From: an uncultured Clostridia bacterium
GTDB taxonomy: Bacteria > Bacillota > Clostridia > TANB77 > CAG-508
Assembly (NCBI GenBank): GCA_934148985.1
Contig: CAKPDO010000001.1
Coordinates: forward strand, 20,146-84,145
Reading direction: 5' to 3'
DNA: 64,000 bases
Part shown: piece by piece, positions 1 to 64,000 of the stretch
Position numbering within the stretch: the first letter of the stretch is position 1
How the letters are laid out: every line of letters starts with the position of its first letter
Program-made: the position numbers and the translations under genes
Notes under the pieces: generated by a model
Seen by the model: only the letters and a program-made list of their open reading frames with translations
Databases searched by the model: none
Told to the model about the DNA's origin: nothing

Positions 1-185
1 AAAAGATTATTGTAAATCCAAAAATTGAAAGACTTCTTGATGAGGTATTTTTGCAGGTGAAAGAAAAAGGAATAGAGCAAGTAATTACTAAAAAAAATGT
101 AAAAACCTTATATCAAAAATATTGTGTAGATGATAAAACAAGCTATACGTATGAGTTACATGGAGAGTGGAAAAAATTAGATTAA
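1..185 (+). CDS. 3' end of an upstream CDS (about 60 aa visible, ...HGEWKKLD*), function unknown; not a transketolase N-terminal subunit
   Basis: Open frame 3 from the window edge, stop codon at 183-185; no recognisable motif. Confidence 0.3.
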   Translation, partial: KIIVNPKIERLLDEVFLQVKEKGIEQVITKKNVKTLYQKYCVDDKTSYTYELHGEWKKLD

Positions 186-222
186 GGGAAAAAGCCCTAA
201 ACGAAAGGAATGTGAGAAAATT

Positions 223-1143
223 ATGAAAGAAGAAAAAAAAGCAACAAGAGAAAGTTATGGTGAAGCACTTGAAAAATTAGGCGAAAAATATAAAGATATT
301 GTAGTTTTTGATGCTGATTTAGCGGGAGCAACAAAGACAATCAATTTTGCAAAAAAATTCCCAGAAAGATTTTTTGACATGGGAATAGCAGAAAGTAATA
401 TGATGAGTACAGCAGCTGGAATGGCAACTACAGGAAAAGTTCCATTTGCAAGTACATTTGCAGTTTTTGCAACAGGAAGAAGCTATGATCAAATTAGAAA
501 TAGTATTTGTTATCCAAATTTAAATGTTAAAATTTGTGGTACTCATTATGGTATAACAGTTGGAGAAGATGGTGCAACACATCAAATGCTAGAGGATATA
601 AGTTTGATGAGGACACTCCCTAACATGAAAGTTTTGAGTCCATCAGATGATACTGAAACAAAGTGGGCAATTGAAGAAGCTTATAAACAAAATGGCCCAG
701 TATATGTAAGACTCTCAAGAATGGCTACACCTATTATTTATGATGAAAATCAAAAATTTGAATTTGGAAAGATGATTCAAATTGGTGATGGAAAAGATGC
801 AACAATTTTCGCAACAGGAGATGTTTTGCCAGAGGCTTTGAAAGCAAAAACTATTTTAGAGGAAAAAGGAATTTTTGTAAGAGTAATTGATGTTCATACA
901 ATAAAACCTATTGATGAAGACATGATTATAAAATGTGCTAAAGAAACAAAAAGACTAATATCAATTGAAGACCATAATATAATAGGAGGCTTAGGTTCAG
1001 CAATTTCTGAGGTTTTAACAAGCAAATTCCCAGCTAAGCTGGAACGTATGGGTATGAATGATGAATTTGGAAGGTCTGGTAAGGCAGAAGAATTGATTAA
1101 GTTTTATCATTTAGATGCTGAGGCAATCGTAAATAAATTTTAG
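223..1143 (+). CDS. transketolase C-terminal (pyrimidine/C-terminal domain) subunit
   Basis: 306 aa; FDMGIAESNMMSTAAGMATTG...THYGITVGEDGATHQ matches the transketolase/DXS pyrimidine-binding domain; RBS GGAATG upstream. Confidence 0.85.
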   Translation: MKEEKKATRESYGEALEKLGEKYKDIVVFDADLAGATKTINFAKKFPERFFDMGIAESNMMSTAAGMATTGKVPFASTFAVFATGRSYDQIRNSICYPNLNVKICGTHYGITVGEDGATHQMLEDISLMRTLPNMKVLSPSDDTETKWAIEEAYKQNGPVYVRLSRMATPIIYDENQKFEFGKMIQIGDGKDATIFATGDVLPEALKAKTILEEKGIFVRVIDVHTIKPIDEDMIIKCAKETKRLISIEDHNIIGGLGSAISEVLTSKFPAKLERMGMNDEFGRSGKAEELIKFYHLDAEAIVNKF

Positions 1144-1145
1144 AA

Positions 1146-1207
1146 TGGCACAAAAAGAACCGGTCCCAATGTGTCATGGCACAAAAAGAACCGGTCCCAA
1201 TGTGCCC
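1146..1207. repeat. 31-bp tandem direct repeat x2 (ATGGCACAAAAAGAACCGGTCCCAATGTG); member of a dispersed AAGAACCGGTCCC repeat family
   Basis: Two near-identical adjacent copies seen directly; the core recurs at about 5441-5560, 27005-27100 and 43958-44015. Confidence 0.8.
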
Positions 1208-1227
1208 AAAATGAAAGGAAGATAGAA

Positions 1228-1692
1228 ATGGAAAAAGTAAGAGGATTTGAAATAGCAAAAGGATTTGAAGAAAAAGGAATAAATTTACCAGAAAGGAAAA
1301 CAAGATGTTCGGCAGCATATGATATAGAAGCAGCTGAAGATGTAGTCGTACCAAGCTTTAAAAAAGGAATGAAACCAACATTAGTTGCAACAGGATTAAA
1401 AGCATATATGCAAGATGATGAAGTATTATATTTGTATGCAAAAAGTTCAGGATTTCCAAAAAAAGGAATTGTATTATCAAATTGTGTTGGTGTAATAGAT
1501 GGAGATTATTATGAAAATGAAACAAATGATGGACATATAATGTTTTCAATAATAAATTTAAAAGATGAAGATTTACATATAAAAAAAGGAGATAGTATAG
1601 GTCAAGCTATGTTTTCAAAATATTTAGTTGCAGATGATGATAATGCAACAGGAGTAAGAAAAGGTGGATTTGGTTCTACAAGTGAAAAATAA
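1228..1692 (+). CDS. dut: dUTP diphosphatase (dUTPase)
   Basis: dUTPase motifs present: AAYDI, GVIDGDY, IGQAMF, RKGGFGSTS. Start chosen at ATG 1228 with RBS GAAAGGAAG; the ORF-track start at 1171 lies inside the repeat and has no RBS. Confidence 0.8.
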   Translation: MEKVRGFEIAKGFEEKGINLPERKTRCSAAYDIEAAEDVVVPSFKKGMKPTLVATGLKAYMQDDEVLYLYAKSSGFPKKGIVLSNCVGVIDGDYYENETNDGHIMFSIINLKDEDLHIKKGDSIGQAMFSKYLVADDDNATGVRKGGFGSTSEK

Positions 1693-1715
1693 ACAGATAA
1701 GAGGAGAAGGTTTTA

Positions 1716-3362
1716 GTGAAAAATTTTTTTGAAAAGATAAAAGAAAAGAGAAATATTATAAGTGAAATTATAATCCTAATATTAATTGCATTTTTTAGTT
1801 TTAGTGTTGCACCTAAAACGTTTCAAAATGATACGTATTACTCTGTTGCAATAGGTAATTTAATAATGGAAAATGGGATTGATATGAAAGACCATTTTTC
1901 ATGGCATGAGGATTTACCATATACATACCCTCATTGGTTAAATGACATATTAATTGCATTTGCTTATAATGTAGGAAACTGGGAAGGAATATATGTTTTA
2001 GTTTGTTTGATGTCAGTAGCACTTGGACTTTCAATATATATTGTAAACAAAAAACTTAATAAAAATCAGTGGGTATCGTTTGCGGTTACAATAGGAGCAA
2101 TGTATTTATTAAAAGATTATGTTGCAGCAAGGGCACAGCTTTCGACATTTATAATATATGCATGGGTAATTTATTTTATAGAAAAATTTATAGAAAATCC
2201 TAAAAAAATAGGATATGGAATAGGAATAATTTTATCATCAATATTAATTGCAAATTTACATGTTGCAGCATGGCCATTTTTATTTATAATAAGCTTACCA
2301 TATATTGCAGAATATATTATTTGCTTAATTGCAGATACTGTAATTTATGAAAAATTATCAATATTACATAAAAAACATTTAATAAAAAAATATAAAAATG
2401 ATGAAGAAAAGAAACAAAAAGTAATTGATGAATTAAACAAAATTGAACTTCAAAATGAAAAAATAAAAGATGTAAGAGAAAAACAAGAACCATATAAATT
2501 AAAAATGAAATTGAATAAAAATGTTAAATGGTTAATTTTGATAATGATAATTTGTTGGTTAACAGGATTTTTAACTCCACTTGGAACAACGCCATATACG
2601 TATTTGGTAAAAACAATGGCTGGAAATACAATGAACAATATAAATGAACATTTACCATTAACACTTGCAAATAATATTCCAATAATGTGCACACTTATAA
2701 TTATTCTTTCACTTTTAATTTTTACAAAATCAAAAATAAGAGTAGCGGATGTATTCATGTTAGGTGGACTTACATATTTAATGTTTTCATCTAGAAGACA
2801 TGCAACTTGGATTGCTATAATTGGTTCTATTATTTTAAATAGAATTATAATGGACACGATAGAAGTTTATAATAAAGAAAAGTTTGAAATATTATTAAAA
2901 CAGATAGTCGGGGTAGTAGGAGCTCTTGTTGCTTGTTTAGCAATATATTATGGTGCTACATTTATAGACAAAAAGAAAAATAATAGTTATGTAAGTGAAA
3001 GCTCATATCCTGTGCAAGCAGCTGATTGGATTTTGGAAAATTTAGATGTAAAAAATATAAAATTATTTAATGAATATAATTATGGTAGTTATTTATTATT
3101 TAGAGGAATACCAGTTTTTATTGATTCAAGAGCAGACCTATATGCTCCGGAATTTAATGGAAAAAATGATATTTTTATAGATTTTATAAATACATCTAAT
3201 TTAGGCAGATATTATGGAAAGACATTTAAAGAATATGGAATAACACACGTTATTTTGTATAAAAACTCTAAAGTGAGTATGATTATTGATGAAACAGAAC
3301 CTGAAAATTATAATAAAATATATTCTGATAAATATTTTGTTATTTATGAGGTTGTAAAATAA
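1716..3362 (+). CDS. polytopic membrane protein, putative PMT/ArnT-like glycosyltransferase (GTG start)
   Basis: 548 aa with about 10 N-terminal TM helices plus a C-terminal soluble domain; strong RBS AAGAGGAGAAGG before GTG 1716. Confidence 0.45.
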   Translation: MKNFFEKIKEKRNIISEIIILILIAFFSFSVAPKTFQNDTYYSVAIGNLIMENGIDMKDHFSWHEDLPYTYPHWLNDILIAFAYNVGNWEGIYVLVCLMSVALGLSIYIVNKKLNKNQWVSFAVTIGAMYLLKDYVAARAQLSTFIIYAWVIYFIEKFIENPKKIGYGIGIILSSILIANLHVAAWPFLFIISLPYIAEYIICLIADTVIYEKLSILHKKHLIKKYKNDEEKKQKVIDELNKIELQNEKIKDVREKQEPYKLKMKLNKNVKWLILIMIICWLTGFLTPLGTTPYTYLVKTMAGNTMNNINEHLPLTLANNIPIMCTLIIILSLLIFTKSKIRVADVFMLGGLTYLMFSSRRHATWIAIIGSIILNRIIMDTIEVYNKEKFEILLKQIVGVVGALVACLAIYYGATFIDKKKNNSYVSESSYPVQAADWILENLDVKNIKLFNEYNYGSYLLFRGIPVFIDSRADLYAPEFNGKNDIFIDFINTSNLGRYYGKTFKEYGITHVILYKNSKVSMIIDETEPENYNKIYSDKYFVIYEVVK

Positions 3363-3373
3363 AAGGAGCGAAA

Positions 3374-4165
3374 ATGGATACAAGACCGATTGGAATATTT
3401 GATTCAGGAATTGGCGGGCTAACGGTTTTAGAAAAGCTAGAAAAAGCTATGCCAAACGAGAAATTTATATATTTAGGTGACACTCTAAATTTTCCTTATG
3501 GAGAAAAAAGTAAAGAAGAAATAATTGGGTTTTCAAAGAAAAATATAGAATATCTAATAGGGCAAGATGTAAAAATGGTTATAATCGCCTGTGGAACAGC
3601 TACGAGTCAAAGTTTGGATGAAATGAAGATAATTTTTAATATTCCAATTGTTGGAATTATTGAACCAACAGTAGATTATGTGAAAGAATTAAATATAAAG
3701 AAAATAGGGGTTATTGCTACGACTGGAACAATTAGAAGCGGAGCATGGGAGAAAAAATTAAAACAAAAAATTCCCAATATAGAAGTTATAAATAAAGCTT
3801 GCCCACTTCTTGCTAGTATTGCTGAAGAAGGAAAAGCAAGGTCGAGAGAAAGCAAGGATGCAGTTCATGAATATATGCAAGTTTTTAAGGAAAATAGTGT
3901 TGATACATTAATACTTGGATGCACACATTATCCTATATATGACGAAATTATCCAAGATGAATTTAAAAATAAAATTGATTTAATAAATACAGGAATGGCT
4001 GTTGCAGAAAAAGTAAAAAAGTATCTAATTGAAAACTGTAAAGAAAATACAAATGAAAGAAAGAAGTCAAAAATAGTAATAACAAAGCAAGAAAAAGATT
4101 TTTGTGTGAGAGCAAAAAATATTTTAAAATCAAGCCAAACGCTTGACATTACTATATTTAACTAA
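3374..4165 (+). CDS. murI: glutamate racemase
   Basis: IGIFDSGIGGLTV ... IIACGTATS ... LGCTHYP motifs; 263 aa. Confidence 0.9.
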   Translation: MDTRPIGIFDSGIGGLTVLEKLEKAMPNEKFIYLGDTLNFPYGEKSKEEIIGFSKKNIEYLIGQDVKMVIIACGTATSQSLDEMKIIFNIPIVGIIEPTVDYVKELNIKKIGVIATTGTIRSGAWEKKLKQKIPNIEVINKACPLLASIAEEGKARSRESKDAVHEYMQVFKENSVDTLILGCTHYPIYDEIIQDEFKNKIDLINTGMAVAEKVKKYLIENCKENTNERKKSKIVITKQEKDFCVRAKNILKSSQTLDITIFN

Positions 4166-4208
4166 TATAATAAATGTTATAAAAATAACAAAATAAAAGG
4201 AGCAATAA

Positions 4209-4865
4209 ATGTCAGACATAAAAAAAGACTTTTTTGATGAAAAATATAATAAGATGACAGATGAAAATTTATTACAAGAAATAACACAAAATCAAAATAA
4301 TATGGCATTAGACTGTCTAATAAACAGATATAAAGATGTAGTCGGAATGAAAGCCAATAAATTTTTTATGGTAGGTTCAGAAAAAGATGATATGTTGCAA
4401 GAGGGCTATATTGGTTTATATAAAGCTGTAAAGTCATTTGATAAAGAAAAGCAAAATTCCTTTAAGACATTTGCTGGACTTTGCATAGAAAGACAAATGA
4501 TAACAGCTGTAAAAAATTCAAACAGACAAAAACATATTCCACTAAATTCATCTTTATCATTAAATTCTGGGGCATATGATGAAGATGACGATACAGAAGT
4601 AATGGAAATTTTAGATACAAGAAAAACTGGAGAAGATCCATTAGACATAGTAACTAAAAAGGAGTATTTTACGGTTGTAGAAAATGCAATAGATGATAGT
4701 TTAAGTGATTTTGAAAAAAAGGTTTTGCAGCATTACAAAAATGGAGAAAGTTATGCAGAAATTGCTCAAAAACTTCAAAGTAAAGTAAAATCAGTAGATA
4801 CAGCTATTCAAAGAATACGAAAAAAAGCAATGAAAATAAAGCAAAAAATAGAAGAAGGAGACTAA
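4209..4865 (+). CDS. sigH: RNA polymerase sporulation sigma factor SigH
   Basis: EGYIGLYKAVKSFDKEKQNSFKTFAGLCIERQMITAVKNSNRQKHIPLNS is near-identical in pattern to Bacillus SigH region 2; region 4 HTH at the C-terminus. Confidence 0.8.
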   Translation: MSDIKKDFFDEKYNKMTDENLLQEITQNQNNMALDCLINRYKDVVGMKANKFFMVGSEKDDMLQEGYIGLYKAVKSFDKEKQNSFKTFAGLCIERQMITAVKNSNRQKHIPLNSSLSLNSGAYDEDDDTEVMEILDTRKTGEDPLDIVTKKEYFTVVENAIDDSLSDFEKKVLQHYKNGESYAEIAQKLQSKVKSVDTAIQRIRKKAMKIKQKIEEGD

Positions 4866-4868
4866 TAA

Positions 4869-5423
4869 ATGAAGGAAGAATTTTTAAAACTACTTAAAAG
4901 CACAAATAGAGAAAACATAGATGAATTAATAGATTTTATAAATAAAACAGACTTTTTTGATGCACCAGCAAGTACACGTTTTCACGGAAGTAGAGAACAT
5001 GGATTAGTAGAACATAGTTTAAAAGTATATGAAATATTAAAAGAAAAAGTAAAATCAGCATGTATAGAAATAAAAACACCTCCTGAATCTGTGATATTAA
5101 TAGCATTACTACATGATTTATGTAAAGCAAATTACTATAAAATAGATTATAGAAATGCTAAAAACGCATTAGGTATATGGGAAAAAGTACCATATTACAC
5201 TGTAGAAGATACAATTCCATATGGACATGGAGAAAAGTCTGTAATGATGATTACTGAATACATAAAACTTACTCCAGAAGAAAAATATGCAATCCGTTGG
5301 CATATGGGATATACAGAGCCTAAAGAACAATATAATACAATAGGACTAGCATTTAGCAAATATCCAATTGCATTATTAACCCATGAGGCTGATTTAGAAG
5401 CAACTTATTTTTTTGATACATAA
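4869..5423 (+). CDS. HD-domain phosphohydrolase
   Basis: 184 aa; RFHGSREHGLVEHSL...LLHDLCK carries the HD motif. Confidence 0.65.
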   Translation: MKEEFLKLLKSTNRENIDELIDFINKTDFFDAPASTRFHGSREHGLVEHSLKVYEILKEKVKSACIEIKTPPESVILIALLHDLCKANYYKIDYRNAKNALGIWEKVPYYTVEDTIPYGHGEKSVMMITEYIKLTPEEKYAIRWHMGYTEPKEQYNTIGLAFSKYPIALLTHEADLEATYFFDT

Positions 5424-5440
5424 TTTCTAAATAAAAATGT

Positions 5441-5560
5441 TCCATTGGGACCGGGTCTTTTTGGAGCATTTTTTTGGACAAAAGAGACTTGGTTTCTTTT
5501 GTTCCTGAGTTTTACATATATATAAGGACAAAAAAGAACCGGTCTCTTTTGTCCTAGCGA
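5441..5560. repeat. composite intergenic repeat/hairpin region with GGGACCGGGTC / AAGAACCGGTCTC cores (same family as 1146-1207)
   Basis: Inverted and direct copies of the palindromic ACCGGT-centred motif between the HD gene and hisS. Confidence 0.7.
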
Positions 5561-5574
5561 GGAGAAAAAATAAA

Positions 5575-6858
5575 ATGAATAAAACAGAACCACGTACACT
5601 TCCAGGGTTTATGGAATTATTACCACAAGACCAAATATTATTTAATCAAATAAAAGAAACAATTAAAAGAAATTACGAAAAATTTGGATTTTTACCACTA
5701 GACACACCAATAATAGAAGATTCTAAAGTATTGCTTGCAAAAGCTGGAGGAGAAACAGAAAAACAAATATATAGATTTAATAAAGGAGATAGTGACCTAA
5801 GTCTAAGATTTGACCTAACTGTTCCTCTTGCAAAATATGTGGCTAAAAATTATGGTGAACTTGCTTTTCCATTTAGAAGATATCAAATAGGAAAAGTATA
5901 CAGAGGAGAAAGACAGCAAAAGGGAAGATATAGAGAATTTTATCAATGTGATATAGATATAATTGGGGATGGAGAATTAAGCATAATAAATGATGCAGAA
6001 CTTCCAAATGTTATTTATCATACATTTACAGAACTTGGATTCGGTGAATTTACAATTTGTATAAATAATAGAAAAATATTAAACGGTTTATTTGAAAGCT
6101 TAAGTTTAAGCAAAGAAGCTTCAGATATTTTGAGAATTATTGATAAAATAGAAAAAATAGGAAAAGATGCTGTAATAGAAGAATTACAAAAAATAAATGT
6201 AGAACAAGAAAAAATTGATAAAATAATGAATTTTATTGCAATTGATGGTTCAAATGATGACAAATTAAAATCTTTAAGCGAACTTGGAATTGAAGCAGAA
6301 AAATTCATTAAAGGATTAGAAGAACTAACAGAAGTTGTAAAATATATGAGGCTATTTGGAATTCCAGAAAGTAACTTTAAGATAGACTTAACGATTGCAA
6401 GAGGGCTAGATTATTACACGGGAACAGTTTATGAGACTTTCCTAAATAAATATAAGAATTTAGGAAGTATTTGCTCTGGAGGAAGGTATGAAAATTTGGC
6501 TGAATATTATACAGATAAAAAACTTCCAGGTGTTGGAATATCTATAGGTCTTACTAGATTATTTTATCAATTAAGTGAAATTAATTTGATAAAATCTGAA
6601 AAAAAGGCTATTTCAGATGTTCTTGTAATTTCAATGACAAATAATTTTGAATATGTTTCTAAAGTTGCAAATAAATTAAGAGAAGAAGGCAAAAATGTTC
6701 AAGTTTATTATGAGGATAAAAAGACTAAAACTAAATTTAAGTATGCAGATAAACTAGAAATTCCTTATACTGTTATTATTGGTGATGATGAAGTCGAAAG
6801 TGGAAGCTACAGCTTAAAAAATATGATTACAGGAGAGCAGGAAATTCAAAAGTTGTGA
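5575..6858 (+). CDS. hisS: histidine--tRNA ligase
   Basis: Class II motifs (FRRYQIGKVYRGERQQKGRYREFYQCDIDIIG) plus a C-terminal anticodon-binding domain; 427 aa. Confidence 0.9.
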   Translation: MNKTEPRTLPGFMELLPQDQILFNQIKETIKRNYEKFGFLPLDTPIIEDSKVLLAKAGGETEKQIYRFNKGDSDLSLRFDLTVPLAKYVAKNYGELAFPFRRYQIGKVYRGERQQKGRYREFYQCDIDIIGDGELSIINDAELPNVIYHTFTELGFGEFTICINNRKILNGLFESLSLSKEASDILRIIDKIEKIGKDAVIEELQKINVEQEKIDKIMNFIAIDGSNDDKLKSLSELGIEAEKFIKGLEELTEVVKYMRLFGIPESNFKIDLTIARGLDYYTGTVYETFLNKYKNLGSICSGGRYENLAEYYTDKKLPGVGISIGLTRLFYQLSEINLIKSEKKAISDVLVISMTNNFEYVSKVANKLREEGKNVQVYYEDKKTKTKFKYADKLEIPYTVIIGDDEVESGSYSLKNMITGEQEIQKL

Positions 6859-6950
6859 TTTTTTGAGAGGAGATACGAGCTTAATGAAAAATGCTCGTAT
6901 CCCTTTTTTATTAAATAGTAAAAATGAAAAAAAGTGACTTCTTCACGAAA

Positions 6951-9320
6951 TCACTTTAATTCCACAACTGTAACACCCATTTCACCTTCACCAAAGCCAC
7001 CAATCCTAAAAGACTTAACTCTTTTATGTTTCTTTAGAAAATTCTGTATAGCAATGCGAAGTTTTCCAGTGCCTTTACCATGGACAATCCTAGCAGTTTG
7101 AATCTTAGCTAAAAAACAGTCATCCAAGAACTTATCCACTAGAGGGATAGCTTCATCTACGGTTAAGCCAATAACATTAATTTCAGAATTTGCAAATCTA
7201 GTTTTACTAACCTTAGGAGTAGAAGAAACTAAAGGTTTTGTCAAATCATTTTTTAAATTTCTAGGCATCTCTAAATATTTAATATTAACATTTGTTTTTA
7301 TAAGACCAATTTGAACTTGAATTTCGTCGTTTTTATTAATTTTTGAAGAACAAATGATGCCATTTTGATTAAGATTTGTAATATAAACTTTTAATCCATC
7401 TTTGATTAAATCACGAGAAATAGGATTAGCGGCTATATTTTCTACAGTATCTTTAATAGATTTTTCTTTAATTGATGTATTTAATTTGTTTCTTAAATTA
7501 TTAAGTTCATCAACAGCACCAGATGTATTTTCAATTTTTTTCATTTCATTAATCAATTTTGAAGCTTCGTCTTTAGCCTCAAGCAAAATATCTCTAGCTT
7601 TAGTTTTAGCATTGTTAATGAGTTCTTGTTCTTGCTCTTTTAATCTAGAATCATCTCTTTGAAGATTTTTCTTAAGGACTTCAATTTGATTTAGATTTTT
7701 TTGAATTTCTTCTTTTTCTTTTTCGATTTGGATTTTATCATCATAAATTTTCTTTAAAAGAGCTTCAATATCGACATCTTGTTTATCCATTAGTGAGCGG
7801 GCATTGTCAATTATTTCTTTATTTATACCTAATTTTTCGCTAATTGCAAATGCATTACTTTTACCTGGAATACCAAGTAAAAGGCGATATGTAGGCTTTA
7901 AGTTTTCAATATCGAATTCTACACTTGCATTTTGAACATCAGGAGTTACAAGAGCATAACGTTTTAACTCTTGATAGTGAGTTGTCGCAATAGTTAAAAT
8001 ATTGTTATTTTTAAAATGTTCTAAAATACTAATTGCAAGATGAGCTCCTTCAATTGGGTCTGTTCCAGAACCTAATTCATCTACTAAGATTAGACTATTT
8101 TCTGTTGCAGTTTTTAAAATATGAGATATATTTATCATATGGCTTGAAAATGTACTAAGAGAGTCAGAAATACTTTGGTCATCTCCAATGTCAGCAAAGA
8201 TTTCATCAAAAACATATATACTAGATTTTTCATCAGCTGGTATATTTAGACCAGAACAAGCCATTAATTCTAATAAGCCAACTGTTTTTAATGTGACAGT
8301 TTTTCCTCCTGTATTTGGACCTGTAATAATAAGCAAAGAAAAATCTTTGCCAATGCTTAAAGATGTTGGAACAACCTTTTCAGCGTCAATCAAAGGATGA
8401 CGAGCATTTATGAATTCGGCAAATTTTTCCTCGTTTATTTTAGGTGTAATTCCCTTTATTGAGCTTGAATATTTAGCTTTTGCAAATATAAAGTCCAATT
8501 TTCCAATTATAGAAACATCTAATTTTATTTCATTAGTATATGCGAAAAGTAAACTACTTAAATTGTATAAAATTTTCTCAATTTCGGCATTTTCATCAAT
8601 TTTTAAATTATTTAATTCATTATTAAATTCAAATACCGCAAGTGGCTCAATAAAAACAGTGGAACCACTTGAAGACATATCATGTACGAATCCTTTTACA
8701 TAAGACCTGTATTCTTGTTTTACAGGGATAACATATCTATCATTTCTTATTGTTACAACATTTTCTTGTATGTATTTTGAATAACTTGATGAGTGTAAAA
8801 TTGTGTTTAATTTTGATTTTATATCTTGCTCAAGTCTTCTTTCACGTCTTCTTATACTTGCAAGTGTATCAGAACTATTATCGGCAATTGTGTTTTCATC
8901 AATAACACATTTTTTAATTCTATCTACTATAGCATGATTTGAGTATAATTGACTGAAATATTCATTTAAATATACAAAATCATCAGTATTTATGAAATAT
9001 GAAAAATATTGTATCAACTCATCTGACATTTCTAAGATGTTCACTACAGATAAAAGTGCTTTAGCTGAGATTAGACTGGAACTTTCAAGTAGTTTTAAAT
9101 AAATTCCAATATCGTCAATTTCAGAAATAGGGGGTGTAGAATTTCTTTCTATTAATCCTACAGCTTCATTGGTTTCGGCTAAAGTTCTTTTGACAATTTC
9201 TTTTTGACCTGATGGCATTAAATTAGATGCAATACTTTTTCCAATGTATGTGTGACAATATGTAGTTAATTTTTCTAAAATTCGGTTGTATTCTAATTTT
9301 TTTAAATATATTTGATTCAT
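6951..9320 (-). CDS. mutS2: endonuclease MutS2 (MutS domain plus C-terminal Smr)
   Basis: Walker A GPNTGGKTVTLK, DELGSGTDPIEG and a C-terminal Smr (VIGLTVDEA...HGKGTG); start placed at MNQIYL with RBS AAAGGA. The ORF-track start at 9362 is upstream. Confidence 0.85.
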   Translation of the reverse strand: MNQIYLKKLEYNRILEKLTTYCHTYIGKSIASNLMPSGQKEIVKRTLAETNEAVGLIERNSTPPISEIDDIGIYLKLLESSSLISAKALLSVVNILEMSDELIQYFSYFINTDDFVYLNEYFSQLYSNHAIVDRIKKCVIDENTIADNSSDTLASIRRRERRLEQDIKSKLNTILHSSSYSKYIQENVVTIRNDRYVIPVKQEYRSYVKGFVHDMSSSGSTVFIEPLAVFEFNNELNNLKIDENAEIEKILYNLSSLLFAYTNEIKLDVSIIGKLDFIFAKAKYSSSIKGITPKINEEKFAEFINARHPLIDAEKVVPTSLSIGKDFSLLIITGPNTGGKTVTLKTVGLLELMACSGLNIPADEKSSIYVFDEIFADIGDDQSISDSLSTFSSHMINISHILKTATENSLILVDELGSGTDPIEGAHLAISILEHFKNNNILTIATTHYQELKRYALVTPDVQNASVEFDIENLKPTYRLLLGIPGKSNAFAISEKLGINKEIIDNARSLMDKQDVDIEALLKKIYDDKIQIEKEKEEIQKNLNQIEVLKKNLQRDDSRLKEQEQELINNAKTKARDILLEAKDEASKLINEMKKIENTSGAVDELNNLRNKLNTSIKEKSIKDTVENIAANPISRDLIKDGLKVYITNLNQNGIICSSKINKNDEIQVQIGLIKTNVNIKYLEMPRNLKNDLTKPLVSSTPKVSKTRFANSEINVIGLTVDEAIPLVDKFLDDCFLAKIQTARIVHGKGTGKLRIAIQNFLKKHKRVKSFRIGGFGEGEMGVTVVELK

Positions 9321-9476
9321 TTTTACCATTCCTTTTATTTTGATATGTATATTATGCCACAAAATTGCTATAAAATCAATAAAAAATTGATAAACCTATT
9401 GACAAAAGAAGAAAAAGAGTGTAAACTATATCCGTATTACAAAAAGAGCCTTGAAACCATATAGGAGGAAAGAAGA

Positions 9477-9797
9477 TTGGAAGAAAAAATACAAATAAGT
9501 ATATTATTAAGCTTGTATGGAAAACTACTGACAGATACTCAACAAAAATATATGGATTTATATTATAATGAAGATTTATCATTGACTGAGATAGGAGAAA
9601 ATGAAAATATCACAAGGCAAGCAGTAAGAACGATACTTGTAAAATCTAAAAATAAATTACAAGAATACGAAAAAGATTTAAAATTTATGCAAAAAGAAAC
9701 AAAAATAAAAGAACAAATTGAAAAATTAGAACAAACCAATATAGATGAAAAACAGAAAAAAATAATAGAAAAAATAAATAAAGAACTAGACTTCTAA
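9477..9797 (+). CDS. ylxM: YlxM/p13-like putative DNA-binding protein (UPF0122), TTG start
   Basis: 106 aa immediately upstream of ffh (conserved synteny); HTH-like LSLTEIGENENITRQAV; RBS ATAGGAGGAA before TTG. Confidence 0.65.
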   Translation: MEEKIQISILLSLYGKLLTDTQQKYMDLYYNEDLSLTEIGENENITRQAVRTILVKSKNKLQEYEKDLKFMQKETKIKEQIEKLEQTNIDEKQKKIIEKINKELDF

Positions 9798-9816
9798 GAT
9801 TAAAGGAGGAAGCAAG

Positions 9817-11172
9817 ATGGCTTTTGAAGGATTATCTTCTAGACTTCAAGACATAACAAGAAAAATAAAAGGAGAAGCAAGAATTACAGAAAGTAATATG
9901 AAAGACATGTTACGAGAAGTAAAACTTGCATTATTAGAGGCAGATGTAAACTACAAAATAGTAAAAGAATTTATTGCATCAGTTCAAGAAAAAGCTCTTG
10001 GTCAAGATGTAATGAAATCATTAAAACCAGGTGAACAAGTAGTAAAAATAGTTAGGGATGAGCTAACAGAGCTACTTGGGGGAACAGATAGTAAAATAAA
10101 TATCTCACCAAATCCACCAACAGTAATAATGCTTGTTGGACTTCAAGGTGCAGGAAAAACTACAATGGCAGGAAAGCTTGCTAATTATTTAAGAAAACAA
10201 GGCAAAAAGCCACTAATGGTTGCTTGTGACGTATATAGGCCAGCAGCTATAAAACAATTGCAAGTAGTAGGTGCTCAGCTTAATATTCCAGTATATGCTG
10301 AAGAAGGATGCAAAGACGTAGTAGCAATAGCAAAAAGAGCAATGAATGCAGCTATGTCAAAATTAAATGACGTAGTAATAATAGATACAGCAGGACGTTT
10401 GCAAATAGACGAGGCTTTAATGCAAGAATTACAAGATGTAAAAAAGGCAGTAAGACCACACGAAATTCTACTTGTAGTAGACTCAATGACAGGACAAGAG
10501 GCAGTAAATGTAGCAGATAGCTTCAACAGTAAGGTTGGAATAGATGGTGTAGTTTTAACAAAACTAGATGGTGACACACGTGGTGGTGCGGCACTTTCAG
10601 TAAAAAAAGTAACAGGAAAGCCAATAAAATTCATAGGTGTAGGCGAAAAACTAAATGAACTTGAAGAATTCCATCCAGACAGAATGGCATCAAGGATTTT
10701 AGGAATGGGAGATGTTTTGTCAATTGTAGAAAAAGCAGAACAAGCCCTAGATATAGAAGAAGCAGAAAAACTAGAAAAACAATTACAAAAAAATAAATTT
10801 GACTTAGATGATTATTTAGCACAATTAAGACAAATTAAGAAAATGGGTTCAGTATCATCACTTTTAAAAATGCTACCTGGTGCAGACAAGCTAAAAGATG
10901 TAAAAGTTGATGATAAAGAATTTATAAGAATAGAGGCAATAATAACTTCAATGACAGCAAAGGAAAGAAAAAATCCATCAATTTTAAATGGAAGCAGAAG
11001 AAAACGTATTGCCAAAGGAAGTGGAACTCAGGTTCACGAAATAAACAAATTCATGGAATCTTTTGAAATGACACAAAAAATGATGAAACAGATGAAAACA
11101 AAAGGTGGAATGAAGCGTATGATGAAAGGATTAAAACTTGACCAAATGGATGATTTTAAAGATTTAATGTAA
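9817..11172 (+). CDS. ffh: signal recognition particle protein Ffh
   Basis: N and G domains (GLQGAGKTT, DTAGR, TKLDGD) and a Met-rich M domain. Confidence 0.95.
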   Translation: MAFEGLSSRLQDITRKIKGEARITESNMKDMLREVKLALLEADVNYKIVKEFIASVQEKALGQDVMKSLKPGEQVVKIVRDELTELLGGTDSKINISPNPPTVIMLVGLQGAGKTTMAGKLANYLRKQGKKPLMVACDVYRPAAIKQLQVVGAQLNIPVYAEEGCKDVVAIAKRAMNAAMSKLNDVVIIDTAGRLQIDEALMQELQDVKKAVRPHEILLVVDSMTGQEAVNVADSFNSKVGIDGVVLTKLDGDTRGGAALSVKKVTGKPIKFIGVGEKLNELEEFHPDRMASRILGMGDVLSIVEKAEQALDIEEAEKLEKQLQKNKFDLDDYLAQLRQIKKMGSVSSLLKMLPGADKLKDVKVDDKEFIRIEAIITSMTAKERKNPSILNGSRRKRIAKGSGTQVHEINKFMESFEMTQKMMKQMKTKGGMKRMMKGLKLDQMDDFKDLM

Positions 11173-11310
11173 GCTTTAAACATATAAGGTTAGGAAGTAT
11201 CATTAAATCATATAATTAAATTGATATTAAACTTTAAATATAAATACTAGATGCAAAGCATTAAAGTAAATTCAAGATAAAGGCATCAAACAATTAGGAG
11301 GTGAACAAAA

Positions 11311-11547
11311 ATGGTAAAAATAAGACTACAAAGAGAAGGAAAGAAAAAAGCTCCTTTCTATCATATAGTAGTAGCAGATTCTAGAAGCCCAAGAGATGGT
11401 AAAATAATTGAACAAATTGGTACTTATGACCCAATGACAGAACCATCAACAATCGTTTTAGACAATGCTAAAGTTGAGCAATGGATAAAAAATGGTGCTA
11501 AACCAACAGAAACAGTAAAAAAATTAATCGAAAAAGCATCAAAATAA
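11311..11547 (+). CDS. rpsP: 30S ribosomal protein S16
   Basis: [31 protein letters not shown] matches the S16 consensus. Confidence 0.95.
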
Positions 11548-11593
11548 TTTCAAAAAGGAGGATGTATTAATTTTTGTTAATACAAACTAAAAA

Positions 11594-11824
11594 ATGAAAG
11601 AAACTTTAAAAACAATTATCATAGGACTTGTAGATGACAAAGAAGCTGTTGAAGTAAGCGAAAAAAATAACGAACAATCAGTAGTTTTAGAAGTCAAAGT
11701 TGCCGAAAGCGATATGGGCAAGGTAATAGGTAAGCAAGGAAGAATTGCTAAATCTATAAGAACAGTGATGAAAGCAGTTGCAAACAAAGAACATAAAAAA
11801 GTAACTGTTGAATTTATTGACTAA
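11594..11824 (+). CDS. KH-domain RNA-binding protein (YlqC-like)
   Basis: 76 aa; GKVIGKQGRIAKSIR KH motif; conserved position between rpsP and rimM. Confidence 0.8.
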   Translation: MKETLKTIIIGLVDDKEAVEVSEKNNEQSVVLEVKVAESDMGKVIGKQGRIAKSIRTVMKAVANKEHKKVTVEFID

Positions 11825-11861
11825 TTTGAAAATTTTTTTAAAATTAGATGAGGTCAAAAAT

Positions 11862-12371
11862 ATGAAAAATGAAAAATTAGAAATTGGCCAAATAGTTAAT
11901 ACATTTGGAATAAAAGGATTTGTTAAAATTTATCCATATGTGGATGATATAACAAGATTTGATGATTTGAAAGAAGTATATATAAGTACAAAAAAACAAG
12001 AAACAAAATTAGAAATAGAAGAAGTAAAATACCAGAAAAATATGGTACTTATTAAATTCAAGGGAATAGATACTGTAGAAAATGCTGAAAAATTAAGAAA
12101 CAGTTATGTAAAAATAGACAGAAAAGATGCTATTAAACTTGAAGAAGGACAATACTTTATAGCTGATTTGCTTGGACTAGATGTATATTTAGATACAGGC
12201 GAAAAGTTAGGTATTTTAGATGATATTTTTAATAATGGAAGTACAGATATATATGCTGTAAAAAATGAATTAGGCAAACAATTTTTATTGCCATACATAG
12301 ACGAAGTTATAAAAAAAATAGACTTAGAAAATGAAAAAATAATAGTACATATAATAGACGGATTAATTTAA
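11862..12371 (+). CDS. rimM: 16S rRNA processing protein RimM
   Basis: IGQIVNTFGIKGFVKIYPYVDD is the RimM N-terminus with a PRC barrel C-terminus; start at ATG 11862 with RBS GAGG. The ORF-track start at 11808 overlaps the KH gene. Confidence 0.85.
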   Translation: MKNEKLEIGQIVNTFGIKGFVKIYPYVDDITRFDDLKEVYISTKKQETKLEIEEVKYQKNMVLIKFKGIDTVENAEKLRNSYVKIDRKDAIKLEEGQYFIADLLGLDVYLDTGEKLGILDDIFNNGSTDIYAVKNELGKQFLLPYIDEVIKKIDLENEKIIVHIIDGLI

Positions 12372-12382
12372 AACATATATAA

Positions 12383-13133
12383 ATGGAGGAGAAAATGAAA
12401 TTTGATTGTTTAACACTTTTTCCTGAAATGTTTGAGGCTTTAGACCAAAGCATTATAGGAAGAGCAAAAGAAAAAAATCTAATAGAAATAAATTTGATAA
12501 ATATTAGAGATTTTTCAAAAGATAAACACAAAAAAGTTGATGATACTCCATATGGTGGTGGTGCTGGAATGGTAATGAAAGCAGATGTAGTTTATGATGC
12601 ATATAAATCTATAAATGATGAAAATGCAAAAGTAATATATATGTCACCACAAGGCAAAACTTTAAATCAGTCCAAAGTAGAAGAATTATCAAAACAAGAA
12701 CATTTAATAATATTATGTGGGCATTATGAAGGCATAGACCAAAGGGTAATTGATAAAATAGTAGATGAGGAAATTTCTATTGGAGATTATGTCTTGACAG
12801 GAGGAGAAATTCCAGCGATGGTGTTGATTGATGCTGTTTCAAGATATAAAGAGGGAGTATTATCCAAAGAATCTATAGAAGAAGAATCATTTTGCAATCG
12901 GATTATTAGAATATCCGCAATATACAAGGCCGGAAGTATTTGACGGAATAAAAGTTCCAGAAGTTTTGCTTTCTGGAAATCACAAAAATATTGATAAATG
13001 GAGAAAAGAACAATCTATCCTAATTACACGTATTAAAAGGCCAGATTTATTGAAAAATGAAGTACCAAGCAATGGTACCGCTCGGAAAGTAAACTATTGT
13101 CTAAGATTAAACTTAGCGACAATAGAAATTTAA
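12383..13133 (+). CDS. trmD: tRNA (guanine37-N1)-methyltransferase TrmD, interrupted by a +1 shift at in-frame CGG 12899-12901
   Basis: N-terminal 172 aa are canonical TrmD. After skipping C12899 the frame reads [40 protein letters not shown], the conserved TrmD C-terminus. A second in-frame CGG at 13083 would, if recoded, end the protein at 13092. Confidence 0.85.
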
Positions 13134-13148
13134 GGGAGGAAGTTAAAA

Positions 13149-13640
13149 ATGGATATAATAAAATCTATTGAACATGAACAATTAAAATCAACAATTCCAG
13201 ATTTAAAAGTAGGAAATACAGTAAAAGTTCATGTTAGAATTAAAGAAGGAAACAAAGAAAGAATCCAAGTTTTCGAAGGAATTATAATAAAAGTTCAAGG
13301 TGCAGGAGTTAACAAAACATTTACTGTAAGAAAAATATCTTATGGTGTAGGTGTTGAAAAAACATTCTTAATTCACTCACCATTAGTTGAAAAAGTTGAA
13401 GTAGTAAGAGTAGGAAAAGCTAGACGTGCTAAATTATTCTATTTAAGAGATAGAGTAGGAAAAGCAGCTAAGACTAAAGAAATTGCAGGAGCAAGAATTG
13501 AAAATATAGAAATTTCTGTAAAAGGTGAAGAAGCACCAGCTGCTGTTGAAACTGTAGAAGCACCAGTTGAAGTAGCTCAAACAGAAGAAGCTCCAGTAGT
13601 AGAAGTTAAAACAGAAGCTACAGAAAACAAAGCTGAATAA
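13149..13640 (+). CDS. rplS: 50S ribosomal protein L19 with an unusual acidic Ala/Pro/Val/Glu-rich C-terminal extension of about 50 aa
   Basis: Residues 1-115 are canonical L19; 116-163 ([36 protein letters not shown]) are an extra tail. Confidence 0.9.
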
Positions 13641-13652
13641 TAGGAGAATATT

Positions 13653-14315
13653 ATGAGAATTAGATACAAAAAATGGGCAAGGCCAGAACTAGAAGCAAGT
13701 CCTTTTTATGTAGATAATCCTGAAGAAGAAAGAGGAAAGTGGAGGAAATTATATAAAAATCCAACACTTCCTCTTTATTTAGAATTAGGATGTGGAAAAG
13801 GATATTTTATAGCAAATTTAGCAAGTGAACATAAAGACATAAATTACTTAGCAATTGATTTAGTAGATGCAATGCTTGGTTTAGCTAAAAGAAATGTTGA
13901 ACAAATATACAAAGAAAAAAATCAAGAAACAGACAATATATTTTTAACAAGATTTGATATAGAAAGAATTAATTTGATTTTATCTAAGGAAGATAAGATT
14001 GATAGAATTTACATTAATTTTTGTAATCCGTGGCCAAGGGGAAAACATCATAAAAAGAGGCTTACACATATAAGACAGCTTGAAAAGTATAAAGAGTTTT
14101 TAAATAAAAATGGAGAAATTTATTTTAAGACAGATGACGATAACTTGTTTTTGGATAGTTTGACTTATTTTGAAGAAGCCGGTTTTGAAATTGTGAAAAA
14201 AACTTTTGATTTGCATGAAGAAAATGATTTTTGGGAAAATATTGAAACTGAACATGAGAAGATGTTTTCTGAGCAAGGAATAAAAATTAAGGCTTTGGTT
14301 GCTAGACTGGTATAA
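13653..14315 (+). CDS. trmB: tRNA (guanine46-N7)-methyltransferase
   Basis: LELGCGKGYF SAM-binding motif, NFCNPWP, and overall TrmB pattern. Confidence 0.9.
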   Translation: MRIRYKKWARPELEASPFYVDNPEEERGKWRKLYKNPTLPLYLELGCGKGYFIANLASEHKDINYLAIDLVDAMLGLAKRNVEQIYKEKNQETDNIFLTRFDIERINLILSKEDKIDRIYINFCNPWPRGKHHKKRLTHIRQLEKYKEFLNKNGEIYFKTDDDNLFLDSLTYFEEAGFEIVKKTFDLHEENDFWENIETEHEKMFSEQGIKIKALVARLV

Positions 14316-14483
14316 TAATAAACAAATTTAAATAAAAATTGCAGGTTATAGGTAAGTTATTTTTACTTTGTTGAAAAATGTCGAACGATTTTTTGAAAAA
14401 ATAGTAAAAAACTATTGCAATTATAAAAAATAATGTATATAATAATATTGTAATCAAAGAGGTCACAAAATAAAGTCTAAAAA

Positions 14484-14515
14484 AACAGGCATTATGCGGA
14501 TAATGCCTGTTTTTG
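14484..14515. terminator. bidirectional rho-independent terminator (12-bp stem AACAGGCATTAT / ATAATGCCTGTT, loop GCGG, A-tract 5' and T-tract 3')
   Basis: Perfect inverted repeat flanked by A6 and T5, seen directly. Confidence 0.8.
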
Positions 14516-14520
14516 CTATT

Positions 14521-14652
14521 TTAATGAAATACATCAAAAATAGCTTTAAGTACCTGAGCTATTTTCAAAATTATTTTTAAACAGTCTAAAATTTTATGTA
14601 GAAATTTTGCAATAACATTTGTACTTTTTTTCTTTTGCTTCGCTTTTCTCAA
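14521..14652 (-). CDS. small ORF for a 43-aa cationic amphipathic peptide (MRKAKQKKKSTNVIAKFLHKILDCLKIILKIAQVLKAIFDVFH), TTG start
   Basis: Strong RBS GGAGGTGA 8 nt before TTG; the stop abuts the 14484-14515 terminator; promoter-like TCGACA...TATAAT upstream. Missing from the ORF track because it is under 60 aa. Confidence 0.35.
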   Translation of the reverse strand: MRKAKQKKKSTNVIAKFLHKILDCLKIILKIAQVLKAIFDVFH

Positions 14653-14827
14653 AGAGATCACCTCCTTTCAATAAAGTCTATAAAGATTATATAACAAATT
14701 ATTTAAAAACTTTGTCGAAATCTGTCACAGAAAACAAAAATAGCCATAAATTAAAATATATAGGTAGTTGATAATTATCTGTTTTTGTGGTATAAAAGGA
14801 AATAATGAATATAGAGGAGGAAAGACA

Positions 14828-15280
14828 TTGAAAAATAAAACAATTATAATAATACTAGTAACTATTATTGCATTTATTGGAATAATTCTGTTTATTAATA
14901 TACAAAATGACTTAATAGCAAATAATACGAAAAAAGAATTGATAAATACCCAATTGCCTAACGATACAAAAATTATTGATTCAATATCAGTTGCTGGAAA
15001 ACTAACAGGTAATGGAAATGGAATGCAATATTTCGGTGCTATTTTAATAAAAACAGATATGTCAAAAGAAGAACTTGAAAGTTATTATAAAGATTACAGA
15101 AAGGATGATTGGAGCTTTTTAGTATCAAAGTATGATAATAATAAAATAGAGCAAATTGAACATGGAGATTATAAATTTAAAAAATATAATGAAAGTGATA
15201 AGGAAAAATATTTTATTGTTTATTCTTGGGGAAGTTCTAAAAATAGTTTCGTGAGTGAATTTGATTTGAGAGGGCATTAA
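14828..15280 (+). CDS. hypothetical membrane-anchored protein (single N-terminal TM, extracytoplasmic domain), TTG start
   Basis: RBS AGAGGAGGAAAG before TTG 14828; TM IIIILVTIIAFIGIILFI. Confidence 0.45.
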   Translation: MKNKTIIIILVTIIAFIGIILFINIQNDLIANNTKKELINTQLPNDTKIIDSISVAGKLTGNGNGMQYFGAILIKTDMSKEELESYYKDYRKDDWSFLVSKYDNNKIEQIEHGDYKFKKYNESDKEKYFIVYSWGSSKNSFVSEFDLRGH

Positions 15281-15340
15281 GTTTTAAAATAAGAAAAGTA
15301 TGACATATAGAAAAAATATAAGTATATGAGGTAGAAAAAA

Positions 15341-15865
15341 ATGATTGAAAATAATAAAGAGTATTTAGATATATTAGATATTAATGGTAATAAAATTGGC
15401 GTTAAGGAAAGAGAACAAGCAAGAAAGGATAAAGATATAGTTAAAATAGTATATTTATGGATTATAAATGAAAAAAATGAAATATTGCTACAAAAAAGGT
15501 CTTTAAACAAAAAATCAAATCCTAGTAAATGGGATTGTGCGGTTGCCGGTCACATACTTTCAGGTGAAACATCAATTGATGCAATAAAAAGAGAAGCTAA
15601 AGAAGAATTGAATTTAGATATAGATGTAAATAGCTTGAAACTTATTTATTCAGGAAAAGGTAATGATGGCAAGATCCAATTTCATGATGTTTTTTTATTG
15701 ATGAGTAATGTAGATATTAAAGAAATAAAGATACAAGAGGAAGAAGTGGAAAGTGTAAAATATTTTGATTTTAAGAAATTATTAGAAATATATACTTCTG
15801 GTGATTTTGCAAATGATTTTCATAATGATGAAGTTATGGAGCAACTAACTAACTTACTTTGTTAA
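15341..15865 (+). CDS. NUDIX hydrolase
   Basis: Nudix box GHILSGETSIDAIKREAKEELNL (GX5EX7REUXEEXGU pattern). Confidence 0.75.
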   Translation: MIENNKEYLDILDINGNKIGVKEREQARKDKDIVKIVYLWIINEKNEILLQKRSLNKKSNPSKWDCAVAGHILSGETSIDAIKREAKEELNLDIDVNSLKLIYSGKGNDGKIQFHDVFLLMSNVDIKEIKIQEEEVESVKYFDFKKLLEIYTSGDFANDFHNDEVMEQLTNLLC

Positions 15866-16112
15866 AAAGTGGTTAGTTAGTTGTTTTATTTATTAAATCG
15901 AAAAGTTATGTAAATTTATTTTGCTTCTTCATCGTCAACAATAGAATTTTGAATTGGCAAATTAAATAATAAAAAGTCAATGAGTTCAATCGATATGGCA
16001 GAATTAAGGTAGTAACTACTAAAGTTATTACCTTTTTTGTCAAGTTATAATACGATTGAAAAAACAGTTATTTCCAAAAATACTACAGTTATCTTAATAC
16101 TACACCAAAATA

Positions 16113-16141
16113 TTGCAATGAACAATAATCATTGCTATAAT
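16113..16141 (+). promoter_or_regulatory. sigma-A-type promoter (TTGCAA, 17 bp spacer, TATAAT) overlapping a 7-bp inverted repeat GCAATGA/TCATTGC
   Basis: Consensus hexamers with 17-nt spacing seen directly 22 nt upstream of the LytTR gene start. Confidence 0.55.
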
Positions 16142-16163
16142 AGTTTCAGGAGGTGTCAAAAAA

Positions 16164-16628
16164 GTGGAAATCAAAGTACGTACAAATATTTCAAATGAAT
16201 TTCAAAATATCGAAGTGTGCATAAATGCCCCCGAAAAAAATGAAGATGTACAGATGTTAGAAAATGAGCTATTATCAAGAAGTTCTAAATCAATAAAACA
16301 AATAATTGCTATGCAAAATAATGATATTTTTATAATTAATATATCAGATGTGATAGTATTTTTTAGTGAAGAAAAAAATAATTTTTGTAAAACAAAAGAT
16401 GGAGTTTATAAAATAAAAGAAAAATTATATTATCTTGAAGAAGTGCTTCCATCTAAAGATTTTATTAGAATATCTAATTCAGCAATTATAAATATAAATC
16501 ATGTAAAATGCTTTAATACAAGCATTATTGGAAAAATAATAGTTAAATTTAAAGATGGCAGTGAAGAAAGCGTTTCTAAAAGAAGAACATCGGAAATTAT
16601 GAAATTTTTAAAAAATAGGAGTGAATGA
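16164..16628 (+). CDS. LytTR-family DNA-binding protein (no receiver domain), GTG start
   Basis: C-terminal LytTR motif (DFIRISNSAIININHV...). First gene of a two-gene module with a downstream membrane protein; RBS AGGAGGTG. Confidence 0.7.
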   Translation: MEIKVRTNISNEFQNIEVCINAPEKNEDVQMLENELLSRSSKSIKQIIAMQNNDIFIINISDVIVFFSEEKNNFCKTKDGVYKIKEKLYYLEEVLPSKDFIRISNSAIININHVKCFNTSIIGKIIVKFKDGSEESVSKRRTSEIMKFLKNRSE

Positions 16629-17296
16629 TTATGGAAAAATTAAATTTTAAAACATTTTCAGTAAAAAAGTTATTGAAAACAATTTTATATACTGTTATAA
16701 TATCAGTATTCATAGGAACAACAACTTTATTTTTTATGGCAATTCTGGAAAATGTCCAACTAGAAATAATAAGTAACTTGGATGAAAATTCTGAAGCTTT
16801 AATTCAAATTGGAAAAGGCTATCAAGAATTAGCCAACGAAATTAATAAAGAAATTAATGAAGAAAAGAAAGCGTATGGAGAAGATTATCCAGCCGAAGGA
16901 ATATTTTTATATCAACTTATTGGTAAATTCTCAACAAACAGGATTGTACAAGTATATTCTGTAGCATTAACAATAGGTATTGTGTCAGGAATTATAATTT
17001 ACATAGTAGCAATTCAAAATACTTCAAAAAAACAAGTGATTATTGAATTAGCAATTGCATTTGTTGTATTAATTATATTAATAATGCTTTTTATTAATAA
17101 AGGATATGAAATTATCTTAAATAAGGCAATTAATAGTATAAATCCAACTAATGTACAATATAGTATACCTGAATATATAGATATTAAAGGCATGTTAATT
17201 GTTTATGTTGTGATTGCAGTAGTTACATATATTGTAAATATGATTAGACAAAAAGTGTTAACTAACAGGTTAAATAAACAATTAAATATTAAATAA
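16625..17296 (+). CDS. polytopic membrane protein, putative membrane antagonist of the LytTR regulator (HdrM/BrsM-like arrangement)
   Basis: 223 aa, 4-5 TM helices; start overlaps the LytTR stop (ATGA), indicating translational coupling. Confidence 0.5.
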   Translation: MIMEKLNFKTFSVKKLLKTILYTVIISVFIGTTTLFFMAILENVQLEIISNLDENSEALIQIGKGYQELANEINKEINEEKKAYGEDYPAEGIFLYQLIGKFSTNRIVQVYSVALTIGIVSGIIIYIVAIQNTSKKQVIIELAIAFVVLIILIMLFINKGYEIILNKAINSINPTNVQYSIPEYIDIKGMLIVYVVIAVVTYIVNMIRQKVLTNRLNKQLNIK

Positions 17297-17403
17297 ATTA
17301 ACTTAGTAGAAACGGAATAATTATTTTATTCAGTTTCTACTGTTGAATTAAAATGTAAAAAATTCAATATTTGAAAAAATATAATTAAAGAGGGGAAAAT
17401 AAA

Positions 17404-18294
17404 ATGAGTCTAATACTAAAAAATGTATCAAAATCATTCGCAGAGAAAAAAGCTGTAGACAATATTTCATTTAGTTTAACAAAACCAGGTGTATATGGTT
17501 TACTAGGAACTAATGGAGCAGGGAAAACAACAACAATTAGGATGTTACTTGGAATTATAAAAAAAGACAGTGGAGAAATTACATGGAAGGGCAAAAATGT
17601 AGATAGAAAGCATGTTAGGTTTGGATATTTACCAGAAGAAAGGGGAATATATCCAAAAACCAAAATAATTGAGCAATTAATGTATTTTGCAGAATTAAAA
17701 GGAATGAGAAAAGATGAAGCAATAAACTCAATAAACAAATGGGCTAAAGAACTAAAAGTAGAAGAATATTTACAAATGCCAGCTGAAAAATTATCTAAAG
17801 GAAATCAACAAAAAATACAGTTTATGACAGCAATTATACATAATCCAGAATTAATAGTATTAGATGAGCCATTTAGTGGACTAGACCCAGTTAATACAGA
17901 AATATTAAAAAACATTATAATTAATTTGGTAAAAAATGGAAAACACATAATAATGTCAGCACATCAAATGGCAACAATTGAGGAATTTTGTAGTGATATT
18001 TTAATATTGAATAAAGGAAAAACAGTATTACAAGGAAATTTAAAAGAAATAAAAGAAAAATATCCTGCAAATAGAGTAGAAATAGACGTAAAGCAAGACA
18101 TAAAAAATTATATCAAAGAATTTGAGTTAGAAATAGAAAATGAGACAAATAATAATTATATTATAAAAATATCAGATGAAGAAAAGGCTCATAAATTATT
18201 AAATAAGCTTGTTACAAGTGGGATTAATGTTGATAAATTTGAGATTAAGAAGCCTACATTAAATGATATTTTTCTAGAAAAGGTAGGTGAATAA
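17404..18294 (+). CDS. ABC transporter ATP-binding protein
   Basis: Walker A GTNGAGKTT, signature LSKGNQQK, Walker B ILDEP. Confidence 0.9.
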   Translation: MSLILKNVSKSFAEKKAVDNISFSLTKPGVYGLLGTNGAGKTTTIRMLLGIIKKDSGEITWKGKNVDRKHVRFGYLPEERGIYPKTKIIEQLMYFAELKGMRKDEAINSINKWAKELKVEEYLQMPAEKLSKGNQQKIQFMTAIIHNPELIVLDEPFSGLDPVNTEILKNIIINLVKNGKHIIMSAHQMATIEEFCSDILILNKGKTVLQGNLKEIKEKYPANRVEIDVKQDIKNYIKEFELEIENETNNNYIIKISDEEKAHKLLNKLVTSGINVDKFEIKKPTLNDIFLEKVGE

Positions 18295-18296
18295 TA

Positions 18297-19529
18297 ATGA
18301 GAGATATTTTTACGGTAATGAAATTTACAATGAAAGATATGGTTAAAAGAAAATCATTTTTAATATCAACATTAATTATTTTAATTTTAATAGTAATAGG
18401 TTTTAATGTACCAAATTTAATTAAAAAATTTAACGGAGATAATAACGGAAACAAATTATTAATAGTAGACAGTCAAAATATATTTGAGGGAACATTGGAA
18501 GATTTGAAACAAATGGATTTTGGATACGAATTTGAAATAACAAATGAGAATTTGAAATTTGAAGATGTAAAACAAAAAATAGAAGATAATAAAATAGAAG
18601 AAGCAATAATTATAAATCAAGAAGACGAAAAAATAAAGATATCATATGTTGTAAAAGACTCTACAATGATGAATGGCGTTCCTGAAGAAGTCATAAATGC
18701 TTTGACATCAATATATTCTAATTTAAAAATATCTAAATTAGGTTTAACAGAAGAACAGCTTAAATCAATTACTCCAAATTTTGAATTTAATTTACAACAA
18801 ACAGAGGCAAAGAGTGCAAGTGGAAATATTTTTGCAATGATGCTAATGTCGATTGTATTATTTTATGCAATATATTTTTGTGCATATCAAGTATCAAGTT
18901 CGATAACCACAGAAAAAACTTCAAAAATAATAGAAACATTAGTAACATCAACAACTCCAAAAACAATAGTGCTTGGAAAAACAATAGGAATTGGTGTAGT
19001 AGGTTTGGTTCAAATGATAGTAATTACAGTAACAGCTTTAATAAGTGCAAAGGCATTTTTAGAGCCAGAATTATTAGAAAATGTTTTAGATATGTCTAAT
19101 ATTACACCATATTTAGGAATAATGACCGCAATATATTTTATATTAGGTTATTTGTCATATGCGTTGTTATATGCACTAACAGGTTCTACAGTAAGCAAAC
19201 CGGAAGATATACAGTCAGCCAATTCGCCTGTTGCAATATTAGCAGTAATTGGATTTTATTTATCATATTTTACTATGATGAATCCTACAAGTGAACTTAA
19301 TGTTTTTGCTTCATTATTTCCAATATCATCACCATTTTGCATGCCATTTAGAATTATGATGGGATTGGCAAGCAAAACAGATGTTATAATGTCAATTGCA
19401 ATTTTATTTGTTACAATAATTGTTATTGCTCATGTTGCTATAAAAATATATTCAAATGCAATACTTAATTATGGCACTAAAATGGGTATTAGGGATATTG
19501 TAAAGATGTATAAGGGGAATGAAAATTAA
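18297..19529 (+). CDS. ABC-2 family transporter permease
   Basis: 410 aa; N-terminal TM, large extracytoplasmic loop, 5 C-terminal TM helices; adjacent to the ATPase. Confidence 0.75.
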   Translation: MRDIFTVMKFTMKDMVKRKSFLISTLIILILIVIGFNVPNLIKKFNGDNNGNKLLIVDSQNIFEGTLEDLKQMDFGYEFEITNENLKFEDVKQKIEDNKIEEAIIINQEDEKIKISYVVKDSTMMNGVPEEVINALTSIYSNLKISKLGLTEEQLKSITPNFEFNLQQTEAKSASGNIFAMMLMSIVLFYAIYFCAYQVSSSITTEKTSKIIETLVTSTTPKTIVLGKTIGIGVVGLVQMIVITVTALISAKAFLEPELLENVLDMSNITPYLGIMTAIYFILGYLSYALLYALTGSTVSKPEDIQSANSPVAILAVIGFYLSYFTMMNPTSELNVFASLFPISSPFCMPFRIMMGLASKTDVIMSIAILFVTIIVIAHVAIKIYSNAILNYGTKMGIRDIVKMYKGNEN

Positions 19530-19578
19530 AAAATTAAAGATTTATATAAGAATTTAAAGTTTTGAGGAGGCCAAAAAA

Positions 19579-20181
19579 TTGAAAATACTATTTGCAACAA
19601 CGAATCCAGCAAAAGTAAAAAAATATGCTGAGAGATTAAAAGAAAAAAATATAGAAGTTTTAACTATTAAAGATTTAGGAATAAATTTAAAACCTGAAGA
19701 AACAGGAAAGGATGCTATAGAAAATGCATATATCAAGGCAAAAGCATATTATGACAAAACTAAAATCGTAACTATAGGCATGGATAATAATTTATACATA
19801 GATAAATTACCAGAAGAAAAGCAACCAGGAACTCATGTAAGAAGAGTAAATGGAAAAGAATTAAATGATGATGAAATGATTGAATATTATTGCAATTTAG
19901 TTAAAGAATATGGCGGAAAGCTAGATGCTAAATGGGTATATGGAATGGTAATATATGATGGAAAAGAACCAAAAGAATACAGTTGGAGTAAAAGTCATTT
20001 TTATTTTGTGGACAAACCTTGCAAAAAAAGAAACATAGGTTATCCATTGGATTCAATGTCAATTATGCCTGAATGTAATAAGTATTTTGTAGATTTGACG
20101 GAAGAAGATAGAAATAGAAGTAAACAGAATTATAATGAAGATGATGTTATTGATTTTATAGTGAACAATTGTGGAAATTGA
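19579..20181 (+). CDS. non-canonical purine NTP pyrophosphatase, RdgB/HAM1 family (TTG start)
   Basis: MKILFATTNPAKVKKY...EETGKDAIENAYIKAKA...PGTHVRR matches Ham1 motifs; RBS GAGGAGG. Confidence 0.6.
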   Translation: MKILFATTNPAKVKKYAERLKEKNIEVLTIKDLGINLKPEETGKDAIENAYIKAKAYYDKTKIVTIGMDNNLYIDKLPEEKQPGTHVRRVNGKELNDDEMIEYYCNLVKEYGGKLDAKWVYGMVIYDGKEPKEYSWSKSHFYFVDKPCKKRNIGYPLDSMSIMPECNKYFVDLTEEDRNRSKQNYNEDDVIDFIVNNCGN

Positions 20182-20204
20182 TATAAAAATAGAAAAGAAA
20201 ATTT

Positions 20205-20906
20205 TTGAAGGAGATGAAGATTTTGAAAGAATATAAATATATATTTTTTGATTTTGATGGCACAATAGTTAATACAATAAATGGGACAAGAGAGTCTGCT
20301 TTATATGCATTAAATTATTTTGGAATAAATGAAAATGATAATAAAGATCTAGGAAGGATTTTTTGTGGGCCTCCTTTAAAAGAATCATTTAGTAAATATA
20401 ATTTAACAGATAAACAAATTGAAAAAGCAATTATGCTCTATAGAGATTTTCAAGCGAATAATACAATAGAATGTAATGAAATTTATGATGGAATAAAAGA
20501 AATGTTACAAGAATTGAAAGAAAACGGAAAGAAGTGTTATATAGTAACTTCTAAACTAGAAGAAACAGCTAAAAAGATTTTGCGATTTTTTGGGATTTTT
20601 GATTATTTTGATTTAATTGTGGGGGCAACTAGTGATGGATGCAGAAATCAAAAAAACGAAGTGATAAAATATGCAATTGAAAATATTAAAAAATATAATT
20701 CGGAAAATGCTATAATGATAGGAGATAGACCATCAGATATAAAAGCTGGTATTTTAAATAATATGGATACAATAGGAGTATTATATGGAATGGATACAAA
20801 AGAAAATCTTAGTGATGCAGGTGCAACATATTTAATAAATACACCTAAAAAAATTATAGAAATAGTAGATAGAGCGCGAAAAGCAAATGTAGAAAATAAT
20901 TTATAG
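20205..20906 (+). CDS. HAD-superfamily hydrolase (phosphoglycolate phosphatase-like)
   Basis: FFDFDGTIVNT motif I; TSK motif II; GDRPSDI motif IV. Start is either TTG 20205 or ATG 20214. Confidence 0.75.
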   Translation: MKEMKILKEYKYIFFDFDGTIVNTINGTRESALYALNYFGINENDNKDLGRIFCGPPLKESFSKYNLTDKQIEKAIMLYRDFQANNTIECNEIYDGIKEMLQELKENGKKCYIVTSKLEETAKKILRFFGIFDYFDLIVGATSDGCRNQKNEVIKYAIENIKKYNSENAIMIGDRPSDIKAGILNNMDTIGVLYGMDTKENLSDAGATYLINTPKKIIEIVDRARKANVENNL

Positions 20907-20914
20907 AGGTAAAT

Positions 20915-21034
20915 ATGAGAATTTTTGAAGTAAAAGACAGAACAGAAACACTAATAGGCTTTAAAGTTTATAAAAGAGCAGAATTAGACGAGCAAGGAAA
21001 TCCTTATCCAATTTTATATATGAGATTAGAATGA
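20915..21034 (+). CDS. possible small ORF (39 aa, MRIFEVKDRTETLIGFKVYKRAELDEQGNPYPILYMRLE)
   Basis: RBS AGAGG 5 nt before ATG; followed by two hairpins (21068-21106 and 21113-21145). Confidence 0.25.
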   Translation: MRIFEVKDRTETLIGFKVYKRAELDEQGNPYPILYMRLE

Positions 21035-21291
21035 TGTTATAAAATTGTTTAGATAACGATAATAAACAACACATTCTGCTTTTGTCGGTTGGAATGTGTT
21101 GTTAAAAAGTAAAATAGGTGTTATAATGCACCTATTTTTGCGGTACATAGTAAGATTCATAAGAATAAATTAAAAATTTATAAAAACTAATGCAAAGTTA
21201 TGAAAAATATGATAAAATTAGTAGAAAATTTTAAAAGGGAAGTTGAAGCTAATAAATTATCATAGGATTTAATAATTGAGGAGGGATATAA

Positions 21292-21564
21292 ATGAATCAA
21301 TATACATATTTTGCACTTGGAATTTTATTAGGAATCGGTTTGGCAGTTTTTTATTTTATGAATAGAGAAGAAAAAATAGAAAAGCAGATTGAGATGGACC
21401 AAAAAATTTATTCGACAAAAAAGTTGGATATAACAATGGAAAATGTTGTAAAAAACATAAATGAAAAAATAAAAGAATTAAAAAGAGAACTTACAGAAGA
21501 TGAAAAAAATGAGATAATAGTTCAATGCTATAAGGAAAAATTTGATATTGGAAAAGTAATTTGA
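21292..21564 (+). CDS. hypothetical small membrane-anchored protein
   Basis: RBS GAGGAGGG; N-terminal TM helix. Confidence 0.4.
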   Translation: MNQYTYFALGILLGIGLAVFYFMNREEKIEKQIEMDQKIYSTKKLDITMENVVKNINEKIKELKRELTEDEKNEIIVQCYKEKFDIGKVI

Positions 21565-21599
21565 AAAGGGGACAGAAAAAATTTAAAGGAGTGAGAAGT

Positions 21600-21866
21600 A
21601 TGACAGAAAAACAACTAAAGAAATTTACTATTGAATTAATCGAAACTAAAGAAAAATTAAATGAAAATTATATAAGATATTCATATTATGAATTAAAAGT
21701 TAAAAATAATTTATCAGAAGAGGAAATTGATGAGGTATTAAAAATAAGCAGAAATTATTTTGAAAATAAAGGATACAATGTTTACTTTACAAATGCTGAA
21801 TTTGAATACAAAAATTCTAAAAGAAAAGTTGAAACTAATGAGTATATGGTAGCATTTAAAGAGTAA
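21600..21866 (+). CDS. hypothetical protein (88 aa)
   Basis: RBS AAAGGAGTGAG before ATG 21600. The ORF-track start at 21561 has no RBS. Confidence 0.4.
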   Translation: MTEKQLKKFTIELIETKEKLNENYIRYSYYELKVKNNLSEEEIDEVLKISRNYFENKGYNVYFTNAEFEYKNSKRKVETNEYMVAFKE

Positions 21867-21906
21867 TTTAAAATAATGCAGAAAATAAAAAAGAGGTGCA
21901 TATACA

Positions 21907-22942
21907 ATGGAAAATGAATTAACTTTAATTGATGAAAATATAAATCCAATATTTGAGGAAATAAAAGGGCTTGTAAACAATAGCAGAGATAGAGTTTATA
22001 GTGCTGTAAATACAGAAATGTTAAATTTATATTGGAATATTGGCAAAATCATAATGGAAATACAACAAGGAAATGAAAGAGCAAATTATGGAGATGCGGT
22101 TTTGGAAAAGCTATCGGAAAAATTAACGAATGAATTTGGAAAAGGGTTTTCTGTTGATAATCTTGAAAAAATGAGAAAATTTTATAATGTCTTTCAAAAT
22201 TCCGAAACACTGTCTCGGAAATCTAACATGGTCACATTATATAGAATTGATAAAGGTTGAAGACGAAAGTAAAAGAAAATTTTATATGAATGAAGCAATA
22301 AATTCAAAATGGAGTGTTAGAGAATTACAAAGACAAAAAAATTCACTATTATATGAAAGACTAGCTTTGTCGCAAAACAAAGAAAAGGTGCTAGAACTAG
22401 CAGAAAAAGGACAGATTATAAAAACGGGGAAAGACTTAATTAAAGACCCATTTGTTTTGGAATTTTTAGATATAAAGGAAAACACTGAATACTTGGAAAG
22501 TGATTTAGAAAAAAATATACTAGAACATTTAAAAGAATTTCTGTTGGAGTTAGGAAAAGGCTTTATGTTTGTAGGTAGTCAAGTAAGAATAACTTTAGAA
22601 GAAGACCATTTTTATCCGGATTTGGTATTTTACAACAGGTTAGCTAAATGTTTTGTGATAATAGATTTAAAGATAGGAAAAGTTACACATCAAGATATTG
22701 GCCAAATGCAAATGTATATAAATTATTATGACAGAGAAGAAAGAAAAGATGATGAAAATCCAAGTATTGGAATTTTATTATGCACAGATAAAAATGAAAC
22801 TGTTGTAAAATATACTTTGCCAAAAAACAATGAAAGCATTTTTGCATCAGAATATAAATTGCATTTGCCTACTGAAAATGAATTGATTGAAGCGGTTGAA
22901 GAAGAAAAGAAAAATTATGAATTAAATGAGAAAAATAGATAA
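21907..22942 (+). CDS. DUF1016/YhcG-family PDDEXK nuclease, interrupted by a +1 shift at in-frame CGG 22216-22218
   Basis: The two ORF-track pieces (21907-22260 and 22187-22942) join into one 344-aa DUF1016 protein (YWNIGKII...AVLEKLSEKLTNEFGKGFS...LTWSHYIELIKV...RKFY...WSVRELQRQ) when C22216 is skipped, giving ...ETLSGNLTWSHY. Confidence 0.7.
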
Positions 22943-23119
22943 AACTTGATAGCATATTTAATTGAATAACATTTAATAGTAAAAAGGAAAGTCGACATAT
23001 ATTTATAAAAAAATAAATATTTGACGAATTTCCTTTTTATTTTATGAAAAAAAGTGTAACCTTTTGCCAATTAGACTACACTATATAAGTGTAAGATGTC
23101 TTATAAAGGAGTTTTTAAA

Positions 23120-23656
23120 TTGAAAGATTTTAAGCAATTAGAAAAGTATTATAAAAATGATAAAATCGATATAAATCAAATAATAGAAGATTTTACGCCA
23201 TATATAACTACAATAATAAATAATGGAACAAATGAAAAGATATCATTTGAAGATAAAGAAGAAATTTTTTCGGATACATTTTTTCTACTATGGAAAAACA
23301 TAGATAGGCTGAATATAAATACATCTTTGAATTCATATTTAGCAGGAATAACCAGAAATTTAATAAAGGAAAAATACAGAAAATCGAAAATTATTTATGA
23401 TATTAATGACTTTGAAAATGATACATTAAATTGTGTAAATATGTATGAAAGTGATAGAGAATTGATTTTAGATATAGAACAAAAGATTAAAGGATTAAAA
23501 GATATTGATATTAAGATTATGAATTTATTTTATTATTCATCTATGTCGATTAAAGATATAGCAAAAAAATTAAATATTTCCGAATTGAATGTAAAGACGA
23601 GATTACATAGAATACGAAAGAAGATAAAAAGAGAATTAAATAATGGAGGAATTTAG
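23120..23656 (+). CDS. ECF-type RNA polymerase sigma factor (TTG start)
   Basis: Sigma-70 region 2 (FFLLWKNIDRL) and region 4 HTH (MSIKDIAKKLNISELNVKTRLHRIRKKI); RBS AAGGAG. Confidence 0.65.
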   Translation: MKDFKQLEKYYKNDKIDINQIIEDFTPYITTIINNGTNEKISFEDKEEIFSDTFFLLWKNIDRLNINTSLNSYLAGITRNLIKEKYRKSKIIYDINDFENDTLNCVNMYESDRELILDIEQKIKGLKDIDIKIMNLFYYSSMSIKDIAKKLNISELNVKTRLHRIRKKIKRELNNGGI

Positions 23657-23658
23657 AA

Positions 23659-24828
23659 ATGGAATTTGATAAAAATAAAATAAAAACAAAAATCTCAATA
23701 GCAAAAATTAAAGAGGAGAATGATATAATTATGGAAAAGAAAAAAACGAGAAATGTATTAAAAACAGTAGCAACTGTGTTAGGTGGGATAGTTTTTGGTA
23801 CAGGTGTTGTATTTGCAGGAACGAAGGTATATGAGAATGTGGAAAAAGTATGGAATACGCCAAAAACTTATGAATTTACAGAAAAATTAAGCGAAGAAGA
23901 TAAGAAAGATGCAATAAGTGAGGATGAAGCAAAAAAGAAAGCAATTGATTATCTTGGAAAAATAGGATTGACAAAAGAAATAAGTGCAATAGATTTAAGA
24001 AAAAATATTTTGAAAGATGAAGTTATATGGAATATTGGTTTTAAAGAAGGTTCAATTATAATGAATAGTAATGGAGATTTTAAAAGTTTAAGTATTCCGG
24101 CTTCTAATTATACTATACCAAAAAATTATGGAATAACAAGTGAACAAGCCAAAGTTGTTGCAAAAGAATTATTATCAAAATACAATCCTAATCATAATGA
24201 CAATGAATATGATTTAGTTTCTTTAAAAGGAAATGCCGAAAAGGATATAGATTCGTATATTTGGTATGCTAGTTTTTATAAAAAATATGGAGAATTATAT
24301 AATCAATATGAAAAAATTGAAATAGGTTGGATTCCAACTATAAATGGGCTATATTGCTTGAATATTGAGAACTACAAATATGAAAATAATGAGCAACAAA
24401 TATCAAAAGAAGAAGCTATTGGGATTGCTAGAGAAAAAGATGAAAAAATAGAAACAAGACATAAAATAGCTTCAGCAGAAGCTGAAATCGGTATTGATAA
24501 GATGAATACTGAGGTTATTTATCGTGAAAAAAATATAGAAGAATATGAAAATGGTACAATTAATTTTAATTATCAAGAAAATGGTGAAATTGCATTAAAG
24601 GATGACGCAGTATTTTATAAGGTTGACAATAGAGTAAGGAAAGTTTGGGAAGTTACAATTTATTATGATTATTATAAGTATAAAGAAAATGGTGCAGAAA
24701 GATATGTTTATTATGTTGATTGCACAACAGGTGAAATAATAGGCGGTAGTAGATGGAATGGAGCAAAGAGACAGATTGAAAGCTTAATGAATGATACGTA
24801 CAATTATTATTTTGAAAGAACTACTTGA
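23659..24828 (+). CDS. putative membrane-anchored anti-sigma factor (N-terminal cytoplasmic segment, one TM, large extracytoplasmic domain)
   Basis: Immediately downstream of, and overlapping, the ECF sigma stop; TM at aa 35-55. Confidence 0.45.
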   Translation: MEFDKNKIKTKISIAKIKEENDIIMEKKKTRNVLKTVATVLGGIVFGTGVVFAGTKVYENVEKVWNTPKTYEFTEKLSEEDKKDAISEDEAKKKAIDYLGKIGLTKEISAIDLRKNILKDEVIWNIGFKEGSIIMNSNGDFKSLSIPASNYTIPKNYGITSEQAKVVAKELLSKYNPNHNDNEYDLVSLKGNAEKDIDSYIWYASFYKKYGELYNQYEKIEIGWIPTINGLYCLNIENYKYENNEQQISKEEAIGIAREKDEKIETRHKIASAEAEIGIDKMNTEVIYREKNIEEYENGTINFNYQENGEIALKDDAVFYKVDNRVRKVWEVTIYYDYYKYKENGAERYVYYVDCTTGEIIGGSRWNGAKRQIESLMNDTYNYYFERTT

Positions 24829-24882
24829 ATATAGTAGTTCTTTTTAGTATAATTGTGAGGTATTGTGAATAGGAGCAAAAAA

Positions 24883-25098
24883 ATGATAAAAAGATATAAA
24901 AAAGATGAAATCGAAAAGCTAGCTAAAATATTAAAAAACGATGGTGTAATCAGTGTACCAACTGATAGTACAGATGAAATAAAAATATTAAGAGAAGGGC
25001 CAATATCGGTAGAGCAAATAATAGAGGTCATAAAGGAGGAAATATGTTTAAATTACACTCAGAATATAAGCCAACAGGCGACCAACCAAATGCAATAA
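24883..25098 (+). CDS. hypothetical small protein (71 aa) overlapping the uvrB start by 55 nt
   Basis: RBS ATAGGAG before ATG 24883; the ORF stays open until 25098. Confidence 0.3.
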
Positions 25099-27001
25099 AA
25101 TACCTATCAAAAGGAATAGAAGATGGCAAGAAATACCAGACGCTTCTAGGAGTTACGGGTTCACGGAAAAACATTTACAATGGCAAATATAATAGCTGAA
25201 ACTCAAAGACCAACATTGGTTTTAGCACACAATAAGACATTAGCTCGGACAGCTATATTCCGAATTCAAAGAGTTTTTTCCTGAAAACAGAGTAGAATAT
25301 TTTGTGTCATATTATGACTACTATCAACCAGAAAGCTACATAGCGGCCTCAGATACATATATCGAAAAAGATGCATCAATAAATGACGAAATAGACAAAT
25401 TACGTCATTCGGCGACATTATCACTATTCGAAACAAGAGACGTAATAGTTGTAGCATCAGTATCATGCATATATGGTTTAGGAGATCCAGAAGACTACCA
25501 AGAAATGATGCTATCACTAAGACCAAATATGGAAAAATCAAGAGATGAAGTGATGAGAAAGCTAGTAACAATGCAATATTCAAGAAACGAAATAGATTTC
25601 AAAAGAGGAACATTTAGAGCAAAAGGAGATATCTTGGAAATTTATCCATCATCAACTAGTGAATCAGCATTAAGAGTAGAATTTTGGGGAGACGAAATAG
25701 AAAAAATATCGGAAATAAATCCATTAACAGGAAAAGCAATAGGAACTAGAGAACATGTATTAATTCCACCAGCATCACAATATGTAACAAGCAGAGAAAA
25801 GTTAGATAGGGCAATTGTAACAATAGAAGAAGAACTTGAAGAAAGAATAAAATACTTCAAATCTCAAAATAAATTAATAGAAGCACAACGTATAGAAGAA
25901 AGAACAAATTTCGATATAGAGATGATGAAGGAAACAGGATTTTGCCAAGGAATAGAAAACTATTCTAGACACATGAGCGGAAGAAAAGCTGGAAGCCCAC
26001 CATATACATTATTTGACTATTTTCCAAAAGACTATTTGCTATTAATAGACGAATCACATGCAACAATACCACAAGTTAGAGCAATGTATAACGGCGATAA
26101 ATCAAGAAAAGATTCACTTGTAAATTATGGATTTAGACTTCCATCAGCATATGATAATAGGCCATTAAAATTTGAAGAATTTGAAGAAAGAATAAATCAG
26201 GTTGTGTTTGTAAGTGCTACACCAGCAGATTATGAAAAAGAACATTCTAAAGAAAATGTTGTAGAGCAAATTATAAGGCCTACAGGACTTTTAGACCCTA
26301 AAATAGAAGTAAAACCTGTAACAAATCAAGTTGATGACTTAATAGAACAAATAAGAATTAGAGTAGAAAAAAAAGAAAGAATATTAGTTACAACATTAAC
26401 TAAAAAAATGGCAGAAGATTTAACAGAGTATTTGAAAAGCCTAGATATAAAAGTAAATTATATGCATTCAGAAACAAAAGCATTAGAGAGGATGGAAATA
26501 ATTAGAAATTTAAGGCTTGGAGAGTTTGACGTTTTAGTTGGAATAAACTTATTAAGAGAGGGCCTAGACATACCTGAAGTATCTTTAGTTGCAATATTAG
26601 ATGCAGATAAAGAAGGATTTTTACGTTCAGAACGTTCGTTAATTCAAACAATAGGACGTGCCGCAAGAAATACAGATGGAACTGTTATAATGTATGCAGA
26701 TGTTTTGACTGATTCTATGGAAAAAGCAATATCGGAAACTAACAGAAGACGTAAAATTCAAACAGAATATAATGAGGCTCATGGAATTACTCCTAAAACT
26801 ATTAATAAATCTGTTAGAGATGCAATTAGGGCTGTTCAAACAGAAGATATTGGTGTCGAATTTAAAGCTGAAAAAGGCGAAGATATTAAAGAAACTATTA
26901 ATAGGTTAACTGATGAAATGCTTGAATTTGCAAGCAAAATGGAGTTTGAAAAAGCAGCTGAGGCTAGGGATAAGATAAAAGAACTGGAGAAATTATTGTG
27001 A
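25044..27001 (+). CDS. uvrB: excinuclease ABC subunit B, interrupted by two +1 shifts at in-frame CGG 25164-25166 and 25246-25248
   Basis: RBS AGGAGG before ATG 25044. Skipping C25164 gives Walker [33 protein letters not shown]. Skipping C25246 gives [31 protein letters not shown], which joins the 565-aa ORF. Total is about 652 aa, with helicase motifs and a C-terminal UvrB/C interaction domain. Confidence 0.9.
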
Positions 27002-27004
27002 TTT

Positions 27005-27100
27005 TTTTGACAAATTCATTTGGGACCGGGTCTTTTTTGTTCTTGCTCATTTGGGACCGGGTCCTTTTTGAGCAAGAACAAAAAAGACCCGGTCCTAATT
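27005..27100. repeat. composite inverted/direct repeat element (two CATTTGGGACCGGGTC copies plus inverted GACCCGGTCC; 13-bp stem TTGTTCTTGCTCA/TGAGCAAGAACAA)
   Basis: Seen directly after the uvrB stop; same core family as 1146-1207. Confidence 0.7.
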
Positions 27101-27242
27101 GGACAAAAAATGTCAAAATTTGAGGATATGTGTAAAATATTGTAATAAAAAAGTAAGGATATGTGTAAAAAATGTATTGAAAAAATCGGGGATATGTGGT
27201 GAAAAGATGAATTTATAATAAAAATATAAATTCGTCTTTTTT

Positions 27243-27814
27243 CTAAATAAATTCCTCAATAACCTTCCAAACATCATCACAAAAAACTTTCTTCTCCGAG
27301 GAAAAAGGAAGGATAGTCGCATCCATCAAAGGATTAATTTCTTTCTGTAAACTAGTTACCGTATCCAAAACCTTAGTAGGAGCAATTTTATCAGCTTTAT
27401 TAGCAAGAATTATAAAAGGTTTTCCAGAGCGAATAACATAATCATACATTAATTTGTCATTGCTAGTTGGAGCGTGTCTGATATCAATTAGAAAAATAAT
27501 TAAAGAAATCTTATCTCTTTTAAAAAGATATTCTTCAATAAATTGGCCGACTTTAACCTGTTCAGCTTTAGACATTTTACTAAAACCATAACCAGGTAGG
27601 TCAACAAAATAAAATTTTTCATCAATATTATAAAAATTTATTTGTCTTGTTTTTCCTGGTTCAGAGCTTGTGCGAGCAAGTTTTTTTCTATTTATCATTG
27701 TATTTACAAAGCTTGATTTTCCAACATTAGATTTACCAACTAAAACAATTTCGGGTAAATCATTTTTAGGGTATTGTTTTGGGCTTACAGCCGAAATTTC
27801 GAATTGTGGATTTT
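27243..27814 (-). CDS. engB: ribosome biogenesis GTP-binding protein YsxC/EngB
   Basis: G1 GKSNVGKSS, G3 DLPGYG, G4 NKAD; start at MIVKNPQFEIS. Confidence 0.85.
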
Positions 27815-27890
27815 TTACTATCATAATTTTAAAACTCCTTTTTATATCAGAAACGGTTCTTTTGTTCAAAGAACCGTTTGAAAATTATAT

Positions 27891-28400
27891 TTAAACATAA
27901 TATTTTTTATCTAGTTTATTGGTATTTATTACATATTTTTTTTTATTTAATGGGTCAAAATCAATTTTAAATTCTGTAATTTTAAATTTTTCAATCAAAT
28001 AGCTAACATTAGATGGGTATTCATGACTTTTAAATGTCATAGGAGAACCATTTATTTGGTCCGAAGTACATATGACATAAAAATTTCGACCAGTTTGTTC
28101 AATTCTTAGGTATTTTCCTGTAATTGTTTTTGAATTTTTTTCTAATCTTTTATAAAGAGCCATTTGCATTAAGCAGCTGAAAATAGAATAACCACAAGCA
28201 AAAAATCCAGCAGAAAATAATATTAATAGCGCTAAAAAAAATAAAAAATCATTAGTCGATTGCCAAAAGTTGGTAAAAATATTGAGTATTCCTCCAGTAA
28301 TTTTGTTTAATACAAAAAGCATAAAACAAGCACATATTAATATAAAAATATAAACCTTTAATCTACTGCTTAAGCAGCTGTAATACATGTATTTTGAATT
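27891..28400 (-). CDS. hypothetical membrane protein (2-3 TM helices plus a C-terminal soluble domain)
   Basis: RBS AAGGAG 7 nt before ATG 28400; does not overlap serS. Confidence 0.45.
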   Translation of the reverse strand, partial: NSKYMYYSCLSSRLKVYIFILICACFMLFVLNKITGGILNIFTNFWQSTNDFLFFLALLILFSAGFFACGYSIFSCLMQMALYKRLEKNSKTITGKYLRIEQTGRNFYVICTSDQINGSPMTFKSHEYPSNVSYLIEKFKITEFKIDFDPLNKKKYVINTNKLDKKYYV

Positions 28401-28425
28401 TTTTTTCATATGTTTTTCTCCTTTT

Positions 28426-29712
28426 TTATTTTTTAGGACTAATCTTCTCAAGTCCACCCATGTAAGGTCTTAAAACTTCTGGGATAATAACACTACCATC
28501 AGGCTGATAATTATTTTCCATAACGGCAATTAGCATTCTAGGTGGGGCAACAACTGTGTTATTTAAAGTATGAGCATAATAATTTTCTTTTTCACCTTTA
28601 ATTCTAATTCCAAGTCTACGAGCTTGTGCATCTGTTAAGTTTGAACAGCTTCCAACTTCGAAATATTTCTTTTGACGAGGAGACCATGCTTCAACATCGC
28701 AAGATTTTGCTTTTAAATCAGCTAAATCACCACTGCAACATTCTAGAGTTCTAACAGGAATATTCATACTTCTAAATAATTCAACTGTATATGACCACAT
28801 TTTATCATACCAATTCCAGCTGTCTTCTGGTTCACAAACAACTATCATTTCTTGTTTTTCAAATTGATGGATTCTGTAAACACCACGTTCTTCTATACCA
28901 TGAGCACCTTTTTCTTTTCTAAAACATGGAGAATAAGATGTCATTGTGTAAGGCATTTTTGATTTATCTAATATTTGGTCTTTAAATTTACCAATCATTG
29001 AGTGTTCAGATGTTCCAATTAAATACAAATCTTCTCCTTCGATTTTGTACATCATTGCGTCCATTTCTTCAAAACTCATAACGCCTGTAACAACATTTGA
29101 ACGAATCATAAAAGGAGGTATACAATATGTAAATCCTTTATTTATCATAAAATCTCTAGCATAAGTAAGTACGGCCGAATGCAATCTTGCAACATCTCCC
29201 ATTAAATAATAAAAACCGTTTCCAGCAACACGACGTGCACTATCTAGGTCAAGACCACCTAAAGCTTCCATAATTTCTCCATGATATGGAATTTCGTAAT
29301 CTGGAACGACAGGTTCACCATATTTTTGAATTTCTACATTTTTGCTATCATCTTCTCCTATTGGAACTGATGGGTGCATTATGTTTGGAATTTTCATCAT
29401 TCTTGATTTTATTTCTTCAGATAATTCATTTTCTAGTGCTTCATTTTCTTCTAGTCTTGTATTTATTTCTTGAACTTTTTGTTTTATTTCTTCTGCTTTT
29501 TCTTTTTCACCATTTTTCATTAAATTACCTATTTGGTTACTTAAAGTTTTTCTTTCGCTACGCAAATTATCACCATTTAATTTTGCTTCACGACTTTTTT
29601 TGTCTAGGTCAATTACTTCATCTACTAATACTAATTTTTTATCTTGAAATTTTTTCTTGATATTTTCCTTTACAATATCAGGATGCTCTCTTAAAAATTT
29701 TATATCTATCAT
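28426..29712 (-). CDS. serS: serine--tRNA ligase
   Basis: N-terminal coiled coil; class II core (FRKEKGAHGIEERGVYRIHQFEKQEM ... ECCSGDLADLKAKSCDVEAWSP ... SCSNLTDAQARR). Confidence 0.9.
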   Translation of the reverse strand: MIDIKFLREHPDIVKENIKKKFQDKKLVLVDEVIDLDKKSREAKLNGDNLRSERKTLSNQIGNLMKNGEKEKAEEIKQKVQEINTRLEENEALENELSEEIKSRMMKIPNIMHPSVPIGEDDSKNVEIQKYGEPVVPDYEIPYHGEIMEALGGLDLDSARRVAGNGFYYLMGDVARLHSAVLTYARDFMINKGFTYCIPPFMIRSNVVTGVMSFEEMDAMMYKIEGEDLYLIGTSEHSMIGKFKDQILDKSKMPYTMTSYSPCFRKEKGAHGIEERGVYRIHQFEKQEMIVVCEPEDSWNWYDKMWSYTVELFRSMNIPVRTLECCSGDLADLKAKSCDVEAWSPRQKKYFEVGSCSNLTDAQARRLGIRIKGEKENYYAHTLNNTVVAPPRMLIAVMENNYQPDGSVIIPEVLRPYMGGLEKISPKK

Positions 29713-29842
29713 AAAATCATTCCTTTCTTAATTACGCGTATTATATAATATTTGTAGTGATATATCAAGCATTTAAAGAATAAAAAATATTTTTTTGACA
29801 TATATTATATAAAAATATGTTAAATTAAGGAGATTATGTTTC

Positions 29843-30121
29843 ATGGAAAAAGAATATATAAGAGAGACTAAGATACGTGAGTTGACAGAAGACGAAAGAA
29901 ATAGGGAACTTCTGATTAATATTATTGAAACAAGAGAAAAATTGAAAAAAGCTCATTGTAATTTTGATTTTGCAGAGGGAGATTTGGTTGATTATTATTC
30001 TTATGAAATTAAAGCAAATCAAGCAAAATTGGATTATTTGATTAAACTGGCTAAAGAAAAAGGGGTAGTCATGGATGCAGAGGCTAGAAATATGGTGGAA
30101 ATGGAAAGTGATGTGGGGTGA
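29843..30121 (+). CDS. DUF2508 (YaaL-like) family protein
   Basis: 92 aa; pattern NFDFAEGDLVDYYSYEIKANQAKLDYLIKLAKEKG. Confidence 0.5.
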   Translation: MEKEYIRETKIRELTEDERNRELLINIIETREKLKKAHCNFDFAEGDLVDYYSYEIKANQAKLDYLIKLAKEKGVVMDAEARNMVEMESDVG

Positions 30122-30271
30122 TTTTTAGTACTTTTCGGAAAATGGGAAAAAAATAACAAAAATCTTTCTAAAAATGTGTAAATAAAAAAGTGAGAAAGCA
30201 AGAAAAATTTTTCTTGCTTTTTTTCAAAAAATAAACTAAAATAAACATATCAAAAAAACGGAGGAAAGCAA

Positions 30272-31636
30272 ATGGCAAAAGCACCAAAAACAATATTTGT
30301 ATGTAATGAATGTGGCTATGAAAGTGCCAAATGGATGGGAAAATGTCCAGCATGTAATAGTTGGAACACATTTTTTGAACAAAAAATAGAAAAAATAACA
30401 GAAAATGGAGTAAAAATATCCAAAGAAAGAAACACACCAAAAGCCCTAAACTCCTATAAAGGAGAAGAAGTAGCAAGACTATCTTCAGGATTTGGAGAAC
30501 TAGATAGAGTTTTAGGCGGCGGAATAGTGAAAGGCTCACTAATACTACTTGGAGGAGAACCAGGAATAGGAAAATCAACATTAATCCTTGAATTATGTAA
30601 TAAAATACATGGTGATGGGAAAGTATTATATGTTTCAGGAGAAGAATCAGCAGAGCAAATAAAATTAAGGGCTGATAGGCTTGGAATTGACAATGACGAC
30701 ATAATGTTTTTAGGAGAAACAGATATATCAATAATAAATGAAAACATAGAAGAAATGCAGCCAAAACTTGTAATAATAGACTCTATACAGACTATGTATT
30801 CTAACGAGTTATCAGCAGCAGCTGGGAGTGTAAGCCAAGTACGAGAGATAACAGCAGAGATAATGAGAATGTGCAAATCAAAAGGAATAACTACAATAAT
30901 AATAGGTCATGTAACTAAAGATGGAACAATAGCAGGACCAAGAGTGTTAGAACATATGGTAGATACAGTTTTATATTTGGAAGGAGAAAGATATTTTTCA
31001 TATAGAATTTTAAGGGGAGTGAAAAATAGGTTTGGTTCAACAAATGAAATAGGAATGTTTGAAATGAAAGGAGAAGGATTAGTCGAAATCACAAATCCAT
31101 CTCAAATACTAATTTCAGAAAGAGAAGATAACCCATCAGGTTCAGCGATAGTTGCAAGTATAGAAGGAACAAGACCGATGCTTATAGAACTTCAAGCTTT
31201 AACAACTCTTAGTGTATTTGGAATACCGAAAAGGACGGCAAATGGATTAGATTATAATAGACTTGCTGTTTTAATTGCAGTATTAGAAAAAAGAGCAAAT
31301 TTGAATATTGGTGGACAAGATATATATGTAAACGTAGTAAGTGGGATGAAGCTAAATGAACCATCTATAGACCTAGGAGTAATTTGTGTATGTGCTTCAA
31401 GCTTTAAAAATGTACCAATTCCAAAAGATACAGTAATAATGGGAGAAGTCGGATTAACAGGAGAAGTAAGAAGAATTAACATGATAGAAAAAAGGCTAAA
31501 AGAAGCGGAAAAAATGGGATTTAAAAGATGCATAATTCCAGAAAATAATAAAAAATATTTAGAGGAAAAGTATAAACTAGAAATTGTTGGAGTTAAAGAT
31601 GTAAGAGAGGCTTTGAAGGTTTTGAACATAAAGTGA
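30272..31636 (+). CDS. radA: DNA repair protein RadA/Sms
   Basis: N-terminal Zn ribbon CNECGYESAKWMGKCPACNSW; Walker A GEPGIGKST; KNRFG motif; Lon-like C-terminus. Confidence 0.9.
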   Translation: MAKAPKTIFVCNECGYESAKWMGKCPACNSWNTFFEQKIEKITENGVKISKERNTPKALNSYKGEEVARLSSGFGELDRVLGGGIVKGSLILLGGEPGIGKSTLILELCNKIHGDGKVLYVSGEESAEQIKLRADRLGIDNDDIMFLGETDISIINENIEEMQPKLVIIDSIQTMYSNELSAAAGSVSQVREITAEIMRMCKSKGITTIIIGHVTKDGTIAGPRVLEHMVDTVLYLEGERYFSYRILRGVKNRFGSTNEIGMFEMKGEGLVEITNPSQILISEREDNPSGSAIVASIEGTRPMLIELQALTTLSVFGIPKRTANGLDYNRLAVLIAVLEKRANLNIGGQDIYVNVVSGMKLNEPSIDLGVICVCASSFKNVPIPKDTVIMGEVGLTGEVRRINMIEKRLKEAEKMGFKRCIIPENNKKYLEEKYKLEIVGVKDVREALKVLNIK

Positions 31637-31672
31637 TAGAGAAACAGGGATCATTGAAAGGAGAAATAAAAA

Positions 31673-32314
31673 ATAAAAGAACAACTATTAGACCTAATAT
31701 ATCCGCCAACTTGTGGGATATGTGGAAAAGGCAAAAAAACGTATCTATGTAAAAAATGCGAAAACAAATTGAACCAAATAGCAATCTTTGGAAAAGATGA
31801 ATATTCAGATAAATACTTTGAGAAACACTATTATTTATTTAAATATGACGATATAATAAGAACGATGCTAATAGACTATAAATTTAATGAAAAGCCATAT
31901 TTATATAGAAGTTTTATGGAATTTTTTAATAAATACAAAAAAAGGTATCATGAATTTGAAATATATGATATAATAGTGCCGGTTCCAATAAGTAAAAAAA
32001 GAATGAGAGATAGAGGATATAACCAAAGCCTTTTAATAGCAAGTGATATAGCAAAGAAATCAAAAGTAAAGCTTGAAAAAAATGTTATAAAAAAGGAACA
32101 GAACAATACTCCTCAAAGCTTATTAGACAAAAGTGGAAGAGAAAAAAATGTTGTAAATGTATATAAAATAGTATATAAGCAAAAAATATTAAATAAAAAA
32201 ATATTATTAATAGATGACATATTTACAACAGGAGCTACAGTGAATGAATGCAGCAAAATGCTAAAGATATCAGGTGCGGAAAAAGTAGATGTACTAACAA
32301 TTGCAAAAGATTAA
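31673..32314 (+). CDS. comFC: ComF-family phosphoribosyltransferase; conserved N-terminal zinc ribbon lies upstream of any canonical start codon
   Basis: The frame is open from 31670 and encodes LLDLIYPPTCGICGK...LCKKCENKL (ComFC zinc ribbon), but the first ATG/GTG/TTG in frame is TTG 31769. An ATA at 31673 lies 10 nt after RBS AAAGGAG. C-terminal PRTase motif LLIDDIFTTGAT. Confidence 0.65.
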   Translation: MKEQLLDLIYPPTCGICGKGKKTYLCKKCENKLNQIAIFGKDEYSDKYFEKHYYLFKYDDIIRTMLIDYKFNEKPYLYRSFMEFFNKYKKRYHEFEIYDIIVPVPISKKRMRDRGYNQSLLIASDIAKKSKVKLEKNVIKKEQNNTPQSLLDKSGREKNVVNVYKIVYKQKILNKKILLIDDIFTTGATVNECSKMLKISGAEKVDVLTIAKD

Positions 32315-32336
32315 AAAAATTAAAGGAGGAAGCAAA

Positions 32337-34337
32337 ATGGACGATTTAATAGAAAGCATACTTGATTATGTACGTTCAGATTATACAGATTATGCAATAA
32401 TGATAAATGGAGAATGGGGTTCTGGAAAGACATATTTTTGGAACAATCAAGTAAAAAAGAAAATTGAATCATTAAAATTAAATGGAAAAAAATTCACAAC
32501 AATATATATGTCTTTATATGGAATATCAAATTTAGAAGAAATAAGCAAAAAAATATTTATGGAAACTTCCCAATTAATGGATAGAAACCTAAGAAGATAT
32601 ATGAATACAAAAGGTATAACAACTATACCAGAATATGCAAAAACTGGAATAGACATGGCAAATCTTTTTGGGTCTTCATCAAATGGGGGAAGAATAGATT
32701 ATGATGAATTTTTCTCGACAGATGATAAAGTATTATGTTTTGATGACTTAGAAAGAGCAAATGTTGATGTAATAGATATATTGGGATATATAAATAATTT
32801 TGTTGAACATGACCATATAAAAACAATAATTATATGTAATGAAAGAGAACTTTCAACAAAAATAAAAAATAATAATTTGGAAATGAAAACATTTATTGCA
32901 ACATACTTGTTGGACAAACAAGGAGAGCTTAATAAATCAGATAAGCCAATGGTTGAAAAAATTCAAGATAAAATTGAGCATGTATTTGATAAAGCAATAG
33001 ATTATGAAAGAATAAAAGAAAAATTGATAGGCGAAACTTTTGAATATGCTCCACAATTTGATTATATAATAAATGGAATTTTTATGAGATTTGAACAAAA
33101 TCGCGACCTAATAAGATTTTTGAGGGAAAATACAAAACTTATAATATCTACATTTAAGAAAAGTGGAACAAGAAATTTGCGTATTTTAAAACATGCTTTA
33201 AATGATTTTAGTAAAATTTATGAAGAAGTAAGCAATTTATATCCAAATACAAACTATAGAGCTATGCAGGCTATGCTTATTTTTACAATTGCGGTTTCAT
33301 TTGAGATTAAAGCTGGAAAGATAACTAAAGAAAAATTTAAAAATATAAAAGATAATGAAGAATACAAGTCAATTTTGGTATCTTCTAGGGTTTTAATGGA
33401 TAATAGGCAATTTTATATAAAAGAATTTGATGGAAATTATTACTATAATTTTAAATCAGATTATAGGTTCTTTAAATTTATAGAATATTATGTAAGAACA
33501 AGAATATTTGACATGAAATTATTTAAAGAAGAACTTGAGGCTGTAAATGCAAGTCCTAAAACAAAGAAAGTTCCATCATACAAAAAAATTCTTGTAGAAG
33601 AATATTGGAAATTACCAGATGAACAATTTACAAAGATTGTTGAAGAAACTCTTGAAGAAGTTCAAAAAGGAGAGATTGAATTAATTGATGTTGTAAAATT
33701 ATTTGAATATTTTGTATATTTTTCAAAAAGTGGGTTGATAAGAAACGATGTTCCTACATTAAAAACAGTATTTTTAAATGGAATGAATTTATCTTCACTT
33801 CATTCTAAATATTGTCCAAATGTTGACGAAGAATTAGGAAAAGTTATTATAAGAGATGAAGAAAAATACTTAAATGAAGATTTGACAGATGTAATGGTTA
33901 GATTTGATGAATTAAATAATCAACTTTTAGAAAAAGAATACAGGGAAAAAGCTGATGAAATATTTAAATACATTCCTATGAAGATGGAACAATTCTATGA
34001 AAGATTTGATAAGGAATGTAACAATATTCCAATACTAAAATATTATGATCCATTCCAAGTATTCCAGAGAATTTCTTGTGCAAGTAATGAAGATATTGTT
34101 GCAATTAAGGAAAAAATTGTAAAAAGAGCAAAAGATAATCCAAGGGTTTTGAAAGAGGAATTGTTAAATTTAAGTAAACTTAAGAGATTGATGGATGAAT
34201 ATATTAATGGAAAAGATATTACTATAAAGGTTGTTTTGATGAAAGAATTTTCTAGAGAACTTGGAGAGATTGTTGAAATTAGCTCTGAAGACGAAGAGGC
34301 GAAGGTGTTGGATAAGAACGAGGTTGTTTATTTGTAA
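32337..34337 (+). CDS. KAP-family P-loop NTPase
   Basis: Walker A INGEWGSGKTYF and KAP-type Walker B region VLCFDDLERANVDVIDILGYINNF; 666 aa; RBS AAAGGAGGAAG before ATG 32337. Confidence 0.7.
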   Translation: MDDLIESILDYVRSDYTDYAIMINGEWGSGKTYFWNNQVKKKIESLKLNGKKFTTIYMSLYGISNLEEISKKIFMETSQLMDRNLRRYMNTKGITTIPEYAKTGIDMANLFGSSSNGGRIDYDEFFSTDDKVLCFDDLERANVDVIDILGYINNFVEHDHIKTIIICNERELSTKIKNNNLEMKTFIATYLLDKQGELNKSDKPMVEKIQDKIEHVFDKAIDYERIKEKLIGETFEYAPQFDYIINGIFMRFEQNRDLIRFLRENTKLIISTFKKSGTRNLRILKHALNDFSKIYEEVSNLYPNTNYRAMQAMLIFTIAVSFEIKAGKITKEKFKNIKDNEEYKSILVSSRVLMDNRQFYIKEFDGNYYYNFKSDYRFFKFIEYYVRTRIFDMKLFKEELEAVNASPKTKKVPSYKKILVEEYWKLPDEQFTKIVEETLEEVQKGEIELIDVVKLFEYFVYFSKSGLIRNDVPTLKTVFLNGMNLSSLHSKYCPNVDEELGKVIIRDEEKYLNEDLTDVMVRFDELNNQLLEKEYREKADEIFKYIPMKMEQFYERFDKECNNIPILKYYDPFQVFQRISCASNEDIVAIKEKIVKRAKDNPRVLKEELLNLSKLKRLMDEYINGKDITIKVVLMKEFSRELGEIVEISSEDEEAKVLDKNEVVYL

Positions 34338-34362
34338 ATTTGGTAAGTTTTTTGAAAAAGCT

Positions 34363-34390
34363 TGCAATATATGTGAAAATAATGTATTAT
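34363..34390 (+). promoter_or_regulatory. sigma-A-type promoter (TTGCAA, 16 bp spacer, TATTAT)
   Basis: Seen directly at the overlap of the KAP gene 3' end and the following gene. Confidence 0.5.
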
Positions 34391-34461
34391 TAAGCATGAT
34401 GGCCAAAAGACCATGCAGTAATTTTGGGAAAATTATTATAACCAATAACAAGGAGGACATT

Positions 34462-35208
34462 ATGAAACGGAGAATTATGCTAAATGTACCAAGAAAAAAG
34501 GCACATATTGAAGTGAAAGATGGAAGAATTTTTTTCACGGATGATGAAGAAGATGTTTTTTTTCTTAAAACGTATGGAGAACCAGTAATCCCAGAAGGAT
34601 ATAAGCCAGTTAGTTCGGAAAATAGCAAAATATTTATGATTGAAAGAGAATTTGATGGCAGTCGATTTTGCTGGATACCTTTGCAGGAGAAATTAGAAAA
34701 TGGAAACATCGAAACAAGGAGATATAACAGCAATTTTCCTGGATTGATTGGAGCTAGGGACCCAAATACGGCAGAATTCAAAAATCAGATTAACAGAATT
34801 AAGAAGCATGGTGGTGTATATGTGTCTGCTTATTGTATTTCTTACAATCAAGAAAAAGGAATATTTCAATCTGTAAAAGATGCAAGACCACTAGATTATG
34901 TCGATTTTGATATGGCAATGAAAAATTCTAAATTTGTTGAAACAGGAAGAAATGTAAAAAGCCATTTGATCTTTGGTCTAGAATGTGACTGTATTGCTGA
35001 ATATTTCTTACACTTTGATCGAGAAACGCAAAGAGAAATTAAGAAATATTATGGAGGAAAGACGATTTGGACGCAAGAATATGGCCCTGGAATAAAAATG
35101 GTAACAAGAAGTGAAGAATGTGGAGTTGTATTAGCACATCGTTTTGGAATGCTTCCTAGATATTCAACCAAAAATCTCGGATTCCTTGTGGCTTTATCAA
35201 TTGAATGA
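34462..35208 (+). CDS. hypothetical protein (248 aa); its 3rd codon is an in-frame CGG, so the true start may be ATG 34477
   Basis: RBS AAGGAGG 5 nt before ATG 34462. With CGGA recoding at 34468 the reading would stop after 6 codons and the product would start at 34477 (MLNVPRKK...). Confidence 0.4.
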   Translation: MKRRIMLNVPRKKAHIEVKDGRIFFTDDEEDVFFLKTYGEPVIPEGYKPVSSENSKIFMIEREFDGSRFCWIPLQEKLENGNIETRRYNSNFPGLIGARDPNTAEFKNQINRIKKHGGVYVSAYCISYNQEKGIFQSVKDARPLDYVDFDMAMKNSKFVETGRNVKSHLIFGLECDCIAEYFLHFDRETQREIKKYYGGKTIWTQEYGPGIKMVTRSEECGVVLAHRFGMLPRYSTKNLGFLVALSIE

Positions 35209-35224
35209 TAAACAGCATAATATC

Positions 35225-35335
35225 CAAAGGCGGAGTTTTGAATTTTCAAAATTCCGCCTTTTTAAAAACAAAAAACGAAAAAAGGTTTGCAAAAGCAAAA
35301 ATCGTATGATATAATTATTTCAAAATTGTAAAAGA
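35225..35335 (+). repeat. 110-bp cassette: rho-independent terminator (35227-35266) plus sigma-A promoter (TTGCAA 35286-35291, 17 bp spacer, TATAAT 35309-35314); copy 1 of 2
   Basis: About 90% identical to 36027-36135; hairpin GGCGGAGTTTTGAA/TTCAAAATTCCGCC followed by a T-tract. Confidence 0.8.
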
Positions 35336-35419
35336 AATGCAAAAAATATAAGAATAAATTAAAAAAAAATAATTGTATAAATTAGTTATTTTATGCTAAA
35401 ATAAAAGAGGAGGAAAAAG

Positions 35420-35746
35420 TTGAACAAGGACTTATTAAATATTGAAATTATAAAAGAGTATATAGCCAAAAGAAAAATAGATTGGACAAAACATTGTTTA
35501 AATCGATTAAATCAAAGAGGTATATTAATATATGATGTAAAAACGGCCGTAAGCAATGGAAAAATAATTGAATATTATTATGATGATTACCCATATCCAA
35601 GTTGCTTAATATTGGGATATAATATAAATAATAAAATATTACATATAGTATGTGGAGTGAGTGAAGACATTGTTCATATTATAACTGCATATTATCCAAA
35701 TACAGAAAAATGGGAAGAAGATATGAAAACAAGGAGGTTAAAATAA
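35420..35746 (+). CDS. DUF4258-domain protein, putative toxin of a type II toxin-antitoxin pair (TTG start)
   Basis: 108 aa; DUF4258 pattern (HCLNRLNQRGILIYDVKTAV...PSCLILGYNINNKILHIVCGV); RBS AAGAGGAGGAAAAAG. Confidence 0.6.
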   Translation: MNKDLLNIEIIKEYIAKRKIDWTKHCLNRLNQRGILIYDVKTAVSNGKIIEYYYDDYPYPSCLILGYNINNKILHIVCGVSEDIVHIITAYYPNTEKWEEDMKTRRLK

Positions 35747-35976
35747 TGAATTGTTTTATGTGTAAAGGAAATTTAGTGGAAAAGAAAGTAAATTATGTAG
35801 TAGATTTAGAAGATACAATTATTATTATTAAAGGTGTTCCAGCAAAAGTATGTACTCAATGTGGAGAACAATACTTTGATGATGAAACAGCCGAAAATAT
35901 TGAAAAAATTGTAAATCAATTAAAAAAATTAGCCACAGAAGTTACTATTGTAAATTATAAAGAAAAAGTTGCTTAA
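35746..35976 (+). CDS. YgiT-type zinc-finger protein (MqsA-like N-terminal domain), putative antitoxin
   Basis: 76 aa; CxxC...CxxC (CFMCKG...CTQCGEQYF); start overlaps the toxin stop; RBS AAGGAGG. Confidence 0.55.
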   Translation: MNCFMCKGNLVEKKVNYVVDLEDTIIIIKGVPAKVCTQCGEQYFDDETAENIEKIVNQLKKLATEVTIVNYKEKVA

Positions 35977-36026
35977 TATTTGAATGGTTATTTAACAACT
36001 TTAACAATTAAATAGTCTTTAGTAAA

Positions 36027-36135
36027 AAGCGGAATTTTGAGAATTCAAAATTCCGCCTTTTCAAAAATCAAAAACGAAAAAAAGTTTGCAAAAGCAAAAA
36101 TCGTAGGATATAATTATTTCAAAATTGTAAAAGGG
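36027..36135 (+). repeat. terminator-promoter cassette, copy 2 (terminator 36025-36061; TTGCAA 36086-36091; TATAAT 36109-36114)
   Basis: Near-identical to 35225-35335. Confidence 0.8.
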
Positions 36136-36232
36136 ATATGAGAAATGAATAAAGAAATAGAAAACATATTATTCGAATTAGTAGAGATTTTTTACATGAT
36201 ATTAACATTGTTTTTCTGTATTTAGCACAAAA

Positions 36233-36481
36233 ATGGAATATTCTGTAAGAGATGGCTCACAAGAAATAGGCAGTGTCCAAACTCCTTATATAATTGGCCA
36301 GCAGTTTTTGGAGAACATTTTAGAAAAAATTAAAATAAAAAAAATTGATAAATGGGAGCTTGAAATTCCAGATGCTTCTCAAAAAGATGGTAAATATAAT
36401 TTGATGATTCCAAAGAATTTGCTAAAAAAACAATTTATTGAAGATTGTGTTGATGTGGATAATATGAAGAATGAATTATAA
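36233..36481 (+). CDS. hypothetical protein (82 aa)
   Basis: ORF only; no clear RBS. Confidence 0.25.
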   Translation: MEYSVRDGSQEIGSVQTPYIIGQQFLENILEKIKIKKIDKWELEIPDASQKDGKYNLMIPKNLLKKQFIEDCVDVDNMKNEL

Positions 36482-36570
36482 AAAAGGATATTATTAATTT
36501 TTCACGAAAACTAAAATACTTTCATAAAATATAACAAAAAAGAAACTTTTATGAAAGGAAAGAGAGAAAA

Positions 36571-37824
36571 ATGTCAAATTACATAATAGAAGGAGGCAAA
36601 AGGTTATGCGGAGAAACCTTTGTTTCTGGGTCAAAAAATGCGTCACTCCCAATAATGGCTGCAAGTGTATTAAACAGAGGAATAACGAAACTTTATAATG
36701 TTCCAAATATTCACGACACGCAAATGATGATAGAAATATTAAAAAATATAGGATGCAAAGTAAAGAAAAATCAAAATAAAATTGTAATTGATTCTAGAAA
36801 TGTAAACAAATTTGAAATACCTGAACATTTAATGAGACAAATGAGGTCATCAGTTATTTTTGCTGGAGCAATTTTAGGAAGATATAAAAAGGTTATATTT
36901 TCGTATCCAGGAGGTTGTGATATTGGCTCAAGACCAATAGATTTACATCTAAAAGGATTTGAAAAATTAGGAGCGACAGTAAATCAAGATTTTGGAAAAA
37001 TAGTATGTGAAACAGAAAAAATAATTCCAACGGAAATAAATTTAGATTTTCCAAGTGTAGGAGCAACTGAAAATATTATGCTATTATCTGTGCTATCAGA
37101 TGGAGAAACTACGATAATAAATGCAGCAATGGAACCAGAAATAGTAGATTTACAAAATTTTTTGAATAAAATGGGAGCAAAAATTGAGGGAGCGGGAAGC
37201 AACATAATAAAAATACAAGGAGTTAAAAATTTAAAAGATGCAAGCTATAATGTTATGCCAGATAGAATAGAAGCGGGAACACTTTTATGTGCGGCAGCGA
37301 TTACAGGTGGAGAAATAACACTAAAAAAGGTAAATGCATCTCATATTACACCTGTTTTGAATAAATTAGCAGAGATGGGGTGCACAATAAAGTTAAAAGA
37401 AAACGAGATTAATTTAAAATCACCGAAAAAACTAAAGGCAATTGACATTAAAACAATGCCATATCCAGGATTCCCAACAGATATGCAAGCTATAATTGGA
37501 GCAGTTTTATGTGTGGCTTCTGGAACGTCAATTATCGTAGAAAATATATTTGAAAATAGATACAAATATACGGCAGAACTACAAAAAATGGGAGCAAATA
37601 TAAATATTGAAGGAAAAACAGCTATTATAAAAGGAGTAAAAAAATTATCTGGAACTAAAGTTAGAGTAACTGATTTAAGAGGTGGTGCAAGCTTAGTTTT
37701 AGGAGGATTGGCAGCTAAAGGTACTACTAATGTGGAAGATATTCAATACATTTTGAGAGGATATGAAAATTTAGATGGCAAACTTAAAAATTTGGGAGCG
37801 GAAATTTATACGGTTAAAGATTAG
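36571..37824 (+). CDS. murA: UDP-N-acetylglucosamine 1-carboxyvinyltransferase
   Basis: 417 aa; catalytic Cys loop (PGGCDIGSRPIDLH); EPSP-synthase fold pattern throughout. Confidence 0.9.
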   Translation: MSNYIIEGGKRLCGETFVSGSKNASLPIMAASVLNRGITKLYNVPNIHDTQMMIEILKNIGCKVKKNQNKIVIDSRNVNKFEIPEHLMRQMRSSVIFAGAILGRYKKVIFSYPGGCDIGSRPIDLHLKGFEKLGATVNQDFGKIVCETEKIIPTEINLDFPSVGATENIMLLSVLSDGETTIINAAMEPEIVDLQNFLNKMGAKIEGAGSNIIKIQGVKNLKDASYNVMPDRIEAGTLLCAAAITGGEITLKKVNASHITPVLNKLAEMGCTIKLKENEINLKSPKKLKAIDIKTMPYPGFPTDMQAIIGAVLCVASGTSIIVENIFENRYKYTAELQKMGANINIEGKTAIIKGVKKLSGTKVRVTDLRGGASLVLGGLAAKGTTNVEDIQYILRGYENLDGKLKNLGAEIYTVKD

Positions 37825-37995
37825 TGGAAAGGAGAAATCTTTTCCATTTTCCATTTTGGATATATATATGCAATTATAACAAAAATTATAAATTGGTTCT
37901 AATAATTTTTTGAAAAATGTTGCCAAAAAAGACAACGTTTGATATACTTTATATGAAAAAATAGTGAAGTTATAGAAAAAGGAATGGATTTTCTT

Positions 37996-40278
37996 ATGAT
38001 AAAAATGAAAAATAAGATAATATTGGTATGTGTAATAATATGTATGTTATTTGGAACAAAAGTATATGCTTTAGATGAATCAAATAGCACAAAATTATTA
38101 TATCAAGATGCTACTATTAATGAAGATGGAAGTATTTATGTAAAAGAAGTTGTGTGGCAAAATGGTAAATATAATGGATTTTATGCTAAAAAAATTTTTT
38201 CGAGATATGATGTGTATCCGTTTACAGGAATATATAGTAATTTTTCTGGAGACTCAGAAATATATAATGCTACAGGAATAACGGATGTAAAAGTATACGA
38301 TATTTCGCAAGCAAATTTTTTATCAATCGATGATATGAACAATAAAGAAAATGAGTATAAGAGAGTAGATAGTGCATCAAATGGAAAATATGGTGTTTAT
38401 ACTGTTTCTAATAATAAAAGGTCAATAGAAATAAATGTTTTTTGCCCATCAAAAAAGAAAAAGGTAATTTATAGAGAATATGTAATACACGACGCTGTTG
38501 TTGTGCATAATGATATTGCCGAACTGTATTGGTGTTTTCTTGAAACAAATGAAAAATTTTTAGATTACCAGTTAAAAGTGCATTTACCTAAAGAAGACAA
38601 AAATGTAATGGTATGGTCACATGGACCTTCATCGGGATATTGCACAATTGATGATTATAAGACACTATCTTTAAAAGATAGTGAAGTTAATGAAAATAGT
38701 TATGAAACCATAAGAATAATGTTTAACAAAGAATTAGTACCTAATGGAACAAAAAAATCAAATGTAGATGGAAAAGATTACATTTTACAATATGAAAATG
38801 CTGTGGCAAATCCAGAAACAGCATTAGATGAAGAAAACAAAACAGAAATAGAAAATAAACTAAGTCAGGCGTTTGTAGAATTAAATAAGAAAGCTACAAT
38901 TTATTGGTATAATATAGCTCAAGAGTTAATAGAAAAAGTAAAATGGGATGATTCATTAAAAACGGAGTATGAAAAAAAATTAGAAGCTTTTTACGAAGAA
39001 GCTAATGATGATTGGAAAAGAAGTATAGAAGAAGAATATAATTACATGATACAAAATAAAAATTTTGCTGAATACAAAATAAACTCATTTATATCAAGCA
39101 TTGATAAAGGCATTGATGAAAATTTGAAAAGCGAATATTATGAAAAAATAAATCGAATCCAAAAACAAAAGAAAGAAAGAGATTTGAAAAATAAACAAAA
39201 AATAGTAAAAACAGTTGCTATAGTATATTATATTTTTGGAGTTATTTGCATATTAGTATTGATAAAAATATTTTTCGAAAAAAGGATATATTATAATAAA
39301 TATTACAGAGACTTCCCAAGTGATGATAGAGCATATATAATAGATTATTTAATGAATAAAAAAGTTACGGGAAAAACTTTTTCTGCTGCAATACTTGATT
39401 TAATATCAAAAAAGAAAATACAGATAGAAAAAAATAAAGATGATGAAAACGACTATAACTTAATTTTAAAGGATACTAAATCTAGTAGAACTATGGTAGA
39501 AAATACTGTTGTTAAAATATTGTTTGAAGTTATTGGAAGGAACAATATTTGCTCAATAAAAAGTTTAAAAGATTTTGCAGCTGAGCCAAGAAAAATAGAT
39601 GAATATGTCTATGCTTTTTATGAATTTAAAGAGAACGTATTAAGAGAAATTTATTATAAAGAATATTTTAAAAAAGATAACATTTATACAAAAATATTAC
39701 AAAAGAGTCCATTGATAGTAGGAATAATATGCTTTATATTAGGTCTATTTATAAGTGAAAATGGATATATTGATATATTAAATTACTATGGATTAGTAAT
39801 GATATTAAGTTTAATAGATTACAAAATATTAGCTTTAGATAAAAGAAGAACTAAAAAAGGAAAATTTGAATATTCTAAGTGGTTAGCACATAAAAGATTT
39901 CTAAACGACTTTGGAAATTTTAGCGAAAAGGAACTTCCTGAAATAATATTATGGGAAAGATATCTTGCTACAGCGACAGCACTTGGGTGTTCAAAAAAAG
40001 TATTAAAGCAAATGGTAAAACATATTGATTTTACATTGCCGGAAACAGAAAAATATAGATATGTTTTGGGAGAATATTATAATTATATGGCTTTAAGAAA
40101 ATTAGAAAATGATCTACATAGATTAATAAAAAATGCACAAAAAGAAGCAAATAGAAGAAATTTATATAAAAATTCAAATTCTTCAAAAATAGATTCATAT
40201 ACATCTGGTTCTGGATTCGGTGGAAGTTCATCTTCTGGCGGAAAAGGAGGCGGAGGAGGAAAAATGGGTCGCTTTTAA
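37996..40278 (+). CDS. DUF2207-family membrane protein with signal peptide and a C-terminal Gly-rich tail
   Basis: Signal peptide, a large extracellular domain of about 380 aa, TM helices at about aa 400-425 and 575-625, and a tail GSGFGGSSSSGGKGGGGGKMGRF. Start could be 37984, 37996 or 38005. Confidence 0.6.
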   Translation: MIKMKNKIILVCVIICMLFGTKVYALDESNSTKLLYQDATINEDGSIYVKEVVWQNGKYNGFYAKKIFSRYDVYPFTGIYSNFSGDSEIYNATGITDVKVYDISQANFLSIDDMNNKENEYKRVDSASNGKYGVYTVSNNKRSIEINVFCPSKKKKVIYREYVIHDAVVVHNDIAELYWCFLETNEKFLDYQLKVHLPKEDKNVMVWSHGPSSGYCTIDDYKTLSLKDSEVNENSYETIRIMFNKELVPNGTKKSNVDGKDYILQYENAVANPETALDEENKTEIENKLSQAFVELNKKATIYWYNIAQELIEKVKWDDSLKTEYEKKLEAFYEEANDDWKRSIEEEYNYMIQNKNFAEYKINSFISSIDKGIDENLKSEYYEKINRIQKQKKERDLKNKQKIVKTVAIVYYIFGVICILVLIKIFFEKRIYYNKYYRDFPSDDRAYIIDYLMNKKVTGKTFSAAILDLISKKKIQIEKNKDDENDYNLILKDTKSSRTMVENTVVKILFEVIGRNNICSIKSLKDFAAEPRKIDEYVYAFYEFKENVLREIYYKEYFKKDNIYTKILQKSPLIVGIICFILGLFISENGYIDILNYYGLVMILSLIDYKILALDKRRTKKGKFEYSKWLAHKRFLNDFGNFSEKELPEIILWERYLATATALGCSKKVLKQMVKHIDFTLPETEKYRYVLGEYYNYMALRKLENDLHRLIKNAQKEANRRNLYKNSNSSKIDSYTSGSGFGGSSSSGGKGGGGGKMGRF

Positions 40279-40301
40279 TAAAAATAGGAAAGAGGTAAAA
40301 A

Positions 40302-40967
40302 ATGGAATTTATAGTAGCTGTTGATGGACCCGCAGGAAGCGGAAAAGGAACAATAACAAAATTAGTAGGAGAAAGGGAAAATCTAGTATACATAGATACG
40401 GGAGCGTTATATAGATGTGTAACATTAGCTATGTTAAGAAAAAATATAGGACTAGAAGACTTAGAACAAATACAAGAAATATTGAACACAATAGATATTG
40501 AATTTAAACAAGAAAATGGCGAAAAGAAAGTATATTTAAATAATGAAAATGTATCAAAAGAAATAAGAGAAGCGGCAGTAAATAAATTTGTATCGCAAGT
40601 ATCACATATAGTGATTGTAAGAGAGGCAATAACGGATTTGTCAAGAAAAATAGCTAAAGGGAAAAAAGTAATAATGGAAGGTAGGGATATTGGAACAAAT
40701 GTATTTCCAAATGCAGATGTAAAAATATATTTAGATGCAACTCCAGAAGAAAGGGCTAGAAGAAGACAAAAACAAAATGAAGAAAAGGGAATAAATATAC
40801 CTTTTGAAGAAATAGTAGAAAACATAAAATTTAGAGATAATAATGACAAAACAAGCAAAGTTGCACCATTAAAACAAGCTGAAGATGCAATATATATTGA
40901 TTCAAGCAATATGACAATTGAAGAAGTTGCTGAAAAAGTAATAGAAATAATAAAAAAAAGAAGATAG
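40302..40967 (+). CDS. cmk: cytidylate kinase
   Basis: VAVDGPAGSGKGT P-loop; DTGALYR. Confidence 0.9.
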   Translation: MEFIVAVDGPAGSGKGTITKLVGERENLVYIDTGALYRCVTLAMLRKNIGLEDLEQIQEILNTIDIEFKQENGEKKVYLNNENVSKEIREAAVNKFVSQVSHIVIVREAITDLSRKIAKGKKVIMEGRDIGTNVFPNADVKIYLDATPEERARRRQKQNEEKGINIPFEEIVENIKFRDNNDKTSKVAPLKQAEDAIYIDSSNMTIEEVAEKVIEIIKKRR

Positions 40968-40979
40968 GAATGATGAAAA

Positions 40980-41579
40980 ATGTATAAAGTAGTAAGAATC
41001 ATATGTAATTTTTTTATATTTATATATTGTAAAATAGTATACAGAGTAAAAGTAGTTGGAACTGAAAACATACCCAAAACAGGGGCAGTAATATTTTGCG
41101 CAAACCATAAAAGTTTTTTAGATCCACCTCTATTAGAAGTAACATGCAAAAGAAAAGACACTAGGTTTGTTGCTAAAGAAGAACTAGCCAAAAATAAATT
41201 TCTTGCATTTTTAGGAAAAGTATTTGATGTAATTTTAGTTAAAAGAAATGATAAGGATTTTGGGCCAATGAAAGAATCATTAAAAACTTTAAAAGATGGA
41301 AAATGTTTAGCTATATTTCCAGAAGGAACTAGAAATGGACTAAAAAAAGGATTAAAGCCAAAAACTGGTGTTGCATATTTTGCATTGAATTCAAATGCTA
41401 CTGTAATACCTGTTGGAATAAAAGGTGGAGAAAAACCATTTAAAAAGGCTACAATTACTTATGGTAAGCCATTAGATTTAGAGGGGTATAAAGGAAATAG
41501 AGAACTTAAAAAGGACAAAGAAGTTTTAGTAGAAGTTACCGGAAAAATAATGGATAAAATAATTGAATTAACAAAATAA
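40980..41579 (+). CDS. plsC: 1-acyl-sn-glycerol-3-phosphate acyltransferase
   Basis: HXXXXD motif (CANHKSFLDPP) and FPEGTR motif. Confidence 0.85.
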   Translation: MYKVVRIICNFFIFIYCKIVYRVKVVGTENIPKTGAVIFCANHKSFLDPPLLEVTCKRKDTRFVAKEELAKNKFLAFLGKVFDVILVKRNDKDFGPMKESLKTLKDGKCLAIFPEGTRNGLKKGLKPKTGVAYFALNSNATVIPVGIKGGEKPFKKATITYGKPLDLEGYKGNRELKKDKEVLVEVTGKIMDKIIELTK

Positions 41580-41696
41580 AAATTTAATTTTAATACTTTT
41601 AGAGGAAATGTAAAAAAAAAACTACACAAAAGCCAAAAAATATGGTACAATGTAAAACGAAAAAGAAATAGAGAAAAAATTAAAGGAGGAATAAAA

Positions 41697-42422
41697 ATGT
41701 CGGGGCATTCAAAATGGAACAACATTCAAGCAAAAAAAGGAAAGGCAGATGCAGCAAGGGGAAAAATCTTTACAAAACTAGGTAGAGAATTACTAGTAGC
41801 AGTAAAAGCAGGTGGACCAGACCCAGCTGGAAATTCAAAATTAAAAGATGTAATTGCAAAATGTAAGGCAGCAAATATGCCAAATGATACAATAAACAAT
41901 GCAATAAAAAAAGCTTCTGGAGAGGGAAGCACAGCAATATATGAGGAAATAACATATGAAGGTTATGGACCAAACGGTGTAGCAGTAATAGTAGAAGCAA
42001 GTACAGACAACAGGAATAGAACAGCCGCAGATGTAAGACACGTATTTGATAAGGCTGGAGGAAATTTAGGAACAACTGGATGTGTATCATATATGTTTAG
42101 TCAAAAAGGAATAATTGTAATAGAAAAAGAAAATTGCAAATTATCTGAAGATGAATTAATGATGCAAGCACTAGAATTTGGAGCAGAAGACTTTGAAGCA
42201 GATGAAGATGTCTATGAAATCACAACAGCACCATCTGATTTTTCATCAGTTAGAGAAAGCTTAGAAGGTCTTGGACTTGAATTCGTAGAAGCGTCTGTAC
42301 AAATGGTACCATCTACAACAGTAGCTTTAGATGAGCATGGAGTAGAAAAAATGAATAGATTAATAGACAACTTAAATGATTTAGATGATGTTATGAACAT
42401 ATATCATAATTGGGAAGAATAA
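41697..42422 (+). CDS. yebC: YebC/PmpR-family transcriptional regulator
   Basis: [31 protein letters not shown] is the family N-terminus. Confidence 0.9.
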
Positions 42423-42494
42423 AATAAGTTCTAAAATGAAAAAGAATGCATATAATATTTAATAGATATTATATGTATTTTTTTTATTGGGAAA

Positions 42495-43404
42495 GTGATT
42501 AAATTGATTAAAGATGTAATGGAATATCTTCCAATAGATATAAAAGAGAAAATAGAAAAATTAAAAGAAGAACAAGAAAAAATCGAAGAAATTAGAGTAA
42601 GAGTGAACCAAAATTTAAGTTTAAAAATAGGACAAGAAATGAGGTGCACATCACATAAAATAACAAAACAGGAAATTGAAGAAATATTTGAAAATATTTG
42701 TGAAAAATCAGTCTATTCATATACAAAGCAAATATCGGAAGGATTTATTACAATAAGAGGTGGAAATAGGGTAGGAATAACTGGCTCGTGTGTTATAAAA
42801 AATGGAAAAGTTGAAAATATAAATGGTATATCTAGTTTAAATATAAGAATTGCAAAACAAATAAAAGATGCGTCGTTGCCAATTTTAAAAGACGTAATTG
42901 ATATAGAAAATTCAAGTGTATTTAATACAATGATAGTATCTAGTCCAGGGGCTGGAAAAACAACGATTTTGAGAGATTTAATTAGGAAAATTTCGAACCG
43001 GAATGCCAGAAATAGATTTCCCACCGAAAGTATGCGGAATAGTAGATGAAAGAAGTGAAATTGCAGCAATGTATAGAGGAGTACCGCAAAATGATATTGG
43101 AATGTTTTCTGATGTAATAGACAATGTTCCTAAATCTATTGGAATAAATATGCTAATAAGGTCTATGGCACCTGAAATAATTGTATGTGATGAAATTGGC
43201 GGAAATGAAGACATAGAGGCAATAGAAAAAATGGCTCTTAGTGGTGTTAAGGGAATATTTACAGCTCATGGTGGAAGCATAGAAGAAATTTATCAAAATG
43301 AAAATTTAAAAAGATTAATTGATTCAAAAATTATTAGAAAAATCATAATATTAGATTCAAAACAAAAAGGAAAAATAAAGGAAACAATAGATGTTCTAAA
43401 ATAA
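42495..43404 (+). CDS. spoIIIAA: stage III sporulation protein AA (ATPase), interrupted by a +1 shift at in-frame CGG 42999-43001
   Basis: Walker A SSPGAGKTTILRDL. Skipping C42999 gives ...RKISNGMPEIDFPPKVCGIVDERSEIAAMYRGVPQNDIG...CDEIGGNED..., the canonical SpoIIIAA C-terminal half. The ORF-track pieces are 42495-43049 and 43003-43404. Confidence 0.85.
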
Positions 43405-43436
43405 AAATTTACGCATATAAATATATGGGAGGAATT

Positions 43437-43955
43437 ATGGAATATTTTAGATACATATTTTTAATATTTATACTTACAGGAAGTACAAGCATAGGATTTT
43501 TACTGTCAAAAAGTTATATTGAAAGATTAAATGAATTAAAAAGTTTACAAAATGCTGTTTCAATATTACAAAATAAAATTAGATTTACATGCAAACCATT
43601 GATAGAAATTTTCGAAGAGCTTGCGGTAATTAAAAAAAATGAAAAAATATCTGAGATATTTAAAAAGATGGCAGAAAAATTGAAAAATAAGAAAACTGAA
43701 GTTGCTTGGAATGAAGCGGTTTTGGAAGAAAGATTTTACCTTAATCTTAAAGCTGAAGACATTAATTTAATCTTATCTCTAGGCAATATGCTTGGAAAAA
43801 CTGATGTAGAGGGACAAATGAGTGAAATAAACCAGTTTTGTAGTTTAATAAATGAACAGATTGTGATTGCGGAAGAAGAAAAAAATAAAAATTCAAAAAT
43901 GTATAAAAGCTTAGGGACAATCATTGGACTAGCGATAGTGATAATATTATTTTAA
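43437..43955 (+). CDS. spoIIIAB: stage III sporulation protein AB
   Basis: Position in operon; N-terminal TM; about 170 aa; RBS GGGAGG before ATG 43437. Confidence 0.65.
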   Translation: MEYFRYIFLIFILTGSTSIGFLLSKSYIERLNELKSLQNAVSILQNKIRFTCKPLIEIFEELAVIKKNEKISEIFKKMAEKLKNKKTEVAWNEAVLEERFYLNLKAEDINLILSLGNMLGKTDVEGQMSEINQFCSLINEQIVIAEEEKNKNSKMYKSLGTIIGLAIVIILF

Positions 43956-43957
43956 TA

Positions 43958-44015
43958 TGTCCTTAAAAGAACCGGTCCCAAAAGAGCAATGTTCATGAAA
44001 GAACCGGTCCAAAAC
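43958..44015. repeat. two copies of the AAGAACCGGTCC(C)AAAA repeat inside the spoIIIA operon, between spoIIIAB and spoIIIAC
   Basis: Seen directly; same family as 1146-1207. Confidence 0.7.
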
Positions 44016-44037
44016 GAACAAAAGGAGAAAAAAGGTA

Positions 44038-44231
44038 TGAATGTAGATTTATTATTCAAAATAGCAGCTGTAGGAATATTAGTTGCGGTATTACACCAAG
44101 TGTTATGTAGAGCTGGGAGGGAGGAGCAAGCAATGATGACGACACTTGCTGGGCTTGTGATAGTTCTCACACTTGTTATAAAAGAAATAAGCTCATTATT
44201 TGATACAGTAAGGACATTGTTTAGTTTATGA
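44038..44231 (+). CDS. spoIIIAC: stage III sporulation protein AC (64 aa, two TM helices)
   Basis: MNVDLLFKIAAVGILVAVLHQVL... is typical SpoIIIAC; RBS AAAAGGAGAAAAAAGG before ATG 44038. Confidence 0.7.
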
Positions 44232-44281
44232 TTTAAACATGAAACAGTGTGAGGAATAAAAAATAAAAGGATGTTTAGTAA

Positions 44282-44674
44282 ATGGAAGAAGTAATTAAAA
44301 TTATTGGTATTGGAATAATTGGTTTAATACTTATAATTGTAATAAAACAGTACAGGCCTGAATTTGCGATATATATTTCACTGATAACAGGAGCCTTGAT
44401 ATTGTTAATGGCATTAGATGAAATTTCAAGTATTATAAATTTGCTAAAAAATATTTGCAATAAATCTGGTGTAAATACTGGATTTTTGGCAATTTTGATT
44501 AAAATGACAGGAATTGCATTTCTTTCGGAATTTGCAATTAGCATTTGCAAAGATGCTGGAGAAAGTGCTATTGCAAGTAAGGTGGAACTGGGCAGTAAAG
44601 CACTGATTATTTCTATGTCGATACCTATTATTTATAATTTATTAGAAGTAATTTTGAAAATTTTGCCAGATTAA
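44282..44674 (+). CDS. spoIIIAD: stage III sporulation protein AD
   Basis: 130 aa, 4 TM helices; operon position. Confidence 0.7.
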   Translation: MEEVIKIIGIGIIGLILIIVIKQYRPEFAIYISLITGALILLMALDEISSIINLLKNICNKSGVNTGFLAILIKMTGIAFLSEFAISICKDAGESAIASKVELGSKALIISMSIPIIYNLLEVILKILPD

Positions 44675-44700
44675 TTTTCAAACAGAAGTGGAGTTGATAC

Positions 44701-45905
44701 TTGGGTAAGATGAAAATAAAAAAAATTTTAATGTTGATAATTTTACTTTTGTTTTTATTAGGACTAAAGCCTGTTTATGCATCAAATGAAAATTTAACAG
44801 AAGATTCAAGTTCAATTTCCTTAGATACAAGTAGTATTTTAAAAGAACAGGAGTCATCTTTAGGAATTAGGGATTTTCTGAAAGAGGCAAATAAGTATGC
44901 TTCTGATTTTACAAGTGATATTAATATTTCTGATATATTTAACATGGCGATAAAAGGCAAAATTGATAATTCTAGTATATTAAAAAAGGTTGTAAGTTTG
45001 CTCCGGAACGCAGGTTAAAAGCACGATTAAGATTTTAATAAATATACTTGTTATAGTTTTAATACATAGTGTAATAAAATCAATTACAGATGATTTAGAA
45101 AATAGTGAGATTTCAAAGATTGTATATTATGTCCAATACATTTTGATAGTAACTATTATAATGGCGAATTTTACAGATATTTTAAAATTAGTAAATGATA
45201 CAATAGATAATTTAATTGGATTTTCTCAAAGCTTAATACCTCTTTTAATAACACTTATGGCATACACTGGAAGCATAACATCTACAGCAGTTTTAGAACC
45301 ACTTTTACTGTTTTTGATAGAATTTATTACAAATATGATAAAAACACTAATAATGCCGATTATATCTATAATAACTGTACTTGTGATAATTTCAAAATTG
45401 TCTGATAGAATACAAATAAGTAAACTTGGGAGTTTTTTAAAGTCAGGGATAGTATGGTTTTTAGGTGTTACACTTACATTGTTTGTAGGAGTAGTATCAT
45501 TAGAAGGAAGCCTAACATCAAGTGTTGATGGAATAACAGCTAAAACTACAAAAGCAGCTGTTAGTTCATTAATACCTATCGTCCGGGAAAATTTTAGGAG
45601 ATAGTGTAGATACTGTGCTTGGTTGTGGAATTATTTTAAAAAATGCTGTGGGATTAGTTGGTGTAGTAATAATAGTTGGAATTTGTATACTTCCAATTAT
45701 AAAACTTGGAACTTTTAGCATAATGTATTCTCTTACCTCATGCATAATAGAACCAATAGCAGATTCTAAAATTGTAAAATTATTAGATGAAATAGGCGGG
45801 ATATTTAAATTACTTTTTGCAATTTTATGTGCTGTGTCAGTTTTACTGATAATTGGCGTAACACTTGTTATAAAGATTTCAAATAGTGGGATGATGTATA
45901 GATGA
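44701..45905 (+). CDS. spoIIIAE: stage III sporulation protein AE, interrupted by two +1 shifts at in-frame CGG 45004-45006 and 45584-45586
   Basis: Three ORF-track pieces (44701-45018, 45143-45604, 45615-45905) join on skipping C45004 (...VVSLLGTQVKSTIKILINIL...) and C45584 (...PIVGKILGDSVDTVLGCGIILKNAVG...). Result is about 400 aa with a signal peptide and a polytopic membrane domain; TTG start with RBS GTGGAG. Confidence 0.8.
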
Positions 45906-46453
45906 TAAGTTTTTTGAGTAATTGGATTGAACAAATTACAATTTCTGTAATTATTGTGAGTGTTTTTGAACTTATTTTACCAAAAGGAAATTTAAAAAAA
46001 TACATAAAAGTTGTTCTTGGAGTTTATATTATATTTTGCTTTATTTCGCCATTTGTAAATTCGGCTAATTTATATAATGTGAATGACATTGATTTAGAAA
46101 AAGTTGCAGAAAATCTAACTAAAGATGCAAGCAAAAATACGGGGCAACAAAGTATGGATAATAGATTACAAAAGTTATATGTAGAAGAATTAAAGAAAAA
46201 TATTTCTAAAAAAGTAGCTGAAGATGGATATGAAGTTTCAAAATGTACTATTGATGCATCATTAAATGAGAATGAAGGCATAAATAAAATAAGTTTAAGT
46301 TTAAAAAAGAAAGGAATTGCAAGTGTTGAAAAGGTAGAAATTATGCAAGACAGTGGAAAGGAAGAAAGTAGTGATGATATAGAAAAAATAAAAGAAGAGC
46401 TGGCTACATTTTATCAAATTGATAAAGAAAAAATTGATATTAAAATTAAATGA
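45902..46453 (+). CDS. spoIIIAF: stage III sporulation protein AF
   Basis: 183 aa; two N-terminal TM helices plus a soluble domain; operon position. Confidence 0.65.
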   Translation: MISFLSNWIEQITISVIIVSVFELILPKGNLKKYIKVVLGVYIIFCFISPFVNSANLYNVNDIDLEKVAENLTKDASKNTGQQSMDNRLQKLYVEELKKNISKKVAEDGYEVSKCTIDASLNENEGINKISLSLKKKGIASVEKVEIMQDSGKEESSDDIEKIKEELATFYQIDKEKIDIKIK

Positions 46454-46468
46454 AAGGAAAGCTAAGAA

Positions 46469-47080
46469 ATGAGTAATTTTTTTAAGAGTTTAATGCCTAA
46501 AAATGATGGGGAAAAATCTAATAAAAAGAAAATTGAAAATACAGCATTTTTGGTACTCATATTAATAATTACGCTTATTGTAATAAATACTATATGGAGA
46601 GATAAGAAAGACATAACAAATAATGAAAAAAAATCTACAAATTCTATATCTGATAAAATTTTAGCAAATGATGATATAATTTTGCAGGGAAAAACGGAAC
46701 TTGAAGAAAGACTGGAAAATATATTGAGCACTATAAAAAATGTGGGAAAAGTAAATGTGCTTATAAATTATTCGGAAAGCAGCAGTATAGAAGCATTATA
46801 TAATGAAAGTACAACCACAAGTAGTACAGAGGAGGGGGATTCATCTGGAGGAACAAGAAATGTTACAGAAACTGAAACCAAAAAGGATATTGTATATTCT
46901 GAAAAGTCAGGAAGTAAGGAACCTGTAACTAAAAAAACGTTAATGCCAGCAGTTCAAGGTGCAATTATTACAGCAGAAGGAGCAAATGATGCTACAGTTA
47001 AAGCGAATATAATAAGTGCAGTTGGAGCGGTGACAGGTTTAAGTATAGAAAAGATTCAAGTTTTTGAAACACAAAAATAA
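46469..47080 (+). CDS. spoIIIAG: stage III sporulation protein AG
   Basis: N-terminal TM; C-terminal region AVQGAIITAEGANDATVKANIISAVGAVTGLSIEKIQVF is typical of SpoIIIAG. Confidence 0.7.
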   Translation: MSNFFKSLMPKNDGEKSNKKKIENTAFLVLILIITLIVINTIWRDKKDITNNEKKSTNSISDKILANDDIILQGKTELEERLENILSTIKNVGKVNVLINYSESSSIEALYNESTTTSSTEEGDSSGGTRNVTETETKKDIVYSEKSGSKEPVTKKTLMPAVQGAIITAEGANDATVKANIISAVGAVTGLSIEKIQVFETQK

Positions 47081-47137
47081 AAAATAATAATGTCATGTTA
47101 TTTTTAACTTGGAGTTATTATACTAGGAGGGAAAAGA

Positions 47138-47794
47138 ATGAAAAAGTTTAAAGGCAGTGAAGTTGTAATATATGCTGTGGCTTTAATGCTTGTTGCAGCC
47201 GGATATTTTAATTATATGACATTTGAAAATCAAACACAAGAAACATATTCAGAAGATATAACAGAAATAAAGGAAGAAACGGCAAATGTAGGAGATGCGG
47301 TTTTGGTTAGTAACAATGATGTTCAAAATACGACTAATAATGCAAGTGAAAATAAAGCCCAAGAAACCCAAAGTGATGATACTAGCAAAAATAATGAAAA
47401 AGAAAACAAAAGTGATGATACAAGTGGAAATAATAATCAAGAAAAAGATGATTATTATGCGAGTTCAAAACTTGAAAGAGATAAAATGTATGCTGAAATG
47501 ATTTCAAGCTATGAAAAAATATTAAATAATTCTAATTCATCAGAAGCACAAAAAACAATTGCAACACAGGAAATCACAAAAATAAATAATGCAAAAAATG
47601 CAATTATGATAAGTGAAAATTTAATTTTGACCAAAGGCTTTGAAAATTGTATTATTTTAATTAATGATTCTAGCATAAATGTTGTTGTAAAAGCAAAAGA
47701 AGAATTAAAAAAAGAAGATGTAGCAAAAATACAAAATATAATCTCAAGAGAAATGAATACTGAAGTTCAAAATATACATATTACACAAAAATAA
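47138..47794 (+). CDS. spoIIIAH: stage III sporulation protein AH
   Basis: N-terminal TM; C-terminal YscJ/FliF-like region ...ILTKGFENCIILINDSSINVVVKAKEELKKEDVAKIQNII.... Confidence 0.65.
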   Translation: MKKFKGSEVVIYAVALMLVAAGYFNYMTFENQTQETYSEDITEIKEETANVGDAVLVSNNDVQNTTNNASENKAQETQSDDTSKNNEKENKSDDTSGNNNQEKDDYYASSKLERDKMYAEMISSYEKILNNSNSSEAQKTIATQEITKINNAKNAIMISENLILTKGFENCIILINDSSINVVVKAKEELKKEDVAKIQNIISREMNTEVQNIHITQK

Positions 47795-47795
47795 C

Positions 47796-47845
47796 AAATC
47801 CCTTATTAGACTGAAAAAATGGTCTAATGAGGGATTGTTTTATTT
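47796..47845 (+). terminator. rho-independent terminator of the spoIIIA operon (15-bp stem, T-tract)
   Basis: AAATCCCTTATTAGAC...GTCTAATGAGGGATT followed by GTTTTATTT. Confidence 0.8.
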
Positions 47846-47995
47846 GGAAAAAAATGGAAATAAAATTAATATTACAAAAATATTACAAAAATATTATATT
47901 TATGTTACAAAATAAAATTTTTATTGATTTGCATCGAAAAATGATGTAAAATGAAAAATGAATTATGTATTTTTTATATAGAGGAGGAATTTAAA

Positions 47996-49093
47996 ATGGC
48001 ATCAAATCCAATGCAAAGACAAGCAAGAAATTCATTTTTATTAGGAATGGTAATAACAATGGTGATTGCGGCAGTGATAGTAGTTTTACTATTTATGCAA
48101 ATTAAAAAATTAAACGAAAAAATTCAAGAAGAACAGGCAGCAACAAAGAGTGTTTATGTTTTAACAAAGGATATAAAATCAGGACAAGTACTAACTTCAG
48201 ATTTATTTTCAATGGAAACGGTAAGAGCAGAGGGAGTACCAGCAAATGCTACAAGTGACATAGCTACAATGCTACAAAATTACTCATTATGTGATAAATC
48301 AGGAAATGATATATATACAGATACAGATGGAAGTTTATTTATGAATTCTGAAAATGGAAGTAAGGTAATTGTATATACAGAAGAAAAAACAGGAGCATAT
48401 TATACACAAGGTACAAATGGGGCAAAAACATATATTGAAACAACACAAAAACCATTAGTTGCAAAAGTTGATATGAAGGCAAATACAGTAATTGCATCAT
48501 CTTTTATAACAAGAGCAGATGATATAGATACAGATGATGTAAGACAACAAGAATACAATTCAGTTGCTTTGCCAGTAGACTTATTTACAGGTGATTATGT
48601 TGATATAAGATTATTATTGCCAACTGGTCAAGATTACATAGTTGTGTCAAAGAAAATGGTTACAATACCAAAGGTAAATGAAGAATACTTGGCAGATACA
48701 ATCCAAATGAAAATGGCAGAAGAAGAAATAGTTACAATGTCAAATGCAATAGTAGAAGCATTTAGAATGGATGGAGCAAAATTATATGCAACAAAATATA
48801 CAGAGGCAGGAACACAACAAGCATCATCACCTACATATGTTGTAAGTGACGAAGTTGCAAAATTAATTGAAGCAGATCCAAATATAATATCTACAGCAAT
48901 GGCAGCATTAAGTGCAAGATATAATGCAAATAATGGAGCATTGAAAAACTTAAGAAGCCAAAACATAAATGGAGCATTATCAAATTATGGAAAAGATGAA
49001 AATGTATCTCAAAAAATGGATGAAAGTATAACATCAACAAAAGAATCAAGACAACAATATTTACAATCTTTATCAGGAACTGTAGTTGAATAA
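47996..49093 (+). CDS. CpaB/RcpC-like pilus assembly protein (N-terminal TM plus a SAF-like domain)
   Basis: RBS AGAGGAGGAA before ATG 47996; TM LLGMVITMVIAAVIVVLLF; SAF-like segment VYVLTKDIKSGQVLTSDLFSMETV. Confidence 0.45.
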   Translation: MASNPMQRQARNSFLLGMVITMVIAAVIVVLLFMQIKKLNEKIQEEQAATKSVYVLTKDIKSGQVLTSDLFSMETVRAEGVPANATSDIATMLQNYSLCDKSGNDIYTDTDGSLFMNSENGSKVIVYTEEKTGAYYTQGTNGAKTYIETTQKPLVAKVDMKANTVIASSFITRADDIDTDDVRQQEYNSVALPVDLFTGDYVDIRLLLPTGQDYIVVSKKMVTIPKVNEEYLADTIQMKMAEEEIVTMSNAIVEAFRMDGAKLYATKYTEAGTQQASSPTYVVSDEVAKLIEADPNIISTAMAALSARYNANNGALKNLRSQNINGALSNYGKDENVSQKMDESITSTKESRQQYLQSLSGTVVE

Positions 49094-49120
49094 TTTTTAT
49101 GTTAAAAGAAAGGACTTAGT

Positions 49121-49834
49121 ATGAAAAAGATAGGATTTATGGGGGCGTATGACAAAGCAAACTTTATAACATACACAGCAAAAGTTTTAAGTTTATTAGG
49201 CTATAAGATTTTAGTAGTGGATGCAAGTAGTATACAAAAAATAAAATATATAATACCAGCTATAAATCCTACAAAATCATATATAACCTCATTTGAAGAT
49301 ATAGACTTTGCGGTAGGATTTGAATCTTGGGAAGAAATAGAAAGATATCTAGGCATAAAATTTGATACAAATGACGAAGAAATAAAAGAGAAAACAAATG
49401 ATGAAATGTATGATTATATTTTAATGGATATAGATTCTACAGAAAAATTAGAGAGTTTTAATATGGAAAAGGCGGATAAAAACTATTTTGTAACATCATT
49501 TGATTTATTTTCATTAAAAAAAGGAATAGATATATTTAAAAATGTAATAAGACCAATAGACTTAACCAAAATAGAATTTGCTTATGAAACATCAAAAGAA
49601 GATGAAGAATATTTAAATTATATATCAATGGAATATAGGGTAAATTGGAACAATTATGTCCTATACTTCCAAATCTTAGGAGAGGACAACAAAGTTTTTG
49701 AAGAAAATCAAAGAATTGAAAAAATAAGATTTAGAAGATTAAGCATCAATTATAAAGAATCTTTAGCTTATGTAATACAAGACATTTGCAAAAATGAGAA
49801 CATTAGTAAAATAAGAAGAACGATGAAAGATTAG
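49121..49834 (+). CDS. degenerate ParA/MinD-fold protein lacking a canonical P-loop (TadZ-like accessory protein?)
   Basis: 237 aa; MKKIGFMGAYDKANFITYTAKVL resembles a deviant Walker A region. Confidence 0.35.
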   Translation: MKKIGFMGAYDKANFITYTAKVLSLLGYKILVVDASSIQKIKYIIPAINPTKSYITSFEDIDFAVGFESWEEIERYLGIKFDTNDEEIKEKTNDEMYDYILMDIDSTEKLESFNMEKADKNYFVTSFDLFSLKKGIDIFKNVIRPIDLTKIEFAYETSKEDEEYLNYISMEYRVNWNNYVLYFQILGEDNKVFEENQRIEKIRFRRLSINYKESLAYVIQDICKNENISKIRRTMKD

Positions 49835-49845
49835 AGGGTGAGAAA

Positions 49846-50692
49846 ATGGCAATAGTTACTTTTTGGAATGGAACAGATGAACAAGTTCGGAACTACATCA
49901 AGCAGTATTGCATATGCAACAGAACTTGCAATTAAGCATAATATAAAAATTTTACTTGTATCTACATCACTAAATGATAATTTGATGAAAGAAAGTTTTT
50001 GGCAAGAAAAAAAGAAGAAAAGTTTTTCACTATTTAGTGGAAGCACAAGAGGCAGAGAAGTTGAAACAGGGGGAATTGTAGGATTAGACAGAATGATAAG
50101 AAGCAACAAATTAACTCCAGAAATAATAACAGATTATGCAAAAATTCTTTTAACAAATAGATTAGAGGTGCTATTAGGCGTAGAGGGAGATTTTGAACAG
50201 TACAAACAGATAAAGGCAAAATATGCTCAAGTTATATCATCAGCCGGAAAATATTATGATATGGTAATAGTAGATTTAGACAAAAACATAGGAAATCAGG
50301 AAACGGTTGATATTCTTAACACATCAGATATAATTATAGCATTAACATCACAAAGAGCTAAACAAATCGAAAAAATTCAAGAGATGATTAAAGAAGGTAA
50401 AATTTTAAATGAACAAAAAACAATTATGACAATTGGTAAATACATGGAAAATACAAAATATAATGCTAAAAACATAACAAGAAACTTATTAAAACAAAAA
50501 GATATGATAAATACAATTCCATATAATAATTTATTTTTTGAAGCAACACAAGAAGGAACAGTTATAGATTTATTTTTAAATTTAATGAGAGTTAAGGAAA
50601 AAGATAGTAATTATAACTTTGTACAAGAAATAAATAATTTAAATGAAATTGTAAAAGGAAAATATGAACTTCTACAAATGATAAAACAATAA
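49846..50692 (+). CDS. ParA/MinD-like (TadZ/CpaE-like) protein, interrupted by a +1 shift at in-frame CGG 49888-49890
   Basis: ATG 49846 with RBS GAGGGTGAG. Skipping C49888 gives MAIVTFWNGTDEQVGTTSSSIAYATELAIKHNIKILLVSTSL..., continuous with the 49868-50692 ORF-track piece. Confidence 0.5.
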
Positions 50693-50769
50693 TTCCTAAT
50701 TGGAAACTGGGATTTTTACCAAAGGAAAGGAGGAAGCCTTGTTAAAAATTAACAAAGGTTAGAAAAATA

Positions 50770-64000: not shown

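What the first reader, a model, noticed from the sequence alone, without database searches (positions are those of the whole stretch)
16107..17296. LytTR-only regulator translationally coupled to a polytopic membrane protein, an LRS-like (HdrRM/BrsRM-type) module
The 154-aa protein has a C-terminal LytTR DNA-binding domain but no receiver domain. Its stop overlaps the start of a 223-aa membrane protein with 4-5 TM helices (ATGA). In the streptococcal LytTR regulatory systems HdrRM and BrsRM (established knowledge) the membrane protein antagonises the regulator. The promoter at 16113-16141 overlaps a 7-bp inverted repeat (GCAATGA...TCATTGC) that could serve as an autoregulatory operator. Such modules often control bacteriocin, competence or stress genes.
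Basis: partly seen in the sequence, partly recalled or inferred. Interest (0 to 1): 0.55.

Follow-up and report, generated by a model that had tools for sequence, protein, structure and literature searches.

The report
LytTR regulator with membrane-protein partner module

Summary
Both genes are real. The regulator (16164-16628, 154 aa) has a LytTR domain and no receiver domain. A 4-helix membrane protein (221-223 aa) starts 2 nt after, or overlapping, the regulator's stop codon.

The pair is conserved as a unit in 9 other lineages of uncultured gut Clostridia. The regulator is 61-88% identical across them and the membrane protein 28-67%.

Such repeats occur about once per 296 bp in this window, and it is absent from all six other lineages checked.

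It matches the published consensus for LytTR regulatory systems (LRS; ACCACTTAY, 9-12-9). The same ungapped layout recurs in 10 lineages.

Two features depart from described LRS:
- The repeats lie 20 bp from the -35 element, not about 10 bp.
- The membrane protein belongs to no Pfam family. It resembles DUF3021 only in its last helix and C-terminal tail.

The downstream ABC-2 transporter is a neighbour only in this species. Sister strains carry a 259-bp deletion that destroys the regulator.

Verdict: an LRS-type module, probably positively autoregulated. It is a new variant of a known kind and of modest interest. Inhibition and autoregulation are inferred, not shown.

The parts
16006..16034 (+). 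Terminator-like hairpin with a T-run. It probably ends the upstream NUDIX transcript and marks the 5' boundary of the module.
   Evidence: 12-pair stem followed by TTTTGTC.
16063..16071 (+). Direct repeat 1 (AACAGTTAT), proposed distal half-site for the LytTR regulator.
   Evidence: It occupies a conserved position in 10 lineages and matches the LRS consensus ACCACTTAY of PMC6193735.
16084..16092 (+). Direct repeat 2 (TACAGTTAT), proposed proximal half-site. It lies 12 bp after repeat 1 and 20 bp before the -35 element.
   Evidence: This is the only perfect paired site in the 64-kb window.
16113..16118 (+). -35 hexamer, TTGCAA.
   Evidence: Conserved as TTGnAA at a fixed distance from the repeats and from the -10 element.
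16133..16141 (+). Extended -10 element, TGcTATAAT.
   Evidence: Column conservation of the hexamer is 0.98 across 7 lineages.
16115..16135 (.). Judged not to be a functional element.
   Evidence: Present at background frequency of one per 296 bp. Complementarity falls to 2-4 of 7 positions in six other lineages, and to 6 of 7 in same-species strains.
16148..16153 (+). Shine-Dalgarno sequence AGGAGG of the regulator gene. It starts only 6 nt after the -10 hexamer.
   Evidence: Read directly from the sequence. The same layout occurs in relatives.
16164..16628 (+). LytTR-only transcription regulator, 154 aa, GTG start. It has a conserved 53-aa N-terminal region followed by the LytTR domain (residues 54-149).
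16631..17296 (+). Four-helix membrane protein, 221 aa (223 aa if it starts at ATG 16625), the proposed membrane inhibitor or sensor. Predicted topology is N-in/C-in with a roughly 65-aa outward loop carrying the motif YGEDYPAEG. It has a GxxxG motif in the second helix and a conserved C-terminal tail, RQKvLTNrLNKQLN.
17304..17342 (+). Strong RNA hairpin just after the membrane-protein gene. It may act as a partial terminator or a 3' stabiliser. It has no T-run.
   Evidence: region energy -20.3 kcal/mol, z-score -4.3. The terminator scan did not call it.
17404..19529 (+). Neighbouring ABC-2 transporter: DrrA-like ATPase (17404-18294) and ABC-2 permease (18297-19529). It may be read through from the module promoter in this species, but it is not a conserved part of the module.
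   Evidence: Domains. The adjacency is seen only in same-species contigs and is absent in 9 other lineages.

Best explanation
This is a two-gene LytTR regulatory system (LRS).

Proposed mechanism:
- The promoter TTGCAA-17-TGcTATAAT (16113-16141) drives the regulator gene and the tightly juxtaposed membrane-protein gene.
- The 154-aa regulator binds the two 9-bp direct repeats (16063-71 and 16084-92, 21 bp start to start) and activates its own operon.
- The membrane protein holds the regulator inactive at the membrane through its conserved cytoplasmic N-tail, short cytoplasmic loop and C-terminal tail. The tail carries the K-x4-LN-x2-L motif shared with DUF3021 partners.
- A cue sensed by the variable outward loops, or in the membrane, releases the regulator and sets off positive feedback.

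Shown here: the gene pair, its domains, its conservation as a unit, and the conserved repeat-promoter geometry.

Inferred by analogy with the S. mutans systems HdrRM and BrsRM and three others (PMC6193735): regulator binding to the repeats, activation, inhibition by the membrane protein, and signal release.

The signal and any regulon outside the operon are unknown.
For: - Regulator domains: LytTR domain with no receiver.
- Regulator homology: it aligns nearly end to end (residues 3-140, N-terminal region included), at 30% identity and pairwise E 5e-26, with a Bacillus LytTR regulator that is paired with a true DUF3021 protein.
- Conserved gene pair: the regulator directly precedes the membrane protein in all 7 genome loci and in all metagenome loci examined. 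The stop-to-start gap is 1-2 nt and a Shine-Dalgarno sequence sits in the regulator's last codons.
- Conserved cis-architecture: the ungapped layout repeat(9)-12-repeat(9)-20-(-35)-17-(-10) is found in 10 lineages. The repeat, -35 and -10 columns are more conserved than the other segments (0.81-0.98 versus 0.50-0.73).
- Match to the published consensus: the repeat consensus nnC[AG][CG]TTAT(C) matches ACCACTTAY-12 bp-ACCACTTAY, the LRS consensus.
- Independent loci: a weight matrix built from these sites finds one strong paired site per locus, always just upstream of the LytTR gene. This includes four untrained LytTR plasmid loci, three with an annotated DUF3021 partner (L025, L027, L028) and one (L029) with no partner annotated. 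Shuffled windows give 0-3 hits.
- Membrane protein conservation: predicted cytoplasmic segments are its most conserved parts and the outward loops its least. The regulator is far more conserved than its partner.
- Link to DUF3021: the last helix and C-tail align with DUF3021 at 84.7% probability (E 6.7e-6), and the invariant Asn residues of the two families coincide, N217 with N143.
Against: - No experiment or transcript data exist. The transcription start, regulator binding, activation and inhibition are all inferred.
- The repeats lie 20 bp from the -35 element, not the 4-11 bp reported for LRS, so the activation geometry may differ.
- The membrane protein is not a DUF3021 or DUF2154 member at Pfam thresholds.
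- The profile match to DUF3021 covers only 36 columns that include a transmembrane helix, and such matches can be compositional.
- An exact 8-bp direct repeat at a 20-22 bp period is not rare on its own: 19 occur in the window. The case therefore rests on conservation.
- Sister strains have deleted the regulator's 5' half, so the system is dispensable in this species.
Confidence: 0.72

Rival explanations
1. This is a four-gene LRS-plus-ABC operon, like S. mutans SMU_433/434, SMU_1070c/1069c or Listeria lmo0984-0987. On this reading the regulator and membrane protein control, and perhaps sense through, the downstream DrrA-like ATPase and ABC-2 permease. The main output would be export of, or resistance to, a membrane-active compound.
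For: - The ABC genes follow on the same strand after 107 bp, with no convincing promoter of their own.
- The arrangement is kept in all same-species contigs.
- PMC6193735 reports a conserved LRS-ABC linkage for two S. mutans LRS types and for Listeria.
Against: - None of 9 other lineages carrying this regulator-membrane protein pair has a co-directional ABC-2 transporter downstream. Their flanks are unrelated to one another.
- A strong hairpin follows the membrane-protein gene.
- No repeat site lies upstream of the ABC genes.
Confidence: 0.2
2. One reading: the regulator, or another protein, binds the inverted repeat GCAATGA-N7-TCATTGC that overlaps the -35 element and the promoter spacer. This would make it a negative autoregulatory operator.
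For: The repeat is perfect (7 of 7) and sits inside the promoter.
Against: - Such repeats occur about once per 296 bp in this AT-rich window.
- Complementarity falls to 2-4 of 7 positions in six other lineages whose regulators are 60-88% identical.
- It is already 6 of 7 in same-species strains.
- LytTR proteins characteristically recognise direct repeats, not inverted repeats (PMC6193735).
Confidence: 0.04
3. The pair is accessory cargo of mobile DNA rather than a sensory system. For example, the LytTR protein could control a small membrane effector (holin-like, toxic or exclusion protein). In this species it may be decaying.
For: - The module often sits beside integrases, a serine recombinase, phage-like genes or conjugation genes.
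- The regulator matches a phage protein family, phrog_34833, over its full length.
- Sister strains have lost the regulator's 5' half.
Against: - The membrane protein has no relatives in IMG/VR, and the regulator has no match in 50,697 phage records.
- There are no meaningful defence-system hits.
- In the window the flanks are housekeeping genes.
- Strong purifying conservation of the regulator and of the membrane protein's cytoplasmic face fits a regulator-partner interaction.
Confidence: 0.06

Closest known systems
S. mutans HdrRM and BrsRM, two-gene LytTR regulatory systems (PMC6193735)
   Same: - A soluble regulator of about 150 aa with a LytTR domain and no receiver domain.
- A membrane-protein gene immediately downstream in a two-gene operon.
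- Two 9-bp direct repeats, 12 bp apart, upstream of an extended -10 promoter.
   Different: - The membrane partner is neither DUF2154 (HdrM) nor DUF3021 at Pfam thresholds.
- The repeats lie 20 bp from the -35 element, not 4-11 bp.
- The hosts are uncultured low-GC gut Clostridia.
- Inhibition, autoregulation and the regulon have not been tested here.
LytTR + DUF3021 pairs of the Bacillus cereus group and lactobacillus plasmids (loci L025-L028; the B. cereus example is in Table 3 of PMC6193735)
   Same: - The regulators are homologous along nearly the whole length (30-32% identity).
- The repeat sequences are nearly the same, for example GACAGTTAT-12-ACCACTTAC in L026.
- The partner's last helix and its K..LN..L tail align, and the invariant Asn residues coincide.
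   Different: - DUF3021 partners are 134-151 aa with short loops. This partner is 221 aa with a roughly 65-aa outward loop, and it scores below the Pfam cut-off (15.6 versus 24.7 bits even for the family consensus).
- The repeats lie 10 bp from the -35 element in those loci and 20 bp here.
LRS operons linked to ABC transporters (SMU_433/434, SMU_1070c/1069c, Listeria lmo0984-0987)
   Same: In this species the module is followed by an ABC ATPase and permease on the same strand.
   Different: The linkage is not conserved in any other lineage that carries this module.
ECF sigma factor / membrane anti-sigma factor pairs
   Same: The logic is the same, by analogy only: a small membrane-anchored inhibitor encoded next to the transcription factor it sequesters, with positive autoregulation.
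   Different: The regulator is a DNA-binding LytTR protein, not a sigma factor.
LytTR response regulators of two-component systems (AgrA, ComE, LytR)
   Same: They share the LytTR DNA-binding domain and recognise 9-bp direct repeats with a 12-bp spacer.
   Different: There is no receiver domain here and no neighbouring histidine kinase.

Membership tests
LytTR regulatory system (LRS; Zou et al. 2018, PMC6193735) | The regulator has a LytTR DNA-binding domain and lacks a receiver domain. | tested here: met
   Pfam LytTR covers residues 54-149 (E 1.6e-18). Only 53 aa lie N-terminal to it. No receiver domain is found in Pfam or NCBIfam.
LytTR regulatory system (LRS; Zou et al. 2018, PMC6193735) | A gene for a non-enzymatic transmembrane protein lies immediately downstream of the regulator in the same operon. 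| tested here: met
   The partner has four hydrophobic helices and no enzymatic or transporter domain. The gap or overlap is 2 nt. The pairing is conserved in every related locus examined.
LytTR regulatory system (LRS; Zou et al. 2018, PMC6193735) | Two direct repeats of about 9 bp, separated by 11-13 bp, lie upstream of the operon promoter. | tested here: met
   AACAGTTAT-12 bp-TACAGTTAT at 16063-16092. The element is conserved in 10 lineages and resembles the published consensus.
LytTR regulatory system (LRS; Zou et al. 2018, PMC6193735) | The repeats lie 4-11 bp (typically 10 bp) upstream of the -35 hexamer. | tested here: not met
   The distance is 20 bp to the conserved TTGnAA-17-TGnTATAAT promoter in the lineages examined, and 21 bp in L015 if the better hexamer is used. 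No credible promoter lies at the 10-bp position. The transcription start has not been mapped.
LytTR regulatory system (LRS; Zou et al. 2018, PMC6193735) | The membrane protein inhibits the regulator, so that deleting it induces the operon. | not testable with these tools
   This needs genetics or a reporter assay. The only indirect support is that the predicted cytoplasmic face is the most conserved part of the protein.
LytTR regulatory system (LRS; Zou et al. 2018, PMC6193735) | The operon is positively autoregulated by its own regulator. | not testable with these tools
   Inferred only from the position of the repeats upstream of the promoter.
DUF3021 (PF11457), the commonest LRS membrane partner | The protein scores above the Pfam gathering threshold of 24.7 bits. 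| tested here: not met
   The window protein gives no hit. Three of 41 family members give weak hits, best E 0.013. The family consensus scores 15.6 bits, E 0.019.
DUF3021 (PF11457), the commonest LRS membrane partner | Homology extends over the whole four-helix domain. | tested here: inconclusive
   Profile-profile comparison gives 84.7% probability (E 6.7e-6), but only over 36 columns covering the last helix and C-tail. The weak Pfam consensus hit spans the whole profile only by allowing a large insertion.
Two-component LytTR response regulator (AgrA/ComE/LytR type) | An N-terminal receiver domain with a phospho-acceptor Asp, plus a cognate histidine kinase. | tested here: not met
   No receiver domain is present. 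The NCBIfam LytR and BtsR matches cover only the C-terminal DNA-binding part and score far below cut-off. No kinase is encoded among the neighbours.
ABC-linked LRS (SMU_433/434, SMU_1070c/1069c, lmo0984-0987 types) | The LRS pair is linked to ABC transporter genes in a conserved way. | tested here: not met
   The ABC-2 transporter is adjacent only in this species. It is absent downstream in 9 other lineages.

The most novel reading that the evidence does not exclude
This is a previously unrecognised LRS subtype confined to uncultured low-GC gut Clostridia.
- It has a new four-helix partner family: about 112 clusters among 1.84 billion, no Pfam family and no structural match in the PDB. Its roughly 65-aa outward loop, carrying the motif YGEDYPAEG, would be the sensor.
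- The activator site sits one helical turn further upstream than in all described LRS.
- The only element shared with DUF3021 partners is the last helix plus the K-x4-LN-x2-L tail with an invariant Asn. That tail could be the general docking element through which LRS membrane inhibitors hold LytTR regulators.
Probability: 0.3. Interest if true: 0.5.

Novelty: new variant of a known kind. Interest (0 to 1): 0.33.

Why it matters
LRS are a widespread but barely studied class of signalling system. Experimental work is essentially limited to S. mutans.

This locus extends the class to uncultured gut Clostridia and adds a partner protein family that domain-based searches would miss, because the published survey filtered on DUF3021 or DUF2154. 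It also shows that the repeat-to-promoter distance can be 20 bp.

The shared C-terminal tail motif gives a concrete and cheap hypothesis for how membrane inhibitors dock LytTR regulators. It can be tested by tail truncation or an N217A substitution.

The regulator-deleted allele found in sister strains is a ready-made comparison for metatranscriptomic data.

None of this overturns current understanding. It refines an existing class.

Tried and rejected
- **Inverted-repeat operator.** Rejected: it occurs at background frequency and is not conserved.
- **Repeat AATACTACA x2 (16079 and 16096, 8-bp spacer).** It overlaps direct repeat 2 and is not kept in relatives, so it is treated as a by-product.
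- **Extra AGTTAT copies at 16020 and 16040.** Species-specific. The first lies in the upstream terminator stem, and the weight-matrix scan does not pick them up.
- **Alternative promoter 10 bp after repeat 2, the published LRS geometry.** The hexamers there are poor in all lineages (read).
- **Second regulator target in the window.** Only a chance-level hit at 28815, which lies inside an ORF on the other strand.
- **Structure of the regulator.** The AlphaFold model failed (pLDDT 39).
- **Fold search with the membrane-protein model.** No PDB match with E below 1.
- **Defence-system library and phage searches.** Nothing meaningful: no phage records and no IMG/VR relatives.
- **Rfam scan of 14500-20500.** No RNA family matched.
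- **Paralogues in the window.** None found.
- **Solved structures.** Only a LytTR domain from structural genomics, 3d6w (E 2e-5).

Full report
**What is there**

The window has 27.8% G+C. Two same-strand ORFs sit at the reported place.

The first is 16164-16628, 154 aa, with a GTG start and an AGGAGG Shine-Dalgarno sequence at 16148-53. Pfam places a LytTR domain at residues 54-149 (E 1.6e-18). Nothing else is found in Pfam or NCBIfam, and the N-terminal 53 aa are too short for a receiver domain.

The second ORF is 16625/16631-17296, 223 or 221 aa. It has four hydrophobic segments. The AlphaFold model is all-helical, with pLDDT 74.7. It matches no Pfam or NCBIfam family and no transporter family, and the model has no PDB fold match.

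An ATGA overlap does exist at 16625-28. However, the Shine-Dalgarno AGGAG at 16617-21 is 3 nt from that ATG and 9 nt from the in-frame ATG at 16631. Homologues and gene callers use the position of 16631. The genes are therefore probably 2 nt apart, and relatives have gaps of 1-2 nt.

**Neighbourhood**

Upstream lie a NUDIX gene and a terminator-like hairpin at 16006-34. Downstream lie a strong hairpin at 17304-42, then a DrrA-like ABC ATPase, an ABC-2 permease and a Ham1-like gene.

**Relatives**

The membrane-protein family is rare. It has 60 proteins among 5.8 billion and 112 cluster representatives among 1.84 billion, none with a Pfam domain.

All 7 genome loci come from MAGs of uncultured Clostridia, from human gut and sheep rectum samples. 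In every locus examined the LytTR gene directly precedes the membrane-protein gene.

The regulator is 61-88% identical across these loci, including its N-terminal region. The membrane protein is only 28-67% identical.

Flanking genes differ from lineage to lineage. They include integrases, a serine recombinase, phage-like genes, conjugation genes and ordinary housekeeping genes. The ABC-2 transporter is adjacent only in contigs of the window's own species. The conserved unit is therefore the two-gene pair.

**The cis-element**

But perfect 7-bp inverted repeats with short loops occur 216 times in the window, about one per 296 bp. In six other lineages only 2-4 of the 7 positions remain complementary.

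What is conserved, without any gaps, in 10 lineages is this layout:

- a 9-bp repeat
- 12 bp
- a second 9-bp repeat
- 20 bp
- TTGnAA (-35)
- 17 bp
- TGnTATAAT (extended -10)
- about 20 bp
- the start codon

In the window the repeats are AACAGTTAT (16063-71) and TACAGTTAT (16084-92). This is the only perfect paired site in the 64 kb.

The family consensus, nnC[AG][CG]TTAT(C), matches the ACCACTTAY-12 bp-ACCACTTAY consensus tabulated for LRS operons (PMC6193735). A weight matrix built from these half-sites finds one strong pair per locus, always just upstream of the LytTR gene. This includes four untrained LytTR plasmid loci from lactobacilli and Tetragenococcus, three of them (L025, L027, L028) with an annotated DUF3021 partner. 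Shuffled windows give 0-3 hits.

**Comparison with known LRS**

Plasmid and Bacillus loci found with the regulator carry a LytTR gene followed by a true DUF3021 gene. Their regulators align with this one nearly end to end, over residues 3-140 (30% identity, E 5e-26).

Their repeats are near-identical in sequence, but lie 10 bp from the -35 element. That agrees with the published 4-11 bp. This family uses 20 bp, one further helical turn.

The membrane partner fails DUF3021 at Pfam thresholds. Even the family consensus scores only 15.6 bits against a cut-off of 24.7.

A profile-profile comparison with a 26-sequence DUF3021 alignment gives 84.7% probability (E 6.7e-6). It covers only the last helix and the C-terminal tail. 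There the (nearly) invariant Asn residues of the two families, N217 and N143, coincide.

Within the family, the predicted cytoplasmic N-tail, short cytoplasmic loop and C-tail are the most conserved regions. The outward loops are the least conserved.

**Mechanism**

The steps below are inferred, not shown. The regulator binds the direct repeats and activates its own operon. The membrane protein sequesters the regulator through its conserved cytoplasmic face. A cue acting on the variable outward loops or on the membrane releases the regulator. This follows the experimentally established behaviour of five S. mutans LRS. I put confidence at about 0.7.

The main rival is that the ABC-2 transporter is a functional part of the module in this species, at about 0.2. 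The gene order and the lack of an obvious separate promoter support it. The lack of conservation elsewhere and the intervening hairpin count against it.

**Other observations**

- Sister-strain contigs at about 96.5% nucleotide identity lack window 16142-16400. That deletion removes the Shine-Dalgarno sequence, the start codon and codons 1-79 of the regulator.
- The same contigs carry a 1.7-kb insertion at window 15946. The intact haplotype is also found in other samples.
- The Shine-Dalgarno sequence lies only 6-7 nt after the -10 hexamer in most lineages, which implies a very short leader.

**Verdict**

The LRS assignment is supported. The locus is a new variant of a known kind: a new partner family and a shifted activator site. 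Interest is modest.

Noticed in passing
window 16142-16400 and 15946; loci L008-L011, L022-L023 versus L018-L020: Sister-strain contigs (about 96.5% nucleotide identity) carry a 259-bp deletion. It removes the Shine-Dalgarno sequence, the start codon and codons 1-79 of the LytTR gene but keeps the repeats, the promoter and the membrane-protein gene. The same contigs have a 1.7-kb insertion at window 15946, carrying an HTH_26 gene and a 465-aa protein with a faint Glug match. The intact window-type haplotype occurs in other samples.
   Followed up: partly
window 16136-16153; same position in L001, L002, L003, L012, L015, L030-L032: The AGGAGG Shine-Dalgarno sequence begins only 6-9 nt (mostly 6-7) after the -10 hexamer. 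The mRNA would therefore start at or just before the Shine-Dalgarno sequence. This is conserved in 9 of 10 lineages. The transcription start has not been mapped.
   Followed up: no
window 15341-15865: The NUDIX gene upstream of the module is present in some same-species contigs (L011, L018-L020) and absent in others (L008-L010, L022). This stretch of the chromosome is a hotspot of strain variation.
   Followed up: no
window 16164-16628: The regulator matches the phage protein family phrog_34833 over its full length (E 9e-17). However, tblastn against 50,697 phage records found nothing, and the membrane partner has no relative in IMG/VR.
   Followed up: partly
L001, L015-L017, L031: In other lineages the two-gene module sits beside a serine recombinase, tyrosine integrases, phage-like genes or conjugative type IV secretion genes. 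This suggests it often lies in mobile or variable DNA.
   Followed up: no
window 16978-16992 (membrane protein residues 118-122): G118 and G122, in the second transmembrane helix, are the only invariant residues across 41 diverse family members. They form a GxxxG motif, which suggests helix-helix packing or dimerisation.
   Followed up: no
window 17304-17342: A 16-pair RNA hairpin follows the membrane-protein gene (region z-score -4.3) but has no T-run. Its role as terminator, attenuator or stabiliser is undetermined.
   Followed up: partly

What the first reader, a model, noticed from the sequence alone, without database searches (positions are those of the whole stretch)
35225..36135. DUF4258 / YgiT-zinc-finger toxin-antitoxin pair bracketed by two copies of a 110-bp terminator-plus-promoter cassette
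Seen in sequence. Two ~90%-identical cassettes at 35225-35335 and 36027-36135 each contain a strong rho-independent hairpin immediately followed by a consensus TTGCAA-17-TATAAT promoter. The first cassette drives the overlapping toxin-antitoxin genes (35420-35976). The second drives a tiny ORF and an 82-aa hypothetical (36233-36481). Duplicated insulator-promoter units around an addiction module suggest a recently inserted or duplicated mobile cassette. They may also be recombination substrates.
Basis: seen in the sequence. Interest (0 to 1): 0.55.

Follow-up and report, generated by a model that had tools for sequence, protein, structure and literature searches.

The report
Toxin-antitoxin pair flanked by duplicated terminator-promoter
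A small, horizontally travelling toxin-antitoxin gene pair in a human-gut Clostridia genome is flanked by two copies of the local 109-bp terminator-plus-promoter stretch, and these copies have recombined in one strain lineage to delete the pair; this is real and tidy but ordinary biology.

Summary
Two direct copies of a 109-nt unit lie at 35226-35334 (A) and 36025-36133 (B). They differ by 10 substitutions and sit 799 nt apart. Each copy has a strong hairpin with a T-run, an A-rich tract, and TTGCAA-17-TATAAT. Between them lie a DUF4258 toxin and a 76-aa YgiT-type zinc-ribbon antitoxin.

About 20 strain contigs of the same gut species were compared:
- A-TA-B is present in both deep clades.
- One clone lacks the pair and carries a single chimeric copy, with an A-type hairpin and a B-type promoter.
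- Another strain shows gene conversion between the copies.

So the repeats are used recombination substrates.

The TA DNA occurs at 85-92% identity in other species. It sits next to murA, often beside a murA-splitting serine recombinase, or next to gltX or tsaD. The 109-nt unit is absent from every one of those contexts. Cross-species homology starts at 35336, one base after the last base of copy A (35334). Formally, this is a 689-bp TA insert with a 109-bp duplication of the resident terminator-promoter.

No further copy was found in the window or in public scans. The closest analogue is the PeSL cassettes of T4-type phages.

Verdict: a known kind of system, low to moderate interest. How the duplication arose is unresolved.

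The parts
35226..35334 (+). Repeat copy A (109 nt): terminator hairpin, A-rich tract, sigma-A-type promoter, and about 12 nt past the predicted start site.
   Evidence: It is 100% identical in all TA-bearing strains of both clades except L057.
35226..35263 (+). Hairpin A: 16-bp stem, 4-nt loop, then TTTTT. It lies 17 nt after the stop codon of the upstream 249-aa gene and is its presumed intrinsic terminator.
   Evidence: Folds at -22.9 kcal/mol, z -7.4. The GCGGA..TCCGC stem occurs only twice in the window.
35287..35315 (+). Promoter A: TTGCAA, 17 nt, TATAAT, with an extended -10 TG. An A-rich tract (35264-35284) lies upstream.
   Evidence: The hexamers are invariant in all copies aligned. 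Function is inferred, not measured.
35335..36024 (+). The unique TA insert between the two repeat copies (689-690 nt): leader, toxin, antitoxin and a 3' tail. It has no terminal inverted repeats.
   Evidence: Homology to the TA DNA of other species starts at 35336 (L107, L099; 88-89%) or 35325 (L078) and ends at 35976-35980. The terminal-inverted-repeat test scored at shuffle level.
35373..35402 (+). The TA pair's own proximal promoter-like element (TTGTAT, 18 nt, TAAAAT, with TG). In other species it carries the palindrome GCATAAA-N8-TTTATGC, a putative operator.
   Evidence: Conserved upstream of the TA pair in L078, L083, L087 and L107, in unrelated contexts.
35420..35746 (+). Toxin gene, 108 aa, DUF4258, with a TTG start after GAGGAGG.
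   Evidence: Pfam PF14076 at E 2.5e-25. AlphaFold2 (AF2) model pLDDT 84.5. Best PDB fold matches are MqsR (3hi2), 7vd7 and BrnT, TM 0.52-0.58. 406 homologues found.
35746..35976 (+). Antitoxin gene, 76 aa: a YgiT-type zinc ribbon (CxxC...CxxC) plus a helix, with no HTH domain. Its ATG overlaps the toxin stop codon (TAATG).
   Evidence: TIGR03831 at 59.4 bits (cut-off 20.2). The full MqsA family model TIGR03830 scored 30.4 against a cut-off of 61.8. Pfam MqsA scored 27.3 against 30.
36025..36133 (+). Repeat copy B (109 nt), 10 substitutions from A. It holds hairpin B (36024-36061), presumed to terminate the TA transcript, and promoter B (36086-36114).
   Evidence: It is more variable among strains than A.
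36145..36481 (+). Pseudogene remnant: the 26-aa 'tiny ORF' (36145-36225) and the 82-aa ORF (36233-36481). Both are fragments of a 196-aa ORF that is intact in L096 and L097.
   Evidence: P0122 starts at the tiny-ORF ATG. P0122 matches SngC residues 468-642 and BrxHI. The window clade lacks 314 nt relative to L058.
35245..35262 (+). The 18-nt stretch identical in A and B (TTCAAAATTCCGCCTTTT; 36044-36061 in B). The crossover that made the chimeric single copy of the TA-less clone lies within it.
   Evidence: Alignment of A, B and the single copies. The flanking diagnostic substitutions are listed.

Best explanation
**What it is.** A 689-bp, horizontally mobile type II toxin-antitoxin (TA) module sits in a decaying defence island just upstream of murA. 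The toxin is a DUF4258, RelE/MqsR-like fold protein. The antitoxin is a zinc ribbon that resembles only the N-terminal, toxin-binding domain of MqsA. The module is bracketed by a 109-bp direct duplication of the resident intergenic unit, which consists of a terminator hairpin plus a promoter.

**What was shown**
- The repeat, its two-copy state and the identity of the TA pair.
- The left edge of the DNA that travels between species coincides with the right edge of copy A.
- The repeat is absent wherever else the TA pair occurs.
- Strains of the same species have used the copies for recombination. One clone deleted the 799-bp unit (TA plus one repeat) by a crossover inside an 18-nt identical stretch and keeps a chimeric copy. 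Another strain converted the left two-thirds of A to the B sequence.

**What is inferred**
- Hairpin A ends transcription of the upstream gene.
- Promoter A, together with the TA pair's own proximal promoter, drives the pair.
- Hairpin B ends the TA transcript.
- Promoter B keeps the downstream DNA transcribed. That DNA is a helicase remnant followed by murA.
- Together these make the insertion transcriptionally neutral for its neighbours.
- The weak TTG start of the toxin and the overlapping TAATG junction favour an excess of antitoxin.

**What is unresolved.** How the duplication arose is not settled. The candidates are a single-crossover (Campbell-type) entry of a circle that carried one copy, a replication template switch at the hairpin, or unequal exchange between two insertion alleles. 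The locus behaves like the terminator/promoter 'PeSL' cassettes of T4-type phages.
For: **Repeat and its parts:**

**TA identity:**. Gerdes 2025 (PMC11980606) lists DUF4258 as a toxin family of the BECR (Barnase-EndoU-ColicinE5/D-RelE) fold and reports DUF4258-MqsA fusions.

**Presence/absence polymorphism**
- TA-bearing strains have two copies, L056/L060/L063 have one, and L061 has none.
- The single copy is A-type through the hairpin loop and B-type from the base after the T-run.
- L057's copy A has a B-type hairpin and spacer but an A-type -10 region. The switch point therefore differs from that of the deletion clone.

**Direction of change.** A tree of radA, KAP, murA, cmk-yebC and spoIIIA DNA gives two clades 1.7% apart, both with A-TA-B. 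The identical TA-less contigs nest inside one clade, so they are a derived deletion.

**Mobility of the TA pair without the repeat:**

**Boundary coincidence.** Homology to L107 and L099 starts at 35336, and copy A ends at 35334.

**Selection on both copies.** All 10 A/B differences spare the -35 and -10 hexamers. The one core-stem change, G.U to A-U, keeps pairing. This is consistent with both copies staying functional.
Against: - No transcription data exist. Promoter-like hexamers are as common in shuffled sequence of this AT-rich region.
- The TA pair has its own conserved promoter-like element, so promoter A may be redundant.
- Strain L061 lacks both copies and still has murA, so promoter B is dispensable.
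- Promoter B abuts an internal fragment of a helicase gene, not an intact gene. The 'resident' unit is therefore itself at an old rearrangement junction.
- The true pre-insertion state was not found. The only single-copy strains are derived.
- Only 64 kb of this genome, plus about 21 kb around the locus in other strains, could be searched for more copies.
- Toxicity and neutralisation are untested. The antitoxin has no DNA-binding domain, so autoregulation is unexplained.
Confidence: 0.7

Rival explanations
1. The 109-nt unit belongs to a multi-copy family of regulatory repeats scattered through this genome, a chromosomal counterpart of phage PeSLs or of REP-type terminators. The toxin-antitoxin (TA) pair simply lies between two of the copies. 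Cassette gain and loss would then be a general property of the family.
For: - A homologous TA pair next to gltX in another species (L088-L092) is also flanked on both sides by an identical hairpin and a similar promoter block. That pair of intergenic regions scores 53-57, against 32 or less for all other intergenic pairs.
- The same hairpin has a third copy 4 kb away.
- Both repeat families contain TTTGCAAAnGCAAA.
- PeSLs behave exactly this way (PMC2839356).
Against: - A profile search with all filters off finds only the two copies in 64 kb and none in about 200 kb of related loci.
- The 19-mer scan of 185,579 species genomes gave only chance matches of 19-25 nt.
- The gapped pattern found nothing real in JGI metagenomes or viral contigs.
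- The third hairpin copy in L088/L090 shares only 22 nt and has no promoter block.
Confidence: 0.12
2. A and B are attL and attR of a miniature integrative element. The 799-bp unit would excise as a circle and re-integrate through a dedicated site-specific recombinase supplied in trans.
For: - The structure is formally attL-insert-attR, with a single hybrid site in strains that lack the insert.
- Close relatives of this TA pair ride next to a large serine recombinase in other genomes.
Against: - The two recombination events seen have different switch points. One lies between the hairpin and the spacer, the other between the -35 and -10 regions. This fits homologous exchange or gene conversion, not a fixed core site.
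- No recombinase gene lies in or near the unit. The neighbouring ORFs that were scanned show none.
- The serine recombinase elements target codon ~110 of murA, not this intergenic site.
- Neither the unit nor the repeat was found anywhere else.
Confidence: 0.05
3. The duplication did not arise at insertion. It came later, for example by tandem duplication of [terminator-promoter-TA] followed by loss of the second TA copy, or by unequal crossover between two alleles that carried the TA pair on either side of the same intergenic unit.
For: - The copies differ by 9% while the species' clades differ by 1.7%. The copies are therefore either old or came from diverged lineages.
- The locus is an indel hot spot: a 436-nt segment, a 314-nt segment, and the deletions in L057 and L061.
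- In L078 the TA pair sits on the other side of murA, so it has landed in this neighbourhood more than once.
Against: The right edge of the A/B homology (35334) coincides to within a few bases with the left edge of the independently defined mobile TA DNA (35336). A later deletion would have to hit that point by chance. No allele of either intermediate kind was seen among about 20 strains.
Confidence: 0.15
4. The repeat, or the single-copy state, is an assembly artefact.
For: One contig (L072) has an N-run scaffold gap and a mis-joined B-type end right after copy A. The repeat therefore does trouble assemblers.
Against: - A-TA-B is assembled identically in at least 13 contigs from different studies and assemblers.
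- The single-copy junction is identical in three shown contigs from three different samples and assembly sources (ENA k119, JGI, ENA scaffold), plus two not shown.
- The longest exact A/B match is 27 nt, far below the k-mer sizes used.
Confidence: 0.02

Closest known systems
PeSL (promoter-early stem-loop) 'mobile regulatory cassettes' of T4-type phages (Arbiol et al. 2010, PMC2839356; Comeau et al. 2014, PMC4122927)
   Same: - Both are composites of about 100 bp: a stem-loop terminator, an AT-rich tract and a sigma-70-type promoter.
- Both flank a dispensable gene module in a variable region.
- In both, a related genome that lacks the module has a single chimeric copy.
- The proposed mechanism is homologous exchange between the copies. 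It deletes the module, possibly as a mini-circle, or inserts it, and each module keeps its own promoter and terminator.
   Different: - PeSLs form a family of about 50 copies per phage genome. Here only two copies are known.
- PeSLs occur in phages of Gram-negative bacteria. This locus is in the chromosome of a Clostridia spore-former.
- In most PeSLs the stem-loop lies within or next to the promoter. Here it lies 25 nt upstream.
- No circles have been shown here.
MqsR/MqsA (YgiU/YgiT) type II toxin-antitoxin system of E. coli
   Same: - The gene order is toxin first.
- The antitoxin begins with a CxxC...CxxC zinc ribbon of the YgiT type.
- The toxin model's best solved fold matches include MqsR in complex with the N-terminal domain of MqsA (3hi2).
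   Different: - The toxin belongs to Pfam DUF4258, not the MqsR family, and shares only 9-12% sequence identity with the top solved fold matches (MqsR, 7vd7, BrnT).
- The antitoxin is 76 aa and lacks the C-terminal HTH domain that MqsA uses to bind DNA. It falls below the cut-off of the full-family model (30.4 against 61.8 bits).
DUF4258 (PF14076) toxin family, part of the RelE/ParE or BECR superfamily (Gerdes 2025, PMC11980606)
   Same: The Pfam match is well above threshold. Pairing with MqsA-like partners agrees with the DUF4258-MqsA fusions reported in that paper.
   Different: - That survey lists the usual gene order as antitoxin then toxin. Here it is toxin then antitoxin.
- No member has been characterised experimentally.
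- A 2026 preprint places the family in the colicin-like BECR branch instead.
Direct repeats (attL/attR) flanking genomic islands, and Campbell-type integration
   Same: An insert lies between direct repeats of about 100 bp that restore the target's function on both sides. Genomes without the insert carry a hybrid single copy.
   Different: There is no integrase. The switch points vary, so there is no fixed core. The insert is only 689 bp.

Membership tests
DUF4258 toxin (PF14076) | Match to the family profile above the curated cut-off | tested here: met
   89 bits against a cut-off of 25, E 2.5e-25, covering 70 of 71 profile positions.
DUF4258 toxin (PF14076) | RelE/MqsR/BrnT-like (BECR) alpha/beta fold | tested here: met
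   AlphaFold2 (AF2) model pLDDT 84.5. The top Foldseek matches in the PDB are 7vd7_A, MqsR 3hi2_B/D and BrnT 3u97, with probability 1.0 and TM 0.52-0.58 but E values of only 0.003-0.03.
DUF4258 toxin (PF14076) | Toxic (ribonuclease) activity that the neighbouring protein neutralises | not testable with these tools
   No member of the family has experimental data, according to PMC11980606.
Type II toxin-antitoxin operon | Two small, co-oriented, adjacent or overlapping genes that stay together across genomes | tested here: met
   The stop and start codons overlap (TAATG). The pair stays together in all other toxin-bearing contexts examined. An orphan antitoxin also exists, in L100, L103 and L106.
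MqsA/YgiT antitoxin family | N-terminal YgiT-type zinc ribbon (CxxC...CxxC) | tested here: met
   TIGR03831 at 59.4 bits against a cut-off of 20.2. The cysteines are at positions 3, 6, 36 and 39.
MqsA/YgiT antitoxin family | C-terminal HTH (XRE) DNA-binding domain, giving a full-length family match | tested here: not met
   The protein has only 76 aa. TIGR03830 scored 30.4 against 61.8, and Pfam MqsA_antitoxin scored 27.3 against 30. Only the first 63 or so profile positions match.
PeSL-type terminator/promoter cassettes | A composite of about 100 bp with a stable stem-loop, an AT-rich tract and a sigma-70-type promoter in an intergenic position | tested here: met
   the sequence is. Activity was not measured.
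PeSL-type terminator/promoter cassettes | Copies flank a variable gene module, and a related genome has one chimeric copy in its place | tested here: met
   L056, L060 and L063 compared with the TA-bearing strains.
PeSL-type terminator/promoter cassettes | A family of many dispersed copies concentrated in variable regions | tested here: not met
   Two copies in 64 kb with the most sensitive search available. None was found in the public scans. The rest of the genome is unavailable.
PeSL-type terminator/promoter cassettes | Mini-circles formed by exchange between flanking copies | not testable with these tools
   This needs outward-facing PCR or raw reads.
Transposon or IS insertion with target-site duplication | A transposase gene and terminal inverted repeats at the ends of the insert | tested here: not met
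   The insert holds only the two TA genes. The end-to-end inverted-repeat score was 21, against a shuffle mean of 19.5 and a maximum of 29. A 109-bp duplication is far longer than the target-site duplications I know of for transposons (own knowledge, not checked here).
Site-specific integrative element (attL/attR) | Exchange at one fixed core position, and a cognate recombinase | tested here: not met
   The two events have different switch points. There is no recombinase at the locus.

The most novel reading that the evidence does not exclude
Terminator-plus-promoter linkers may act in bacterial chromosomes as PeSLs do in T4-type phages. They would serve as portable homology that lets small toxin-antitoxin (TA) or defence modules leave as mini-circles and re-enter intergenic sites without disturbing neighbouring operons. 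The second, independent case fits this reading: a homologous TA pair next to gltX in another gut Clostridia species is also flanked by a duplicated hairpin and promoter block. It would mean the architecture arises through a recurrent insertion route that duplicates about 100 bp of target, not by accident.
Probability: 0.15. Interest if true: 0.6.

Novelty: new member of a known kind. Interest (0 to 1): 0.3.

Why it matters
It is a clean natural example, at base-pair resolution, of how a selfish two-gene module can sit beside an essential gene (murA) without breaking transcription on either side. It also shows that the duplicated regulatory DNA is what later lets the host lose the module.

If the same architecture proves common, it would extend the phage 'mobile regulatory cassette' idea to bacterial defence islands. 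It would also give a simple, integrase-free route for shuffling TA and defence genes.

As it stands, the components are all of known kinds: a DUF4258/YgiT TA pair, an intrinsic terminator, a sigma-A promoter, and recombination between direct repeats.

Tried and rejected
- **RNA families.** An Rfam scan of 33000-39000 at E up to 1 gave only sub-threshold chance hits on the palindromes (mir-553, an Enterococcus sRNA). No known RNA family is present.
- **Genome scan.** The promoter 19-mer found 54 loci in genome contigs. All were chance matches of 19-25 nt.
- **Metagenome and viral scans.** The gapped hairpin-promoter pattern gave one GC-rich chance hit in JGI metagenomes. Neither this pattern nor the 21-nt promoter pattern (-10 region and downstream) found anything in viral contigs.
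- **Plasmids and phages.** blastn of the 911-bp region found nothing. tblastn of the toxin found only plasmid relatives at 37-40% identity and no phage hit. The IMG/VR search found only relatives at 39-54%.
- **PDB by sequence.** No meaningful hits for either protein.
- **L072.** Its odd copy A turned out to be an N-run scaffold gap.
- **Flanking duplications elsewhere.** Seven other TA contexts show none: L075, L078, L083, L093, L098-L102, L104/L105 and L107. The weak signal in L087 is a 33-nt match far from the pair.
- **Integron attC reading.** Considered from the sequence only and dropped. The perfect 16-bp stem has no GTTRRRY core. An integrase was not specifically searched for.
- **Retro-element (LTR-like) reading.** Dropped because the promoter lies after the terminator, and so outside the terminated transcript.
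- **Literature.** Searches for murA-targeting serine recombinases and for TA pairs with duplicated promoters or terminators found nothing relevant.
Full report
**1.

The region holds one direct-repeat family with copies starting at 35226 and 36025, 799 nt apart. It is the only long non-coding repeat in the 64-kb window. The well-conserved core is 109 nt, 35226-35334 (A) and 36025-36133 (B), with 10 substitutions and no indel. An 18-mer from the hairpin and a 22-mer from the promoter occur nowhere else in the window. Shuffles give expected counts of 0.48 and 0.00.

Each copy has three parts:
- It begins with a near-perfect palindrome that folds at -22.9 kcal/mol (A) or -17.2 kcal/mol (B), far below shuffled controls, and is followed by four or five T.
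- An A-rich tract follows.
- Then comes TTGCAA-17-TATAAT, with an extended -10 TG in A only.

The consensus scan finds as many promoter-like sites in shuffled sequence of this 28% G+C DNA as in the real sequence. The promoter call therefore rests on position and conservation, not on the hexamers. Rfam has nothing real here.

**2. The genes between the copies**

- The toxin (35420-35746) is a 108-aa DUF4258 protein (Pfam E 2.5e-25). It has a TTG start six bases after GAGGAGG.
- The antitoxin (35746-35976) is a 76-aa protein whose ATG shares a base with the toxin's stop codon. It passes the YgiT-type zinc-finger domain model (59.4 bits, cut-off 20.2). It fails the full MqsA family model (30.4 against 61.8) because it has no HTH domain.
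- An AlphaFold2 model of the toxin (pLDDT 84.5) is closest in the PDB to a Salmonella TA toxin, to MqsR bound to the N-terminal domain of MqsA, and to BrnT (TM 0.52-0.58).
- Gerdes (2025, PMC11980606) lists DUF4258 as an uncharacterised toxin family of the BECR (Barnase-EndoU-ColicinE5/D-RelE) fold with about 6,000 members, and reports DUF4258-MqsA fusions.

The toxin-antitoxin (TA) call is sound. Biochemistry is unknown.

**3. Other strains of the same species**

Exact-protein look-ups for MurA and the toxin returned 20 contigs from human-gut metagenomes and two MAGs, all at least 98% identical in flanking genes. Mapping the repeat on them gave three states:
- Every TA-bearing strain has A and B.
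- L056, L060 and L063 lack the TA pair and have exactly one copy at the same place.
- L061 has a larger deletion that removes both copies.

The single copy is a chimera. The left flank, stem and loop are A-type. Everything from the base after the T-run onward is B-type. The switch therefore lies inside the 18 nt shared by both copies, TTCAAAATTCCGCCTTTT.

L057 shows a different mosaic. Its copy A has the B-type hairpin and spacer but the A-type -10 region.

A neighbour-joining tree of five flanking gene blocks splits the strains into two clades 1.7% apart, and both carry A-TA-B. The three TA-less contigs are identical to each other and nest inside one clade. The simplest reading is that A-TA-B is ancestral for the species and that one clone lost the 799-bp unit through exchange between A and B. 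The differing switch points argue for homologous exchange and gene conversion, not a fixed-core site-specific reaction.

An assembly artefact is unlikely. The same junctions come from different assemblers, and the longest exact A/B match is 27 nt. One scaffolded contig (L072) does show an N-gap at the repeat.

**4. The TA pair in other species**

The toxin has 406 detectable homologues. Contexts were fetched for nine of them. They fall into these groups:
- Immediately upstream of an intact murA (L075, L104, L107).
- Between murA and cmk (L078).
- Upstream of a 547-aa large serine recombinase that abuts a murA lacking its first ~110 codons (L082-85, L098-102).
- Upstream of gltX (L088-92).
- Between a peptidase gene and tsaD (L093).
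- Elsewhere (L087).

The TA DNA is 85-92% identical to the window's, while the start of murA is 70-85% identical. L107 and L099 share an 865-bp TA segment at 97% although their murA genes are 76% identical. The pair clearly moves between lineages.

None of these loci contains the 109-nt unit. This was tested by sensitive blastn and by an nhmmer profile with filters off. The DNA that travels is the coding region plus a proximal leader. That leader carries a conserved promoter-like element, TTGCAT-18-TAAAAT, with the palindrome GCATAAA-N8-TTTATGC. In the window the element reads TTGTAT.

Homology to L107 and L099 begins at 35336, and copy A ends at 35334. The locus is therefore formally a 689-bp insert (35335-36023) plus a 109-bp duplication of the target. 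The insert has no terminal inverted repeats.

**5. The neighbourhood**

- Upstream lie radA, a ComFC/PRTase-like gene and a KAP NTPase that matches the PADLOC candidate defence system PDC-S49 (E 8e-77).
- A 249-aa gene of unknown function follows. Its stop codon is 17 nt before hairpin A.
That ORF matches only residues 468-642 of SngC/BrxHI-type helicases.
- The stretch from radA to murA is thus a decaying defence island and an indel hot spot.
- Promoter B currently faces a pseudogene and, 437 nt further on, murA. L061 shows that murA can do without it.

**6. How it most likely works**

- Shown: the structure, the polymorphism, the mosaics and the horizontal mobility of the TA pair.
- Inferred: hairpin A terminates the upstream gene. 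Promoter A and the TA pair's own promoter transcribe the pair. Hairpin B terminates that transcript. Promoter B restores transcription downstream. The insertion is then neutral for its neighbours.
- In support, none of the 10 A/B differences touches a -35 or -10 hexamer, and the one core-stem change (G.U to A-U) keeps pairing. If substitutions fell at random over 109 positions, of which about a third are hexamer or core-stem positions, sparing all of them would be expected only a few percent of the time. This is a rough estimate of my own.
- The direct repeats make the module deletable, as one clone demonstrates.

How the duplication arose is open. The boundary coincidence favours a duplication made at insertion, or inheritance from a circle that already carried one copy. 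The 9% divergence of the copies, against 1.7% between clades, means that either the event is old or the copies came from diverged lineages.

**7. A second case, and the closest known system**

In the gltX-linked species the homologous TA pair is also flanked on both sides by an identical hairpin (AAAGCCTTTGCAAACGCAAAGGCTTT) and by a promoter block about 80% alike. That pair of intergenic regions scores 53-57, against 32 or less for every other intergenic pair in the loci. The hairpin has a third copy 4 kb away that shares nothing else, so part of the signal may come from a generic terminator. Seven other contexts show no flanking duplication.

The closest described system is the PeSL cassettes of T4-type phages. 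These are terminator/promoter composites of about 100 bp that flank dispensable ORFs. Sister genomes carry a single chimeric copy, and mini-circles have been demonstrated. The present locus works like a PeSL pair but fails the family's multi-copy criterion on the data available.

**8. Verdict**

It is a new instance of known kinds of things. Interest is low to moderate, 0.3. The PeSL-like general mechanism is the most novel reading not excluded (probability about 0.15).

Noticed in passing
L098, L099, L101, L102 (recombinase 3515-5158, murA fragment from about 5136); L082-L085: A 547-aa large serine recombinase lies between the toxin-antitoxin (TA) pair and a murA gene whose homology starts only at residue 110. 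The recombinase ORF runs into the murA sequence. This looks like an integrative element that splits a murA paralogue near its catalytic loop in gut spore-forming Clostridia. The TA pair is the gene next to the recombinase. The associated antitoxin variant was seen on more than 700 contigs.
   Followed up: partly
window 32301-34337: The KAP-family NTPase matches the PADLOC candidate defence system PDC-S49 (E 8e-77). With the PRTase-like gene (31769-32314), the TA pair and the helicase remnant, the stretch from radA to murA looks like a decaying defence island.
   Followed up: partly
window 36145-36481; L096 243-833: The tiny ORF and the 82-aa ORF are fragments of a 196-aa ORF that is intact in a few strains. 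That ORF matches only the C-terminal part (residues 468-642) of SngC/BrxHI-type helicases. It is therefore a pseudogene remnant in various stages of decay across strains (161, 89, or 72+56+57 aa).
   Followed up: yes
window 35286-35299 and 36085-36098; L088 4771 and 5605; L090 4729 and 5566: The 14-nt palindromic motif TTTGCAAAnGCAAA occurs in both repeat families that flank the TA pair. In the window it overlaps the -35 region. In the gltX-linked species it is the hairpin core. It is absent near the TA pair in the other contexts. This may be coincidence, or a shared protein-binding or recombination site.
   Followed up: partly
window 35373-35402; L107 about 2615-2660; L083 about 4005-4035: A conserved promoter-like element with an inverted repeat (GCATAAA-N8-TTTATGC) travels with the TA pair across species. 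The antitoxin has no recognisable DNA-binding domain, so what binds the repeat, if anything, is unknown.
   Followed up: partly
L100, L103, L106 (3001-3231): An orphan copy of the 76-aa antitoxin, with no toxin, lies between a GGDEF/EAL gene and a carbohydrate-kinase gene in another lineage.
   Followed up: no
window 54853-57498: Four neighbouring small genes share a conserved N-terminus (MENASKALI..., hydrophobic stretch). This shows up as a 77-96-nt direct-repeat family. They have no Pfam match. They may be pilin-like or pseudopilin-like paralogues.
   Followed up: no
window 34365-34800; L058 9424-9737; L057; L061: The interval from KAP NTPase to murA is an indel hot spot within the species. 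A 436-nt segment turns a 128-aa gene into the 249-aa gene in the window clade only. A 314-nt segment of the helicase remnant is present only in the other clade. L057 lacks the 128-aa gene. L061 lacks everything from the KAP end to mid-remnant.
   Followed up: partly
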